Source: Eledone cirrhosa (taxonomy: Eukaryota). Taken from it: a DNA stretch of 64,000 bases. Numbering within the stretch: the first letter of the stretch is position 1; the number at the start of each line of letters is the position of its first letter. This document shows, piece after piece, positions 1-64,000 of the stretch. The stretch is taken from assembly GCA_964016885.1 (NCBI GenBank), contig OZ024746.1, positions 99,386,001 to 99,450,000 on the forward strand, in the 5' to 3' direction. The notes under the pieces were generated by a model. That model made no database searches, was not told where the DNA came from, and worked only from the letters and a program-made list of their open reading frames with translations. The position numbers and the translations under genes are program-made.

Positions 1-25
1 GTAACCAATCGTCCTTGTTATCTTT

Positions 26-76
<51 letters not shown>

Positions 77-169
77 TTTACATTATTTAGAAAACGTATG
101 AGAAACACAAACATAAACACAAGGACAAATCCCGCTCATCAGCTGTCTATCGTGGGTCACTGATGTTTC

Positions 170-229
<60 letters not shown>

Positions 230-372
230 ATAATAATAAATATGAAGACTAAAATCCAAAGGGGCTCGATAAGGAGGTTCAGAAGATCCCGTTAAGGGTG
301 AAAGCAGCGATTCTTTGCTTAATCTTTAATCTGTTATTTTAATAAATATTTGCTCTAAGGTTCTTATATATT

Positions 373-478
<106 letters not shown>

Positions 479-559
479 TATTTACATATACATAAACTAG
501 ACAGAGCCATAGATATATATATGCGTTTTGGGCAAAAACGCATATATATATATATATAT

Positions 560-1090
560 ATATGGTCCTGTCTAGTTTATGTATATGTGAATCTATATAT
601 TTTATAAACTCCCGTATGGTTGAATAACAATTTAGGCAGTATTCGTCTGCGCTTTCTAGCAACCAGCCTACTCGCCGTCAGGCACCAATCACAAGCTTTC
701 TAACTTGACCACTGGCCATGTGACGATTCTTAGCCATTTTGAATTCGTTTCTAGCGGGGATCATTTAAGAAAAATCTTTGTCCAATTGAGTTTGTTTCAT
801 AATTTTGGTATGTTTATGTACATTTTTTCTTCTAACTTTGATTTTGTACCTAATTGTGTATGGTTGGCTATATGTATAATCGATTTCTACAGGCTATTAG
901 AAATACTAGGTAAATCTTCTGTGGCTGTTGATCGTGGATAAAATAGCTATCATTTATTTATCTATTGTTTCTTCATAGGTACATATAAAACTTATAGCCT
1001 CGTTTAATTGATATTTTTGTGTGGTTAATTATGCTGATTGGGAGAAGAAATACTGTATATATTTTATCAAATGATTCTATGGACTTACTT
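560..1090 (-). mobile_element. Highly decayed PLE 3' end between (TA)n tracts
   Basis: LEEKMYI-like remnant followed by a degenerate CTGACGG...GAAA motif at about 650-682. Confidence 0.4.
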
Positions 1091-1091
1091 T

Positions 1092-1142
<51 letters not shown>

Positions 1143-1376
1143 AGGAGGTGAGTTTTATTGTAGTACAATAAAGCAATGCAGATATCGGATAAGTAGCACT
1201 CTACAGTTTGTAGGACTGGAGTATAAATAATATATAAGATCAAAAGATGGTTAAAAGAGTTCCATGTATTTTATTATGCGCATTTCAAAACTACATCAAT
1301 CTAAAACTACTTTTCATATGTTGATTTAAAACTGCACTATCCACAAGTGTGTTTTAACCTTCATATCATGTCTCCC

Positions 1377-1447
1377 TATTTTATCTGACGAAAACGCAAA
1401 TGTTATTGCATGATGATATTTGTTTTTGAAATGCGCATAATAAAATA
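1377..1447 (+). ncRNA. Type I hammerhead ribozyme motif
   Basis: TATTTTAT-CTGACGA-stem II-GAAA-TGCGCA-TA^ATAAAATA; 8-bp stem I, palindromic stem III. Confidence 0.75.
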
Positions 1448-1475
1448 CATGGAACTCTTTTAACCATCTTTTGAT

Positions 1476-1548
<73 letters not shown>

Positions 1549-2608
1549 TACAATGATATTAAATAAATGGAAACTATATTTATAAAACCATATTTATTCT
1601 ATTATATATATTTTAAGGGTATCAAAAGACTTTGGTACGCTTTCATAAAATAAAATACAAAGAGTGTTTTATAAATTTTGACATAGCCAAGGAAAATCAT
1701 AGCTTATCAGTTGAATATTCCCTGGGTAGTGAGAATATAGAATGGATTTTTCAAACTTATGGATGTATATGGAAATGAATATGTAAATAATTGAAAAACC
1801 GTTATTTTAAACGCTAAGGAAAGTTTAGATATATAATAATAAGAGAAAAGGAAGGAAAAAAGAAAAGGAAAGATAAAGGAAGACCACATATAACGTTAGT
1901 TTGGGGGAAATATATTCGAACATTTATCTATGTATATATGTAAGTATTTATCTTATTATATTGTAGTCGGTTAAATATATATATCTATATATATTTTAAT
2001 AGCATATGTATTTTTATTAAAATGATAATTTACAATTAATAGTTGTTTATAATATGAGTTACGAGGGATTTTGATTTTGTGTTTTAAGTAGATAAATAAA
2101 TAAATAAATAGGTAGTTCATGTTTTAGGTGGTTGTTCTAATATAAATTACGAGGGATGTTGATTTTGTATTTTATGTAAATAAATATGTAATTATAATTG
2201 AGAATGTTTTAAAATTAAATTAACGGAGTTAGGTAATAATATTTATATGATCGAAAAGGAAAGATAACTCCGATTTTATTTGTTAATTGCTATTGTGAGA
2301 TTACTTAATTATTTAGTCGAAAGAAATATGGATGTTTAGGATACGTTTTGCCAGAATCAGTTAGTGGTTATTAATCTACATTTAAAGAATAACTTTAGAG
2401 GGTGTCATTGTACTTAATTAAGAATTAAGAATTAAGGAATTAAGAATTAAAAAAAAAAATTAAAATTAAAATTAAATTTAAATTAAAATTAAAATTAAAA
2501 TTTAAAAATTAGAATTATATATGTATATATTATAATAAATTTTTAAAAGGTGGAAGTACTGCAAATGTTAGAGATATTATGATTTAGAGATATCAATATA
2601 TTAAAATG

Positions 2609-3121
2609 TTGTTATACTTTGGGAGGGTCATGTTGCCAATAAGAAACACACGCACCAGTTGCTTTCACTTCAATTTAATTTAATATATATTTATAAATTT
2701 ACAAATTTATAAATTTCTGGTTGGTTGGTTGGTTCCACAACCAGATAGTTGTTTATATATATATAGTCATAGTTCTTTCGTCACACACTCTGTGACCTCT
2801 TCAGTGACTGGGGATTTCTTTCTTCGTTTCTGTGCCTTTCCTTTCTTCTATCCTACGCCATTTGGAAAATGGCGTAGGATAGAAGAAAGGAAAGGCACAG
2901 AAACGAAGAAAGAAATCCCCAGTCACTGAAGAGGTCACAGAGTGTGTGACGAAAGAACTATGACTATATATATATAAACAACTATCTGGTTGTGGAACCA
3001 ACCAACCAACCAGAAATTTATAAATTTGTAAATTTATAAATATATATTAAATTAAATTGAAGTGAAAGCAACTGGTGCGTGTGTTTCTTATTGGCAACAT
3101 GACCCTCCCAAAGTATAACAA
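2609..3121. repeat. Palindrome with 255-bp arms and a 3-nt loop
   Basis: Symmetric about GGA at 2864-2866; mirrored ORFs in the track. Confidence 0.95.
2921..2965 (+). ncRNA. Minimal type I hammerhead (mirror copy 2765-2809 on minus)
   Basis: AGTCA-CTGAAGA-G-GTCACA GAGTG TGTGAC-GAAA-GAAC-TA^TGACT. Confidence 0.75.
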
Positions 3122-3612
3122 TATCGGTTTCAACACACGATTTCAGATAAAGAATCTTGCTAAACAAATTCAGAAACGAAATATATTAAAAATAAATTGT
3201 TAAAGCAAATAGGATTGTTATGGAGATTAATAGGAATATTATAAGTATAATTATAAGTTATATATAGTTCTAAATGTCGAATTATGGCGATGTCTACAAG
3301 AACTAAATAATTCTGTTCTGAGATTTATAGAGTTTTGACAGTTAATTATATAAAAAAAATTTAAGATTCAGTCATGGTAGTGAATAAGATATGACAAAAC
3401 TCAATATTTATATACCTTAAGAATACATAGGGTGCGTGTGAGAAAGCTATTATGTATTTTTTTAAGCTTTCTCACACGCACTCTCTGTATTATATGTAAT
3501 TTTTTCATGTCTCAATCTTAAGGTATATAAATATTGAGTTTTGTCATATCTTATTCACTACCATGACTGAATATTAACCTTCTACTAAGTCAAGGTATGT
3601 CATGCATCATCT

Positions 3613-3679
3613 TATTTTATCCGATGAGGACGTACTGTTGCAGATAGCTCAGTACCTCTGAAATATGTATAATAAAATA
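3613..3679 (+). ncRNA. Type I hammerhead motif, CCGAUGA variant
   Basis: TATTTTAT-CCGATGA-GGAcGTACTG...CAGTACcTCT-GAAA-TATGTA-TA^ATAAAATA. Confidence 0.65.
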
Positions 3680-3718
3680 TACTTGATCACACGAATGTCT
3701 ATTTTTGTTAATATTTTG

Positions 3719-3807
<89 letters not shown>

Positions 3808-4299
3808 TATAAAGCATATACTATATGTTTATATCCAGTAAACATATGGTAGGCTCGCTGTCAAACAAAACATTTTGCTTTTCGAAATGAAAACATTATA
3901 TTTCTTTATTTTCCGCATGTGGCCCGTTTGGCTTTCTTGAACGTCATGCCGAATTTCAAAATGGCCTTTAGTTTTTTAATAGTGCGGACCGCCCTATGAT
4001 GAGTCACATTGTATGTGGCTTCACTGCTCGCAAAAGGTTGCTTATGCTTGGTGTAATGTGTACTTATCCTTCCCCTTACTTTCAATATTTGATTTTTAAA
4101 AAAAAAAACTTTTTGTATTGCGAACACTACATTTATCTTTTATTACGAGCATTAACATTTAGTAAATTAAAAATGCACTTTCCATCAACCTTAACATATG
4201 ATCAAAGGGAAATAACTTAATCTGAACCGACCAAAAGTCATCTTTCTTTACTTATACAGTCGGAACACTTAACATTTTTTTCTAGTCTATATTTCAAAG

Positions 4300-4560
4300 G
4301 TGAAGGCGCATGGCTTAGTGGTTAGAGCATTAGGCTTGCAATCGACAGGTTGTGAGTTCAATTCTCGGACCGCGGGATTTGTTGTTTCCTTGAGCCAAAC
4401 ACTTTATTTCACGTTGCTCCAGTTTAGTCAGCTGAAAATGAGTACCCGCAATAGCTGCGATGGACTGGCGTCCTGTCCAGGGGAAAGTCTTGTACTGTCA
4501 GTCGCTTCATGCCATGAAACCGGGTTAAGCATCGGTCAAATGAGCCTTCTGGCTTAAGAC
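4300..4560 (+). mobile_element. tRNA-derived SINE with a conserved central domain (second, truncated copy at about 33135-33255)
   Basis: A box TGGCTTAGTGG, B box GTTCAATTCT, then TCCTTGAGC.A.ACACT and GCGATGGACTGGCGTCCTGTCCAGGGG, reminiscent of CORE/V/Meta-type SINE domains. Confidence 0.75.
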
Positions 4561-4605
4561 ACACTTTAGACTTTTTTTTAGATATTTTAAAGAATAGATT
4601 AATTA

Positions 4606-4692
4606 CAGGGTGACCACAAAAACACTCAAATATTCATATAAGTTTTGATATTATAAGTATTTGAAATCAAGGAGTGTTTTTAGGTCACTCTG
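4606..4692. mobile_element. Tc1/mariner-like MITE
   Basis: TA|CAGGGTGACC...GGTCACTCTG|TA. Confidence 0.65.
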
Positions 4693-4764
4693 TACTGCTA
4701 GATTTTGATTATTCCGCTTCGTCAAGATAAAACCTGATAAATAAAATATGTTCCAGTATAATTA

Positions 4765-4930
4765 CCGTATTTCCTGGCGTCGAAGACGCTACTTTCTTCC
4801 TAAAATAAGTCTAAAAAATCTACCAATATGTCCTGGAGGCCGAAGAGTGTTTATTTTTTTTCAAATTTTAGGTTGTCAAAATTAGGATGCGTCCTCGAGG
4901 ACGAAGCGTCTTCGGTGCAGGGAGATACGG
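4765..4930. mobile_element. pogo/Tigger-like MITE (similar architecture at 35450-35660 and 19442-19623)
   Basis: TA|CCGTATTTCCTG...GAAGACGC and GCGTCTTC...GGAGATACGG inverted termini. Confidence 0.65.
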
Positions 4931-5359
4931 CAGTTAAGTATATATTTTGATTTCAATGGTATGAAAAGAGAACGCAACTCAGGCTCGCTATCTAGCTATC
5001 AATTAATCTATCTATCTATCTACCTGCCTGTATATCTATCTATTTACACACACCCAACCACACACACACACTCACGCACGCAAGCATGGACGCGCATATA
5101 CACAGTCTGTACGCGAAATTGAAGTACGCGAATTAGCTTTAACGCGTTTTGAAAAAATATTATTAAATATTTACATTGCACGAATAACCCGTGTTTTTTA
5201 TTTTTCTATTTATCAGAAATATTGGACTTGAATTACGCGAATTTGCTTTACGTTTAGGAACGCATCTTCGCGCAAAAAGCGAACACTCTGTATATGTTTT
5301 CTACACCACAGTGTCCTTCTTTGTCTACACGTCTATATTTTTCTCCTTTGCCTAAGCCC

Positions 5360-5700
5360 TTGTATTTGTACTTGTGTCGACATTCAACCTGGACGGGTTG
5401 AGCCGGCTTCTTCCCTTGTCCTGACAGCATCCCGAACCATGGCAGCCCACGCACGACGGTCCAGGGCTAGGTCACTGGAAATAGCGAGCCAGTCACGGTT
5501 CCCTCGGCGCAGGCCGACCACCTGCGGACCTGAAAGTTCGGAGAGGTCCTCCTTGATCGTCGTTGCCCAGGTCTTCAGCTACCCGCCAACGCCTTTGCAC
5601 CAGTTAGGGAGTGGAGGTGGGAGGAGAACATCGCGGATCAGTTCACCCTCAGGGCACCGGGCTGCGTGACCAAGCCATCTCAAGCGCCGTTGCAGAGACC
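5360..5700 (-). mobile_element. RTE-clade LINE 3' end
   Basis: LQRRLRWLGHAAR...LKTWATTIKEDL...DRRAW, followed by a CAAGTA-like tail. Confidence 0.75.
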
Positions 5701-6580
5701 AGTGTCTGTCCTTAGGGCATCAGCATATGTCAACCTCGATCTCTCTCTACAAGTGTGTCCATGCAGGGGCTCCCATAGGACCACTGACTACAGTGTTAAC
5801 TCTGAATGTCGGTGAAGATGTCCAGCTAACCCCAATCTCCTCTGTGTCACTTTCGAGCTGACTTTTTGGAGGCTCCCATATAGCTCTGAGTTCTTCGTCT
5901 TCAGTGTATACTGTTTAATGTTCAGAGCTATCCTCAGCAACTTGTGTAGAACCCACCCATCATCTGTGTGAATCACTTGGTCAGCGTTCAAGTCTCAGAC
6001 CCATACAACAGCACAGACTCCACTGTAGAGACGAAGAGACGGATCTTCAGGTTTTTACGAAGGTCCGACTTCCACATCAACCTGAAACTGAGACACACTG
6101 CCCAGGCTTTGCTGTTCCTCTCCACTACATCGCCCTCTGTGTTCTCAACCTTTGTTCCCAGACTCATCGACAGTCTCCACCTCCTCTGCCTCCTTCACTG
6201 TGCTTGTCACCAGAACTATGTCGTCGGCAAATTCAGTATCCGATATCTTTTTTGCCTTAACTCTCCTGTTCTGAGCCAGTGTTACAGTAAAGCCAGAGTC
6301 CTGGTGTTTCTCCAGTGCAAAGTACATACAATAGTCCACTGCGATGATAAAAAGGTAGGGAGCCAATGTATCTCCCTTGAGCACTCCAGCCAGTATCTCA
6401 AAGAATTCTGTTATCCCATCAGGTGTAATGACTTAGGCTCTGGTGTTGGTGCAGAGCAGTGATATCAGGCCCACTATCTTCTTGGGGATTCCATAAGCCT
6501 GTAAGATGTTCATCAGGTAGCCTCGGTCCACAAAATCAAAGGCCTTTCTGAAGTCAGTGAAAACTATGACAGGAGACCAG
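5700..6580 (-). mobile_element. Degenerate RTE-like LINE reverse transcriptase fragment
   Basis: FTDFRKAFD, AYGIP, KGDTLAPYLF, FADDIVL, RRLGLAGH spread over frameshifted ORFs. Confidence 0.85.
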
Positions 6581-7168
6581 CACCGTCTGGTATGTTCTCG
6601 TTCGACTTTCCAACCCCTCAATGGTGCCTGACTCAACGCAGTAACCACAACTTTCAAATGGTACTCAGTTCGATGGTAATCAATCCACCGGTAGGCCGTC
6701 TCAACTAATATAATGTTTTCAATTGATGTACCCAACGTTTCCGCTATTCTGTATATTTAATTGTAGATATAGTAAAAGACAAAATTGGAAGAATTTTATA
6801 AAGTTTAACACTTTTTATTGACAACGTATGACTTTCATAGTTTTTCTTATTTCATTTCTTTTTACATATTTCCAGCCTTCTAGGTGATATGCTGTGTTGT
6901 TTGGCGTAACAAGAGGGAATGGCGAAGTTTCTGTGTCTCTTGATATATTCTGAAGTGTCTGTTAATAAAAAGTTTACATATTATATACGAGTTGTGTTCA
7001 GTTTATTTTGAGGCTTTTAGCCTCATAAATAAAGAAAACTTTACACATTATATACGAGTTGTGTTACTATTTGACAACGAAAACAAATTAAGTTTAGCGT
7101 TCGATAAAATAAAGTACCAGTAATGCACTGGGATAATTGTCGGCCTTGTGCCAAAAGCAGAAATAATT

Positions 7169-7440
7169 ATCTATATATCTAAAACAGAGAATGTCTGTCT
7201 GTCTGATCACTAAAACTCGAGAACCACCCAACCGATTGTTTTCAAACTTTACACATGTAATACTTATGGTCCTGTGAGTGTTTTGAGAAAATAAATTTCG
7301 AATTTTCAATGCCCTAGGCATTAGGCGATTGAGCGATCTCTTTCTATAATTCTTAATCTTTCTCTTTTTAGATACATACATAGATATAACGGCGTGCCCA
7401 TATAATACTTGTCTGTATGTCTGGCTGTCTGCATCACGAC
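7169..7440 (+). mobile_element. Helitron/DINE-like non-autonomous 5' part
   Basis: Starts TCTATATATCTAAAA, has a (GTCT)n stretch and AACCGATT...TTCAAACTT. Confidence 0.45.
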
Positions 7441-7485
7441 ATTATGACGTGGTGTGTGTGTGTGTGTGTGTATATATGTATATAT

Positions 7486-7525
<40 letters not shown>

Positions 7526-7633
7526 GTGAAACGTTTTTCGAAATATTTACGATTTTTGTGAAACGTTTTTCGAAATATTTACGATTCTTTGCTGAAACAT
7601 TAATCTGTTATTTTAATATATATACACACACAC

Positions 7634-7732
<99 letters not shown>

Positions 7733-7883
7733 TAAATTTATATATATATATATAATTATATATTCGTGTACAGATATCTTTTCGAAATATTTACTTCTGC
7801 GTTCACAGATTCATTCTTTTTAGTTTCAGAAGATCCCGTTAAGGATGAAAGGAGCGATTCTTTGCTTAAAATTTAATCTGTTA

Positions 7884-7997
<114 letters not shown>

Positions 7998-8068
7998 TAT
8001 ATATATATGAAAGACGTAAAATAAGAAAATTTTAAAAATTAAAAATCAACTTACTTACTAAAATTTTC

Positions 8069-8150
8069 ACTCCAACTAATTAGTTTCTGTAAGGGGATAA
8101 CTATAGTTACATAATATAACTATAGAGAATTCCTTACGTCATCAGGGAGT
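8069..8150 (-). ncRNA. Type I hammerhead with long stem II
   Basis: ACTCC-CTGATGA-C-GTAAGG...CCTTAC-A-GAAA-CTAATTAG-TT^GGAGT; covaries with 28582-28663. Confidence 0.78.
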
Positions 8151-8810
8151 CTATTCTCAGCTAAGTTCCCAGGCGATGCGCGGACACTAGGAACCCATAT
8201 AAAAATAATAATAATTCAGTGGATGGAATAAAGCTAGCGAGGACTAAATTCCGGAGCACTGAAAAAATTCACTGCCTCTGGTCAGTGGCAGATTCTAAAG
8301 AATCAATCACGTGACACTGAGGTTAATCAGTTAGGAGTGGGGTGGTATTATGACAAGAGCCTACTACTACCATGAATAAGCAGTAAATTTTGGCAAGTTT
8401 TACTTAACAAATAATTTGGAGATAAATATAGAGAATTAGTACATTTACCAACATATGTGTACAGATGTTCACCTATGCTAGCAAATATATATGTTATGTC
8501 TTAGTACCTTTGTCGTTGTATGCAGGGGGATGCAGAACAATTATATGAAAGACGTAAAATAAGAAAATTTTAAAAATTAAAAATCATATATATATATATA
8601 TATAATTATATATATATATATAATTATATATATAATTATATATATATATATATAATTATATATATAATTATATATATAATTATATATATATATATAATTA
8701 TATATATAATTATATATATATAATTATATATATATATATATATAATTATATATATAATTATATATATAATTATATATATATATATAATTATATATATAAT
8801 TATATATATA

Positions 8811-8856
<46 letters not shown>

Positions 8857-8880
8857 ATTATATATATAATTATATATATA

Positions 8881-8934
<54 letters not shown>

Positions 8935-9024
8935 TATATATAATTATATATATATAATTATGTATATATATATATATATATAATTATATATATAATTATA
9001 TATATATAATTATGTATATATATT

Positions 9025-9080
<56 letters not shown>

Positions 9081-9242
9081 TATATATAATTATATATATA
9101 TAATTATATATATAATTATATATATATAATTATATATATATATTTATATATATATATAATTATATATATATAATTATATATATAATTATATATATATAAT
9201 TATATATATATATTTATATATATATATATTTATATATATATA

Positions 9243-9280
<38 letters not shown>

Positions 9281-9481
9281 TATATATATATATAATTATA
9301 TATATATATATATATATAATTATATATATAATTATATATAATTATATATATATATATATATAATTATATATAATTATATATAATTATATATATATATATA
9401 TATAATTATAAAAACAAATAACGAAACGAAATTAAATTTCGTTTCGTTTGTAACTCACTTTTGTATGACTGACGCTTAAAC

Positions 9482-9906
9482 AATTAAGTTAAAAATGTAC
9501 ATCCACATATGTATACTGAAATACTAGTATGCATATGAATACACACACGTGTACATATGTAGATGTACCGAGTTTTTCACTGGACAATTTACTGTGAGTG
9601 TCCAGCTATTCTGTATGTAGACACACAGACAAACCGGTTTTTAGAGTCATACTGGTTTTCGAGGAAACACCTTTCCTCTATTCTCCAGAAAGCCAGACAA
9701 GGAATATTGGACTAGTTTCGATGTTGTTACATCTCATCAGCAATATTTACCTATCTTCCGGCCTTTCTAGAGAATCGTAAAAGCACATATCGTTATATGC
9801 TTTTTCTATGAAAAACTCGGTACATCTACATATGTACACGTGTGTGTATTCATATGCATACTAGTATTTCAGTATACATATGTGGATGTACATTTTTAAC
9901 TTAATT
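9482..9906. repeat. 98-bp inverted repeats enclosing a hammerhead
   Basis: 9482-9579 is the reverse complement of 9809-9906. Confidence 0.9.
9703..9747 (-). ncRNA. Canonical minimal type I hammerhead
   Basis: AATATTG-CTGATGA-GATGT AACA ACATC-GAAA-CTAG-TC^CAATATT; full consensus core and GUC triplet. Confidence 0.88.
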
Positions 9907-9931
9907 ATATAATTATATATATATATATATA

Positions 9932-9969
<38 letters not shown>

Positions 9970-10421
9970 TATATATATATATATAATTATATATAATTAT
10001 ATATATATATATATAATTATATATATATATATTTATATATATATAATTATATATATATATTTATATATATATAATTATATATAATTATATATATATATAT
10101 ATAATTATATATATTTATATATATATAATTATATATATATATATTTATATATATATAATTATATATATATATATATTTATATATATATAATTATATATTT
10201 ATATATATATAATTATATATATATATATTTATATATATATAATTATATATATATAATTATATATATATATATTTATATATATATAATTATATATATATAT
10301 TTATATATATATAATTATATATATATATTTATATATATATAATTATATATATATATTTATATATATATAATTATATATATATATTTATATATATATAATT
10401 ATATATATATATATATATAAT

Positions 10422-10456
<35 letters not shown>

Positions 10457-10718
10457 ATAATTATATATATATATATATATATAATGTAAGTATGCATGTA
10501 TACGTACATACATATATGTATACAGACGTACAGTAGCATGCACATATATATATATATATACATATGCATACAGGTACACATACATATATGCACGTATCAG
10601 TTTAGCGGCGCTTATTATAACGTCGCTTTGTTCGTTTGTAAACAAACTGAACAGCCTGAATTTATGCCATACGGTGTTAAGGCAACCACGTCACCTTTTT
10701 GTTCAACACTGACACAGG

Positions 10719-10763
10719 AACGATGTACTAGTTTCAAGCTTGTTAGCTATCATCAGCACCGTT
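10719..10763 (-). ncRNA. Minimal type I hammerhead, tandem copy
   Basis: AACGGTG-CTGATGA-T-AGCT AACA AGCT-T-GAAA-CTAG-TA^CATCGTT. Confidence 0.8.
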
Positions 10764-11178
10764 TACCCATCTGCCAGATAGTTGAACGTTCGAAAGTATA
10801 TACTTTCCTCATGAAAATTAACGGCTGAGCAACCTAATTTGCACATTGAGTGAGTTAAATCGGTCAGGCATACCGAAAACGATAAATTGAAACAAAATGA
10901 AAACGAAATTTCATTTCTTACTCTTAGTATGGCACTTACTTAAATGTAAGTATGCATGTATACGTACATACATATATGTATACAGACGTACAGTAGCATG
11001 CACATATATATATATATATACATATGCATACAGGTACACATACATATATGCACGTATCAGTTTAGCGGCGCTTATTATAACGTCGCTTTGTTCGTTTGTA
11101 AACAAACTGAACAGCCTGAATTTATGCCATACGGTGTTAAGGCAACCACGTCACCTTTTTGTTCAACACTGACACAGG

Positions 11179-11223
11179 AACGATGTACTAGTTTCAAGCT
11201 TGTTAGCTATCATCAGCACCGTT
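11179..11223 (-). ncRNA. Minimal type I hammerhead, identical copy 460 nt away
   Basis: Identical to 10719-10763. Confidence 0.8.
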
Positions 11224-11364
11224 TACCCATCTGCCAGATAGTTGAACGTTCGAAAGTATATACTTTCCTCATGAAAATTATATATATAATTATATATATA
11301 TATATATATATATATAATTATATATATATATATATATAATTATATAATTATATATATATATATT

Positions 11365-11397
<33 letters not shown>

Positions 11398-11604
11398 ATT
11401 TATATATATATATATAAATATATATATATATAAATATACAGACCGAATTAAGCCGCACAGTGTTCGGCAACCATCGTTTCCCTTTTGTTCAACACTGACT
11501 AAGGAACGATGAACTAGTTTCTAGCTTGTTCGGCAACCATCGTTGTTAATATGCATAAGGAAAGTATATACTTTCAAGCGTTCAATCTATTGACAGGAAG
11601 GTAT

Positions 11605-11647
11605 ACGGTGCTGATGACAGCTAACAAGCTAGAAACTAGTTCATCGT
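11605..11647 (+). ncRNA. Minimal type I hammerhead, same family (another at 33527-33569, plus strand)
   Basis: ACGGTG-CTGATGA-C-AGCT AACA AGCT-A-GAAA-CTAG-TT^CATCGT. Confidence 0.78.
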
Positions 11648-11905
11648 TCCTTTGTCAGTGTTGAAAAAAAGGGCAACGATGGTTACCGAACACTGTATGG
11701 CTTAATTCGGGCTGTTTGTTTACAAACAAACCGAACATTATAATAAATGTTCGGTAAAGCCATACGTACATATATATATATGTGTGCGTGTATGTATGTA
11801 TATACATACTACTGTACGTCGGTATACATATATGTATATACGTATACATACTTATATTCAAGTATCAGCCGTACTAAGAGTGAGAAATGAAATTTCATTT
11901 TTCCC

Positions 11906-11972
<67 letters not shown>

Positions 11973-12304
11973 TGAGACAGTAGACTGGGATATATATGTC
12001 TCTAACTTAAGTAGGGTGATGATATAATCGACCTGTTATTTACATATATAGTCCATAGGAGTTATTTCCCCTTAATTATTTTGGGAATTATCTCCCTTTG
12101 GTATCATATTCTTGGTATGGTATCGTAGTTGGCCGTAACATATAGTGTGACTTCACTACCTTTAGGAGAGGAATACAGCAGCACCATCAGGAAATATGTG
12201 TGTTTAAGTGGTTTTGTGTTGCTTATTTATTCCTTCGGTGAAACGCTGTCAGACCAAAATTCATACTTCAGTATTTCACAAGAACCAACATCATAAGAAC
12301 CAAT

Positions 12305-12978
12305 AATAATTGTTTCTACTTTTGGCACAAGGCCATCAAATTACCCCAGTATATTACTGGTACTTTATTTTATCGACCCCGTAAGGATGAAAGGCAAAGT
12401 TAACCTCGGCAGGGTTTGAACTCAGAAGAATAAAGGGATGTAACTATGCTAGAAAGCATGGCGTCCGACCCTCTACCGATTCTGCCAATTGGTTTCTTAT
12501 ATAGGCACAAGGCCAGTAATTTTGGGGGCGAGGAAAGTCGATTAAATCGACTCCAGTACGTTACTGGTACTTTATTTTATCGACCCCTGGAATAACAATT
12601 GGTTCTCCTTTTGGCACAAGGCCAGCAATTATCCCAGTGCATTACTGGTATTTTATTTTATCGACCCCGTAAGGATGAAAGGCAAAGTGAACCTCGGCGG
12701 GATTTGAATTCAGAATGTAAAGGGAAGTAACTCAATGCTGCAATGCATGGCGTCCGACCCTCTACTGATACTGTTAATTGGAATAACAATTGTTTCTCCT
12801 TTTGGCACAAGGCCAGCAATAATCCCAGTGAATTACTGGTACTTTATTTTATCGACCCCATAAGGATGAAAGGCAAAGTTAACCTCGGCGGGATTTGAAC
12901 TAAGAATGGCAAGGGATGTAACTCTATGCCTCAAAGCATGACGTCCGACCCTCTACCGATACTGCCAATCCACCGCCT
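12305..12978 (-). mobile_element. Tandem cluster of about 4 copies of the dominant tRNA-derived SINE
   Basis: Repeated GGCGGTGGATTGGCAGTATCGGTAGAG...GAGTTCAAATCCCGCCGAGG...TTTCATCCTTACGGGGTCGATAAAATAAAGTACCAGT. Confidence 0.85.
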
Positions 12979-13329
12979 TGCACTGCCGCGGAATAATAAT
13001 GACGGACAATACAAGAGCGCGATGCGATTTCAATAGATTTGTTGAACGATATTTCAACAGTTAGTCTGTCTTTGTTGAGTTTAGAGCCATAAAACCTTGA
13101 AAGCCCCACAATAGAATTCATACCCACCATAGGGTTATTTTTGCAGTAATGTTTTACAGCTAAATGCCCTTCTAAGCACCAACCCTTTTAGTCACCAAAA
13201 TATATAACCTAGTGATAACGATAAAAAAAACAATAAAAATGTTGTTAACATCTTAGTTTTTTACACTGGATTTAGATACTAAACTCTTTAGACAATATCA
13301 CAAACCCGGTGAATTCTTATACTCATGCT

Positions 13330-13485
13330 TAGAGTCTCATGCTTGGGTATTGCGGTGGGATGGTGGTCTCGTGCTTAGGTATTAGGGTGTTATTGGGGTC
13401 GCGTGCTTGGGTATTAGAGTGGAATGGCGGTCTTGTGCTTGGAGTCTCATGCTTGGGTATTGGAGTGGAATGGTGGTCTCGTGTA
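13330..13485. repeat. Degenerate short tandem repeat
   Basis: Recurrent GTCTC(A/G)TGCTTGGGTATT. Confidence 0.7.
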
Positions 13486-13654
13486 GTAACTGTAATTATC
13501 ACATATAATCTATATCTTTGACTAGAGATATCCCCATCCCCAACCATCGCCTATTGATTGAAACATTGGGATGTGATTTAAGAGAGATTTGGCTACTAAA
13601 TGTAGCATGCCAAACAACCAGGCAGACCCGCATTCCCTCTAATTAACTCGTATT

Positions 13655-14072
13655 ATAGTTGGCAGTATAGGTAGAGGCTCGGACGCCATGCTTTGCTGCA
13701 TAGAGTTACGGCTCTTTATTGTCTGAGTTCAAATCCCGCCGAGGTTAACTTTGCCTTTTACCCTTACGAGGTCGATAAAATAAAGTACCAGTAATACACT
13801 GGAGTAATTGCTGGCCTTGTGCCACAAATTAGAAACAATTATAGTGTTTACTTATTTAGGGCGGTGGATTGGCATATCAGTAGAGTGTCAGACACGCTTT
13901 ACAGCACAGAGTTACGGCCCTTTACGTTCTTTGTTTAAATCCGGCAGAGGTTAGCTTTGCCTTTCATCCTTACTGGGTCGATAAAATAAAGTACCAGTTA
14001 AGTGATGGTGTCGATTTAATCGACTTTCCCCTTCCCTTCAAATTGCTGGCCTTGTGCCAGATGTAGAAACAA
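13655..14072 (+). mobile_element. Two tandem copies of the dominant SINE
   Basis: Same consensus with A/B boxes. Further copies at about 16255, 20530, 24076, 32955, 35180, 39457, 50870, 61185 and 61910. Confidence 0.85.
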
Positions 14073-14397
14073 TTGTAGTGTTTACTTGTTTCGGAAGAAC
14101 TCTTTAATTTCCATATTTGGCTTAATGAGCAGGAATGGTTCTCTAGGGAGGAAGATGATATGATCTGTACATGGCGTTAGAATATATTAATAAGTATATC
14201 TACATACTACTAAAAGTCTGTGATTGCTTGCTTGTCTGTAAAAGCTAAAAGGGCGCATAATGGGAAAATATTTTGAAAGGAAGTTGCCCCTGAAATGGGA
14301 AAATAAATTAAATAAAACAAGTTTCGCGTAAATCGAAGCACGGGTTCCCGAGATACGGGGTTTTCTGGGTACTTCATAAACAGAGAGAGAGAGAGAA

Positions 14398-14482
<85 letters not shown>

Positions 14483-14649
14483 TGTGGTGTTGTTGTGTAT
14501 ATATATATATATAAAAAATTTAAAGGGTATATACATATAAACTAGATAAAGCCGTATATATTTATATATATATATAGAAATATGTTTTTGGCAACCACCA
14601 ATCACGGTGTGGCTCAATGAAGAATTAATTAAATAATTAATAATCAGAG

Positions 14650-14694
<45 letters not shown>

Positions 14695-14924
14695 AGTGTG
14701 TGTATATATATATCCATGTGTGTATATGTGTGTGTATGTCTATGGCCAGTGTATATAGATCACAGACACCCACATATATATACACACACACATACACATA
14801 TATGTATGTATACAAACACACGATATATATATATATATATATATATAACGAAGGAAATGTGGTAAGGAACCAGGTGGACCATAACGCACCAAAGTACTCA
14901 ATACTTGAGGTAGTAGAGTGGGTA

Positions 14925-15703
14925 ATAGGAACCAGAAAGACCCCGACAGCTGAGCTCAAGCCGTTTCGACGGCTAATTCTGGACTAAATGAAAATTTATC
15001 CTGGTATTTAAATAGCCGATCTTCTCAAGGGGTAATTCCATATATGGTCAAAGTGATTGTCAAAAATCAGTAGTAATTCTGTGGTTGCAAATTAGTAGGG
15101 GAGATGGTGGCTAAACCTGCCAGTAGGAGAAAGAGGGGAGGGGGTGGAGTAGACCCAATCAAGCGTTTGTAGTGCCAGCTACAGCTGGGCATGAGGTCAA
15201 AGAAGATACAGGGGAGGGGGAGGGGGGGAGGGGGCGGGGGAGGAAGTCGGAACGGTAGGTAGAACAATGGGGGGGTAGAAATATAGGAAGGAAAAAATAC
15301 TGAGAGTGAAGAAATTTGCTTTTCTTCACTCTCAGTATTTTTTCCTTCCTATATTTCTACCCCCCATTGTTCTACCTACCGTTCCGACTTCCTCCCCCCC
15401 TCCCCCTCCCCCTCCCCCTCCCCTGTATCTTCTTTGACCTCATGCCCAGCTGTAGCTGGCACTACCAACGCTTGATTGGGTCTACTCCACCCCTCCCCTC
15501 TTTCTCCTACTGGCAGGTTTAGCCACCATCTCCCCTACTAATTTGCAACCACAGAATTACTACTGATTTTTGACAATCACTTTGACCATATATGGAATTA
15601 CCCCTTGAGAAGATCGGCTATTTAAATACCAGGATAAATTTTCATTTAGTCCAGAATTAGCCGTCGAAACGGCTTGAGCTCAGCTGTCGGGGTCTTACTG
15701 GTT

Positions 15704-15708
<5 letters not shown>
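14925..15708. repeat. Near-perfect palindrome with ~390-bp arms and a ~6-nt loop
   Basis: Symmetric about 15315-15320 with few mismatches. Confidence 0.93.
15600..15693 (+). ncRNA. Hammerhead-like motif with non-canonical core (mirror copy about 14940-15033 on minus)
   Basis: ACCCC-TTGAGAA-GAtCGGCTA...TAGCCGTC-GAAA-CGGCT TGAGCTC AGCTG-TC^GGGGT; all three helices present. Confidence 0.6.
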
Positions 15709-15755
<47 letters not shown>

Positions 15756-15968
15756 CATGAGAAGAAAGAATACTGCGTGGTTGCACATGGGTTACATATG
15801 ATAAAAATAGTCCTTCATCAGTAATTTTCCAACCTTCATTGGTATTTCATCGCTTTAAAAATCATATAACTCCAGTTGATGCGAGCAATAGCTAAATAAA
15901 GCCATTGGGACAAGTAAATCGCGTAAAGTGAGCGAGACAAGTAAACAAACATAGAAGGATATATATAC

Positions 15969-16092
<124 letters not shown>

Positions 16093-17704
16093 GCCTTCCA
16101 GTTTTATTTCACATTATATACATGTCTGTATATATTTTAATTATTTGAAAATTATTTTTTAGGGAATATGATTTAAAAAAAAAACTATTTTGAAGTGAAC
16201 GTGACCCAACTGGTCACAGGTGGTCTAGTCATATATTATAAACAACGTGTTTATGGCTGTGGATTGGCAGTACCGGTAGAGCGTTCGACTACATGCTGTG
16301 TGGCATATAGTTACGATGCTTTACGTTCTGAGTTCAAATCTTTCTGAGGTTAGCTTTACCATTCATCGTTACGGGGTCGATAAAATAAAGTACCAGTAAT
16401 GTACAAAGTCTGTAGCCTTTTGCTTAAAGCTGAAACCATTACAAAGAATGTGTTATTACATATTTTTGAAACCCTATCCAAGGTTTACTTGGAATTTCCT
16501 CGTTCCGTAATTTATAAAATAATCAGCAATTGTATAGCAGTGACACTCCGTCGGTTACGACGACGAGTATTCCTGTTGATACGATCAGCAGAACAGACTG
16601 CTCGTGAAATTAATGTGTAAATGGCTGAGCATTCCACAGAAGCCAGGAGGAAATTACCGACGGCAGTGATCTGTGATCGGTAATTCCCCTTGCTTCTGCT
16701 GGAACTCGCTAGATGGCTCCATACCACCAGCTTACAAAATCCATTGCTAAGGACTTTCAAATATTTATCCGTAAACATACTGTGTATGTTTCCATATACA
16801 GAATACACATATTCCAAATATTTCTGATATTGTAAATTTTCTGCTAAGTTTACAATTTTTTAATTTGTAAAACGCAAGTTATGCTCGCTGCTACATTTTT
16901 CTATATTTATGACAGATTTTATCTTAAATATAATGTATTTGCTTTAATTCTCAAGAACCATGAAATATTTATAATAAATTGCATTGTATATTTAATTAAA
17001 TTAAATCTTTTGTAACAATATAGTAAAAATATTTTAAACATTTTCTTCAATTTTTCAGTTTATTGAATAACCAAATACTTATAAAAAAATTACTCAATTG
17101 TTAAAAAAGAAAATGCATAACTTTTTTAGGCGTCAATTTCAATTACAATTCTTAAAAGAAATCCAAACAAAAAAAATGTTGAAATATAAATTATTCCTAC
17201 ACACAAGTAAATTGGATAGGTACAAACTCCTTGGCGATTGTATGTAATTTTGAAGTTGAATCTATATTAAAATAAATTAAGAACAGCATTGTCCAGCTGG
17301 ATAAAATGTCAATTTTATGAGTATGTAAGTGTATGTAGACAAGTAAGTTATTTTCAATAAGCTATAGTTTCGCATATTTTTTCTTAATTTAATTTACCAA
17401 TTTTTGTTTCAGCAAATCCATAGCAATTCCATGAAAAGTAACGCAAAATTTGTAATAAGTAAAATATTACATTAGGACACAAGAATGTAGACAAATGTAA
17501 AAATGTCACTAATATATTGACAAAAATAAAATTGTAATTATATTATTTATGTTTTATGCTTTTAGAAAATCTTTTCAGATTTGTATGTTTTAAAAATCAG
17601 TAATTACGATTCTTGTAAAAGAAAAAGAATTATAATTCTTTCAATCTCTCCAATATATATATACGGATTGTGTGTAGGTCGGTTCTAATTTACTTAATCG
17701 CTGC

Positions 17705-17910
17705 ACAGATTTTATGGTCAAAACCAACCGGCAGGAGACCCAGGAGTAGACCCCGAGCAAGATGGTTGGATAACATCCATGAGATTGGTCGGTCTAGTTT
17801 GGGGATCCAGCAGGATCAGTTGGAGATGGTTGCTTCTAACAGGACCCACTGGAGGGAGTGTTTGAGGACTCTTCCCCCACGACCCTTTTAGGAATAAGTG
17901 GGCGAAGAAG
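17705..17910 (+). mobile_element. LINE 3'-end fragment (related copy at about 27455-27650)
   Basis: KPTGRRPRSRPRARWLDNI motif typical of RTE-like LINE C-termini; homologous sequence at 27.5 kb. Confidence 0.7.
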
Positions 17911-19119
17911 GTAATTCAATATTATTTTCACGGAGATCCTCTTAACTTATAATTGTAATGCTTCAAGAATTTCATTTCACTCTTCACTAATTCATTATTC
18001 TCATTTTTGTAAAGATATGAGTCGTACTTAGCTAAGAGAAACAGTCACAACAAATGTTTATATTTAGGACTAGAATTGACTAAAATAGATCCAACCTCAT
18101 TTCTTTTTTAGTTTAGTCTTAGTGAAGGCAACTGTTAAAAATTCTCTTTCAAATATGACTTTTCTTAGTGGCATGCTGTCAAGTTAATGCTTATTCTGAC
18201 AAATATGAGTCCTGGTTCACTGACTGCATTCTAAAGTTTTGCTACATCATATTTTATTTCTTATAATTTATTTCACCAGACGTGTATAAATGTGAAATAT
18301 TAAAAAAGGTGCACAAACGAAGAAAGTATAATACACTATTTACAAAGAAGAGAATACAAAGTTATTATGCTTGTGAGGCCATTAAGAAGTATTATAGTAA
18401 AAAAAGAATATCATCCCTCTCGTGACAGCCTGTAAAAGGCGCACTTTATGTAAAGTCATCTTTTAATGTTATTTACACTTTTTGAAATATTTTTTTAATG
18501 TTACTAAATGGTAGGTTTTTGCAGGAAATAGATTTGTTGATTACTCAACAGCATCTTTTTAATATATATTATTTACATCATTTGAGTCTGGAAGAGTTGC
18601 ATATTTGCACACAAAATAATTCCAGACAATTGGTCCACGATAGGGGTAGCTGAATTTATTAAATTTTGTTATGGTATAACTATTACATTTGAATGTTGTC
18701 CTAGAATACTTCGTTGGATATTTGCGAATATTGTTTATACATTTTTCATGAAGACATTTTAGTGTAGAGTTGTGATAAACTTTGAACATTAGTCTCAAGT
18801 GAGCAGCCAAATTTATTTCATAAATGTTTAGTATTTAATTATCAAACATTATATGCCGAGCTAGGTTACCGTATGTGGATTAAAAAGGAAATATATAACA
18901 TTTTCATAGCTTTGTTGTCCAAAAACTTATATGCCTTACATATTATACAAATTTGTGTCGATAGTTTGGATTCTATAGTTTGAATGTACAATTTCCAATT
19001 CAAATTTTCGCCAATAAGGTTTCCCAGAAACATTATATGTCAGGACCTTTTGACTTCATTTGACACAAAATGAAATTTGTGGGCTGTAAAGATAGATCAT
19101 TGTGATAAGTTGATGAACA

Positions 19120-20000
19120 AAATAGATAAATACTGATCACTGTGTAGAATACTTTCACCAAATATTCATAGCGCCTGGAGCCAGAAAACCCCAAAACAAT
19201 GAACAACCTACCAAATAGAGAAGAGGCATTTGTCATGGCCAGGCCACTTCCAGAGAGAAAGGCAATAGGAGTTTGGCAAAATGGAGGAAACAAACTCATT
19301 AAATTTCTCCAGTTGATGCTGGAATCATGGATGGATGGTTAAACATCACGAGACTGAAAGAATGCAAGCATTGCTTCCATATTCAAGACGAGTAGAAGAG
19401 AGGAATGCAGCAGTTACCAAGGAAATTCTTTACTTGCTATACAGTAAAATTCCGTTATAACGAAATTCCCAGGGTATAAAAAAAATTTGTTGTAACGAAA
19501 AATTCTTTATAACGAGATTGACCGAAACATATTGAGCGTTTGTTTGTTATTACCTGGAGGGTTGAAAACATTTCGTTATACTAAAAAATTCGTAATAATA
19601 GTATTCATTATAATGGAATTCTGTAATCAGAAAAATCCTCGCAAAAGGGAGAATGAAAATTCCTGTGGTCCTACCTAAAACACAGTGTGGGTTCACAATG
19701 GAAAGAAACTCTATGGATAAGGTGTTCTATCTGTCTTATAACAGGAAGAAAGGTATGGAACAGAAGGCATTGTATGCAGTCTTTGACTTAATAAAGACAG
19801 TCGATATAACGAAGCTATTAGGGCTGTGGCAGATATTTAGAAAGTTTGAAGATTTTGATGTTCAGGAAGATTCAATTGTATGATCAAATCCCTATTGTCA
19901 TGAAGGCTCAAATCAAGGTGTTCAACTTCAGTACTGGACAATTTGCTGATAAAGTAGGAATGAACCAGGGCTTCATGCTTGCTCCAATATTATTTTCACA
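19120..20000 (+). mobile_element. Decayed RTE-like LINE RT region interrupted by a MITE at 19442-19623
   Basis: Remnants LPKTQCGF, FDLIKT.D and QG..LAP.LFS. Confidence 0.55.
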
Positions 20001-20037
20001 TTGGGAAACTAAACAAACTTGATGTTAATCCTTTTAA

Positions 20038-20257
20038 CCCTTTAGCCTTTAAACCAGTTGTATCCGGCTAGAATTCTCTCACCTCTTTCTGTTCAAACTG
20101 GCTGTAACTGGCCGCTCATACTTATGTTAAGGTATTGTTCTCAAAATCAATAATATCAAAGTCGCATAGATTTGATATTATGAGAGACATTATGTGAGAT
20201 AAACCCTTTTCCATGAAAATATGATAGTAAATAGAGAGTAATGTGAATGCTAAAGGG
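20038..20257. mobile_element. piggyBac-like TTAA MITE family (also 23300-23495, 26691-26847, 35838-36035, about 21165-21580, about 36203-36400, 51525-52017)
   Basis: TTAA|CCCTTTAGC...GCTAAAGGG|TTAA termini and a shared internal sequence. Confidence 0.8.
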
Positions 20258-21929
20258 TTAAAATGTCACACCTCAAGGGTAAGCGTAATTGACTCACATA
20301 TGTTAGTGAGAGAAATGTTATTTTCTTATAATTATCCCCTTGTATTCTATAGTGCAGATCACACACACAGGGTGGTAGATGCCTTTGGAAGAGCAGCCTC
20401 AAAGATTAGTTTCGATATTAACATCTGAAAACTTTTAAAGGTTTCTATCAGTCAAGTAATATCATCATTGAAGAGCAAAAAATAGTAGAGGCAAGCCACT
20501 ATACCTTTCTGGTTAGTAGAATCAGTAATAGGTGGCGAATTGGCAGAGTCGTTAGAATGTCAGATAGAATGCTTTATGGTATTTGTTCCTGCTCTCTGAG
20601 TTCAAGTCCCGCCGAGGTTAATTTTGCCTTTCATCCTTCCAAGGTCGATAAAAAGAGTACCAGTCAAGTACTGGGGTACATTTTTCCTCTATATCTCTTT
20701 CTCATTTCCTCTTTCTTACTTTTTATCTTTCTCGGGAAGAAATCTGCTGTACTGAGGCCTGGAGAGGGATGGGCTCCGCCAGGCTTAAAATGCCCAAGAG
20801 ACGCTGTATGTCACTATGGTGCCCGTACGACTCTATCAGGCATTACGGGACCATACCATACATACATACACAAACGACACTATCACTCGACTCAACTTGC
20901 TTCTAATGGGACAAACCCATCTAACCCATCTAGCATGGAGAATATATGTTAAACGATGATGATGATGATGATGATGACATTAATGTGAAAGGATATTCTG
21001 TAAAACTCTGCAGTGAATGTTGAAGTAGTGATGCTTCGCCTCATATTCTGATTGCTTTTGTTATTATTGATGTCGATCCTGTCTAAACAAAATCTAAAGT
21101 CAAAGGAGTTCCAGCCGTGACCATATCACCTTTTTATATGTGCAATGTGTCCTTTATTTTCTTAACCCTTTAAAATTTACATTACTCTATATATACTATT
21201 GTATTTTCACGGTAAAGGCCATATCCGGCCAGAATTCTCTCACCTCTTTCTGTTCAAACCGGCCATAACCGGTTGCTCATACTTATGTTAATGTATTGTT
21301 CTCAAAATAAATAATATCAAAATCTCGTAGATTCGATATTATGTGAAATAATTATGTCAAATAAAGTGTTTACCGTGAAAATACAATAGTATATATATAT
21401 GTAATGTAAATGTTATGTGAGATATTATATGAGTTAGTTATATGAAATAAAGTGTTTACCGTGAAAATACAATAGTAAATATAAAGTAATGTAAATGTTA
21501 TGTGAGATAGTTATATGAAATAAAGTGTTTACCGTGAAAATACAATAGTAAATATAGAGTAATGTAAATTATACAGGATTGAATAAATAAGACCAAAACA
21601 TAAGATGAATTGCTGAGAAATAATTTATTACCATTTTCAAAAGACAAAAGATTTATATAGAACACACGTCTCTTCTAAACTGTAACATTTGGTACAACTG
21701 GTTCTATTTCACGTGTGAGAATACATTCCTCAAAATGGTGAAGAATGGAATATATATTTGCATTTTAGATTCAAAATATATAATGGCAATGAAAGAAGTT
21801 TTCTGCTACAATGATCGATATCTGCTGGATTCAGAACGTGGCAACGAAAATGAAGGTTTTCCATTATAACATCTCAATGATATATATATATATATATATA
21901 TATTAAAATATTATAAATTAAGAAGAAAT

Positions 21930-22118
21930 AATTGTTTCTACTTTTGGCACAAGGCCAGCAATTACCCAGTACATTATTGGCACTTTATTTTATCGACCCC
22001 GTAAGGATGAAAGGCAAAGTTAACCTTGACGGGATTTGAACTCAGAATGGCAAGGGCCGTAACTCTATGCGTCAAAGCATGGCGTCCGACCCTCTACCGA
22101 TTCTGCCAATCCACCCCT
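21930..22118 (-). mobile_element. Dominant SINE with target-site duplication
   Basis: Flanked by AATTAAGAAGAAATAAT on both sides. Confidence 0.88.
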
Positions 22119-22294
22119 TAATTAAGAAGAAATAATAGACACAAATATATACCCATTTTTTCTTCTATGTCCCGACTGTACAGTTTCGCTGGTCACTATG
22201 CAAAAATCTTATATCATAAAAATATATGTTTGTATATACATGTATATGTATGTATGCACGTATATCTTTGTACCTCTCATTATTATATATATAT

Positions 22295-22325
<31 letters not shown>

Positions 22326-22334
22326 TATATACGA

Positions 22335-22461
<127 letters not shown>

Positions 22462-22462
22462 G

Positions 22463-22513
22463 GGCTTCCTGGTGATTTCTCCCGAATGAAACAGTTCTAG
22501 TCCTGTAGAAGCC
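22463..22513 (+). ncRNA. Hammerhead motif, CUGGUGA variant
   Basis: GGCTTC-CTGGTGA-weak stem II-GAAA-CAG TTCTAGTC CTG-TA^GAAGCC. Confidence 0.6.
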
Positions 22514-24283
22514 ATTTCTATATTAAATGTTTATACTCTGCTATGTACCTTACTTATTGTGGTTATCCCCGATTGAACCCGGGATAAACTAAGATATATA
22601 TATATATATATATATGGATAGATAGATAGTTAAATAGATATTCCAATTTTATTTTAAGTATATTATATAAAGAGAATAGTTGATTTATCACATCTCCAAG
22701 TTTTTCTTCTTCCTTTCATCAAATCATCATCACCACCACCACCATCATCATCACCTCAGCCCCACGACCATCACCGCCACCATCATCATCACCACCACCA
22801 CGACCATCATCATCATCACAATTGTTATTATCAATATCTTCTGTGACGCTAGAGTCCTTACCATTCTCTTTATTCTCTATATTTTCCTATTTTACATTCC
22901 ATTCTTCTCAATCTAAATTTTCTTTTTTTTTCTTTTTCTATTAAACTACATTAAATGTATTAATTCTTTATTTCCAACCTGTCCAAAACCAGATTTGGTT
23001 TCATAAAACAAAACCACCCCTTTCAAATGTCTCTTAATTAAATATAAATCTCCCAACATAATTACTATCTTAGTAATGAAATAATTAATGATTTTAGTGA
23101 ATTCTTCAAAATTCTTCATTAATTAGTTGAAGTAGTATATTTCATTATATACGCAGTTATGAAAGGATTAAATATAATCTGAGTTTAACTATATTTATTT
23201 TACGTTAAAAAGCAGCAAAAAATAAATTATTATATATTCGAGAAAAAGGAAAAATTCCAATTTTCAATACTTTAATTCATTTCTATAAAACATTTTTAAC
23301 CCTTTACCATTTAGATTACTCGATATATCCTACTGTATTTTTGTGGTAAAGGCTTTACCTCACATAATTATCTCACATAATATCGAATCTACGAGATTTT
23401 GATATTGTTTATTTTGATCAGCCGGTTAAAGCTGGTTTGAACAGAAAGAGCTGAGAGAAATGTGGCCAGATATGACCGGTTTATATGCAAAAGGGTTAAG
23501 GGAAAAATGCAAACAAAAAATTGCAAATGACTCTTTCTGCAGAATGAATGAAAGAAAGCCTCTTTTATTCCAACAATTCCTAACACTGAAGATGAAAGAA
23601 AGTATCTTTCAAGTCCTAACACTGAAGATATATTGAATTTCAATATACATTGATCAAAAGATGCAAGATAATCCTTTTTGCTGTCTATGTACATTTTTAT
23701 TTAAGCTTTGAAATATTTTCTACTACTTTCCTTAATTGCTAAGGCTATGATCAAGTCCCCAAAGCTGAATTTCCAGGGTGTTTTATAATAATGACCAGTA
23801 TTACTTATGATAGATTTTGCCTAAGCAATGTAATTTGCAGATGACAGTATTCAATAGTTTACAACTCTCAATAGCCAATATCAAGACACAGACTGTCACT
23901 TAACATTAACGACAGTGACTGCCATGAAACTGCCATGAAACGTTTTCTGTCTTACTACATGGTGAGCCAATGCTGCTGTTTTATGAAGCAATGGCTAGAT
24001 TCCGTTTATGTTTCATTTCCAAGTAGTTTGAAATATATAATTTAACTTCAGCTATATTATGATAATATTATTAATGGGCGGTGGATTGGCAGTATCGGTA
24101 GAGGGTCAGACGTCATGCTTTTCAGCAAAGAGTTACGGCCCTTGCCATTCTGAGTGCAAATCCCGCCGAGGTTAACTTTGCCTCTCATCCTTACAGGGTC
24201 GATAAAATAAAGTACCAGTAATGTACTGGGTAATTGCTGGTCTTGTGCCAAAAGTAGAAACAATTATTAATACTTTGTGAGTA

Positions 24284-24315
<32 letters not shown>

Positions 24316-24359
24316 CACATTCTTTTACTTACATATACACACACATATCTTCTTAGCTT

Positions 24360-25111
24360 CGTAATTATCAAGCCAACATAATTAAAAATGGATGCAATCC
24401 ATTATGCCGTGTATGTAAAAAACAACCAGAGACCATTGATCATATAATTTCAATGTGCAGTCCTATAGCTCCAACCGAATACCTAAGCAGGCATGACAGA
24501 GCTGCACAATACATACATTGGGTAATGTGTAAGCATTTTGACCTGCCCCATCAAAAGAATTGGTGGGAGCATCAACCACCTCCCGTACTTGAAAAAGATC
24601 ACATCTCAATCTTGTGGAACTTTAGCATCCAAACAGACCGAAAAATAGATGCAAATATACCTGATATAATATTGAAGGACTTTAAAAAGAGGGTATGCCT
24701 GCTAATTGATATGTCCCTTCCAATAGACAAGAATGTGTCTATAAAAACATTTGAAAAATTGAGCAGGTATAAAGACTTGGAGATAGAAATTGGAAAAATG
24801 TGGAAGTTGAGAACTAAAACAATACCAGTGGTTGTAGGCGCTCTGGGAATGATACCTAAGGGGTCTAATGATTACTTATCACAAATCCCAGGAAACCCGC
24901 GTATAGGAGAAATAAAAAAGATATTATTACTGGGAACTGCCCATATATTAAGGAAGATTCTGTCAATATAAGTACATCACAGGTCTAAACACCTAAAGAT
25001 ACATGTATGTGTGTATATATTCTTTCTTAAACATGGCAAACTTTGTTGTCTCTTGAGGTCACTGGTTGTGACTTGGTGATAACTGGCATGAACATAAAGC
25101 AAGATAAATGA

Positions 25112-25141
<30 letters not shown>
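24360..25141 (+). mobile_element. R4/Dong-like non-LTR retrotransposon 3' end with restriction-like endonuclease
   Basis: In frame CRVC...DHIISMC (CCHC), RHD, W.FSIQTD, PDII, IDMS.P, EKLSRYKDL; short 3' UTR ending in (AAT)n. Confidence 0.88.
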
Positions 25142-25142
<1 letters not shown>

Positions 25143-25345
25143 TTGGAACACCTCAAAAGGCATGCTTGCTGGGAACAGCAAGAACTCTCCCATACGTCCT
25201 GAATATCTGACGCTGCAGGTAGTGGCTTGATATTCATTTCAACAAACTTTCCAGTTAACTAACATCAATGACTGAGACTCAATGAATAATAATAATAATA
25301 ATAATACACCGACGAATGGCTGCTCTTTCATTACGTTTATTGGTT

Positions 25346-25431
25346 GGTGACGCGTGTTTTCACTACTGATCATCCCAAGGTTCGATCTGTATCGATCTAG
25401 ACCGCCTCTGGAATAAAAAGCTCGTCGGACC
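25346..25431 (-). ncRNA. Hammerhead-like motif with long stem II
   Basis: GGT-CCGACGA-GCT...AGT-GAAAAC ACGC G-TC^ACC; the inverted arm has CTGACGA; decayed homolog at about 60448-60534. Confidence 0.5.
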
Positions 25432-25845
25432 TCTGTAGTAGTAATAACTGTCATTACTACTACAGAGGTCTGACGAGCTTTTGATTCCAGAGGCGGTCTA
25501 GATCGATACAGATCGAACCTTGAGCTCTGTCTAGCTCTACACCTTCATACTGACGTGAACCTAAACTTCGAGTGCTCATCCGAGTGAAGCTACAGTAACT
25601 GCGCGTTACACTCCCTGGATATATATATATATATATTATATATATATATATATATTATATATATATATATATTATATATATATATTATATATATATATAT
25701 ATTATATATATATATTATATATATATATTATATATATATATTATATATATATATTATATATATACGTTATTCCGGGTTGAATCGGAGGTAACCACAGTAA
25801 GTAAGGTACTCAATACATAGCAGAGTATAACAGTTTTAATATAGA

Positions 25846-25900
25846 TGAGATTCTACAGGACTAGAACTGTTTCATTCATTAGAAATCATCAGGAATCTCA
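25846..25900 (-). ncRNA. Type I hammerhead
   Basis: TGAGATTC-CTGATGA-weak stem II-GAAA-CAG TTCTAGTC CTG-TA^GAATCTCA; stem I covaries with the 22463 copy. Confidence 0.72.
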
Positions 25901-26031
25901 TGATGATTTCTAATGAATGAAACAGTTCTAGTCCTGTAGAATCTCATCTATATTAAAAATATATTATATATATATATATATATAATATATATATATATAT
26001 AATATATATATATATATATAATATATATAAT

Positions 26032-26062
<31 letters not shown>

Positions 26063-26507
26063 TATATATATTATATATATATATATATATTATATATATA
26101 TATATATTATATATATATATAATATATATAATATATATATATATATATAATATATATATTATATATATATATTATATATATATATATATAATATATATAT
26201 ATATTATATATTATATATATTATATATATATATATATTATATGTATTATATATATATATATTATATATATATATATATATTATATATTATATATATTATA
26301 TATATATATATATAATATATATATATATAATATATATATTATATATATATATATATTATATATATATATATATAATATATATATATATTATATATATTAT
26401 ATATATATATATTATATATTATATATATTATATATATTATATATATATATATTATATATATATATATTATATATTATATATATTATATATATATATATTA
26501 TATATTA

Positions 26508-26550
<43 letters not shown>

Positions 26551-26566
26551 ATATTATATATATATA

Positions 26567-26620
<54 letters not shown>

Positions 26621-26919
26621 TTTAACATCCATATATATATACGTGTGTGTGAGTGTGCGTGTGTGTGTGTATACACGTTTATCTAGTTAACCCTTTCGTA
26701 TTTACTTACTATATACTTACTATTGTATTTTCACGATATTCACTTTACTTCACATAAATATCTCACATAGTATTGAATCTACGAGATTTTGATATTATTT
26801 AACACATGTAAGAGCAGCTGGTTATGGCCGGTTTAAATGCTAAAGAGTTAAGGAAGACTTACACGCATTAAATGAATGCAAATACTCAGATATTTCTAGA
26901 ATAGTTTATACTCAAATAA

Positions 26920-27280
26920 TTGTTTCTACATTTGACACAAGGCCAGCAATTATTCCAGTGTATTATTGGTACTTTAATTTATCGACCTCGGCGAGATTTG
27001 AACTCAGATCATAAAGGGCCGTAACTCTATGCTGCAAAGCATGGCGTCCGACCTTCTACCGATACTGCCAATCCACCGCCTTATACTCAAATAATTGTTT
27101 CTACTTTTGGCACAAGGCCAGCAATTACCCAGTACATTACTGGTACTTTATTTTATCGACCCCGTAAGGATGAAAGGCAAAGTTAACCTCGGCGGGATTT
27201 GAACACAGACCGTAAAGGGACGTAACTATGCTGGAAAGCATGGCGTCCGACTCTCTACTGATACTGCCAATCCACCGCCC
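26920..27280 (-). mobile_element. Two tandem SINE copies sharing a triplicated target sequence
   Basis: TACTCAAATAAT occurs before, between and after the two copies. Confidence 0.85.
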
Positions 27281-27844
27281 TACTCAAATAATGGAGACTT
27301 GTTGCTTTGTTATCAACTGGTATGAATTGAATTCTGTGAAGATGAACTAAAATAAATACCAGAAATTCAATATTAAATTTTACTCTGTGATTTTTTTCTG
27401 AGTTTCCTCAGTCAAAGACCATTTTCTTCAAGGAGTACAAAGTAAAGAATTACTGGAGAGATTTTACGGGCAAAACCAACTGGCAAGAGACCCAGAGGTA
27501 GATCCCGAGCAAGATGGTTGAATAACATCCATGAGCCTGGCTGGTCTCGCTTGGGGACCCAGCTGAATCAGTTGGAGATGGTTGCTTCTGACAGGACCCA
27601 CTGGAAGGAGTATTTGAGGACACTTCCTCCATGACTCTCCCACGATTAAGTGGGGGGGGGGAAGGAGGAAAAGGAGAAGAAGAAGTACAATGTAGAGGAA
27701 AGTCTACTCTGAGAAATAGAATTATATCAAGCTAATGCTTGAGATATATTAAAAGTCGCTAATAGATAAGAACTCGTGAGCTGGTATTTAACTACGTATT
27801 CCTTCAGCTATTTTCCCTCCTCACAACATTCTCTCTCCCATATA

Positions 27845-27919
<75 letters not shown>

Positions 27920-27993
27920 TTCGCTATTCTCTTTTCCCTATCTTCTACAATAAGTATCGGTTCTATGTAACCCTGTTATGTAATTCTGTCAAA

Positions 27994-28067
27994 GTTACCT
28001 GATGAGTCCATCTTGTCTTGTATCATAAATGGATGATGGAGCTGGCCATTGAAATACGTATAGTGAT
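27994..28067 (+). ncRNA. Type I hammerhead with extended stem II domain
   Basis: GTTAC-CTGATGA-G TCCATC...GATGGA...T-GAAA-TACGTA-TA^GTGAT; palindromic stem III. Confidence 0.62.
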
Positions 28068-28581
28068 TTCACGGAATTAAAATTTAAAACATATCTTCTA
28101 GTACGGCCTGTTGTTGTCATTTTAAATTATATATATATGAGGGATTATATATATATATATATATATATATTTTCTTATTTTACGTTTTTTATATAATTGT
28201 TCTATATCTCTTTGTATTGAACCACAAAGTTACTAAGACAAAACCTATATCTTTGCTAGCGTAAGTATACATCTGTATAAATATGTTGGTAGATATACTA
28301 ATTCTTTATAATTATCTCCAAATTATTTTGTTGAGCAAAAATTTGCCTAAATTACTTCTATGGTTCATAGTATTAGTTTGGCTACTGTCTTTTTAACACC
28401 CCCACTTCTCACTGATTAACCTCGATGTCACATGATTGATTTTTTTGAATTGCCACTGACCAGGAAGACAGTGAAATTTTCAATGGCGCTTTCAGTCCGC
28501 GCTTGCTTTTTTCCATCCACTGAATTATTTTTGTATAAGTTCCCTGTGTCCGCGTATCGCCAGGAATCTTAGCCGAGAATG

Positions 28582-28663
28582 ACTCCCTGATGAAGAAAGG
28601 ATTCTCCATAGTCTCCATTTGAAGACTATGTATATCCCCTTTCAGAAACTAATTAGTTGGAGT
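28582..28663 (+). ncRNA. Type I hammerhead with long stem II
   Basis: ACTCC-CTGATGA-A-GAAAGG...CCTTTC-A-GAAA-CTAATTAG-TT^GGAGT. Confidence 0.78.
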
Positions 28664-28829
28664 GAAATTTAAGTAAGTGAGTTAATTACTATAATTTTCT
28701 CATTTTACGCCTTTTATATAATTGTTTACATCTCATTGTATTGAACCACAAAGTTTCTAAGACAAAACCTATATCTTGCTAGCGTAAGTATATATCTGTA
28801 TAAATATGTTGGTAGATATACTAATTCTT

Positions 28830-28929
<100 letters not shown>

Positions 28930-29084
28930 TTGGTGCTCTGAAATAGCGATGTATATATGAATGTATATATAGTGTATTTGGTAATAAACCGTATGCTTAA
29001 TTAAAAGCATTTTGAAGACCTTACGCTATTGTTTAAAACTAGTGACTATGTCACTTACTTCTTTTTTCAACAAACAAAGGGAGG

Positions 29085-29132
29085 TAAGCTGACAGATCTC
29101 TGTTTCATACTGTTGCTATTCCTCAGAGCTTA
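29085..29132 (-). ncRNA. Type I hammerhead
   Basis: TAAGCT-CTGAGGA-ATA GCAACAG TAT-GAAA-CAG AGAT CTG-TC^AGCTTA, on an extended stem at 29064-29154. Confidence 0.82.
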
Positions 29133-29350
29133 GCACTCCCTTTGTCTGTTGAAAATTATGAATGTTGGATTCTTATAGAATTCCAATAATAATCAGGAAC
29201 TGATTATACCGAGCGGTTGCCGGTCCAGCAGGAATTGAAAATTAGAATTGGTGCTCCGAAATAGCGATGTATATATGAATGTATATATACAGTGTATTTG
29301 GTAATACACTGTATGCTTAATTAAAAGCATTTTTAAAGTAGTAAGTGACA

Positions 29351-29429
<79 letters not shown>

Positions 29430-29572
29430 CGCGCGTGTGTGCGCGAGTATATATATATATAAGTTACCATATCGTTTAAGGTAATCCAAATAGTATGATC
29501 ATTATTGTTTTCATACATGTTATTTCTCCATGTATCTATAAATATTAGTACACCGTATCATGTACATAGATC

Positions 29573-29682
29573 AGTATTCTGATGATTTGGCCGGGTATCG
29601 ACTGTAATTAAAATCGAATGACGTAGCTTCTGGCGATCACCGATTTTAGACACACCGGACTAATGAAACAATTGTTAATACT
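29573..29682 (+). ncRNA. Type I hammerhead with ~80-nt stem II domain
   Basis: AGTATT-CTGATGA-...CCGG...CCGG...-GAAA-CAATTG-TT^AATACT; homolog 59407-59507 has CTGGT/ACCAG at the equivalent helix. Confidence 0.7.
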
Positions 29683-29729
29683 TTGAATAAACTCTATTGT
29701 ACAGCCGACCACATTATTCTTCACTCATT

Positions 29730-29780
<51 letters not shown>

Positions 29781-29903
29781 GTGGGTAATATTAAATATTA
29801 TCCAATTATAAGTATGAAAATAGCTCAATATAGAGTAACAAGTATACTACAGGGCCAAAATACATTATAAATAACAATCAAAGACTGTTTAAAACATTTA
29901 ATC

Positions 29904-29948
29904 ACTTAGTATCGTTTCATCCTAGCAAAAGTCCGGATTCATCGGAGT
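29904..29948 (-). ncRNA. PLE pseudo-LTR hammerhead, CCGAUGA variant (inverted partner 32582-32626 on plus)
   Basis: ACT-CCGATGA-ATCC...GGAT-GAAA-CGATAC-TA^AGT; the partner retains palindromic CGATCG. Confidence 0.6.
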
Positions 29949-29978
29949 AGATAATAAAGGTTAAAGCACAAATATAAT

Positions 29979-30166
29979 TATTTCTACTATTGGCACAAGG
30001 CCAGCAATTATCCAGTACATTACTGGTACTTTATTTTATCGACCCCGTAAGGATGAAAGGCAAAGTTAACTTCGGCGGGATTTGAACTCAGAATGGCAAG
30101 GGCCGTAACTCTATGCGTCACAGCATGGCGTTCGACCCTCTACCGATACTGCCAATCCACCGCCCA
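29979..30166 (-). mobile_element. Dominant SINE with a 17-bp TSD, inserted in a PLE pseudo-LTR
   Basis: TAAAGCACAAATATAAT at 29962-29978 and 30167-30183. Confidence 0.9.
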
Positions 30167-32715
30167 TAAAGCACAAATATAATGTCATAACTTTGTCATA
30201 AGAACATTAGGAGGATACATAATATGGAAAGTAAGTATAAGTATCAACATTTATATAAGAAAAGATAGCAAAGGCAGAAGAAGCATATGAAAAATATGAG
30301 CATATAAATGCAATAAAATTAGGAACAGCTAAAAGCATTAAAAATAAAAAAAAAACATGCTGCTATAGAGAAACATTCTGCTACAGAAAGGTTAAGTATA
30401 GTGCAAGACATATCATAATCAGTAAATACACATATATCATAAGCATTACAAAAATTTATAAAGTTAATAAGAGCAGGTGTCCAGTTCAAATATAAACTTA
30501 AAATATATGAATACATCTCCAAAAGATATTTTAATAATAATGGATATAAAAAGTTTGACTTCGTAATTCAGTCATAAAAATAAACTATTATTTTTCAAAC
30601 CATTCAACAGTAGTAATGTTGAATAAGTATACTCAATAAAATAAGGATCAAATATAGGTTGAAGTGTTATTATTATTAATCAAACCATTCAAAGGAATTA
30701 ATGTTGAGTAAATATAATCAGCAAAGTAAAAATCCAATATAGATTAAGTGTTATCATCGGAAAAAGCAGCACATATTTGAATAGAGGGGAGAAAGTCGTA
30801 TATGCTTAAGCATAAATAACTCCATCTTAACATGGAGTTTTAAATTTCTCCTTAATGACGGTTAATACAACAATAAAAATAAAAGGAGTTAATTCATATA
30901 AGACGTTCTATAAGAGTGTTTCAATTTATTAAATGGGAAAACAAATATTTAGAATGTCAAGATGTAACGACTTAAAAAATGTATTTAGGGCTATGATTAT
31001 AGAACTAAAGAATTATTTAAAAAATAATATATATACAAAATACAGATTAAAAAAGTTATCAATGTATTCTAAAATGCTATGTATTATTTAAAACATTATA
31101 TACATAATATGTTAAATAATATTAAAGGATAAAGAATTATACTAGTTAATTATTGAATTAATTATATAAGTATTGAAAAGATACTACTAAAAAAACAAAG
31201 AGTGAGGCAATGGTTACTATATAGTATAATATTATCAAAAATAAATACATACAAATATAAGTGGGGCTTATTAAAAATAATATAATAAAACAATATAATA
31301 AGATCCCTAAATGTGATGGGGTTGTATTAATAAATTGTAATCATAATCGGATCAGAGGGGCGATGTAAGAAGAATGCAATGATACTAATGTTACTGAACA
31401 AATAAGGTATAAATCTACATTGGTATAAATTAGTTACTAGGTCTAAAATAATAAAAAGAATGGTCATTAATATGAGGACGAGTGGAAAAAGTTTCAGATT
31501 TATTATTTAATAAATTTAGTTGAGAATGAATAATAATATGTGACTCAAGAAGGCAAAGGTTACAACATTTATTGGGAGGTCTATAAGAAGAAGTTTTGCA
31601 ATCACATTCCTGGTCAGGGCGTAAGGTGTATTATTACACTCCAGAAATGATATGAAACTAGATAAAGAGGTAGTATGGTTAAACTTAGAATTCTTGAAAG
31701 TATGAAGATAGGAATTATACCTTGTCTTAAATCTATTCGATGTAGAACCGATATAAGTTTTGGAGTTGGTGGAAGTTGTGACAGTGCAGGAATAGATAAT
31801 ATTCTTAACAAGGAAAATTTCTATTTAGAGGGCATACGTTATTAAGCCTAGAATTACAATTATTGATTCAGACGTTTGAGGGTAAAGATGTGAAGAGTTA
31901 TTAGAGTTAGATATATGAGTGCGAGAATTGCTATTATTATTCCTATAAGTCCTAGAAATTAATGTGTTATGAGAGTGGTTACTAAAATTATTAGGTACAG
32001 TATTGTTAAGCATATCAACTGGTTGTGAAATGTTATTTTATTTAATTCATAAGAAGAAATATATTTACTAATTTTCTTGTTATTACTACTCGCTATGTGA
32101 TTAGCAATGTTAGGTGTGGGAGAATAAGAGATTTTAATGGTATTTTTATTAATTAAATTATGGTATTTGTAATCAAGTGGGAAATATTTTCAATAGTAGG
32201 TATATTAGTAGAAACATTTAAGTTGAAAGGTGGATTAAAATATGAATTAAGTCTTCTTGTATTCTTTTTATTTTTGTTACTAATAGGAGTATCCTTATGA
32301 TTGTTACCTTCAGTTTTATATTTAGTATTACAGATGTTAGGTTCAGCGTAAATACTATGCTTTTTATTTACAATATTTTTCTTGTCTTTAAGATGTTCTT
32401 ATCTTTGAGATGCCTAATTTTATGGCATTTATATGCTCATATTTTTCATATGCGTTTTCCGCTTTTGCTATCATTTCTTATATCAATGTTGATACTTATG
32501 CTTACTTCCCATAGTATGGATCCTCAAAATATTCTTATTGCAAAATTATGATATTATATTTGTGTTTTAACCTTTATTTATACTCCGATGAAGTAGGCGT
32601 TGTGCTAGGATGAAACGATCGTAAGTGATTAAATGTTTTAAACACTCTTTGATTGTTATTCATAATGTATATATATATATATAGAAGTGGTTACACAACA
32701 GTTAGTTCACCATAC

Positions 32716-32753
32716 CGAGAACAATTGTTTCACCTTAGCGGATCCTCAGCTCG
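32716..32753 (-). ncRNA. Minimal type I hammerhead
   Basis: CGAG-CTGAGGA-T CC GCTAA GG T-GAAA-CAATTG-TT^CTCG. Confidence 0.75.
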
Positions 32754-32885
32754 TAATGCGCATGGTTATAGGAACAGGAAGGACAACCGTACGAACGGTT
32801 CGTACGGTTGTGTAACCACTTCTACCTAACTCGTCCCATGGACTGAGTGCTCTACCACTACGGATATTACCTTCCAGTGTTCCAC

Positions 32886-32957
<72 letters not shown>

Positions 32958-35900
32958 GAAATTCTGCCGAGGTTAGCTTTGCCTTTTATCCTTACAGGGT
33001 CGATAAAATAAAGAACCAGTAATGCACTGGGGTAGATTTAATCAATTTTCCCTTCTCCTTCAAATTGCTGGCCTTGTGCCTAATGTAGAAACTAATATTC
33101 TTGTTATTAAACCATTATATATATATATATATTGTGAAGGCGTGTGGCTTAGTGGTTAGAGAATTGGATTCGCAATCGTGAGGTTGTGAGTTCGAATCCT
33201 GGACCGCGCGATGCGTTATGTCCTTGAGCAAGACACTCTATTTCACATTGCTCCTTCTACCTGGAGTTGCGACCGATAGATAGTATTAGCATTTGGAAAG
33301 ACCAACGGAAACATTGTTTCCTCGGTCCAATTTGACGAAAGTCGATCGACTGTCGATATATATATATATATATATTTACTCTTTTACCGATTCCAGCCAT
33401 CTATTTATCGCTTTCGGTATTCCCGGCCGACTAACTCACTCGATATGCAAATTAGGCTACTCAGCCGTTAATATGCATAAGCAAAGTATATACTTTCAAA
33501 CGTTCAATCGATTGACAGGAAGGTATACGGTGCTGATGACAGCTAATAAGCTAGAAACTAGTTCATCGTTCCTTTGTCAGTGTTGAACAAAAGGGCAACG
33601 ATGGTTGCCTAACACTGTACAGCTCAATTCGGGCTGTTTGTTTACAAATAAACCGAACATTATAATAAATGTTCGGTAAACCCATAGATATATATATATA
33701 TGCGTGTGCATGTATATACATACTACTGTACGTCTGTATACATATATGTATGCACGTATACATACTTATATATATATATATATATATAAGTTAAAACAAT
33801 GAAATAAAAAATCAAGTGAAGTATATCTGTAATGACTTGATTTTTATTTCATTGTTTTAACTTATATCATGAATGACTCTGTTTTCCTTTTAATGTTTTA
33901 TTGTTTTCTGAGATTTATCTTAACCTACAACATTTTAAACATATGGATTACATTGAGTTCATCATACAGAATAGACCCCACAACTTACAGTGGATACCTC
34001 TGTGTGTATATATATATATAGTATGAAAAACATTTTTGTATATATCGATATTTTGTGGTATGTATAGTTTTTGTCTACGGTCGGTTATCTTGGTGTTACA
34101 TTTTATAACTACGATGTTTAACTCTGGATTTAATGTGTGTTAACTTTCGATCCATTCAGTGTACTGTTATTGCCTCAAAAGAAATCGAATCATACATGTT
34201 GTACTGCACCTAAAGTTCGATTTACAAATTCGGTTGGTTCGGTAACCGGATGGTTGTTTATATATTGTCAAAGCTCTTTCATCACACATTATGTGACCTC
34301 CCCAGTGACTAGGTTTTTATTTTGTGTGTCTCTCCTTTGTTCTGTCTTACACCATTTTGTTTTTGTGTGGTGTGTGTTTAGTTTGCGCATGTGTTACAAC
34401 CGCGTGTGTGTGTGTGTGTATTTTTGATTTATTTATGTGTTTATTTACTCGTCACTAGTTGGTTGTTTGTTCTATCTGTGTGTGTCAGATTTGTTTTGTT
34501 AGTTTGGTTTTTGTGTGTGTCTGTATGTCTTCATTTTGTCCTTAATTACTAGTTGTGATGTTGCTATTCCACTCATGTTTTCTGTTTAATTTTGGTTGGT
34601 GTTTGTGTATGTTTGTCGCTTCAATATATAAGCATCTTTCCAGTTATTAAACCAACCAAACGGAAATTTATAATAAATTGAACTGAAAACCATCAGGTGC
34701 GTGTGTTTTAATTGGCAACATAACCCTCCCAAAGTATAACAATATCTGTTTCAACACACGTTTTCAGATAAGTGTCTTCCTAAAGATGATGATGGTGCTA
34801 TACAGAACTGTGGTTTCTATATTGGTTTCTCTGGCTGGATGCCCTTCCTAATGCCAACTACATTTACAGTGTGTGTTGGGTGCTTTTTGTTATAGCATTA
34901 CACACACAGACATATATATATATACATATGTATATATATTATATATATATGTATATATATTATATATATATGTATGTATATGTATATATATTATATATAT
35001 ATGTATGTAATCAATAGTGTATGTATGGACCCATTCCTACTGAGAGCATCGTAGAGGCGCCATATTGACATAAGGCATATCTAAGCCATTTTTAAACCTG
35101 GTGGAGCCCACCTCCTCTCCAATGCTGCAGATTTCTTCCAGCGAAGGCTAGAGAGTGAGATAAAGGAATTGTGAAAGAGATATAGGGGAAGAATCAAACC
35201 CAGTACTAGACTGGTACTTTTTTTATTGATCTTAAATGTATTATAGTTGACCTAGGCAGGATTTAAACTCAGAACGCATAGACTCGGAATGAATACAGCA
35301 AAGCATTCGATTCAACGTTCTAACGACTGTTACAATTCGCTGCCTTTAATCAATAATACTCTTCCTGAAAAAAGACAGCCTTTTCCAATGGTTGAAATCA
35401 GTATTTCCCAGAAAGTGCATATATTTGATTAAAATAATTTCAGTATATACCTTATATACTCGAATATAAGCCGATTTGAATAAAAGCTAAACCCACTATT
35501 TTATGTCTGTGAAATGGTCAAAATTCCAAACCTTATTTATATAGAATTTGAAGTTTGTGAAAATCGTCAAAATATTGACCTCGAATATAAGCCGGTCGCC
35601 ACCCTTCTACCGTCTATTTTTTGGTCACATATTCTTCGGCTTATATTTAAGTATAAATGGTACTTCTCTTCATTTTACTGCTTCTTGAAATTGGAAAGGC
35701 AAAAATCAACTCCCAAAAGGATTTAAACTCAGATTATAAAATGGCTGAACTAAACATTGTATATTTTCTGCTAAGTGACTTCTATTTGTCATTTATATAT
35801 TTCAGTTGTTATTGTATGGCTGTTCAAATTTCTTTAACCCTTTAGCATTTACATTACTCTATATTTACTGTTGTATGTTTGTGGTAAAGGCTTATCTCAC

Positions 35901-37024
35901 CTAATATCTCACATAATATCAAACCTATGAGATTTTGATACCATAACATCAGAATGAGTGGCCGGTTACAGCCAGTTTGAGCAGAAAGAGGTGAGAGAAT
36001 TTTGGCCAGATATGACCAGTTTAAATGCTAAAGGTTTAAACCAATAACATCTTTGAAACAGAAATAAAACCAAAACAAAAGCAAAAATAATTTCACAATT
36101 AAGTATTGTCTGATAACGAATATAAGAAGTTACATGTACTGTCAGGCCATCTTCTGGCTAGATAACATCAACAATAAGATTATGTGTGTTGACATTTTCT
36201 TAACCTTTAGCATTTGAACCTGCCATATCCGGCCAGAATTCTCTCACCTCTTTCTGTAACCGGCTACTCATACTGATGTTAAGGTATTGTTACCAAAATA
36301 ACTAACATCAAAATCTCATAGATTCAATATTACGTGAGATAATTATGTAAGATAAATCCTTTACTGTGAAAATACAATAATAAATAGTAAATGCTAACGG
36401 AATAATGATATAATCGGTAACTTAAAGTTAATCTTAGCAAGATAGTATTTACCATAAAGTTAAATCTATTTGGAAAATAAATATCAGCAGCTATAATTTT
36501 GTAGGATTACAAAAATACTGTCAACATTTTGAAGAGTTGAAATATTATATAAAATTATTATTACATTAAAATTCTCATCTCATATATCTTTTTATTTCTC
36601 TCTTTATTTCTCCTTTTTTTTCCAAAATATATTGAAATGTCACAAAATAGTTTTAAAATATATTCCAGCATTGAAAACATTTCATTTTTTTGTTTGTTTT
36701 AAATGGGAAAAATATTAATAAAATAAATGATATAACAACAATTACAACAACAATATGTAAGGGCAATAGTGCTATTTTATATTTTATAAGTGAAATATAA
36801 CACCAAATGCCAAGTTGTCAATATTTCTAGCTACCGAAAAAGGGCGGCGGAATCACATATAATTGGTCTGAACCAGAGAAAGTGAACAAAGTTCATGAAT
36901 GTTGGTAAATGTCACAAATATGGAATATAGAAAGATAACATCTATGAATTTCATTTTCTTTCTTTCTTTTCTTTCCTTTTCTTTTTTTTTTTGCATGGTT
37001 TAATGCCAAATGTTTTAGTGATAT

Positions 37025-37272
37025 GAAAGTTAAACTTTGTTCAAGTAGAATATGAACTAAAGTTAAACTCAGTTCAAGTAGAATTTGAAAGTTAATTGTG
37101 GTTCAAGTAGAATTTGAAAATGGAACTTGGTTCAAGTAGAATTTGAACTCAAGTTAAAGTTAGTTCAAGTAGAATTTGAAAGTTAATTATGGTTCAAGTA
37201 GAATTTGAATTCAAGTTAAACTTAGTTCAAGTAGAACCTGAAAGTTAAACTTGGTTCAAATATAATCTGAAC
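37025..37272. repeat. 29/35-bp minisatellite, about 8 copies
   Basis: Recurrent GTTCAAGTAGAATTTGAA core. Confidence 0.85.
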
Positions 37273-37575
37273 ACAGATTATTCAATTTATATGATTTTTC
37301 AATTATTAACCAAAATATTACTTCCTTTTTCCTCAAAACAAACATTAATAAATTTCATTTGTATGGTTTGAGAAGAAATATCAAAAATTCTTTCTTTAAT
37401 CATTTGTTTGAAATCTTATGTAATTGCATTTAGTGAATAAAAAAATATAGTAAATATCTCCTTATATGATATAACAAATAGTAATTGATTCATTTTTCTG
37501 ATAAAGTGATGATAGAGGAAATAATTAGTATTTTGGGATATACCAGTTACTTATTTGTTTATCTAAAGGTGTTAA

Positions 37576-37683
<108 letters not shown>

Positions 37684-37877
37684 TTGTCTGTGTGAGGTGT
37701 GAGTGTGTGTATGTGCTGGCAAGTGTGTACATGCAAATGTATAAGTATGTATATATGTACACTCACACACACATACACACACATATATATATATGTAGGT
37801 GCGTGTATATATAGATATGTATGTATAAGTGTGTGTGTGTGTATAGATCTCTCTTTATATATATATATTTACATACA

Positions 37878-37927
<50 letters not shown>

Positions 37928-38562
37928 TACATATATACATGCATATGTATCATCATCTTCTACATCATCAGCATCGTAGTTTATATATTACAGAATATTA
38001 TGAAAAGATTATGTCTTCGATTTAATTCCAGTGTTAAGATTATTTAATTCTTGTAAAGGTAAAAACAATAAGTTACAACTCTCAACGTAGGCAAAGTGAA
38101 AAGTGCTTAACAAAGAATGTACTTTTGAAAGATGTTCTATCTTAAGGCTGCATATTCTGTACAACCTATGTAAACGCCACATCATCTCAAGAATCAAACG
38201 CTTCAAGAAAATATAATATAGTTTTCAAAACAAACATGGAATTTACGCGAATACCGCTTGTTTTAAGTTTTAATAAGAAAAACTGGTTTATATAAAGTAA
38301 AATTCTAGCAAAGAAAATAACAAAATATGTGAACCATATTTTTTTTAGTTGGTATAGCTATCTGATTATTTCTCAAGTATATTTTAAGTTGAACAGAACT
38401 GAACAAAAACCGTGTTTCAAATAGTAAAACTTTATCTAAAATAGATTGTGTCAATTTTATTGTTGATTTTTTTTTGTTTCCGGTATGGCACAAATTACCG
38501 TTGTTTTATGGAAAAGAAAAATATAACTTTCATACCTTTACAGGGAACATGCGTGGGTGTAT

Positions 38563-38996
38563 TCTCGGGTCTCGAATAATCTCCCCGACCCCACCCCGCT
38601 TATTAAATTTTCAGATTTTTTCCAAACCTCTCCCGGCTCACATTCCAATCCGACTCCTTATTAAATTTTGCTAATCTATCTCCGTCAAAATTTTATTTTA
38701 AATGGTAGAATTCCTGCAACAACTAATTTTCTTTTATTTTATTTGCGTTCCAGCCAGAGGGTTGAGTCCATACTGGGGCATTAGATACATGACAAAAAAG
38801 TACATTACTAGAAATTCTATACGTTATAAAATAAATAGGATATTTTGGGGTCTCAATATGTTAACTAAACGACTAATTCTGATTTTCAGAAAGTTGAAGG
38901 GTGACAACATAGAAAAATTATCGATTTTCCACACATATACCCCGTGGTTATTCCATTCCCGCTTATTCAACCTCTCCTATCATATGAGACCCGAGA
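38563..38996. mobile_element. DNA-transposon MITE
   Basis: TCTCGGGTCTC...GAGACCCGAGA terminal inverted repeats. Confidence 0.55.
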
Positions 38997-41119
38997 GAAA
39001 ATAAAGAAAATTCGCTCCTGTCGGATATCGATGTCACGTCACTGGTTCGATGGCTAAAGCCTAATCTATTGCATTACGGTACTTAGTAGTAAGAATAATA
39101 GAATTGATTTCTGGCGTAGGCTTCAAGTATGAGTATCACCAGCTAGATCTCTCCAATAGTCAAACTGATACTTTCTTTTACTGAGCTCAGGTGAATGAAC
39201 GGCTAAACGCCCTCTGTGGAATATGAAATTAGAGCAAAAGGGTACACATATGAGCATCGCAAGGTATTTTGACTATCACTCTACAGTAGGCATGAGCAAC
39301 CCTTTTCGAACAATGCACCGCATAGGATGTAGCTCTTTTTAAGGCTCTTTATAAGGCAATTTTGGAATTAGGCATGCCATTCAGAAAGCCTGTTCTACAG
39401 ATTCTATAAATCCAACATATTAGGTGTACTAGAATTATTATTAGATATCAATAAAGGGAGGCGGATTGGTAGTATCGGTAGAGCGTCGGACACTATGCTT
39501 TGCTTCACGACATGGAGTTACAGCCCTTTACATCCTAAGTTCATATTCCGCCGAGGTCAGCTTTGCCTTTCATCCTTACGGGGTCAATAAAATAACGCAC
39601 CAGTTATACACTGGGTCGATTTACTCGACTATTTCCTCTCCCCCTTAAGTTGCTGGCCTTATGCTTAAATTAGAAACAATTAATAGATGTTTTGTACTCT
39701 TTCGGACGTTAATTTACATATTTTTGTTTGTATTCTTTTTTTAATATAAATGTTAGTGGATTTAATTATTTATTCATTGATAAACATATTATTGCATTCT
39801 TTAAACATAGGAAGCCGATATAAAAATTTAATTATTCTGAAGTAATATGAAACCTTTCAGGTTCAAATTATTGGATCAGCATTGTGTTTCGCTAATTAAT
39901 CAGTTTGTTCAAATATTAACAACTTCAAAGTTCAATTCTGTAACGAGATATTTGTTCATTTATAAACAACATAACATTTTCAACAAGAGCATTAACAATA
40001 ACAATAATTTCTAACTTTGAACCATATATTTATAGACATTAATGGCGGTAAAAGAATTTAAGCTTGTTTTTTTTAAAAATTTTATACGAAAAATCAAACC
40101 CAATTACAACTTACGGCTGCAAAAGCACGACTGCAGACTCAGAAAGTTGAGGACTTATATGAGAGGGAACAGCAGAAAGGGTATTTGCCAAGGGCTAAAT
40201 ATCTATAGGGTAGGGAAATAAGAGGTTTTGATGCTCATAGTTTGCACAAAGTAAAAGCGGCAAACATAAAATTGAAGGGCTTCCATCTGTGATCAAAACT
40301 GCGCATTAACGTAGTGGCTAATGAGAAACATATTTCTTGTCAACTTTTAATATGTTAACAATAACAAGATGTTTGCTATAACAGTGGTGTGTAATATATT
40401 CGTATAGAATATAATTATATAATACATAATTTATGTAATTTATATATATATATATTATAGAATTATAATTTATATATATACAATGCATATAAAATATATC
40501 GTGCAATACATAATATATAATATAACTGTATAATAAATATATCACAATCTTACACAATATAACATTAACGATAAATATTAAAAAATATTCAACTGTATGT
40601 ATAGTATGAAATTGCTTTGGACTATACAAATTATGTATGTATGTGTGTGTGTGTGCGTGTGTGCATGTGTGCGTGTGTATGTGTGTGTGCATGTGTGTGT
40701 GTGAGAAAGAGATAGAGAGAGAGGGGTGAGACAGAGAGAGAGTGGGCGAGAGAAAGAGAGAAAGTGCTAAGTGTGATTAGAAAGAGAAGAAGAAGAAAAT
40801 GAGGTGTAGGTCCACTTAGATTTGAAAGTGTTATCAACTTGGTATATTAATCCTATATAATAACACATTTCTCTCTAAATTCGACTAATGCAAAGCAAAC
40901 AAAAGAAACAACAAAATATTAAAAATAAAGAAAACGAAAAAACAAAAAAAAAACAAAATGAAAACACAACCATATGACTGCAATGTCTTTGTTAAGTATC
41001 GTGTCCATTATGCCTAGAAAACCAAATAGAGCTGTAATAAGATTTTCAATATTATTGCAAATATGAAGAAAATATATATCTATCATAAAACGAAACAGAT
41101 GAAAAAGCCACAAACACAG

Positions 41120-41375
41120 GCTCGCGTGTTGGATCTCAGTCAGTTTCGACGAGGAGTGTTCCAATTGTTTGATCAACAGAGCAGCCTGGACATGAACGTA
41201 AGTAGTTTGGACATTCTACAGACAGGTGTACCCTTAAAACAATTGTCGGATATATCCACCGTGACACAGTGGCCGGGCATTTGAATTACAGGTACGATTG
41301 ACGGCAATCTAACTAATGATGACATTACAAGCGTGAAGTGAACACTTTAACCAATAAGCCACACGCTTTTACACA
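41120..41375. mobile_element. Decayed interspersed repeat, probably a SINE (related piece at about 16540-16640)
   Basis: Shared CGACGA.GAGT.TTCC..TTG...GATCA.CAGA.CAG.CTG...CATTC.ACAGA sequence at both loci. Confidence 0.5.
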
Positions 41376-41686
41376 CACATACTCATAAACATAAAGATGC
41401 ACCACACACACATCAACACACACATACATATATACATGACTAGTGTAGGTTATAATTTTATATTTTCGTGAATTTGTTTTATTTCATATTTTCTTATGAG
41501 TCCTTGTGAAAGTCCAAAAATGCTGGTGATGGCTTCAGGAACTTATTTGATCGAAACGAACTGCATGAGACTCACACACATATATATATATATATGTGTA
41601 AATGTATATATATATATATATATATGTGTGTGTAAATATATATATATATATATGTAAATATATATATGTAAATATATATATATATG

Positions 41687-41747
<61 letters not shown>

Positions 41748-41756
41748 GTAAATATA

Positions 41757-42497
41757 TAATTGAATATAAAAGAGAGATAAACACAGATATAAACATACAT
41801 GTGTTCAAATTGTAAGGTACCAAGTTTGCTAGGGTGAAAAAAATACTAACTATAACAACCAGACTAAATTTAAAATAATAAATCAAGAAAAAGAAAAACA
41901 AACATATATTGGGCAACTGCCTGAACACCCAGACAGCTTTGGTGGATGTTCCGCAATTTTTAGCGAAGGAAATTACCAATTTTTTGCTCATCAGTGGGTG
42001 TAAAATTAGTAAAACTTCTTTATTTGAGCTATTTAATTGTAGGAGACTATTTTGAATTCCTAACTCAATATATACCTTTGATATAGTCGGCTATTTCAAA
42101 CTTTGTTGAGCTAATTTAAATGTCGTGCAAACTTGGCTGCTATTTTTAGTAGTGTACGTTTATTAGACACGCTAGGTTCTGGTGCCACGTACGTTATTTT
42201 ATATTCACACAGTATTCAGTCTCCTGAGATAATTAGAAGTGAAGAGATTACTAATTTTACACCCACTGATGAGCAAAGAATTGGTAATTTCCTTCGCTAA
42301 AATTGCGAATCAGCCAACCAAAGCTGTCTGGGAGTTCAGGCTGTTGCCCAATAGAGGTTTGTTTTTCTTTTTATTGATTTATTATTTTAGTCTGGCAAAC
42401 TATATTGTTATAGTTAGTATTTTTTACACCCTAGCGAACTTGGTACCTTACAATTTGAACACATGTATGTTTATCTCTCTTTATATTCAATTATATT
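41757..42497. repeat. ~250-bp diverged inverted repeats
   Basis: About 41757-42012 versus 42248-42497. Confidence 0.88.
42259..42335 (+). ncRNA. Decayed hammerhead (inverted partner 41925-42001 on minus)
   Basis: ACACCCA-CTGATGA-GCAA...TTGC-GAAT (GGAA in partner)-CAGC...GCTG-TC^TGGG(A/T)GT. Confidence 0.62.
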
Positions 42498-42511
42498 GCA
42501 CGGCTCAGAAA

Positions 42512-42555
<44 letters not shown>

Positions 42556-42629
42556 TGGGAAAGTAACCAACATAAATTACTCTGTCTTCGTGAAACCCTG
42601 GGTAATAATTATATTGCGTTGTTTATAAC

Positions 42630-42680
<51 letters not shown>

Positions 42681-42858
42681 TATTTAAACTGATAAAACTC
42701 GAACACAATTGTGCTTTTCGTATATTTCTAAATAAAAAGCTACCCCACACACACATAGATTATTAAAAAGGTTTTTGACAAAAACATTCATTCTGGCTAC
42801 AGGATGAGACAGAATCCTATGTATGCATGTACACAACGAGGCACACACACACACGCAC

Positions 42859-42937
<79 letters not shown>

Positions 42938-42940
42938 ACA

Positions 42941-42994
<54 letters not shown>

Positions 42995-43133
42995 GTGTGT
43001 ATATATATATATGTGTGTATATATATATATATATATGTGTGTATATATATATATATATGTGTGTGTATATATATATATGTGTGTGTATATATATATATGT
43101 GTGTGTATATATATATGTGTGTATATATATATA

Positions 43134-43178
<45 letters not shown>

Positions 43179-43187
43179 ATATATATA

Positions 43188-43218
<31 letters not shown>

Positions 43219-43501
43219 GTGTGTGTATATATATATGTGTGTATATATATATATATATACATGTGTGTATATATATATATTTATATATATATATATATAT
43301 AGTTATACTTATACTTGGGGAGGGTCATATTTGTGTAATATTGCCAGAATTAATAACAGAACACACTCACTGTTTGGTTGGTTTTCGCTTCTGTGTCTTT
43401 TATATCGGTAATTTAATTTATTCGGTCCTCAATGTTGCCATTGACTGACCAACGGTCAAAAACACAGATACAATATAGACACAAACACATATATATAGTT
43501 T

Positions 43502-43543
43502 ATCAAAGTTCTTTCGTTGCACATCTGCAACATCGCCAGTGGT
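43502..43543 (-). ncRNA. Decayed hammerhead of the 2.9-kb family (another at 34267-34309 on minus)
   Basis: CTGGCGA-T-GTTGCA GATG TGCAAC-GAAA-GAAC-TT; stem II differs in sequence but still pairs. Confidence 0.55.
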
Positions 43544-43586
43544 GCTATTGTTTCCTCCCGTTACATTGTATTTTCTACGCCATCTT

Positions 43587-43657
<71 letters not shown>

Positions 43658-43790
43658 ATATATATATGTATATATATATACATGTATGTATATATATATG
43701 TATATATATATATATATATGTGTGTATATATGTATATTTATATACATGTATGTATATATATATATGTGTATATATATATATATGTATATA

Positions 43791-43852
<62 letters not shown>

Positions 43853-43856
43853 CATA

Positions 43857-43896
<40 letters not shown>

Positions 43897-43900
43897 CATA

Positions 43901-43954
<54 letters not shown>

Positions 43955-43958
43955 CATA

Positions 43959-44024
<66 letters not shown>

Positions 44025-44028
44025 CATA

Positions 44029-44089
<61 letters not shown>

Positions 44090-44333
44090 TCATTTTATTA
44101 AGGCTAAATAGTGAGTCCTGTTTATCACAAAGTCATCAGACAAGACAAGACCCATGTCTGATGATCCTGCAAGTGTGCAGGTGAGAAGTCAAGGCGCTTA
44201 GCCATAGAAAAGGAATATATATATATATATATAGTACACACACACATACACACACACACATATATATATATATACATACATATGTGTGTATATATATATA
44301 TATACACACTCGCGCGCGCACACACACATATAC

Positions 44334-44364
<31 letters not shown>

Positions 44365-44449
44365 AAAGGTAAACAGAAATAACAACACAATCGGTACAGT
44401 ATATGGAAGGGATATATTAGGTTAACGCTTGAATATAGCAGGAAGAGGG

Positions 44450-44485
44450 TCTTAACGTTTCGGACACTAGTCCTTCATCAGAAGA
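44450..44485 (-). ncRNA. Minimal type I hammerhead about 420 nt downstream of the SLC7A9-like stop, same strand
   Basis: TCTT-CTGATGA-A-GGAC TAGT GTCC-GAAA-CG-TT^AAGA. Confidence 0.75.
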
Positions 44486-44905
44486 AAGATTGAGAAATAA
44501 GGTAGATTGAGGGGACGGGTGGGTTGGAATTTGAAAAAATGTCTTTTGATAAAATATATATACGCATACACACCGAATATATTTGAAAAAAATTTGAAAA
44601 CATTTATGATGACAAAATCAGACAATCAATTGAATTATATTAGTCTTCTTTTTTGAAACATTGAAGTCATGATGGAAGAAATAGAAAACCAAAACAAAAA
44701 AACAAAAAAACAAAAAAACAAAAAAACAAAAAAAAACAAAAAACAAAAAAACAAAAAAAAACAAAAAATTCCAAACAAAATTAGGTGTGTTTTTTTCACT
44801 TATTTCATTATATAAAACACTTTTGAAAACAGCAGTTTAAAATATTTGATTATGATGATCTAAAGATTTTTTGCTTCACTGGAGAGCTCTGACATCTCCT
44901 CGGCC

Positions 44906-44964
44906 TCAGAACTCTTCACATTGTACAACACACAGTAGCTTCTGTAAGAACAATTGGAATCTTG
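44906..44964 (-). CDS. SLC7A9: SLC7A9-like terminal coding exon: (A)RFQLFLQKLLCVVQCEEF*
   Basis: Pyrimidine-rich tttgttttgtttgcag acceptor; phase 1 join gives the LQ.L..VV C-terminal motif of LAT proteins; TGA at 44906-44908. Confidence 0.85.
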
Positions 44965-45845
44965 CTGCAAACAAAACAAAAGAGAAAGATAAGTAACAGT
45001 AAAATACAATGCACCTCCGGCATTCGCGGTTTATAGGCTGTTCCGTTTATCATATCAATTGGAACACTTGTCGTCGTAACCGACGGAGTGTCGTTATTTA
45101 TAATCTGACAGATATGTTTGGCTGGAGTAATGGTCAAATAGAGTGCAGTCAACACCCGGCATTCGCGGTCCCGGTTATTCGCGAAATTTTCCTTAGAACC
45201 TAACTAATAATTGTTCATGGAAACCACTGCATATTCACGGAATCGTAAATATCTTCCACGATCTTTTATGGCTTTTTTCGTGGCAATATATACGCTAAAT
45301 TATTAATAACAATATTTTCTGGCCTATGTTTTACGTGATGTTTTGACGTTTATAGGCATTTTTATGGACCACCTCCAATATTCGCGGTTTTTCACTTTTC
45401 GCAGGCACTCTAGGAACGTAAACCCCGCGAATACAGGGGGACAACCGTATATCACTTTTGAAATTACCTTTAAGTTTCAAAAGGCCTGTACAATGCGGTT
45501 GAAATATATAAAGGATTAAGAATGACAAATAAAACAAAACAAAGTAACGTTTTACCCAGAATATTTCAACATATTTCGGGGCTAGAGCCCTATTTTCAGA
45601 TGTGAAAGGAAAACGTTTCAATAAAAAGACGAACGAAATGTTTAATTGTTATAAATGCGGCTAATAGTTCGAAAAATTATAGTCACATTAACAGTAATTC
45701 ATTTATAGAGTTAATTATTTTTAATTAAGCATTGTATCTCTCTTCTTTTACTCTTCATAAATAACTTTATTAATTTTTCTCGTCGTATTGTTTATTGTAT
45801 AGAAGTTAGTTGTTCTAAGCCAGTATTTTAATAAACATATTTTAC

Positions 45846-46014
45846 CTAATCCAGGTGGAGAAAACTTCTTGTAAACAAATGGAACGTAGAAAAGTATTCC
45901 ACTGCAGATGAAAAGGAAAGCGAAGAAAAACTCCATCTTTGGATTTTGGATAACTGGTGCCAATACAAGGTAAGCCGACATGATTACAACAATTATTGGG
46001 ATCACAATTGGTAC
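45846..46014 (-). CDS. SLC7A9: SLC7A9-like exon: VPIVIPIIVVIMSAYLVLAPVIQNPKMEFFFAFLFICSGILFYVPFVYKKFSPPGL
   Basis: gaacag| and |gtaaa, 169 nt (phase 0/1); last two transmembrane helices of the LAT family (VP..IP...LVLAP...SG..FY..FV). Confidence 0.92.
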
Positions 46015-46130
46015 CTGTTCAAAAGAGATAAAATATGATTAATTATTTCTGTCATTTTCTTTTATAAAACAATTATAAACAAGGGGAAATGAGACAACCT
46101 TTTTCGAGCAGTGGCCCACATATATAAATA

Positions 46131-46832
46131 AAAATAGACCGAGAAACAAGACTGTCCTTCATCAGTAGCCTGCTGATTATCATTGGTATTTCTTCGTATT
46201 AAAGACTAGATACCTAAAATCAGTGCGAGCGATAACTAAATTAAGTTATCGAGACAGAGGAAAACAGAGGAAAGGAAACAAACAACATGGTAGTAATGCA
46301 ACGTAAAGAGAGGAAAAGAAAGACAAGTCAATGAATGTTGTGGGCTTAAGTCCGACAAATCAAATGACGAGAAGAAACAGACACGTCCGAGCCACGAGAA
46401 AAGTGAGAGAGGAAAGAATTTCACGCAGGTCAGACGGGAGGAAGTGAGAGAGGAGGAGTAGCAGAGAGTGAGTGAGTGAAAGTGTGAGGAAGGGGCCAGC
46501 CGAGAGTGTGTGACCAGCAGCGGGAGTGGAGGAAAGCAAGAGGTGAAGGAGAGAGAAGGGGGAAGGAGATAGAAGGGGGATGTGAAGGAGAGCTCGTCAT
46601 TTGATTTGTCGGACTTAAGCCCACAAGATTCATTGACTTGTCTCTCTTTTCCTCTCTTTACGTTGCATTACTACCATGTTGTTTGTTTCCTTTCCTGTTT
46701 TCCTATGTCCCGATAACTTAATTTAGTTATCGCTCGCACTGATTTTAGGTATCTAGTCTTTAATGCGAAGAAATACCAATGATAATCAGCAGGCTACTGA
46801 TGAAGGATAGTCTTGTTTCTCGGTCTATTTTT
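46131..46832. repeat. ~240-bp inverted repeats around a purine-rich spacer, inside an SLC7A9-like intron
   Basis: About 46131-46369 versus 46593-46832. Confidence 0.9.
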
Positions 46833-46876
46833 ATTCATATGTTCATATTCGCAACAACGCAGCACGCCATTTTTAA

Positions 46877-46935
<59 letters not shown>

Positions 46936-47098
46936 CTTTGTTTCAATTGCTTTATGTTACTATGATGTTTTCTTCAAACCTCTTTATGAATATTGTCATT
47001 GAATATTTCAATGTAGTTTTAGTACAGAAAAATATTTATTATATTTTATAATGCTTTGTCAGAATTATAAATATAAACCAGCTAAATTGGAGACTTAC

Positions 47099-47248
47099 CT
47101 TCAATGGTCTTTTAAGTTTCGGTTGAGTTATCCGTAAATATATTACTGTGAAAGCACCTAAACCATAAACAGTCCACGCAGAGAAACTATAAAAATCAAT
47201 TAAAGTTGATATCTTTCCAGGAATAATGATGATGATTCCCATCAGGGC
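47099..47248 (-). CDS. SLC7A9: SLC7A9-like exon: ALMGIIIIIPGKISTLIDFYSFSAWTVYGLGAFTVIYLRITQPKLKRPLK
   Basis: ttgcag| and |gtaagt, 150 nt, phase 0/0, continuous with the neighbouring exons; IPG...SF.AW..YGL...RP.K LAT motifs. Confidence 0.92.
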
Positions 47249-47270
47249 CTGCAATTTAGTAAAATATACA

Positions 47271-47560
47271 TTAATAGCTAACATTTCACACTTACAATGT
47301 AGTATACACATATTAATAGCTAACATTTCACACTTACAATGTAGTATACACATATTAATAGCTAACATTTCACACTTACAATGTAGTATACACATATTAA
47401 TAGCTAACATTTCACACTTACAATGTAGTATACACATATTAATAGCTAACATTTCACACTTACAATGTAGTATACACATATTAATAGCTAACATTTCACA
47501 CTTACAATGTAGTATACACATATTAATAGCTAACATTCCACACTTACAATGTAGTATACA
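47271..47560. repeat. 42-bp minisatellite, about 7 copies
   Basis: TTAATAGCTAACATTTCACACTTACAATGTAGTATACACATA at 47271, 47313 ... 47523. Confidence 0.95.
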
Positions 47561-47641
47561 TCATCAACCGAGGGTTGGAATAGTCAAGCCAATAGGTTAT
47601 GGGAAAACTAGTCAAGTATTCTCTGCTCTATCGCAGTAAAT

Positions 47642-47986
47642 CAGGGGTTCTCAAAGTAGGCGCTACCGTCCCACCCCCAGGGGGCATTGAGAAAGTTCAG
47701 GGGGCACTGGAGCGTAAGGGGGCAGTAGTGGTGGTAGAGATGATATAATAGTATATTAAATATCAAATGATACATATATAAAAATATAGTAAAATAAAAA
47801 ATATATATTTATTTATACATAGTATATATTATATTATTTATTATATATAAATTAAAAATTTCGTTTATTATATATTATTTATAATTTGTGTGTAGGTAGG
47901 TCTCTCTGGAAATAGGGTTGGGGGTGCTGAGAGTATTACATGGCCGTGAAGCGGGGATGGTGGTCCAAAAAATTTGAGAAACTCTG
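47642..47986. mobile_element. hAT-Charlie-like MITE
   Basis: CAGGGGTTCTCAAA...TTTGAGAAACTCTG with 8-bp TSD CAGTAAAT/CACTAAAT. Confidence 0.75.
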
Positions 47987-49408
47987 CACTAAATTATGAC
48001 CGTTACCGAAACACTTAACTCTTGGATGAAACTGTTCACTGAATTGCAAATAAAGTTTACCAAATATATTCGTTGGTTGTAAAAGCAACAGCAGTATTGT
48101 ACAATTGGGTATTTTTGTTAGCTTGCAGTTCTGGGTACAATATCTTTAATTGGGACTAGATTGAAAAGTGTTGTTACGATCAAATATATGTCTGCGGATT
48201 GGAAATTCTACTCTGATTTATCATAAATACAAGCAACATAAAGCCGGCGTCTTCACTAGTACCAGCACGACGCAATCCGTTGTGAGAATCATGAAGTAAT
48301 AGTAGAATATAATTGTTTGGACTTTTAAGTCTACTTGTCTTCTAATGAAAAGCCAATTAGCCATGAAACATGTTAGAGCAAATTTTCATGTCTTTTTATG
48401 TAAGAGAAATTTAGAATGATTGGGAGTCTCTCCATACAGTGAATTAGGGTCAATAATATAAAAAGACACACACATGTACACCAGGTCCGAACACAGAGGA
48501 GCCGAACTCTTACTGTCATCTCCTCCGTCTCTCCCGCCCTCCTCATCTCTCACTATTATGAACAAATGGGGTCTCACGCACTGGTCGCCCCACGGCAGAC
48601 GGAATAGAGAAGGCGTTTCCCCAGAGGATGGTAAGGGAGATGTGCTGGAAGAGTCATTCTATCTCGCGAAGCTCACACCTGCGGCTGGCCAGCTCAGCGC
48701 CTATGGTGGTGAATAGGGAGGTAGCTCTAGGGCCAAGGACACCAGAAGTTTCCACGACGAACTTAATGCCTCCGTTTATCTTTCAGATTGATCGAAGCCT
48801 TTTAATTTCACTTAACGTTGCTACCGATATCTTTGTGAAGAACTGAAAATAACACATATTATTACCGTCACTTCCAAAAGTATGGCCTTTTGTGGAATTA
48901 TTTCTCTGGGGAGAGGGCATGGTAGAATAAAATCTCGGGAAGTGTTAAGATAGCTTTGATTTTGGGGTTCGTGTTCTGGTGGAAACTATTTTATTTGACA
49001 TAACATTAATTCTCTTAGAAAAGTAAAGCATGACATTTAGTTCCCTTGCAAAGGAATGACATCAGAGTTGTTTTCTTTTATTTTCTCATTGTCATTAAGT
49101 ATTATATTTTTAAAAACGAAACCAATGTCTCTCACTGACAGTAAAAAATGGCCAGTTGTTAAGATACCACAGATAAACATTTAATTTTGTCTGTGCCTGA
49201 TTGCAAATGAATTCGTACTATCTGTAATACAACCTAAAGTATCTCTTTCATGGTGTTTACAAACTGAATTAGATTTTGTCGACATAATATTTCAAATTAT
49301 GAACTGACATAACTGTCTATTTGACGCCTGCAAGTTGGGTATTATTCTAAGAAACTGGGCATTAGTCAGATCGGGAAGATGTTTTTAGCGATGTTAAAAT
49401 ATTCTTAC

Positions 49409-49505
49409 CGTGAAAATAACTGATGGTACTGGTGTGAGTTGCTTATGATGAATATATGAAAATACTCGTGGGAAATGACCTTCTCTTCCAGCAACATAAC
49501 ATAAC
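49409..49505 (-). CDS. SLC7A9: Internal exon of SLC7A9/b(0,+)AT-like amino acid transporter light chain: (R)[32 protein letters not shown]
   Basis: Bounded by tgtag| and |gtaag; 97 nt (1+32 codons). Closely resembles the SLC7A9 segment [11 protein letters not shown]...LTPAPAIIF as recalled. Orthology versus other SLC7 LAT members not tested. Confidence 0.9.
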
Positions 49506-49543
49506 CTACAAGCAAGAAATTGTATATATATATATATATATGA

Positions 49544-49576
<33 letters not shown>

Positions 49577-49594
49577 TGTATGTATGTATGTATG

Positions 49595-49625
<31 letters not shown>

Positions 49626-49910
49626 GACAACCACCAAGAACAACAAGCACTGTCATCAACATCAACATTACGAACACCACATAAACCACCAAAAAACTAC
49701 CAACTACGCTACCAACAAGCCACATGCCTACCACCAACGTCATATATATATGTGCATACCTGTATGTATGTATGTATGTATGTATGTATGTATGTATGTA
49801 TGTATGTATGTATGTATGTATGTATGTATGTATGCCTGTATGTATGTATGTATGTATGTATGTATGTATGTATGTATGTATGTATGTATGTATGTATGTA
49901 TGTATGTCAT

Positions 49911-50787
49911 GTCAGGTCACCAGTTGGTGCTACTGGTAAGATGTATCCCAGTACAACCTGTCTCATGGTCGGGTCATTGGCGACTAAACTAGCAACCCCA
50001 CCAAGGTTTCTTGGTGAGGAGGGTCACTTTGGACATCCTGCAGGACTAAAAACAAAACCTGTCAAAGGGCAAAGGAGCTCTTAAGAGTCAATGGCCATCC
50101 AAGATCACCGGGAGAGATGACCCCTTAGCCTTTGTCAAGGCAGAATTCTAGGAGAAGGAAAACTCTGATATAACACCTGCAACCCTGATGGTATCCAATG
50201 ATGTTGACTTGTTATTCTTTTTGGTAAATATCATCTTGGTTAAGAGAGTGGGACTGGCTTTGTGCAGTGTCTTTGCTCACTATAAAAGCTTCACGGCACA
50301 GGCATTGCTTTATATCTGGAGATCTCTCTGCACTTGTCGTCACATGGTACCATGGGCCCAGCACTATGTGTCAATAATTGTCACAAGTGTAGTGTTTGTA
50401 GCAGAGTTTTCAAGTCGCTGGCTGGACTAAAAGTCACACTCGTCAGCGCATCGGTAGGGGTTCTCCTACATGGATATAAAGTAGTGGCCGTACTCGAAAA
50501 CGAGTTGGCAGCCACCACCATGTATGTATGTATGTATGTATGTATGTATGTGTGTCAGGTCACCAGTTGGTGCTACTAGTAACATGTATCCCAGTACAAC
50601 CTGTCTCATGGTCGGGTCATTGGCGACTAAATTAGCAACCCCACCAAGGTTTCTTGGTTAGGAGGGTGACTTTGGACATCCTGCAGGACTAAAAACAAAA
50701 CCTGCCAAAGAGCAAAGGAGCTCTTAAGAGTCAATGGCCATCCGAAATCACCGGGAGAGATGACCCCTTAGCCTTTGTCAAGGCAGA

Positions 50788-50790
<3 letters not shown>
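49911..50790 (+). mobile_element. Putative non-autonomous RTE-derived element, 643-bp unit plus a partial second copy, in (TATG)n
   Basis: 49911-50148 is repeated at 50554-50790; the unit ends with HKCSVCSRVFKSLAGLKSH (RTE-type C2H2 remnant) and a (TATG)n tail. Confidence 0.6.
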
Positions 50791-50821
<31 letters not shown>

Positions 50822-51624
50822 AACTTCGAAAATATTAATGGTTTTTTATATAGGTACATTGCCATCTATTTTGTGGGAGAAAGTTGATTAAATCGACCCC
50901 AGGGCGTGACTGGTACTTTATTTTATCGACCCCGTAAAGATGAACGGCAAAGTTAACTTCGGCGAGATTTGAACTCAGATCATTAAGGGCCGTAGCTCTA
51001 TGCTGCAAAGCATGGCATCCGACCCTCTACCGATACTGCCAATCCACCGACCTCAAACTACGAAAAAATTAATAATAACTTTTACATTTACGTAAAAAAA
51101 TCATTTTTCACATTGCTCATTGCCAGAAACTATTGGGCAAGCAGGATGTTGTCAATTGAATTCGCGCCAGTTTATATCAACTACGTATTATATATCGACA
51201 CAAGAAGCACCATGAAAGAAAAACAAAAACGATTTTTACTATTTCTGTAGCTCGGCCTTGTTAGGAGCTAAGGAAGCATCAATTCTGCAGCGTAAATCGT
51301 TTATTTCTGTAACCATAAATCACAATAGTTAGTTACAACTAACTATTGTGAGTTATGTTATTTTAACATAGTGAGCTACCAAAGATATGTGGCTGGGGAG
51401 TTAGAAAATATTGTTAAATAACGATTGTTAAATAATGATTAGATTAAATGTAAAAATCAATATGAATTGACAGAATAATGGATGTTATGAATATGTAAAG
51501 AGCAAATATAGCGCAATGCTTTAACCCTTTAGTATTTAAACCACCTGTATCCAAACGTAAACCAATTACATCAATTGTCAAGTCAAAAGTACTCAAACTA
51601 TACGATCATATAAAAATATCAATT

Positions 51625-51822
51625 CGTGGTGTGAGTAGGTTATGCCTGGAAGGAAGGTTGGCTGGTAAGAGAAGCAGAGGCCGGCAGCCAAAACGATGGC
51701 TTTATAATGTTCACTTATGGACTGGACTTGATCTTTGCTCTTTGAACTCTGCTGCTGGTGATCAAACCTTGTGGAAAGAGATATCACATGTTTATGCGCA
51801 GTCTGTAACTGGCGGAGCTTAG
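51625..51822 (+). mobile_element. RTE-like LINE 3' fragment inside a TTAA MITE
   Basis: LEGRLAGKRSRGRQPKRW motif. Confidence 0.65.
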
Positions 51823-52172
51823 CATCACTAGAGATCTGGCCAGAAGTCTCTCACCTCTTTCTGTTCAAATCAGCTGCAACTGGCCGCTCTTACTAACGTT
51901 AAGGTATTGTTCTGAAAATAAATAATATCAAAATCTCATAGATTCGATATTATGTGAGGTAAAGACTTTACCACGAAAATATGACAGTATATATAGAGTA
52001 ATGTAAATGTTAAAGGGTTAATAATTAGAAATATCTTCTGCCCATACCAAATTGGAATAGATACTGAAGTTCTCGAAGGGAATGAGTAACAGAAACAGGA
52101 GAACGCTTTTCAGAATGTTTTACAGTTTTATGATTTTTCTTTGATATATTCTATGCTGAAATTACTGTCTTA

Positions 52173-52320
52173 CCTGGGACTCTAGGACTAACTCCTGTAA
52201 TACAACGAAGTTACCTTTCCTGGGACTCTAGGACTAACTCCTGTAATACAACGAAGTTACCTTTCCTGGGACTCTAGGACTAACTCCTGTAATACAACGA
52301 AGTTACCTTTCCTGGGACTC
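52173..52320. repeat. 46-bp tandem repeat, 3.2 copies
   Basis: CCTGGGACTCTAGGACTAACTCCTGTAATACAACGAAGTTACCTTT at 52173, 52219, 52265 and partially 52311. Confidence 0.95.
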
Positions 52321-53900
52321 TTTTTTGTTATTAATGGTTTCTAACCAGAGCTCTGTGTCTAGTACAGGTAATCGATGGTTGGGGTGTTTGCTTAGGTAGT
52401 CTGTAGTAACTTTAATACTCTGGTGGATGGAGTTAGCTATTTGCTGGATGCTTTCCATGGTGTTTTTCTCTAATTCCTGACTGTTCTCTAGTGGGGGTGT
52501 TTTTACTACGATGTTTATATCATCAACGTAGCGGGAGTACATAATCAGGGTTAAGAAGTTGTTGTCTTCTAATTGTTCTTTAAGTTTTTTGTCCCACCAT
52601 ACCATGAATAGGTTAGCTATGTCACCTGCAATGCTAACGCCAATGGCTGCTCCCTCCTCTTGGGCATATATTTTTCCATTAAATTTGAATATATGTTCCT
52701 TAAGGGTTAGTTTTATACTGGCCCCCACCGCATGTGCAATCATTTTCTTTAGTTCATCATGGTTTTCGGGGGTCCGTATGGCTCTGGTCCACCCGTTCCA
52801 TCTTTCTGTGTGGGTTTTCATGGCCATTGAGGTAATGGTAGGTGGTCTGCCTCTTGCTGGCCTTGTGGGGCAGAGGTTGCTAAGGTCATACGTATCTAGA
52901 TAATCATTATTATATGTGAGTTTAAGTAGGAGTCCCAGCTCACTGGTATCAATTCCACGGAATTCAACATTGCTCTCACTGATAATTTCTACGCATTTCT
53001 CCACAGAAAAATCCACGTCAATGGATGGGTATAGGGACACTATATCCATACTACCTATTATACAGTCTGTTCGGTCCCTAGACAGGTTATTTTCGCTGAT
53101 TCTGCTGAGGAGGCCCTCCATGCTGTCACATATATCCGGGACATTTCAATGATGGGGCGTACGATCAGGGAGAGGAAGTAGAAAAGTCTGTAGTTGCTAG
53201 CAATGTTAGCTCCACAGATTGGCCGTGTTGGTGGTCCTGTGACTGGGTCACTGTACGTCTTATGGTCTTTTCCAAGCCCATACAACGTTGGCACGTCATT
53301 GTTCCAGGCCTGGAAGTTGTTGGCAGTCCGTTTATTAGGCTGCATTATGTTTGTCCACATCATCATATGAGCGTTGAGGGTTTTCTCCCTATCCTCATGC
53401 TCTTGTGGTGTTACTTCTCTTGTGTTAGGGATGTGTGGTTGCATTGCTTGGATGTAGTTTGACAGACTGCCAGACTTGTCTGTTGGAAAGCATGCAATCT
53501 CTCCATTAATCGACCGCTGCATGAGCTTACGCAAGCCATTTGCAGATTTTTCTACCAGTTGCTGGGCCTCTATTCTATTTTGCTTCTTGCTATACTGTTC
53601 TATAATACTTCTAAGTTTAGATCTAGCTATATTAAATTGTGCTTCTGTTTGTTAATCGACCTGCGACGGCAATTGCATGCGTTTGTTAAAAGCTAAAGTC
53701 GTGGCGTGGACTCGTCGTAAATCGAAGGACATATCAGAAGGGTTATAACAAGTAGAGTTCCAGGTTGTGTGGTGTGTTCTATTGCTATTGTTAGTCGTGT
53801 TGTTGTATCTATTTCTATTTCCACCAACAGCTTAATGATTGTTTCTATGTCTCTCATTCTTACTCCTGTTCCTTCCTTCTGACTCCTTGTTATTATCTAA
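52321..53900 (-). mobile_element. Penelope-like retroelement RT region (non-Naiad type), frameshifted near 53140
   Basis: ORFs 53058-53534 and 52303-53121: PTDKSG, LYGLGKDHK, RPICGA, SMDIVSLYPSID, Y.Q..GAAIG, RYVDD, LPVLDTELW. Confidence 0.85.
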
Positions 53901-53959
53901 TATATTTTGTGTCTGTGTGTTCGTCCTGGTTATTTCCCCTGTCATTGTCATTAGTCTCT

Positions 53960-54378
53960 CTATCTCTCTCACCAAAATCAACATACTGATTGCGGATTTA
54001 GTACGGGTGATGAGGAACGTATCCCGCATGTGCAACCCCAAAGAACTAGAGAGACACATACAACACTTCATCCACCGTATGCAGTTCTCTGGTTACAATC
54101 AGAGAGATAAAATCAGACTATATAGAGGAGCCAGAACCAAATGGGAAAAAATGGTAAATAATGATACAAATGGGACCTGCCCCTTGTATAGGAGAACATT
54201 TTGGAATAGAATAGAAAGAACTAGGAACAAGGCTAATAGAATAAACTCATGGTATGATAGCAATAAATACCAGAGTGTAATGTTTATCAATACAACCCCT
54301 AGAGATGAATTAGCTTACAAATTTAGAAGGGCTCTAGATAAACTTAATATTAAGATAGTAGAAAGACCAGAAACGAAA
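53960..54378 (+). mobile_element. Thumb/linker segment of a Penelope-like element, opposite in orientation to the adjacent RT
   Basis: KINILIADLVRVMRNVS...RMQFSGY...PLYR...W...WY...SVMFINTTP...IKIVER, typical of the region following PLE RT; ends at (TA)n. Confidence 0.75.
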
Positions 54379-54598
54379 TATATATATATATATATATATA
54401 TCAAGTTTAATATAGAAATGGCTTCTACAGAACTAGAACTGTTTCATTCAAAAGAAATAACCAGGAAAGATTTCTTGATGATTTCTTTTGAATGAAAGAG
54501 TTCTAGTCCTGTAGAAGCCATTTTTACATTAAACTTGATGTTTACCCTCTACTAATGTATTGGGTATCTTACTAACTGTGGTCACACGCACATATATA

Positions 54599-54903
54599 CA
54601 GTGTATCCCCGGCATTCACGATCCAGGTTATTCGCGGAGTTATCCTTCGAACAGAACTAATAATTGTTCATGGAAACCACCGCATATTCACGGAATCGTA
54701 AATATCTTCCGCGATTTTTTTAATGGCTTTTTTTTGTGGTAATATATATTTTTAAGGCTAAATTATTAATAACAATTTACCGTATTTGCCGTTGACGTTT
54801 AGAGTCATTTTTATGGACCACGACCAATATTCAATATTCGCCTTTTTTCACTCTTCGTAGGTGCTCTAGGAACGTAACCCCAACGAGTACCGGGGGACAA
54901 TTG
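54599..54903. mobile_element. Tigger-like MITE (related copy 45007-45447 in the last SLC7A9-like intron)
   Basis: TA|CAGTGTATCCCCGG...CCGGGGGACAATTG|TA; internal sequence shared with the 45.0-45.45 kb copy. Confidence 0.7.
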
Positions 54904-54920
54904 TATATATACATATGTAA

Positions 54921-55027
<107 letters not shown>

Positions 55028-55104
55028 GTATACATATATATATATCTATATATATGTATATATATGTATATATATATATATATGTATATATATGTATATA
55101 TATG

Positions 55105-55137
<33 letters not shown>

Positions 55138-55138
55138 G

Positions 55139-55185
<47 letters not shown>

Positions 55186-55214
55186 GTATATATATGTGTA
55201 TATATATATATATG

Positions 55215-55245
<31 letters not shown>

Positions 55246-55324
55246 GTATATATATGTGTATATATATATATATGTATATATATATATGTATATATATATA
55301 TATGTATATATATGTATACATATG

Positions 55325-55357
<33 letters not shown>

Positions 55358-55400
55358 GTATATATATATGTATATATATATATGTATATATATATATATG

Positions 55401-55491
<91 letters not shown>

Positions 55492-55548
55492 GTATATATA
55501 TATGTATATATATATGTGTATATATATATGTATATATATATGTATATA

Positions 55549-55628
<80 letters not shown>

Positions 55629-55778
55629 AACAAGTAAGACCCCGACGGCTGAGCTCAAGCCGTTTCGACGGCTAATTCTGTCGGGGTCTTACTTGTTCCT
55701 ATTACCCACTCTACTACCCTAAGTATTGAGTACTTTGGTGCGTTATGGTCCACCTGGTTCCTTACCACATTTCCTTCG

Positions 55779-55894
<116 letters not shown>

Positions 55895-55913
55895 GTGTAT
55901 ATATATGTATATA

Positions 55914-55969
<56 letters not shown>

Positions 55970-56699
55970 TTTGAATGGATACAGTTTAGTTGAAAGGAAT
56001 TTATTGACACGTGTTTCTATAACAGTTACATAACCTAAAACAGCTGCTATCTACAAACTTTTAGTTATGCAGACATTCAATATTTCAATGTTATTATTTA
56101 CTGTCATTTCATCAGAATAATATTACTGAGGACCTATTTAGTTTTTATAGAGAATATTAGGAGGGAGGGGTGAAGTTGTTAGAAGAATAGTTGAAGGAGT
56201 GGTTTTTCGATAGCAGTGAGAATTCTTGGTGGCAGTGAGTAATTAGATTCCCATCTGTTGTTTTGACATTTTTTATAGAATATATTATTGGTTATTTTTC
56301 TAAATCTATAGAAGGATTAGAGATAGTAAAGATATGCGTGGTTGGTTTTGTGTTTGCACTTAATTAACATTCAGACTTAAATTTTTCTTTCAAGTGTACG
56401 TATCCTTTCACCCACGCATTCACACACAAATATATTTGCACACCTCTACAAAATACATATACTCACAATTTACATATTCATACTTACATATATATACACA
56501 TGCATACACATATATATACACACATGTATTCATGTACATACAATGTGTATACATTTTCATACTCAACTTATCTTTATATACACATGTATAGACACACACA
56601 TATATACATACTTACTCTAGGCCATGTGTACACACATACACATACATACACATCCATATACACATATATACATACATATACATATATATATACATATAC

Positions 56700-56748
<49 letters not shown>

Positions 56749-57063
56749 TATACATATATATATACACATATATATAAGCACTTTAATACATGAATACACT
56801 TACATCTAACTATACACATCAAACATATATATATATTTACTTATTTATATACATTTTCACATATATATACATACTTATGGACGTTTTTAGACACATTCAT
56901 TATCGCATATTTGCACCTATTCTCATCAGCATATCTTTCCATTATTAGTGTGGTAATGTAAGGTTATTAATATATGTTGAGAAGAGATTGTTTTTATATT
57001 TTTCTAACTAGATTAAGGTTTATATAGTTGGGGGATGTCCCTCTTTTATGTAATATTCGGCTG

Positions 57064-57126
<63 letters not shown>

Positions 57127-57422
57127 GTATATATATATATGTATATATATATATGTATATATATATATGTATATATATATATATTTATATATATATATGT
57201 ATATATAAATTCAGCGAGAATCGCATTTCGGCGGGTAGAAAAAGCGAAACGTAACGCAAATTCCGAGTCATGCTGGCAAGCGCTCCATGGGCTAAAAGAC
57301 CAGAGCAATAAACATAGGTTATAAAGGCCATACAAACTGAGAAGGCGGTCAAGGAGCCATAAACCACCTAAGCCAAAAAACAAGTCAAGCTAAACAGGTC
57401 AGACAAAATAAATGACATATTC

Positions 57423-57456
<34 letters not shown>

Positions 57457-57521
57457 ATATATAACAAACCTGGACCCTTAGAATTGATATATATATATAT
57501 ATATACACACACAGATGTGTG

Positions 57522-57562
<41 letters not shown>

Positions 57563-57885
57563 GAGAGAGAGAGAGGGAGGTATTTATGTGTACTGAAAAG
57601 AAGGCAGAACATTTCGTTGCAAACCGAGAAACTATTACGAAACAAAACTAAAGAATTCTGTAAGTTCTCTTCCCTATTCGCTTTGTAGAAGCTACCAGCC
57701 TGCATTTCACTACACAATACCATGGATTATATCAAGGGACGGAGGACAGGAAAAAATTCAATATGTATTGACGAGAAAATTATATATAACATGCTTTTAA
57801 CATTTGTCTAAATCAATATACTGGATACGTTATGTTCTTAGCGAGACATTTACTAACCCATTACTTATCTAAACATTATTTAGCA

Positions 57886-57931
<46 letters not shown>

Positions 57932-57967
57932 CATACATACATATGCATGTATATACATACATATATA

Positions 57968-59550
<1,583 letters not shown>

Positions 59551-59726
59551 TCTTTAACTATTATTACTCCAAGTATAACCTGCATAGAAATTACCGCGAC
59601 CTCGCTGCATAACTATGGAAACATCTTGTTGAGTCAAACTAAGCCGTACGTTAAAACCATCCGCAACACGGAGTACTCTAACTGGACTACTTCTAATTGG
59701 ATCACCTATAACGATAACTTGTTATC

Positions 59727-59785
<59 letters not shown>

Positions 59786-60224
59786 TGTATGTATAGTATA
59801 TTTAGCAATATACCGTGTATTTAATTAAAAACATTTAGAAAACCATACGCTATCAGTTTTAAAGTAGTGACTAAGTCACTTCTTTTCGGCGAAATAAGGG
59901 AACGAAGCTGACAGTCTGTTTCACGCTGGTTGGCGTTCATCATAGCCGCGTATTGCTATGCTTTCGCCGAAAATTATAGAAGCTGGATTCTTATAGAATT
60001 CCAGTAATAATCAGGAGCTGATTATACAGAGCGATTGACGGTCCAGCAAAAATTAGGTATTAGGATTGGTGCTCTGAAATAGCGATGTATACATGAATGT
60101 ATATATAGTAGATTTGGCAATATACCGTATGTTTTATTAAAAACATTTAAAAGACCATACGCTATCAGTTTTAAAGTAGTGACTATGTCACTTACTTCTT
60201 TTCGGCGAAAGCAGGGGAGTACGT

Positions 60225-60266
60225 GGCTCTGATGAACGCCAACCAGCGTGAAACAGACTGTCAGCT
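60225..60266 (+). ncRNA. Canonical type I hammerhead (inverted C3-mutated copy at 59906-59947 on minus)
   Basis: GGCT-CTGATGA-ACGC CAACCA GCGT-GAAA-CAG A CTG-TC^AGCT. Confidence 0.85.
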
Positions 60267-60284
60267 TGTCTCCCTTCTTTCGCC

Positions 60285-60341
<57 letters not shown>

Positions 60342-62490
60342 CTAGGGAATGTAACGTCACGTTACTGTAGGTTCACGAGAGTGAGCACTCGATGTGTAGT
60401 TTCCAATAGGTATATTGGTGTTGTACTAAGCAGAGTGTAATACCAGAAGGTAGACGTGCTTTTGATTCCACAGTCTGGGGAGATCGATACAGATCGTACC
60501 TTGAGCTGATCCATCGCGAAACGTGCATCACACCTCACTAAACGTAATGATCATTTAACACCTCACCCATTTTATTATATATATATTACATAATTCACAT
60601 TCTGGGTTTTTATTGACCAAAATTATTTTGAGAGCAATCCTTATACAGCGCTGTAAACTTTAGCATCTACTGAGTATTCTAGATATCTGTGTTCAGAGTT
60701 TTAGTTTTTCTCTTCGTGGGATAAATTTACATCACTTTTAGATCTGGAGTAATACAAAAAATCCTATTGCTTATTTCATACTTCTGACCTTGTAAATAGC
60801 AAAAGTGTATAAATAAACAACCTTTGCAAAACTGTTAAAATGCTGTGAAATTCTTATGTAAAACGGCAATGTGAAGCAAAAAAAACAAACAAAAAAAAAC
60901 GAAAGAAAAACATAGTACAACAACAACAACAAAAAATACATTAAAAAAACGAAAGAAAAAACTTATAGTCTATAGATTAATCTACTGTTTTTCCTTCTTT
61001 TCTTTCGCTCTTTACATGAGTTATTTCCATAGCAAAATGTTGGGGGTGGTTCTGATCTGAACATCTATTTCCAAAATTCATTCTTTTGAGATATCTTTTA
61101 ATGCCATAAAACAAAAACAAAGATACAAATCTGTTTTCCCAATGACAGTAACTATCCGAAGAATTCATCGTATTCTCTTAATAATGGTTTCTACTTTAGG
61201 CACAAGGCCAATAATTTGGCGGGAGGGGGAAAGTCGATTAAATCAACCCCAGTACGTTACTGGTGCTTTATTTTATCGACCCCGTAAGGAAGAAACGCAC
61301 AGCTAACCTCGACAAGATTTGAACTCAGATCGTAAAGGGACGTAACTTTATGCCATAAAGCATGTTGACCGCCCTTACTTTTGCCATTAATATTGGTTTC
61401 TGATTGAGGCACAAGGCCAAACATTTTGGCGGAGGGGAAAGTCGATTAAATTGATTCAGTACATTACTGGTACTTATTATATCAAGATGGAATAAGTACC
61501 AGTACATTATTAGTACTTATTTTATCAAGACAGAATGGCTCTTCCAGTGCATCTCTTTTACCATCCTCCGATGAAACGCCTTCTCCATTCTGTCCGCCGG
61601 GGCTGTGGGGCAGCCAGCACATGGGACCCCATTTGCTCACTATTCAGAGAGATGGGGGCCATGACTGGGAGTTCGGCTCTTCCGTGTTCGGACACATTGC
61701 ACCTGTCATGTGGATCACGTGAGAGAATGTTGTCATCATAATTACAGATATAACTTTATCATATATGTCGGCTGCTTAGCGAACAGCCACCTCTCTCTAT
61801 ATACACATGAGTTCATTTTCCAGTCTCCTTCTCAACAAGGAAGATGAAACCCTTCATTTTAAATCTTTAATTTTTAGTTTTTAATCCTTATTAATACTTT
61901 TTAATTGTAATACTTTTATCGACCCTGTAAGGATGAAAGGCAAAGCTAACCTCGGCGGGATCTGAACTCAGAGCGTAAAGGGACGTAACTGTATGCCGCC
62001 CAGCATGGTGTCTGACACTCTACTAATACTGCCAATCCACCGCCGTTCTCTTAATTTGGCTAAGTATTAACGACATGTCAGACACCTAATTATTTCTGGC
62101 TGTGAAGATTTCTATTCCATCATCACCTTTATTAGAGTGATGACAAGTTACTATATACAAGTATACAGGATGGATCCTTCGTCAGTTTCGTTGATGAGCA
62201 TGCAGTTGTTCGATCAACTGGAAGTTGTAATGAATGTGTCATGGCGCCTGGTTACCAATTATTATACGGGTATATGGTGTGCGTACATTTATATGTATGT
62301 ATGTATGTATATATAGTATTAATTATACTATTTATGGTTATGCAAATACAAAAACCTTTTGTAGTTATATATATTTTTATAAACCCTAAATAGTGGTAGG
62401 CAGTAATATATTACTACCTTATTACCAGTAAGTTAAATAGCTCAATGTAATAACATCAGATGATTTACAGAGCAGTTATATGAATTATAA

Positions 62491-64000
62491 GAATCAAAGA
62501 ATAATAAGGACAAACAATTTATTCAATTTGATATCAATTCATACTACACCTCTATTTCCCCTATCCTATTAAATAAGGCACTAATCATGGCCATGAACAA
62601 TAGCGACCTGACTAGAGCCCAGATTGATGTCATCCTTGCGGCTCGTAAAACCATAATCACCTTCGAGGACCAACTATGGACCCGCAAGGATACGTACAAC
62701 AACTTCGACATAACCATGGGATCTAGTGACTCGGCGCAGGTCACTGATTTGGTCGGCCTATACTTACTTAATGAAATCCATAAGGACCTCCCATACCTCA
62801 ACGGTGGTTTGTACTGCGATGATGCACTTCTACTTATAGAATATAAAAAATTCAATATAGAAAGAACTAGAAAACTATTGCACAAGACATTCAAAAACTT
62901 TAACCTTAGTATCACCATGGACAAAAACACTAACAATGTTAACTTCCTAGACGCCACACTATACCTAGACTCAAAAATATATACACCTTTCCATAAGCCT
63001 AACGAAAAACTCATTTACGTGGATACCAAGTCTAACCACCCTAGATCAATATTAAACTCTATCTCTAAGGGGGTATCCAATAGAATCTCTAATCTATCCT
63101 ATGACGCAAACATATTTAGCAAAAACTCGCAATATTATAATCAAGCATTAGCTAGATCCGGCCATAATATAGAGATTGAGTTCCTACCTAAGAAAACACA
63201 TAGCTACAACATCATTTCGCACAATATGTCCATGGGGAAACCTAGTAATATGAATAGCAACCACACGCACACTAAAGCGGAGGGTGCCACCAAAAGTAAC
63301 CATTACCACAGAATCTACCGTAGTAGCTTAGGAGGAAACAACACACCAGACACTAAAAACAAAAATAGAAGAAGAAATAATACATTTTTCAACCCTCCTT
63401 TCAACCTAAACATCTCCACCAACATACCTAGGGCTTTCTTCTCACTACTAGATAAAAACTTCCCTCTAGGACACAAGTACCATAACCTTTTAAACAAAAA
63501 CACTATTAAAATCTCATACTCTACGACGCCTAACTTAGCATACCACATAGCTAGCAGCAATAAAAGTAAAATTAATTCTTACTTCCAACAAACGAAATCA
63601 CAACAGGAGGTAAACCTTCAAAATACCTCTGTAGCAAGCAACCCTAATAACGGCAGTAATAATGGAAATAACACTAGTATAAGAAATAACACCGGGGTCG
63701 ACAACCCGAATGTCCAAAATTCTATAGCTACCACCCGGACTTCTGCACTGCATTATAACCAGCAGACTAACACCCAGGATAATTGTAACTGTAGAGCTAA
63801 TAGAACCTGCCCTTTAGATAAAAAATGCCTAACCAAGGATATCATATACTCATGCACCGTCACAACAAGCAACTCTTCAGAAACCTATGTAGGCTCCACT
63901 TCTAACTGCTTCAAAATCAGATATAATTCGCACATCCACTCGTTCAAAAAACACAGTCTAGCCAACTCCACCTCACTATCTAGCTACATACACTATCTAA
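62491..64000 (+). mobile_element. 5'-truncated Penelope-like retroelement (Naiad-type): uninterrupted RT, thumb, zinc knuckle and GIY-YIG ORF running off the window end
   Basis: Manual translation of frame 1 shows no stop for ~503 codons: FDINSYYTSIS, FDITMGSSDSAQVTDLVGLYLL, GLYCDD, NFLDATL, SNHP, FNPPF, CNCR...CPL..KCL, IIYSC...YVGST...FKIRY..H..SF. Absent from the ORF track because it has no stop in the window. Confidence 0.92.

Follow-up and report, generated by a model that had tools for sequence, protein, structure and literature searches.

Two related units between TA runs

The window analysed here, a 64,000-nt stretch of the Eledone cirrhosa genome, contains two similar sequences that are embedded in TA repeats and carry hammerhead motifs. 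This raises the question of what kind of element they derive from, which RNA served as template, and which enzyme inserted them. Copy A (8005..8586, minus strand) comprises 1.08 units of a subfamily with a 538-nt period (subfamily A), and copy B (28171..28831, plus strand) comprises 1.27 units of subfamily B, which has a period of ~524 nt. The two copies share 79% identity across 574 nt (E 1e-126). An initial annotation, made from the sequence alone, had described each as one unit plus terminal redundancy, bounded by (TA)n and lacking an ORF. This is borne out: the redundancy is 45 nt (100% identical) in copy A and 140–145 nt (93% identical) in copy B, and no stop-to-stop frame of at least 90 aa overlaps either unit. 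A natural tandem of three subfamily-A units, translated in all six frames, has stop-free stretches of at most 50 aa. TA runs, to which no strand was assigned, lie on either side of each copy: 7889..8004 at the 3′ flank of A (called to 8008), a TA-rich run at 8587..10483 at its 5′ flank (called from 8586), and 28146..28170 and 28833..28924 at the 5′ and 3′ flanks of B, respectively. Both are direct copies, A with a short and B with a long 3′ end (see below). The 5′ end of copy A is truncated 26 nt past the cleavage site of the preceding unit.

The short (S) 3′ end of copy A (8005..8022, minus strand) runs into (TA)n and is a likely first start site for reverse transcription. The site of the long (L) end (8427..8438, minus strand) is internal in this copy, was read through and holds two CT units; it is likely the second start site, TC-expanded when terminal. 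Between the two start sites, a long tail hairpin of ~20 bp (8439..8490, minus strand) was called from covariation and folds, and the tail contains a shorter hairpin at about 8512–8540 (minus strand). A promoter-like stretch (8194..8313, minus strand), recognised by conservation and by-eye reading and of putative function, includes a CACGTG box (8308–8313), CCACT and a TATA-like run (8194–8205). The CACGTG box is kept in 52 of 61 units and is the best-conserved block outside the ribozyme. A splice-donor-like GTAAGT (8053–8058, minus strand) lies 15 nt past the predicted cleavage site, is followed by a T-rich tract and recurs in 53 of 61 units; introns are common in PLE terminal repeats.

Hammerhead motif and selection on RNA structure

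Each window copy contains one type I hammerhead motif, at 8069..8150 in copy A (minus strand; core from 8145, predicted cleavage after the U at 8074) and at 28582..28663 in copy B (plus strand; core from 28587, predicted cleavage after 28658), the cleavage positions being deduced from topology. Stem I is followed by CUGAUGA, an extra base, a 6-bp stem II with internal loop and inner helix, an extra A that invariantly precedes GAAA in both copies, GAAA itself, the palindromic helix III, and the GUU triplet. The sequences that had been quoted for stem II and the inner helix are correct as written. That description had missed the extra A and the difference in the base after CUGAUGA (C in A, A in B). 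Rfam gave no hammerhead match for copy A or copy B at E ≤ 10, and none for this family among the best 150 of 251 matches for the whole window at E ≤ 1. The ribozyme call therefore rests on the core motif, the topology and covariation.

From the changes in stem II between A and B it had been concluded that the RNA structure is under selection. Across 16 pairs and 47 hammerheads (751 cells), the paired share was 97.7%. Pair 2 of stem II was U-A in 20 copies, C-G in 16 and A-U in 11, with no break. All loci together showed six fully paired variants of stem II, with all four Watson-Crick types at this position, and stem II was fully Watson-Crick in 156 of 190 distinct copies. In a tree-aware count, five same-branch compensatory changes were observed versus 0.66 expected (p = 0.001). 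A blind tree-aware test of all pairs in 61 units, however, gave no significant structural pair; its top pair (E 0.08) is not base-paired, and subfamily splits dominate. The covariation signal is carried by few deep splits. Selection on the RNA structure is thus supported by the pairing and by the compensatory changes in the hammerhead, and not by the blind test. For the ~20-bp tail hairpin, pairing was kept in ~19.5 of 24 internal-branch events, mostly via G-U pairs, which favours the ribozyme-sense strand; same-branch double changes in this hairpin were not significant (p = 0.07).

Copy A has a stable predicted fold (z −5.8); of five circular folds, one lacked stability (z −1.5). For the monomer, a fold that pairs the core with loop III is predicted to be more stable than the active form by 2.5 kcal/mol, and the 10-nt palindrome of helix III would form a duplex of −9.0 kcal/mol between two copies. 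Folding thus predicts that the ribozyme of a lone monomer is weak and that helix III is competent for dimerisation. A dimeric arrangement of this kind is described for metazoan PLE hammerheads (PMC4209133). Microhomology-type deletions in the stem II extension were seen in copies among 56 genome matches, as if the hairpin had been skipped in copying.

A large family of dispersed copies

In the host genome (3.0 Gb, 1,796 contigs) the 19-nt 3′ half of the ribozyme has 9,522 exact matches and the reversed control has none, so the motif is not due to chance. We assembled a positional sample from the first 100 matches on one contig (C1), which were thus not picked by similarity. It consists of 62 loci, overlapping windows and one segmental duplicate (L071) having been dropped. 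Addition of the 33 best loci for A, the 31 best for B and 17 loci with a deletion pattern gave 143 loci; L204/L205 and L208 are outside this count.

Cleavage-to-cleavage monomers (n = 59) were 478–571 nt long and 69–100% identical, and fell into nine clusters. In one subfamily the identity between loci is 99–100%, which indicates recent activity. The copies of the positional sample are mostly dispersed in TA microsatellites, with 1–3 tandem units per arm, and at all 62 loci nothing but unit sequence lies between the flanks. The units are short non-coding tandems with no LTR/PBS/PPT organisation. Some copies have at least two consecutive complete hammerheads, and up to 13 cleavage sites occur in one array. 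Long homogenised local arrays are not the main form, one such array having been found. The units of a 12-unit array, which underwent local evolution, are 1–11% apart and show mosaic sharing as well as a higher-order duplication (units 6/10 and 7/11). Three unlabelled sequencing runs of one sample cover both the unit and the head-to-tail joint but do not bear on its expression.

Two fixed 3′ ends and their pairing in inverted insertions

The terminal redundancy had been described as variable. Only the 5′ end varies, its positions being scattered by 5′ truncation; the 3′ end takes just two fixed positions. All intact 3′ ends lie either ~55–80 nt (short) or ~170–195 nt (long) past the predicted cleavage site, and TA runs of at least four repeats follow 81 of 96 short and 76 of 90 long end calls. 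The tail between the two ends is ~115 nt long and holds conserved hairpins. Two fixed 3′ ends combined with a variable 5′ end are the known Penelope "tail" signature, and the further marks of PLE insertion, tandem and inverted copies and a tail at one end, were found as well.

Head-to-head inversions make up over half of the positional sample, and most of the junctions have a few overlapping bases. All 38 inverted insertions of this sample have one short and one long end. Applied to the 143 loci, an automated caller found 75 short+long, one short+short and no long+long insertions (p = 1e-21), and addition of one case read by eye (L021) brings the rule to 75 of 77; the short+short exceptions are L058 and L021. 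PLE tails are given as 30–40 bp long and often present at one end (PMC8557442; PMC3846280), and have been matched to two internal sites where the RT, predicted to be a dimer, starts (PMC11167929). Inverted Neptune copies beside our loci show the same asymmetry in seven of eight cases, with tails of about 35–80 nt. At L187 (732–2233), an arm of a Neptune-a terminal repeat and a retrozyme arm are joined head to head, both by short ends and with no TA. This join is possibly a two-RNA insertion, an event that would explain the short+short exceptions.

The two arms of one locus differ from each other at 1.1 family-polymorphic sites per kb, compared to 4.5 for the nearest other locus (44 pairs); for tandem units of one locus the values are 0.9 and 2.2 (67 pairs). 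Arms and tandem units of one locus also have more private variants in common (3.3 versus 1.7 and 1.2 per kb). The simplest reading, towards which we lean, is that one template RNA molecule gave rise to both arms; a single source locus or gene conversion could also produce such likeness within a locus. Target-site duplications are unreadable inside the TA runs.

TC expansion at long ends

In subfamily A, the L site contains exactly two CT units in 35 of 36 internal cases and 4–57 units in 16 of 18 terminal cases. Exact patterns counted genome-wide gave 215 TC-expanded versus 5 unexpanded terminal-type matches, and 199 unexpanded versus 0 expanded read-through (internal) matches; these counts omit three-unit cases, and the 215 are pattern matches that were not inspected singly. 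At loci holding both site types, expansion was seen in 11 of 11 cases where the template reads TCTCT and in 0 of 27 where it does not. The short end was begun two or three times in eight matches at seven loci, one of which represents a longer duplication.

We consider it probable that the TC runs stem from slippage of the enzyme at initiation, the alternatives being slippage after insertion beside a long TA run, or repair synthesis. Telomerase, by repeat addition, makes longer repeat runs at the priming end than its template contains. A comparable lengthening of tails by slippage during initiation is described for L1 acting on Alu (PMC3415434). Compared to L1/Alu and telomerase, the template here is an internal dinucleotide of two units in a PLE-type RNA. 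Literature searches returned no PLE case of such slippage or repeat addition.

Replication slippage would have a larger part if solo PLE terminal repeats had inserted once, with tandems formed later by unequal crossover, a route proposed in a preprint (bioRxiv 2026.07.22.740005), and TC and TA runs by subsequent slippage. The higher-order duplication of the 12-unit array fits this history, as do the TA runs that already existed at three empty paralogous sites (a fourth case was uninformative). However, it is hard to reconcile with thousands of dispersed 1–3-unit copies that have fresh two-ended junctions, with partial terminal units cut at fixed sites, and with a TC expansion that affects 215 of 220 terminal-type matches but none of the internal sites in a subfamily of 96–98% identity. 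We therefore regard it as highly unlikely.

Circular or multimeric template RNA

The predicted cleavage site was run through in 94 of 115 passes, and a pile-up of 5′ ends at this site was not clear: one end was exact, about 7–8 were within 25 nt downstream and about 5 just upstream, with the 5′-end classes partly mis-assigned where an inverted arm abuts. This argues for templates that have no free end at the cleavage site. Copies that exceed one unit and extend through the cleavage site fit a circle and also an uncleaved multimer transcript.

According to the second possibility, tandem source loci would provide linear multimers as templates and the ribozyme would serve another step. At L204/L205, an intact unit lies upstream of two identically deleted units in one arm. 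A single monomer circle cannot give this mixture, nor the heterogeneity of the 12-unit array, which for its part could act as a source of multimers. It also agrees with such a template that unprocessed RNA was the main substrate of an anole PLE in vitro, and that hammerhead mutants had no effect on insertion in that system (PMC11167929). The tandem units of one locus, however, seldom differ at family-polymorphic sites, and short arrays show only singleton differences and locus-fixed variants. Moreover, each generation of linear copying would cost one promoter, whereas the subfamily with 99–100% identity contains young multi-unit copies, and circular RNAs have been shown for coral, mussel and axolotl retrozymes (PMC7229834). 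A linear multimer is thus possible, though rather unlikely; our preference, held with modest confidence, is for a putative circular RNA template.

Lack of an own reverse transcriptase in the sampled copies and the putative partner enzyme

It had been pointed out that most copies might continue into RT/endonuclease coding sequence and thus be ordinary truncated PLE ends. No sampled copy extends into an RT/endonuclease gene of its own, and an RT plus GIY-YIG ORF between terminal repeats was absent from the sampled loci. It would still be conceivable that the copies are 5′-truncated ends of an autonomous PLE that uses this unit as terminal repeat, considering that the ends, the inversions and the order of promoter, hammerhead and tail are as in PLE terminal repeats. 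In addition, PLE coding sequence (matches to Neptune protein) occurs near five distinct loci among 130 records, and L113 joins a Neptune terminal repeat with no TA run between them. However, none of the protein matches continues the unit. Upstream of each unit there is always another unit, an inverted arm or flank, and never a longer common element; head-to-tail multimers occur without any ORF, and the PLEs next to these loci come from three families whose terminal repeats are unrelated, a pattern that common TA targets would produce. This makes an autonomous PLE of that kind highly unlikely. Direct or near-direct junctions to PLE ends were found at L113, L187, L030 and L202 and involve Neptune-a, Neptune-b and a third PLE. 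Template switches were considered for these junctions. Since three families are involved, the junctions name no partner, and co-targeting together with deletion would explain them.

The family is likely a non-autonomous element that is copied in trans by a Neptune-type Penelope RT-endonuclease. Neptune-type RT/GIY-YIG elements are abundant in this genome, which has 10,597 GIY-YIG candidates. Of 50 fetched GIY-YIG loci, 38 fit the pattern and are Neptune-type by their cysteine linker, a feature of the Neptune clade (PMC8557442). By eye, these 38 loci end 150–190 nt past a hammerhead-like motif, and ahead of this motif CACGTG, CCAAT, CCACT and TATA-like motifs stand in the same order as in the ~540-nt unit. 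An autonomous partner with the same terminal repeat was not found in the 50 of 10,597 GIY-YIG loci by BLAST and profile search, nor among 56 matches to a pattern of short stem II and the same palindrome. Apart from few unrelated-looking strings, the listed matches to that pattern and 20 fetched loci turned out to be deletion derivatives of the family.

Two RT remnants with weak similarity to Neptune protein are present in the window (52357–52716, minus strand; 62716–63150, plus strand). The 3′ untranslated ends of L157, L162 and L151 are, by eye, hammerhead-like with a core of UUGA.AA instead of CUGA.GA, which resembles a U3-A8 variant (PMC4209133).

Proposed insertion mechanism and relation to known systems

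It is highly probable that the family is an animal non-LTR retrozyme with PLE-type insertion and two-site target priming. In the mechanism that we propose, a tandem copy would be transcribed from the promoter-like block inside the unit, and two hammerheads, paired via the 10-nt palindrome of helix III, would cleave as a dimer. The resulting ~540-nt monomer would likely be circularised by ligation, leaving its single ribozyme in an inactive fold. A dimeric enzyme would bind the hairpin-rich tail of ~115 nt and nick both strands of a TA run. The two cDNAs would start on the same RNA, one from the short and the other from the long site, and each active site would likely slip repeatedly on the first 2–4 template bases before elongation. 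Microhomologies would then allow the two truncated cDNAs to be joined head to head; loss of one arm would instead result in direct copies such as those in the window. The complete chain is put forward only tentatively: a dimeric PLE RT would copy one circular RNA onto both TA strands, with one start site on each side of the tail and telomerase-like repeat addition, and the parasite would thereby generate (TC)n and some of the (TA)n. If it were true, these runs would be later targets of the parasite and its helpers, and the priming reaction would be documented at thousands of places in the genome.

The element class, the hammerhead and the circle hypothesis are already known. Metazoan non-LTR retrozymes (Cervera & de la Peña 2020, PMC7229834; Li, Clavereau & Pollet, bioRxiv 10.64898/2026.07.22.740005) are likewise non-coding low-GC tandems with one type I hammerhead per unit, thousands of copies, a stable predicted fold and coexisting PLEs, and the preprint derives them from PLE terminal repeats. 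The units here measure 510–570 nt, compared to 150–450 in Cervera & de la Peña 2020 and 51–972 in the preprint. The hammerhead is of the PLE type, whereas that of the described metazoan retrozymes is canonical, and unlike those elements the family consists mostly of dispersed 1–3-unit insertions, more than half of them inverted, which bear the PLE integration signature directly. Circles were shown in metazoan retrozymes and are proposed for the present family. Fixed paired ends, inversions and TC stutter are not described in the consulted passages of the paper and the preprint, and the main text of the Octopus vulgaris repeat annotation (PMC13282606), as far as it was accessible, makes no mention of hammerheads or retrozymes.

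The pLTRs of EN+ Neptune PLEs (PMC8557442; PMC3846280; PMC4209133) also show 5′ truncation, partial tandems, head-to-head inversion, a tail at one end only, microsatellite targets and an upstream promoter-like block, and their hammerhead likewise has an extra base after A9, a long helix II and a palindromic helix III. In contrast to them, the unit described here lacks an ORF, its tail is ~115 nt instead of 30–40 nt (35–80 nt in the Neptunes of this genome), the stem II extension is branched, and an extra A precedes GAAA. The unit has no sequence similarity to the sampled Neptune families. In vitro, the tail of the anole Poseidon element PAc is defined by two internal start sites that lie on the downstream side of the hammerhead (Frangieh et al. 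2024, PMC11167929); both target strands are extended, a dimer is predicted and the target is AT-rich, as proposed here. For PAc, the strands showed no difference in start site and the start sites lacked homology to the cut DNA, whereas here the two arms nearly always differ, and both start sites end TATA-like beside TA runs, with repeat addition.

Literature searches found no description of the long structured tail (~115 nt), the near-strict short+long rule, the shared arm variants and the terminal TC expansion; older Penelope structural papers and supplements may bear on these points. PLE integration and the mobilisation of animal retrozymes are called open in the sources consulted (PMC8557442, PMC11167929, PMC7229834, bioRxiv 2026.07.22.740005). 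The family provides genomic evidence that a retrozyme is inserted via the PLE pathway itself. The qualitative statement that the tail is often at one end becomes a near-strict rule (75/77), from which one would predict that the two strands use different start sites of one RNA. In the TC runs, repeat addition by a relative of telomerase would be recorded in the sequence itself. As a small substrate with mapped start sites, the 540-nt RNA makes the PLE priming mechanism testable.

Other hammerhead motifs and repeats

A second hammerhead tandem family, probably another retrozyme, is present in the window at 10500–11280 (minus strand), 11562–11758 (plus strand) and 33484–33680 (plus strand), and in L171 at 7718–9001. 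Its period is 460 nt in the window, where two copies are 100% identical over 227 unmasked nt, and 480–510 nt in L171; the unit contains a TA-rich palindrome. A third element carries a hammerhead at 9687–9758 (minus strand), which matches Rfam HH9 (E 2.5e-6) at 38.9 bits and so falls short of the gathering score, 52. A head-to-head inverted pair at 2606–3124, with a hammerhead core in each arm (~2804, minus strand; ~2926, plus strand), looks like an inverted insertion of a PLE terminal repeat. A CUGAUGA...GAAA motif that is outside the A/B family lies 100 nt upstream of copy B (27999–28070, plus strand), and about a dozen further hammerhead-like cores adjoin TA runs in the window. In L162 (6510–7419), the TA run behind a Neptune copy holds a tandem hammerhead family (459 nt) whose stem II is long and whose tail motifs are faintly like those of the ~540-nt family.

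The window also contains a near-perfect inverted repeat of ~100 bp (15209–15424) with a purine-rich and a pyrimidine-rich arm. A SINE in the window looks cephalopod-like, and a SINE-like repeat of ~190 nt occurs in ten or more copies of 75–94% identity (at 12305, 12594, 12785, 21927, 24076, 27090, 29974, 59154 and other positions).

Follow-up and report, generated by a model that had tools for sequence, protein, structure and literature searches.

An array of about 312-nt units, lying in a 64-kb stretch of Eledone cirrhosa DNA, positions 99386001-99450000 of contig OZ024746.1, that was analysed as a whole (hereafter the window), carries two hammerhead hairpins that face opposite ways: the units at 59781-60092 and 60093-60290 are direct repeats, except for an 88-nt hammerhead hairpin that is reverse-complemented in unit 2. 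We consider it moderately probable that the array represents a protein-free, non-LTR retrozyme-like repeat inserted in (TA)n, and that the flipped hairpin is a short inverted end-piece of a Penelope-type insertion, joined to the rest of the array via stem I of the ribozyme. Genome-wide, the wrong-way hairpins of this family are tied to head-to-head joints or to array 5′ ends only. Both the element and the insertion scar are of known kinds, and the detail added here is that the palindrome of the scar is the ribozyme's own stem.

The order of the region is (TA)n, flank segment FL, hairpin, flank segment FR, FL, second hairpin and (TA)n. On the left lies a (TA)n microsatellite (59729-59780), which is the 3′ side of the element in the ribozyme sense. 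The array begins right after it, at FL position 1-2, with the FL segment of unit 1 (59781-59882, minus strand) and without the 35-nt tail; this starting point is one of the two recurrent 3′ termini of the family. The unit 1 hairpin (59883-59973, minus strand) has the normal family orientation and is a type I hammerhead with a C3 to A change (plus-strand T at 59943) and a degraded stem I. It is followed by the FR segment (59974-60092, minus strand), the last 35 nt of which (FR 85-119) are the terminal tail of other copies, and by the FL segment of unit 2 (60093-60198, minus strand), oriented as in unit 1. The unit 2 hairpin (60199-60286, plus strand) is reversed with respect to its own flank and sits at the 5′ end of the array. 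Unit 2 lacks a right-hand flank: the array stops inside the 3′ arm (TTTCGCCGA) and a second (TA)n microsatellite (60287-60338) adjoins it.

A repeat search returned a direct repeat of 109 nt (59773-59881 versus 60085-60193, 90% identical) with a spacing of 312, in agreement with the period of about 312 that the initial annotation had given for the units starting at 59781 and 60093, and an inverted repeat of 88 nt (59886-59973 versus 60199-60286, 89% complementary). The outer arm TTTTCGGCGAAA is present at 59883 and at 60199 and the outer arm TTTCGCCGA at 59962 and at 60278, the second arm reading TTTCGCCGA(AAA). On the plus strand the unit 2 hairpin has a canonical core, with CTGATGA at 60229-60235, GAAA at 60250-60253 (GAAAC from 60250) and a GTC triplet whose last base is 60262, and with a predicted cleavage site after C60262. 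The core of the unit 1 hairpin, on the minus strand, is equal except for ATGATGA (plus strand TCATCAT, 59937-59943), in which C3 is replaced by A. The earlier reading of a minus-strand ribozyme with a mutated C3 in unit 1, and of a canonical plus-strand ribozyme at the same position of unit 2, is thereby borne out.

As to the assignment of these hairpins, no Rfam model matched at its gathering score anywhere in the 64-kb window. The best match at a relaxed threshold was that of Hammerhead_HH9 at 60212-60283 on the plus strand (22.5 bits, with a gathering score of 52); the same model gave 16.6 bits in unit 1 (59910-59942, minus strand) and 25.1 bits on a canonical family copy, again versus a gathering score of 52. 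Rfam microRNA matches were set aside, being located on TA and GT microsatellites. Unit 2 has the type I hammerhead core, CUGANGA...GAAA...cleavage triplet UH, in the correct order, and CTGATGA...GAAAC is kept in 80 of 128 hairpins of the family. The predicted folds reached -42 kcal/mol (z -4.7) for the 96-nt hairpin, -38.1 kcal/mol (z -6.7) for the hairpin of subfamily B and -91.3 kcal/mol (z -7.1) for a whole 316-nt unit. For the analysis of covariation, 40 hairpins of subfamily A and 30 of subfamily B were aligned to a named structure with 24 pairs. Of the 1554 cells, 94.8% were paired, versus 36.7-48.6% with slid partners. Four pairs changed on both sides between the subfamilies, of which two lie in helix II (CG to UA, GC to AU) and two in the outer stem I (both GC to AU); these compensatory changes amount to few independent events. 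The core motif, the three helices and the compensatory changes support the predicted hammerhead fold. Helix III has a length of 3 bp in A and 4 bp in B, and in this short helix the predicted hammerheads resemble ribozymes that are reported to act as dimers (PMC4209133).

The window holds another copy of the family, at 28923-29352, which belongs to subfamily B and has the layout of the A array, a period of 318 and a 20-bp stem of other sequence. Its arms are TTTTCAACAAACAAAGGGAG at 29064 and CTCCCTTTGTCTGTTGAAAA at 29136, and its minus-strand core, CTGAGGA...GAAAC...GTC, is canonical because core position 7 is free. The initial annotation had described this homolog as having a different but still paired long stem together with a hammerhead; the arms and the compensatory changes between the subfamilies agree with it, and every factual point of the initial annotation proved correct. 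In this copy a 35-nt terminal tail (FR 85-118; 28922-28955, minus strand) stands directly after (AT)n. Next come an FL segment (28957-29062, minus strand), as matched to the FL piece of the A array, and the hairpin in normal orientation (29063-29155, minus strand), whose helix II has ATAG where the subfamily has ATAC. They are followed by FR and a second FL that is shortened near FL position 60 (29156-29336, minus strand). The 5′ end of the B array, before (GT)n, is made of an inverted FL piece of 18 nt (29337-29354, plus strand), identical at 17 of 18 positions to the reverse complement of FL 106-89, and this is the window's second short inverted end-piece.

The family spans subfamilies A and B and counts thousands of copies in the 3.0-Gb genome, as estimated from first-look candidates: querying the genome with the unit returned 2823 of them for subfamily A, 40 of which were scored, and querying it with the hairpin of subfamily B returned 1822. 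The loci were annotated with pieces taken from the window (FL, 60093-60198; inner part of the hairpin, 60211-60277; FR, 59974-60092). The periods are 312 and 318 nt, most loci carry arrays of 1.3-2.5 units with partial tandems being common, and the GC content is 0.37-0.38 in A and 0.33 in B. None of the 25 ORFs of at least 130 aa in the window overlaps either array. The ORFs near 52-54 kb contain only a decayed scrap of reverse transcriptase, which is uninformative on a Penelope partner.

On the plus strand of the window the normal order of the family is FL(+), antisense hairpin and FR(+), with the ribozyme on the opposite strand; unit 1 and the subfamily B copy have this orientation, and unit 2 represents the rare state. 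With no mismatch allowed, the normal left junction of subfamily A (FL end, arm and antisense core) was found 159 times genome-wide and the wrong-way left junction (FL end, arm and sense core) once, in the window itself. For subfamily B, at up to 2 mismatches, the corresponding numbers were 965 normal junctions and 16 wrong-way rows. Among the left junctions, the wrong-way state then accounts for 1 of the 160 exact matches of subfamily A and for 16 of the 981 rows of subfamily B.

To define the context of the wrong-way hairpins, the search for subfamily A was extended to up to 3 mismatches; the wrong-way pattern searches were able by design to find only joins inside the stem. It returned 27 rows, 15 of which are true wrong-way junctions, the others being 10 normal copies that matched by chance, locus L041, without a hairpin, and locus L037, with a local patch inside the ribozyme. 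FL lies on both sides of one hairpin in 12 of the 15 true rows, which are fold-backs centred on the ribozyme; in the typical case (L033, L038 and L050) (TA)n is followed by the tail, FL, the hairpin, inverted FL down to position 1 and again (TA)n. The other three are array ends, namely the window, L054, where a tail-bearing FL is followed by a sense hairpin that stops inside the 3′ arm beside unique DNA, and L034, where the hairpin plus 11 nt of inverted FL stand at the end of the array. Subfamily B gave the same two contexts, with FL on both sides in 11 of 16 wrong-way rows and array ends in 5 of 16 (L161 and L163-166, the latter being four copies of one event, about 44 kb apart). Joints centred on the hairpin were overall on the FL side in 31 rows versus 1 on the FR side (L170).

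These observations bear on the proposal of the initial annotation that the strand changes at the extended stem I. In the window the flank does run unbroken into the arm and a stem of the sense type follows, and the relatives L032, L033 and L054 have a visibly chimeric stem; that part of the proposal stands, and the part that invoked an inversion in place does not, with no such case found. The cleaved RNA end was also considered as a general switch point and was dropped: L032 and L033 switch several bases before the cleavage site. In L161 the sense arm starts at the cleavage site.

Inverted arms are a feature of the whole family. The sample for subfamily A consisted of 60 of the first 68 exact rows of the normal left junction, and is therefore conditioned on one such junction; 7 loci already included in the analysis and 1 lying 4 kb from such a locus were left out. 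The sample for subfamily B consisted of the 29 best loci. A head-to-head junction was present in 23 of 60 A loci and in 23 of 29 B loci (38-79% of the sampled loci), and tail-to-tail junctions in 2 loci of each subfamily, that is, 46 head-to-head versus 4 tail-to-tail. Once refined, the head-to-head junctions proved to be scattered over the whole unit, with only 2 of 45 located in the hairpin.

The strands of the stem, which make up about 18% of the unit, hold 26 of 90 arm ends, at most a modest excess and one measured in regions picked post hoc, so that the stem does not dominate as a site of switching and is not claimed here as a junction hotspot. The suggestion that the flip may be the origin of the fold-back copies is reversed by the same data. 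Inverted arms occur family-wide and their junctions are spread over the unit, with those few in the hairpin, so it is the fold-back process that explains the flip and not the flip that gives rise to the fold-backs.

The ends of the arms fall at two fixed points, the 35-nt tail (FR 85-119) or FL position 1. Pairs of arms with one tail terminus and one FL-1 terminus account for 15 of 23 cases in A and 11 of 23 in B, and pairs with like termini for none in A and 7 in B. Of these fixed termini, 47 of 72 in subfamily A and 24 of 46 in subfamily B have a (TA)n tract outside them at a distance of no more than 20 nt. At the junctions themselves, 26 of 45 refined cases have 1-30 nt that fit both arms, and the longest clean overlaps, of 17 and 20 nt, belong to the hairpin-centred loci L068 (A) and L153 (B). 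The inner part of the hairpin goes with the arm that bears the tail in roughly one half of the cases, and with the opposite arm in the rest, as a symmetric annealing step would predict.

This architecture has close counterparts in the literature on endonuclease-bearing Penelope-like elements. Their insertions are described as strongly 5′-truncated, with partial tandems, and often have an inverted, 5′-truncated copy next to their 5′ end (Craig et al., 2021, PMC8557442); the same source reports a tail of 30-40 bp at one end, hammerheads in the terminal repeats and, for Naiads, a preference for a (TA)n target. At inverted Penelope junctions palindromes are often reported, and overlaps of 15 bp between direct and inverted repeats can occur (Arkhipova et al., 2013, PMC3846280). 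As far as these sources describe them, Penelope-like elements share with the family studied here the 5′ truncation, the partial tandems, the inverted 5′-truncated neighbour copy, the tail at one end, (TA)n, the palindromes or short overlaps at the junctions and the hammerhead. They carry an ORF for reverse transcriptase and endonuclease, whereas the family here does not and is hence non-autonomous. Moreover, in our family the ribozyme itself supplies the junction palindrome, in the form of its extended stem I, so that the joint reverses the ribozyme.

We infer the enzymology of a Penelope-type insertion from this architecture and from published work. Target-primed reverse transcription would start from both DNA ends of a broken (TA)n site, each end priming cDNA on a multimeric or circular repeat RNA, and the places of priming would be the two TA-rich sites within the unit. 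These cDNAs would have like polarity and, because of this shared polarity, could be joined only through short self-complementary stretches, among which stem I, with its 17-24 bp, is the longest. A join in stem I would produce one hairpin common to two opposed arms, with the ribozyme reversed with respect to one arm. The window's second arm would consist of the hairpin alone, either made short or trimmed later beside (TA)n. As it reaches neither fixed terminus, this short arm departs from the textbook form of a second arm, and here the model is at its weakest. Very short synthesis, a later loss on the (TA)n side, or self-priming with hairpin transfer could each be the cause. A single-event origin of the two arms appears unsupported at the level of sequence, arms of the same locus being no more alike than random copies (identity 0.902 versus 0.896 in A, p 0.30; 0.930 versus 0.916 in B, p 0.11). 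Tandem neighbours are also no closer to each other than random copies, and the comparison of arm similarity is uninformative on this point because all copies are about equally diverged.

The third of these causes can also be taken as an explanation of its own, which we regard as rather unlikely. The cDNA of a 5′-terminal ribozyme hairpin would fold back and prime its own second strand; the closed end would then be opened and recopied by hairpin transfer, as at parvovirus termini, giving either orientation of the inner part. The process would be coupled to insertion, with no second primed arm required. The flips that stand at array ends (the window, L054, L161 and L163-166), where the stem is followed by no more than a few bases, and the palindromic extensions of 11-14 nt past the stem in L034 and L068 speak for it, and palindromes at inverted Penelope junctions are read in this way by Arkhipova et al. 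(2013, PMC3846280). Against it, the fold-backs with long arms have mostly unlike termini, tail and FL-1, while snap-back predicts like termini. It would also lead one to expect flip and flop in near-equal numbers, whereas the wrong-way orientation is far rarer than the normal one and flipped hairpins are, as a rough estimate, a few per cent of the terminal ones; in the 60-locus sample the terminal hairpins were about 4-5 normal and 1 flipped, these being small numbers.

An inversion in place after insertion, in which a template switch during replication, or recombination between the stem arms, reversed the inner ~67 nt of a terminal hairpin, seems unlikely. Monttinen and Loytynoja (2022, PMC8794818) document that template switching can invert the loops of RNA hairpins, and accidents of the palindrome at the DNA level do occur in the family: in L037 a 19-nt stretch in the ribozyme has its last 17 nt equal to the reverse complement of the adjacent bases, and in L041 the hairpin is excised. 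The signature of such an inversion would be a hairpin flipped between both of its normal flanks, and this was never found; the window copy, being without its right flank, is not judgeable alone. FR follows the wrong-way hairpin in none of the 15 true A rows and in none of the 16 B rows. The mirror of the search for left junctions pointed in the same direction: the wrong-way right junction of subfamily A (sense core, arm and FR) had no exact match genome-wide, compared with 39 exact matches of the normal right junction, and its 6 rows at up to 3 mismatches were all normal copies with deletions, with no true case among them. Internal hairpins are several-fold commoner than terminal ones in the 60-locus sample, and despite this no internal flip was found, versus 3 terminal flips in A and 2 terminal events in B. 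In the cases described in PMC8794818, the stem halves stay intact and the asymmetric part between them is reverse-complemented, as here, but this happens in place, with both flanks kept and mostly in loops of 4-8 nt, not of ~67 nt; in our family no hairpin was found flipped in place, and the flips go with array 5′ ends and fold-back joints.

A further reading gives the stem an active part. Besides being an RNA helix, the extended stem I would be a programmed joint at the DNA level, a palindrome used for a strand switch of the reverse transcriptase or for self-priming at the 5′ end of the template. We hold this to be doubtful. If true, the hairpin would double as a 5′ end-processing signal, seeding fold-backs able to yield transcripts of both polarities.

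Two independent insertions, with a truncated copy of opposite orientation landing beside a 1.3-unit array in one microsatellite, are improbable to a greater degree. (TA)n is a preferred target, so neighbours do happen, and tail-to-tail neighbours with (TA)n between them exist, for instance at L067. In the window the join lies seamlessly within the stem, and the parts are not separated by (TA)n; random neighbours would predict as many tail-to-tail as head-to-head junctions, instead of 46 versus 4; and a lone hairpin fragment with no fixed 3′ terminus is unlike a product of target-primed synthesis.

Finally, an assembly error at a repeat between two microsatellites appears very improbable: assemblies are known to have difficulty with tandem and inverted structures of the Penelope type (PMC8557442), and in the read check (three runs from one sample, containing 0.38-0.41 of the words and compared at 95% and 99% likeness) the read contigs of the repeat family were only 31-70 nt long and none bridged the junction with 31 letters on both sides of 60198/60199, but a like junction is present in 14 other A rows and in 16 B rows, several of them beside unique flanks (L054, L034, L068 and L161), and the unit 2 hairpin is not a misplaced copy of its neighbour, since the two differ at about 10 of 88 positions.

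The proposed insertion of two primed cDNAs joined through the stem also has a parallel in the 5′ inversion of L1 by twin priming (PMC2837659, PMC2912911). There, according to these papers, an inverted 5′ part is joined to a direct 3′ part at junctions of short homology during target-primed reverse transcription, as in our model, and the enzyme belongs to a different family. Unlike in L1, the template here would be tandem or circular, so that both parts copy one sequence and can form a palindrome.

With respect to the element itself, animal non-LTR retrozymes are described as tandem repeats of ~300 bp with low GC and type I hammerheads (Cervera and de la Pena, 2020, PMC7229834). The family here resembles them in its tandem units of ~300 nt, predicted type I hammerhead, low GC and thousands of copies; the periods of 312 and 318 nt lie in their range of about 150-450 bp. 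It is likewise without ORF or LTR, PBS and PPT are putatively absent, and its unit is highly self-paired (z -7.1). The available text of PMC7229834 and of the 2026 preprint on retrozymes (bioRxiv 10.64898/2026.07.22.740005) yielded no (TA)n target, tail, inverted arms or wrong-way ribozyme, and that of Cervera and de la Pena (2014, PMC4209133) nothing on inverted copies or ribozyme orientation.

For the reading of such arrays, two consequences follow. At array ends the element's strand cannot be read from that of the hammerhead motif, and a ribozyme that faces the wrong way is no evidence for a new mechanism of rearrangement. Penelope-like elements have been named as the likely mobilisers of retrozymes (Cervera and de la Pena, 2020, PMC7229834), and the 2026 preprint argues for Penelope mobilisation from sequence similarity (Li, Clavereau and Pollet, 2026, bioRxiv 10.64898/2026.07.22.740005). 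The family in E. cirrhosa displays the complete footprint reported for Penelope-like elements, with the (TA)n target, the tail at one end, the two fixed 3′ termini and the inverted 5′ arms joined at short homology. This footprint and the 31-to-1 bias of its hairpin-centred joints support a Penelope-type mobilisation from structure, a line of evidence different from that of the preprint, and the flipped hairpin provides one concrete case for the question of which enzymes copy animal retrozymes, and how.

Several arrays of the hammerhead-bearing, retrozyme-like repeat have their 5′ ends within the 5′ strand of stem I (genomic loci L089:1590-1620, L108 and L137 in alignment A1), and the hairpin base is therefore a recurrent 5′ stop, also where an inverted piece is absent. 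Immediately upstream of these 5′ ends lies (TA)n.

A head-to-head junction, in which the main array is joined to an inverted second arm, is common to three loci of subfamily B (L131 at G000:C5:2397942, L132 at G000:C5:1767661 and L148 at G000:C3:324017809, given as contig and coordinate of the same assembly); unit coordinate 113 is joined there to 305-307 with an overlap of 5-7 nt. The identity of the junction reflects either a preferred joining point or amplification of the composite copy itself. An array whose terminal hairpin is flipped relative to its flank is present in four near-identical copies (L163-L166, G000:C2:338330107-338463115), spaced by about 44 kb, a layout that resembles tandem segmental duplication of a stretch of that length.

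The hairpin itself is altered at two further loci. In one hammerhead (L037:1461-1545, G000:C28, around 71957488), 19 bases stand where the 13 bases CAGCGTGAAACAG are expected, the final 17 being a reverse-complemented copy of the 17 nt immediately upstream; the replacement creates a perfect new hairpin and removes the core GAAA, and is a textbook short template-switch mutation. The other copy (L041, G000:C5:98073996-98074046) is devoid of the entire ribozyme hairpin: the left flank, FL, is followed by one arm-like TTTTCGGCGAAAA and then directly by the right flank, FR, with nothing else between them, as would be expected after bypass or excision of the palindrome.

As to the surroundings, an open frame of 280 codons on the minus strand of the window (52303-53145) gave a weak match to the reverse-transcriptase profile RVT_1 (27.6 bits, slightly below the cutoff of 29.6); it is the degraded remnant of a retroelement. 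Long (TA)n and TA-rich arrays (for example 8586-10483, 25949-26618 and 54904-55626) are unusually abundant across the whole window, which holds 121 tandem-repeat rows, and such arrays are preferred landing sites of the hammerhead-bearing repeat family.
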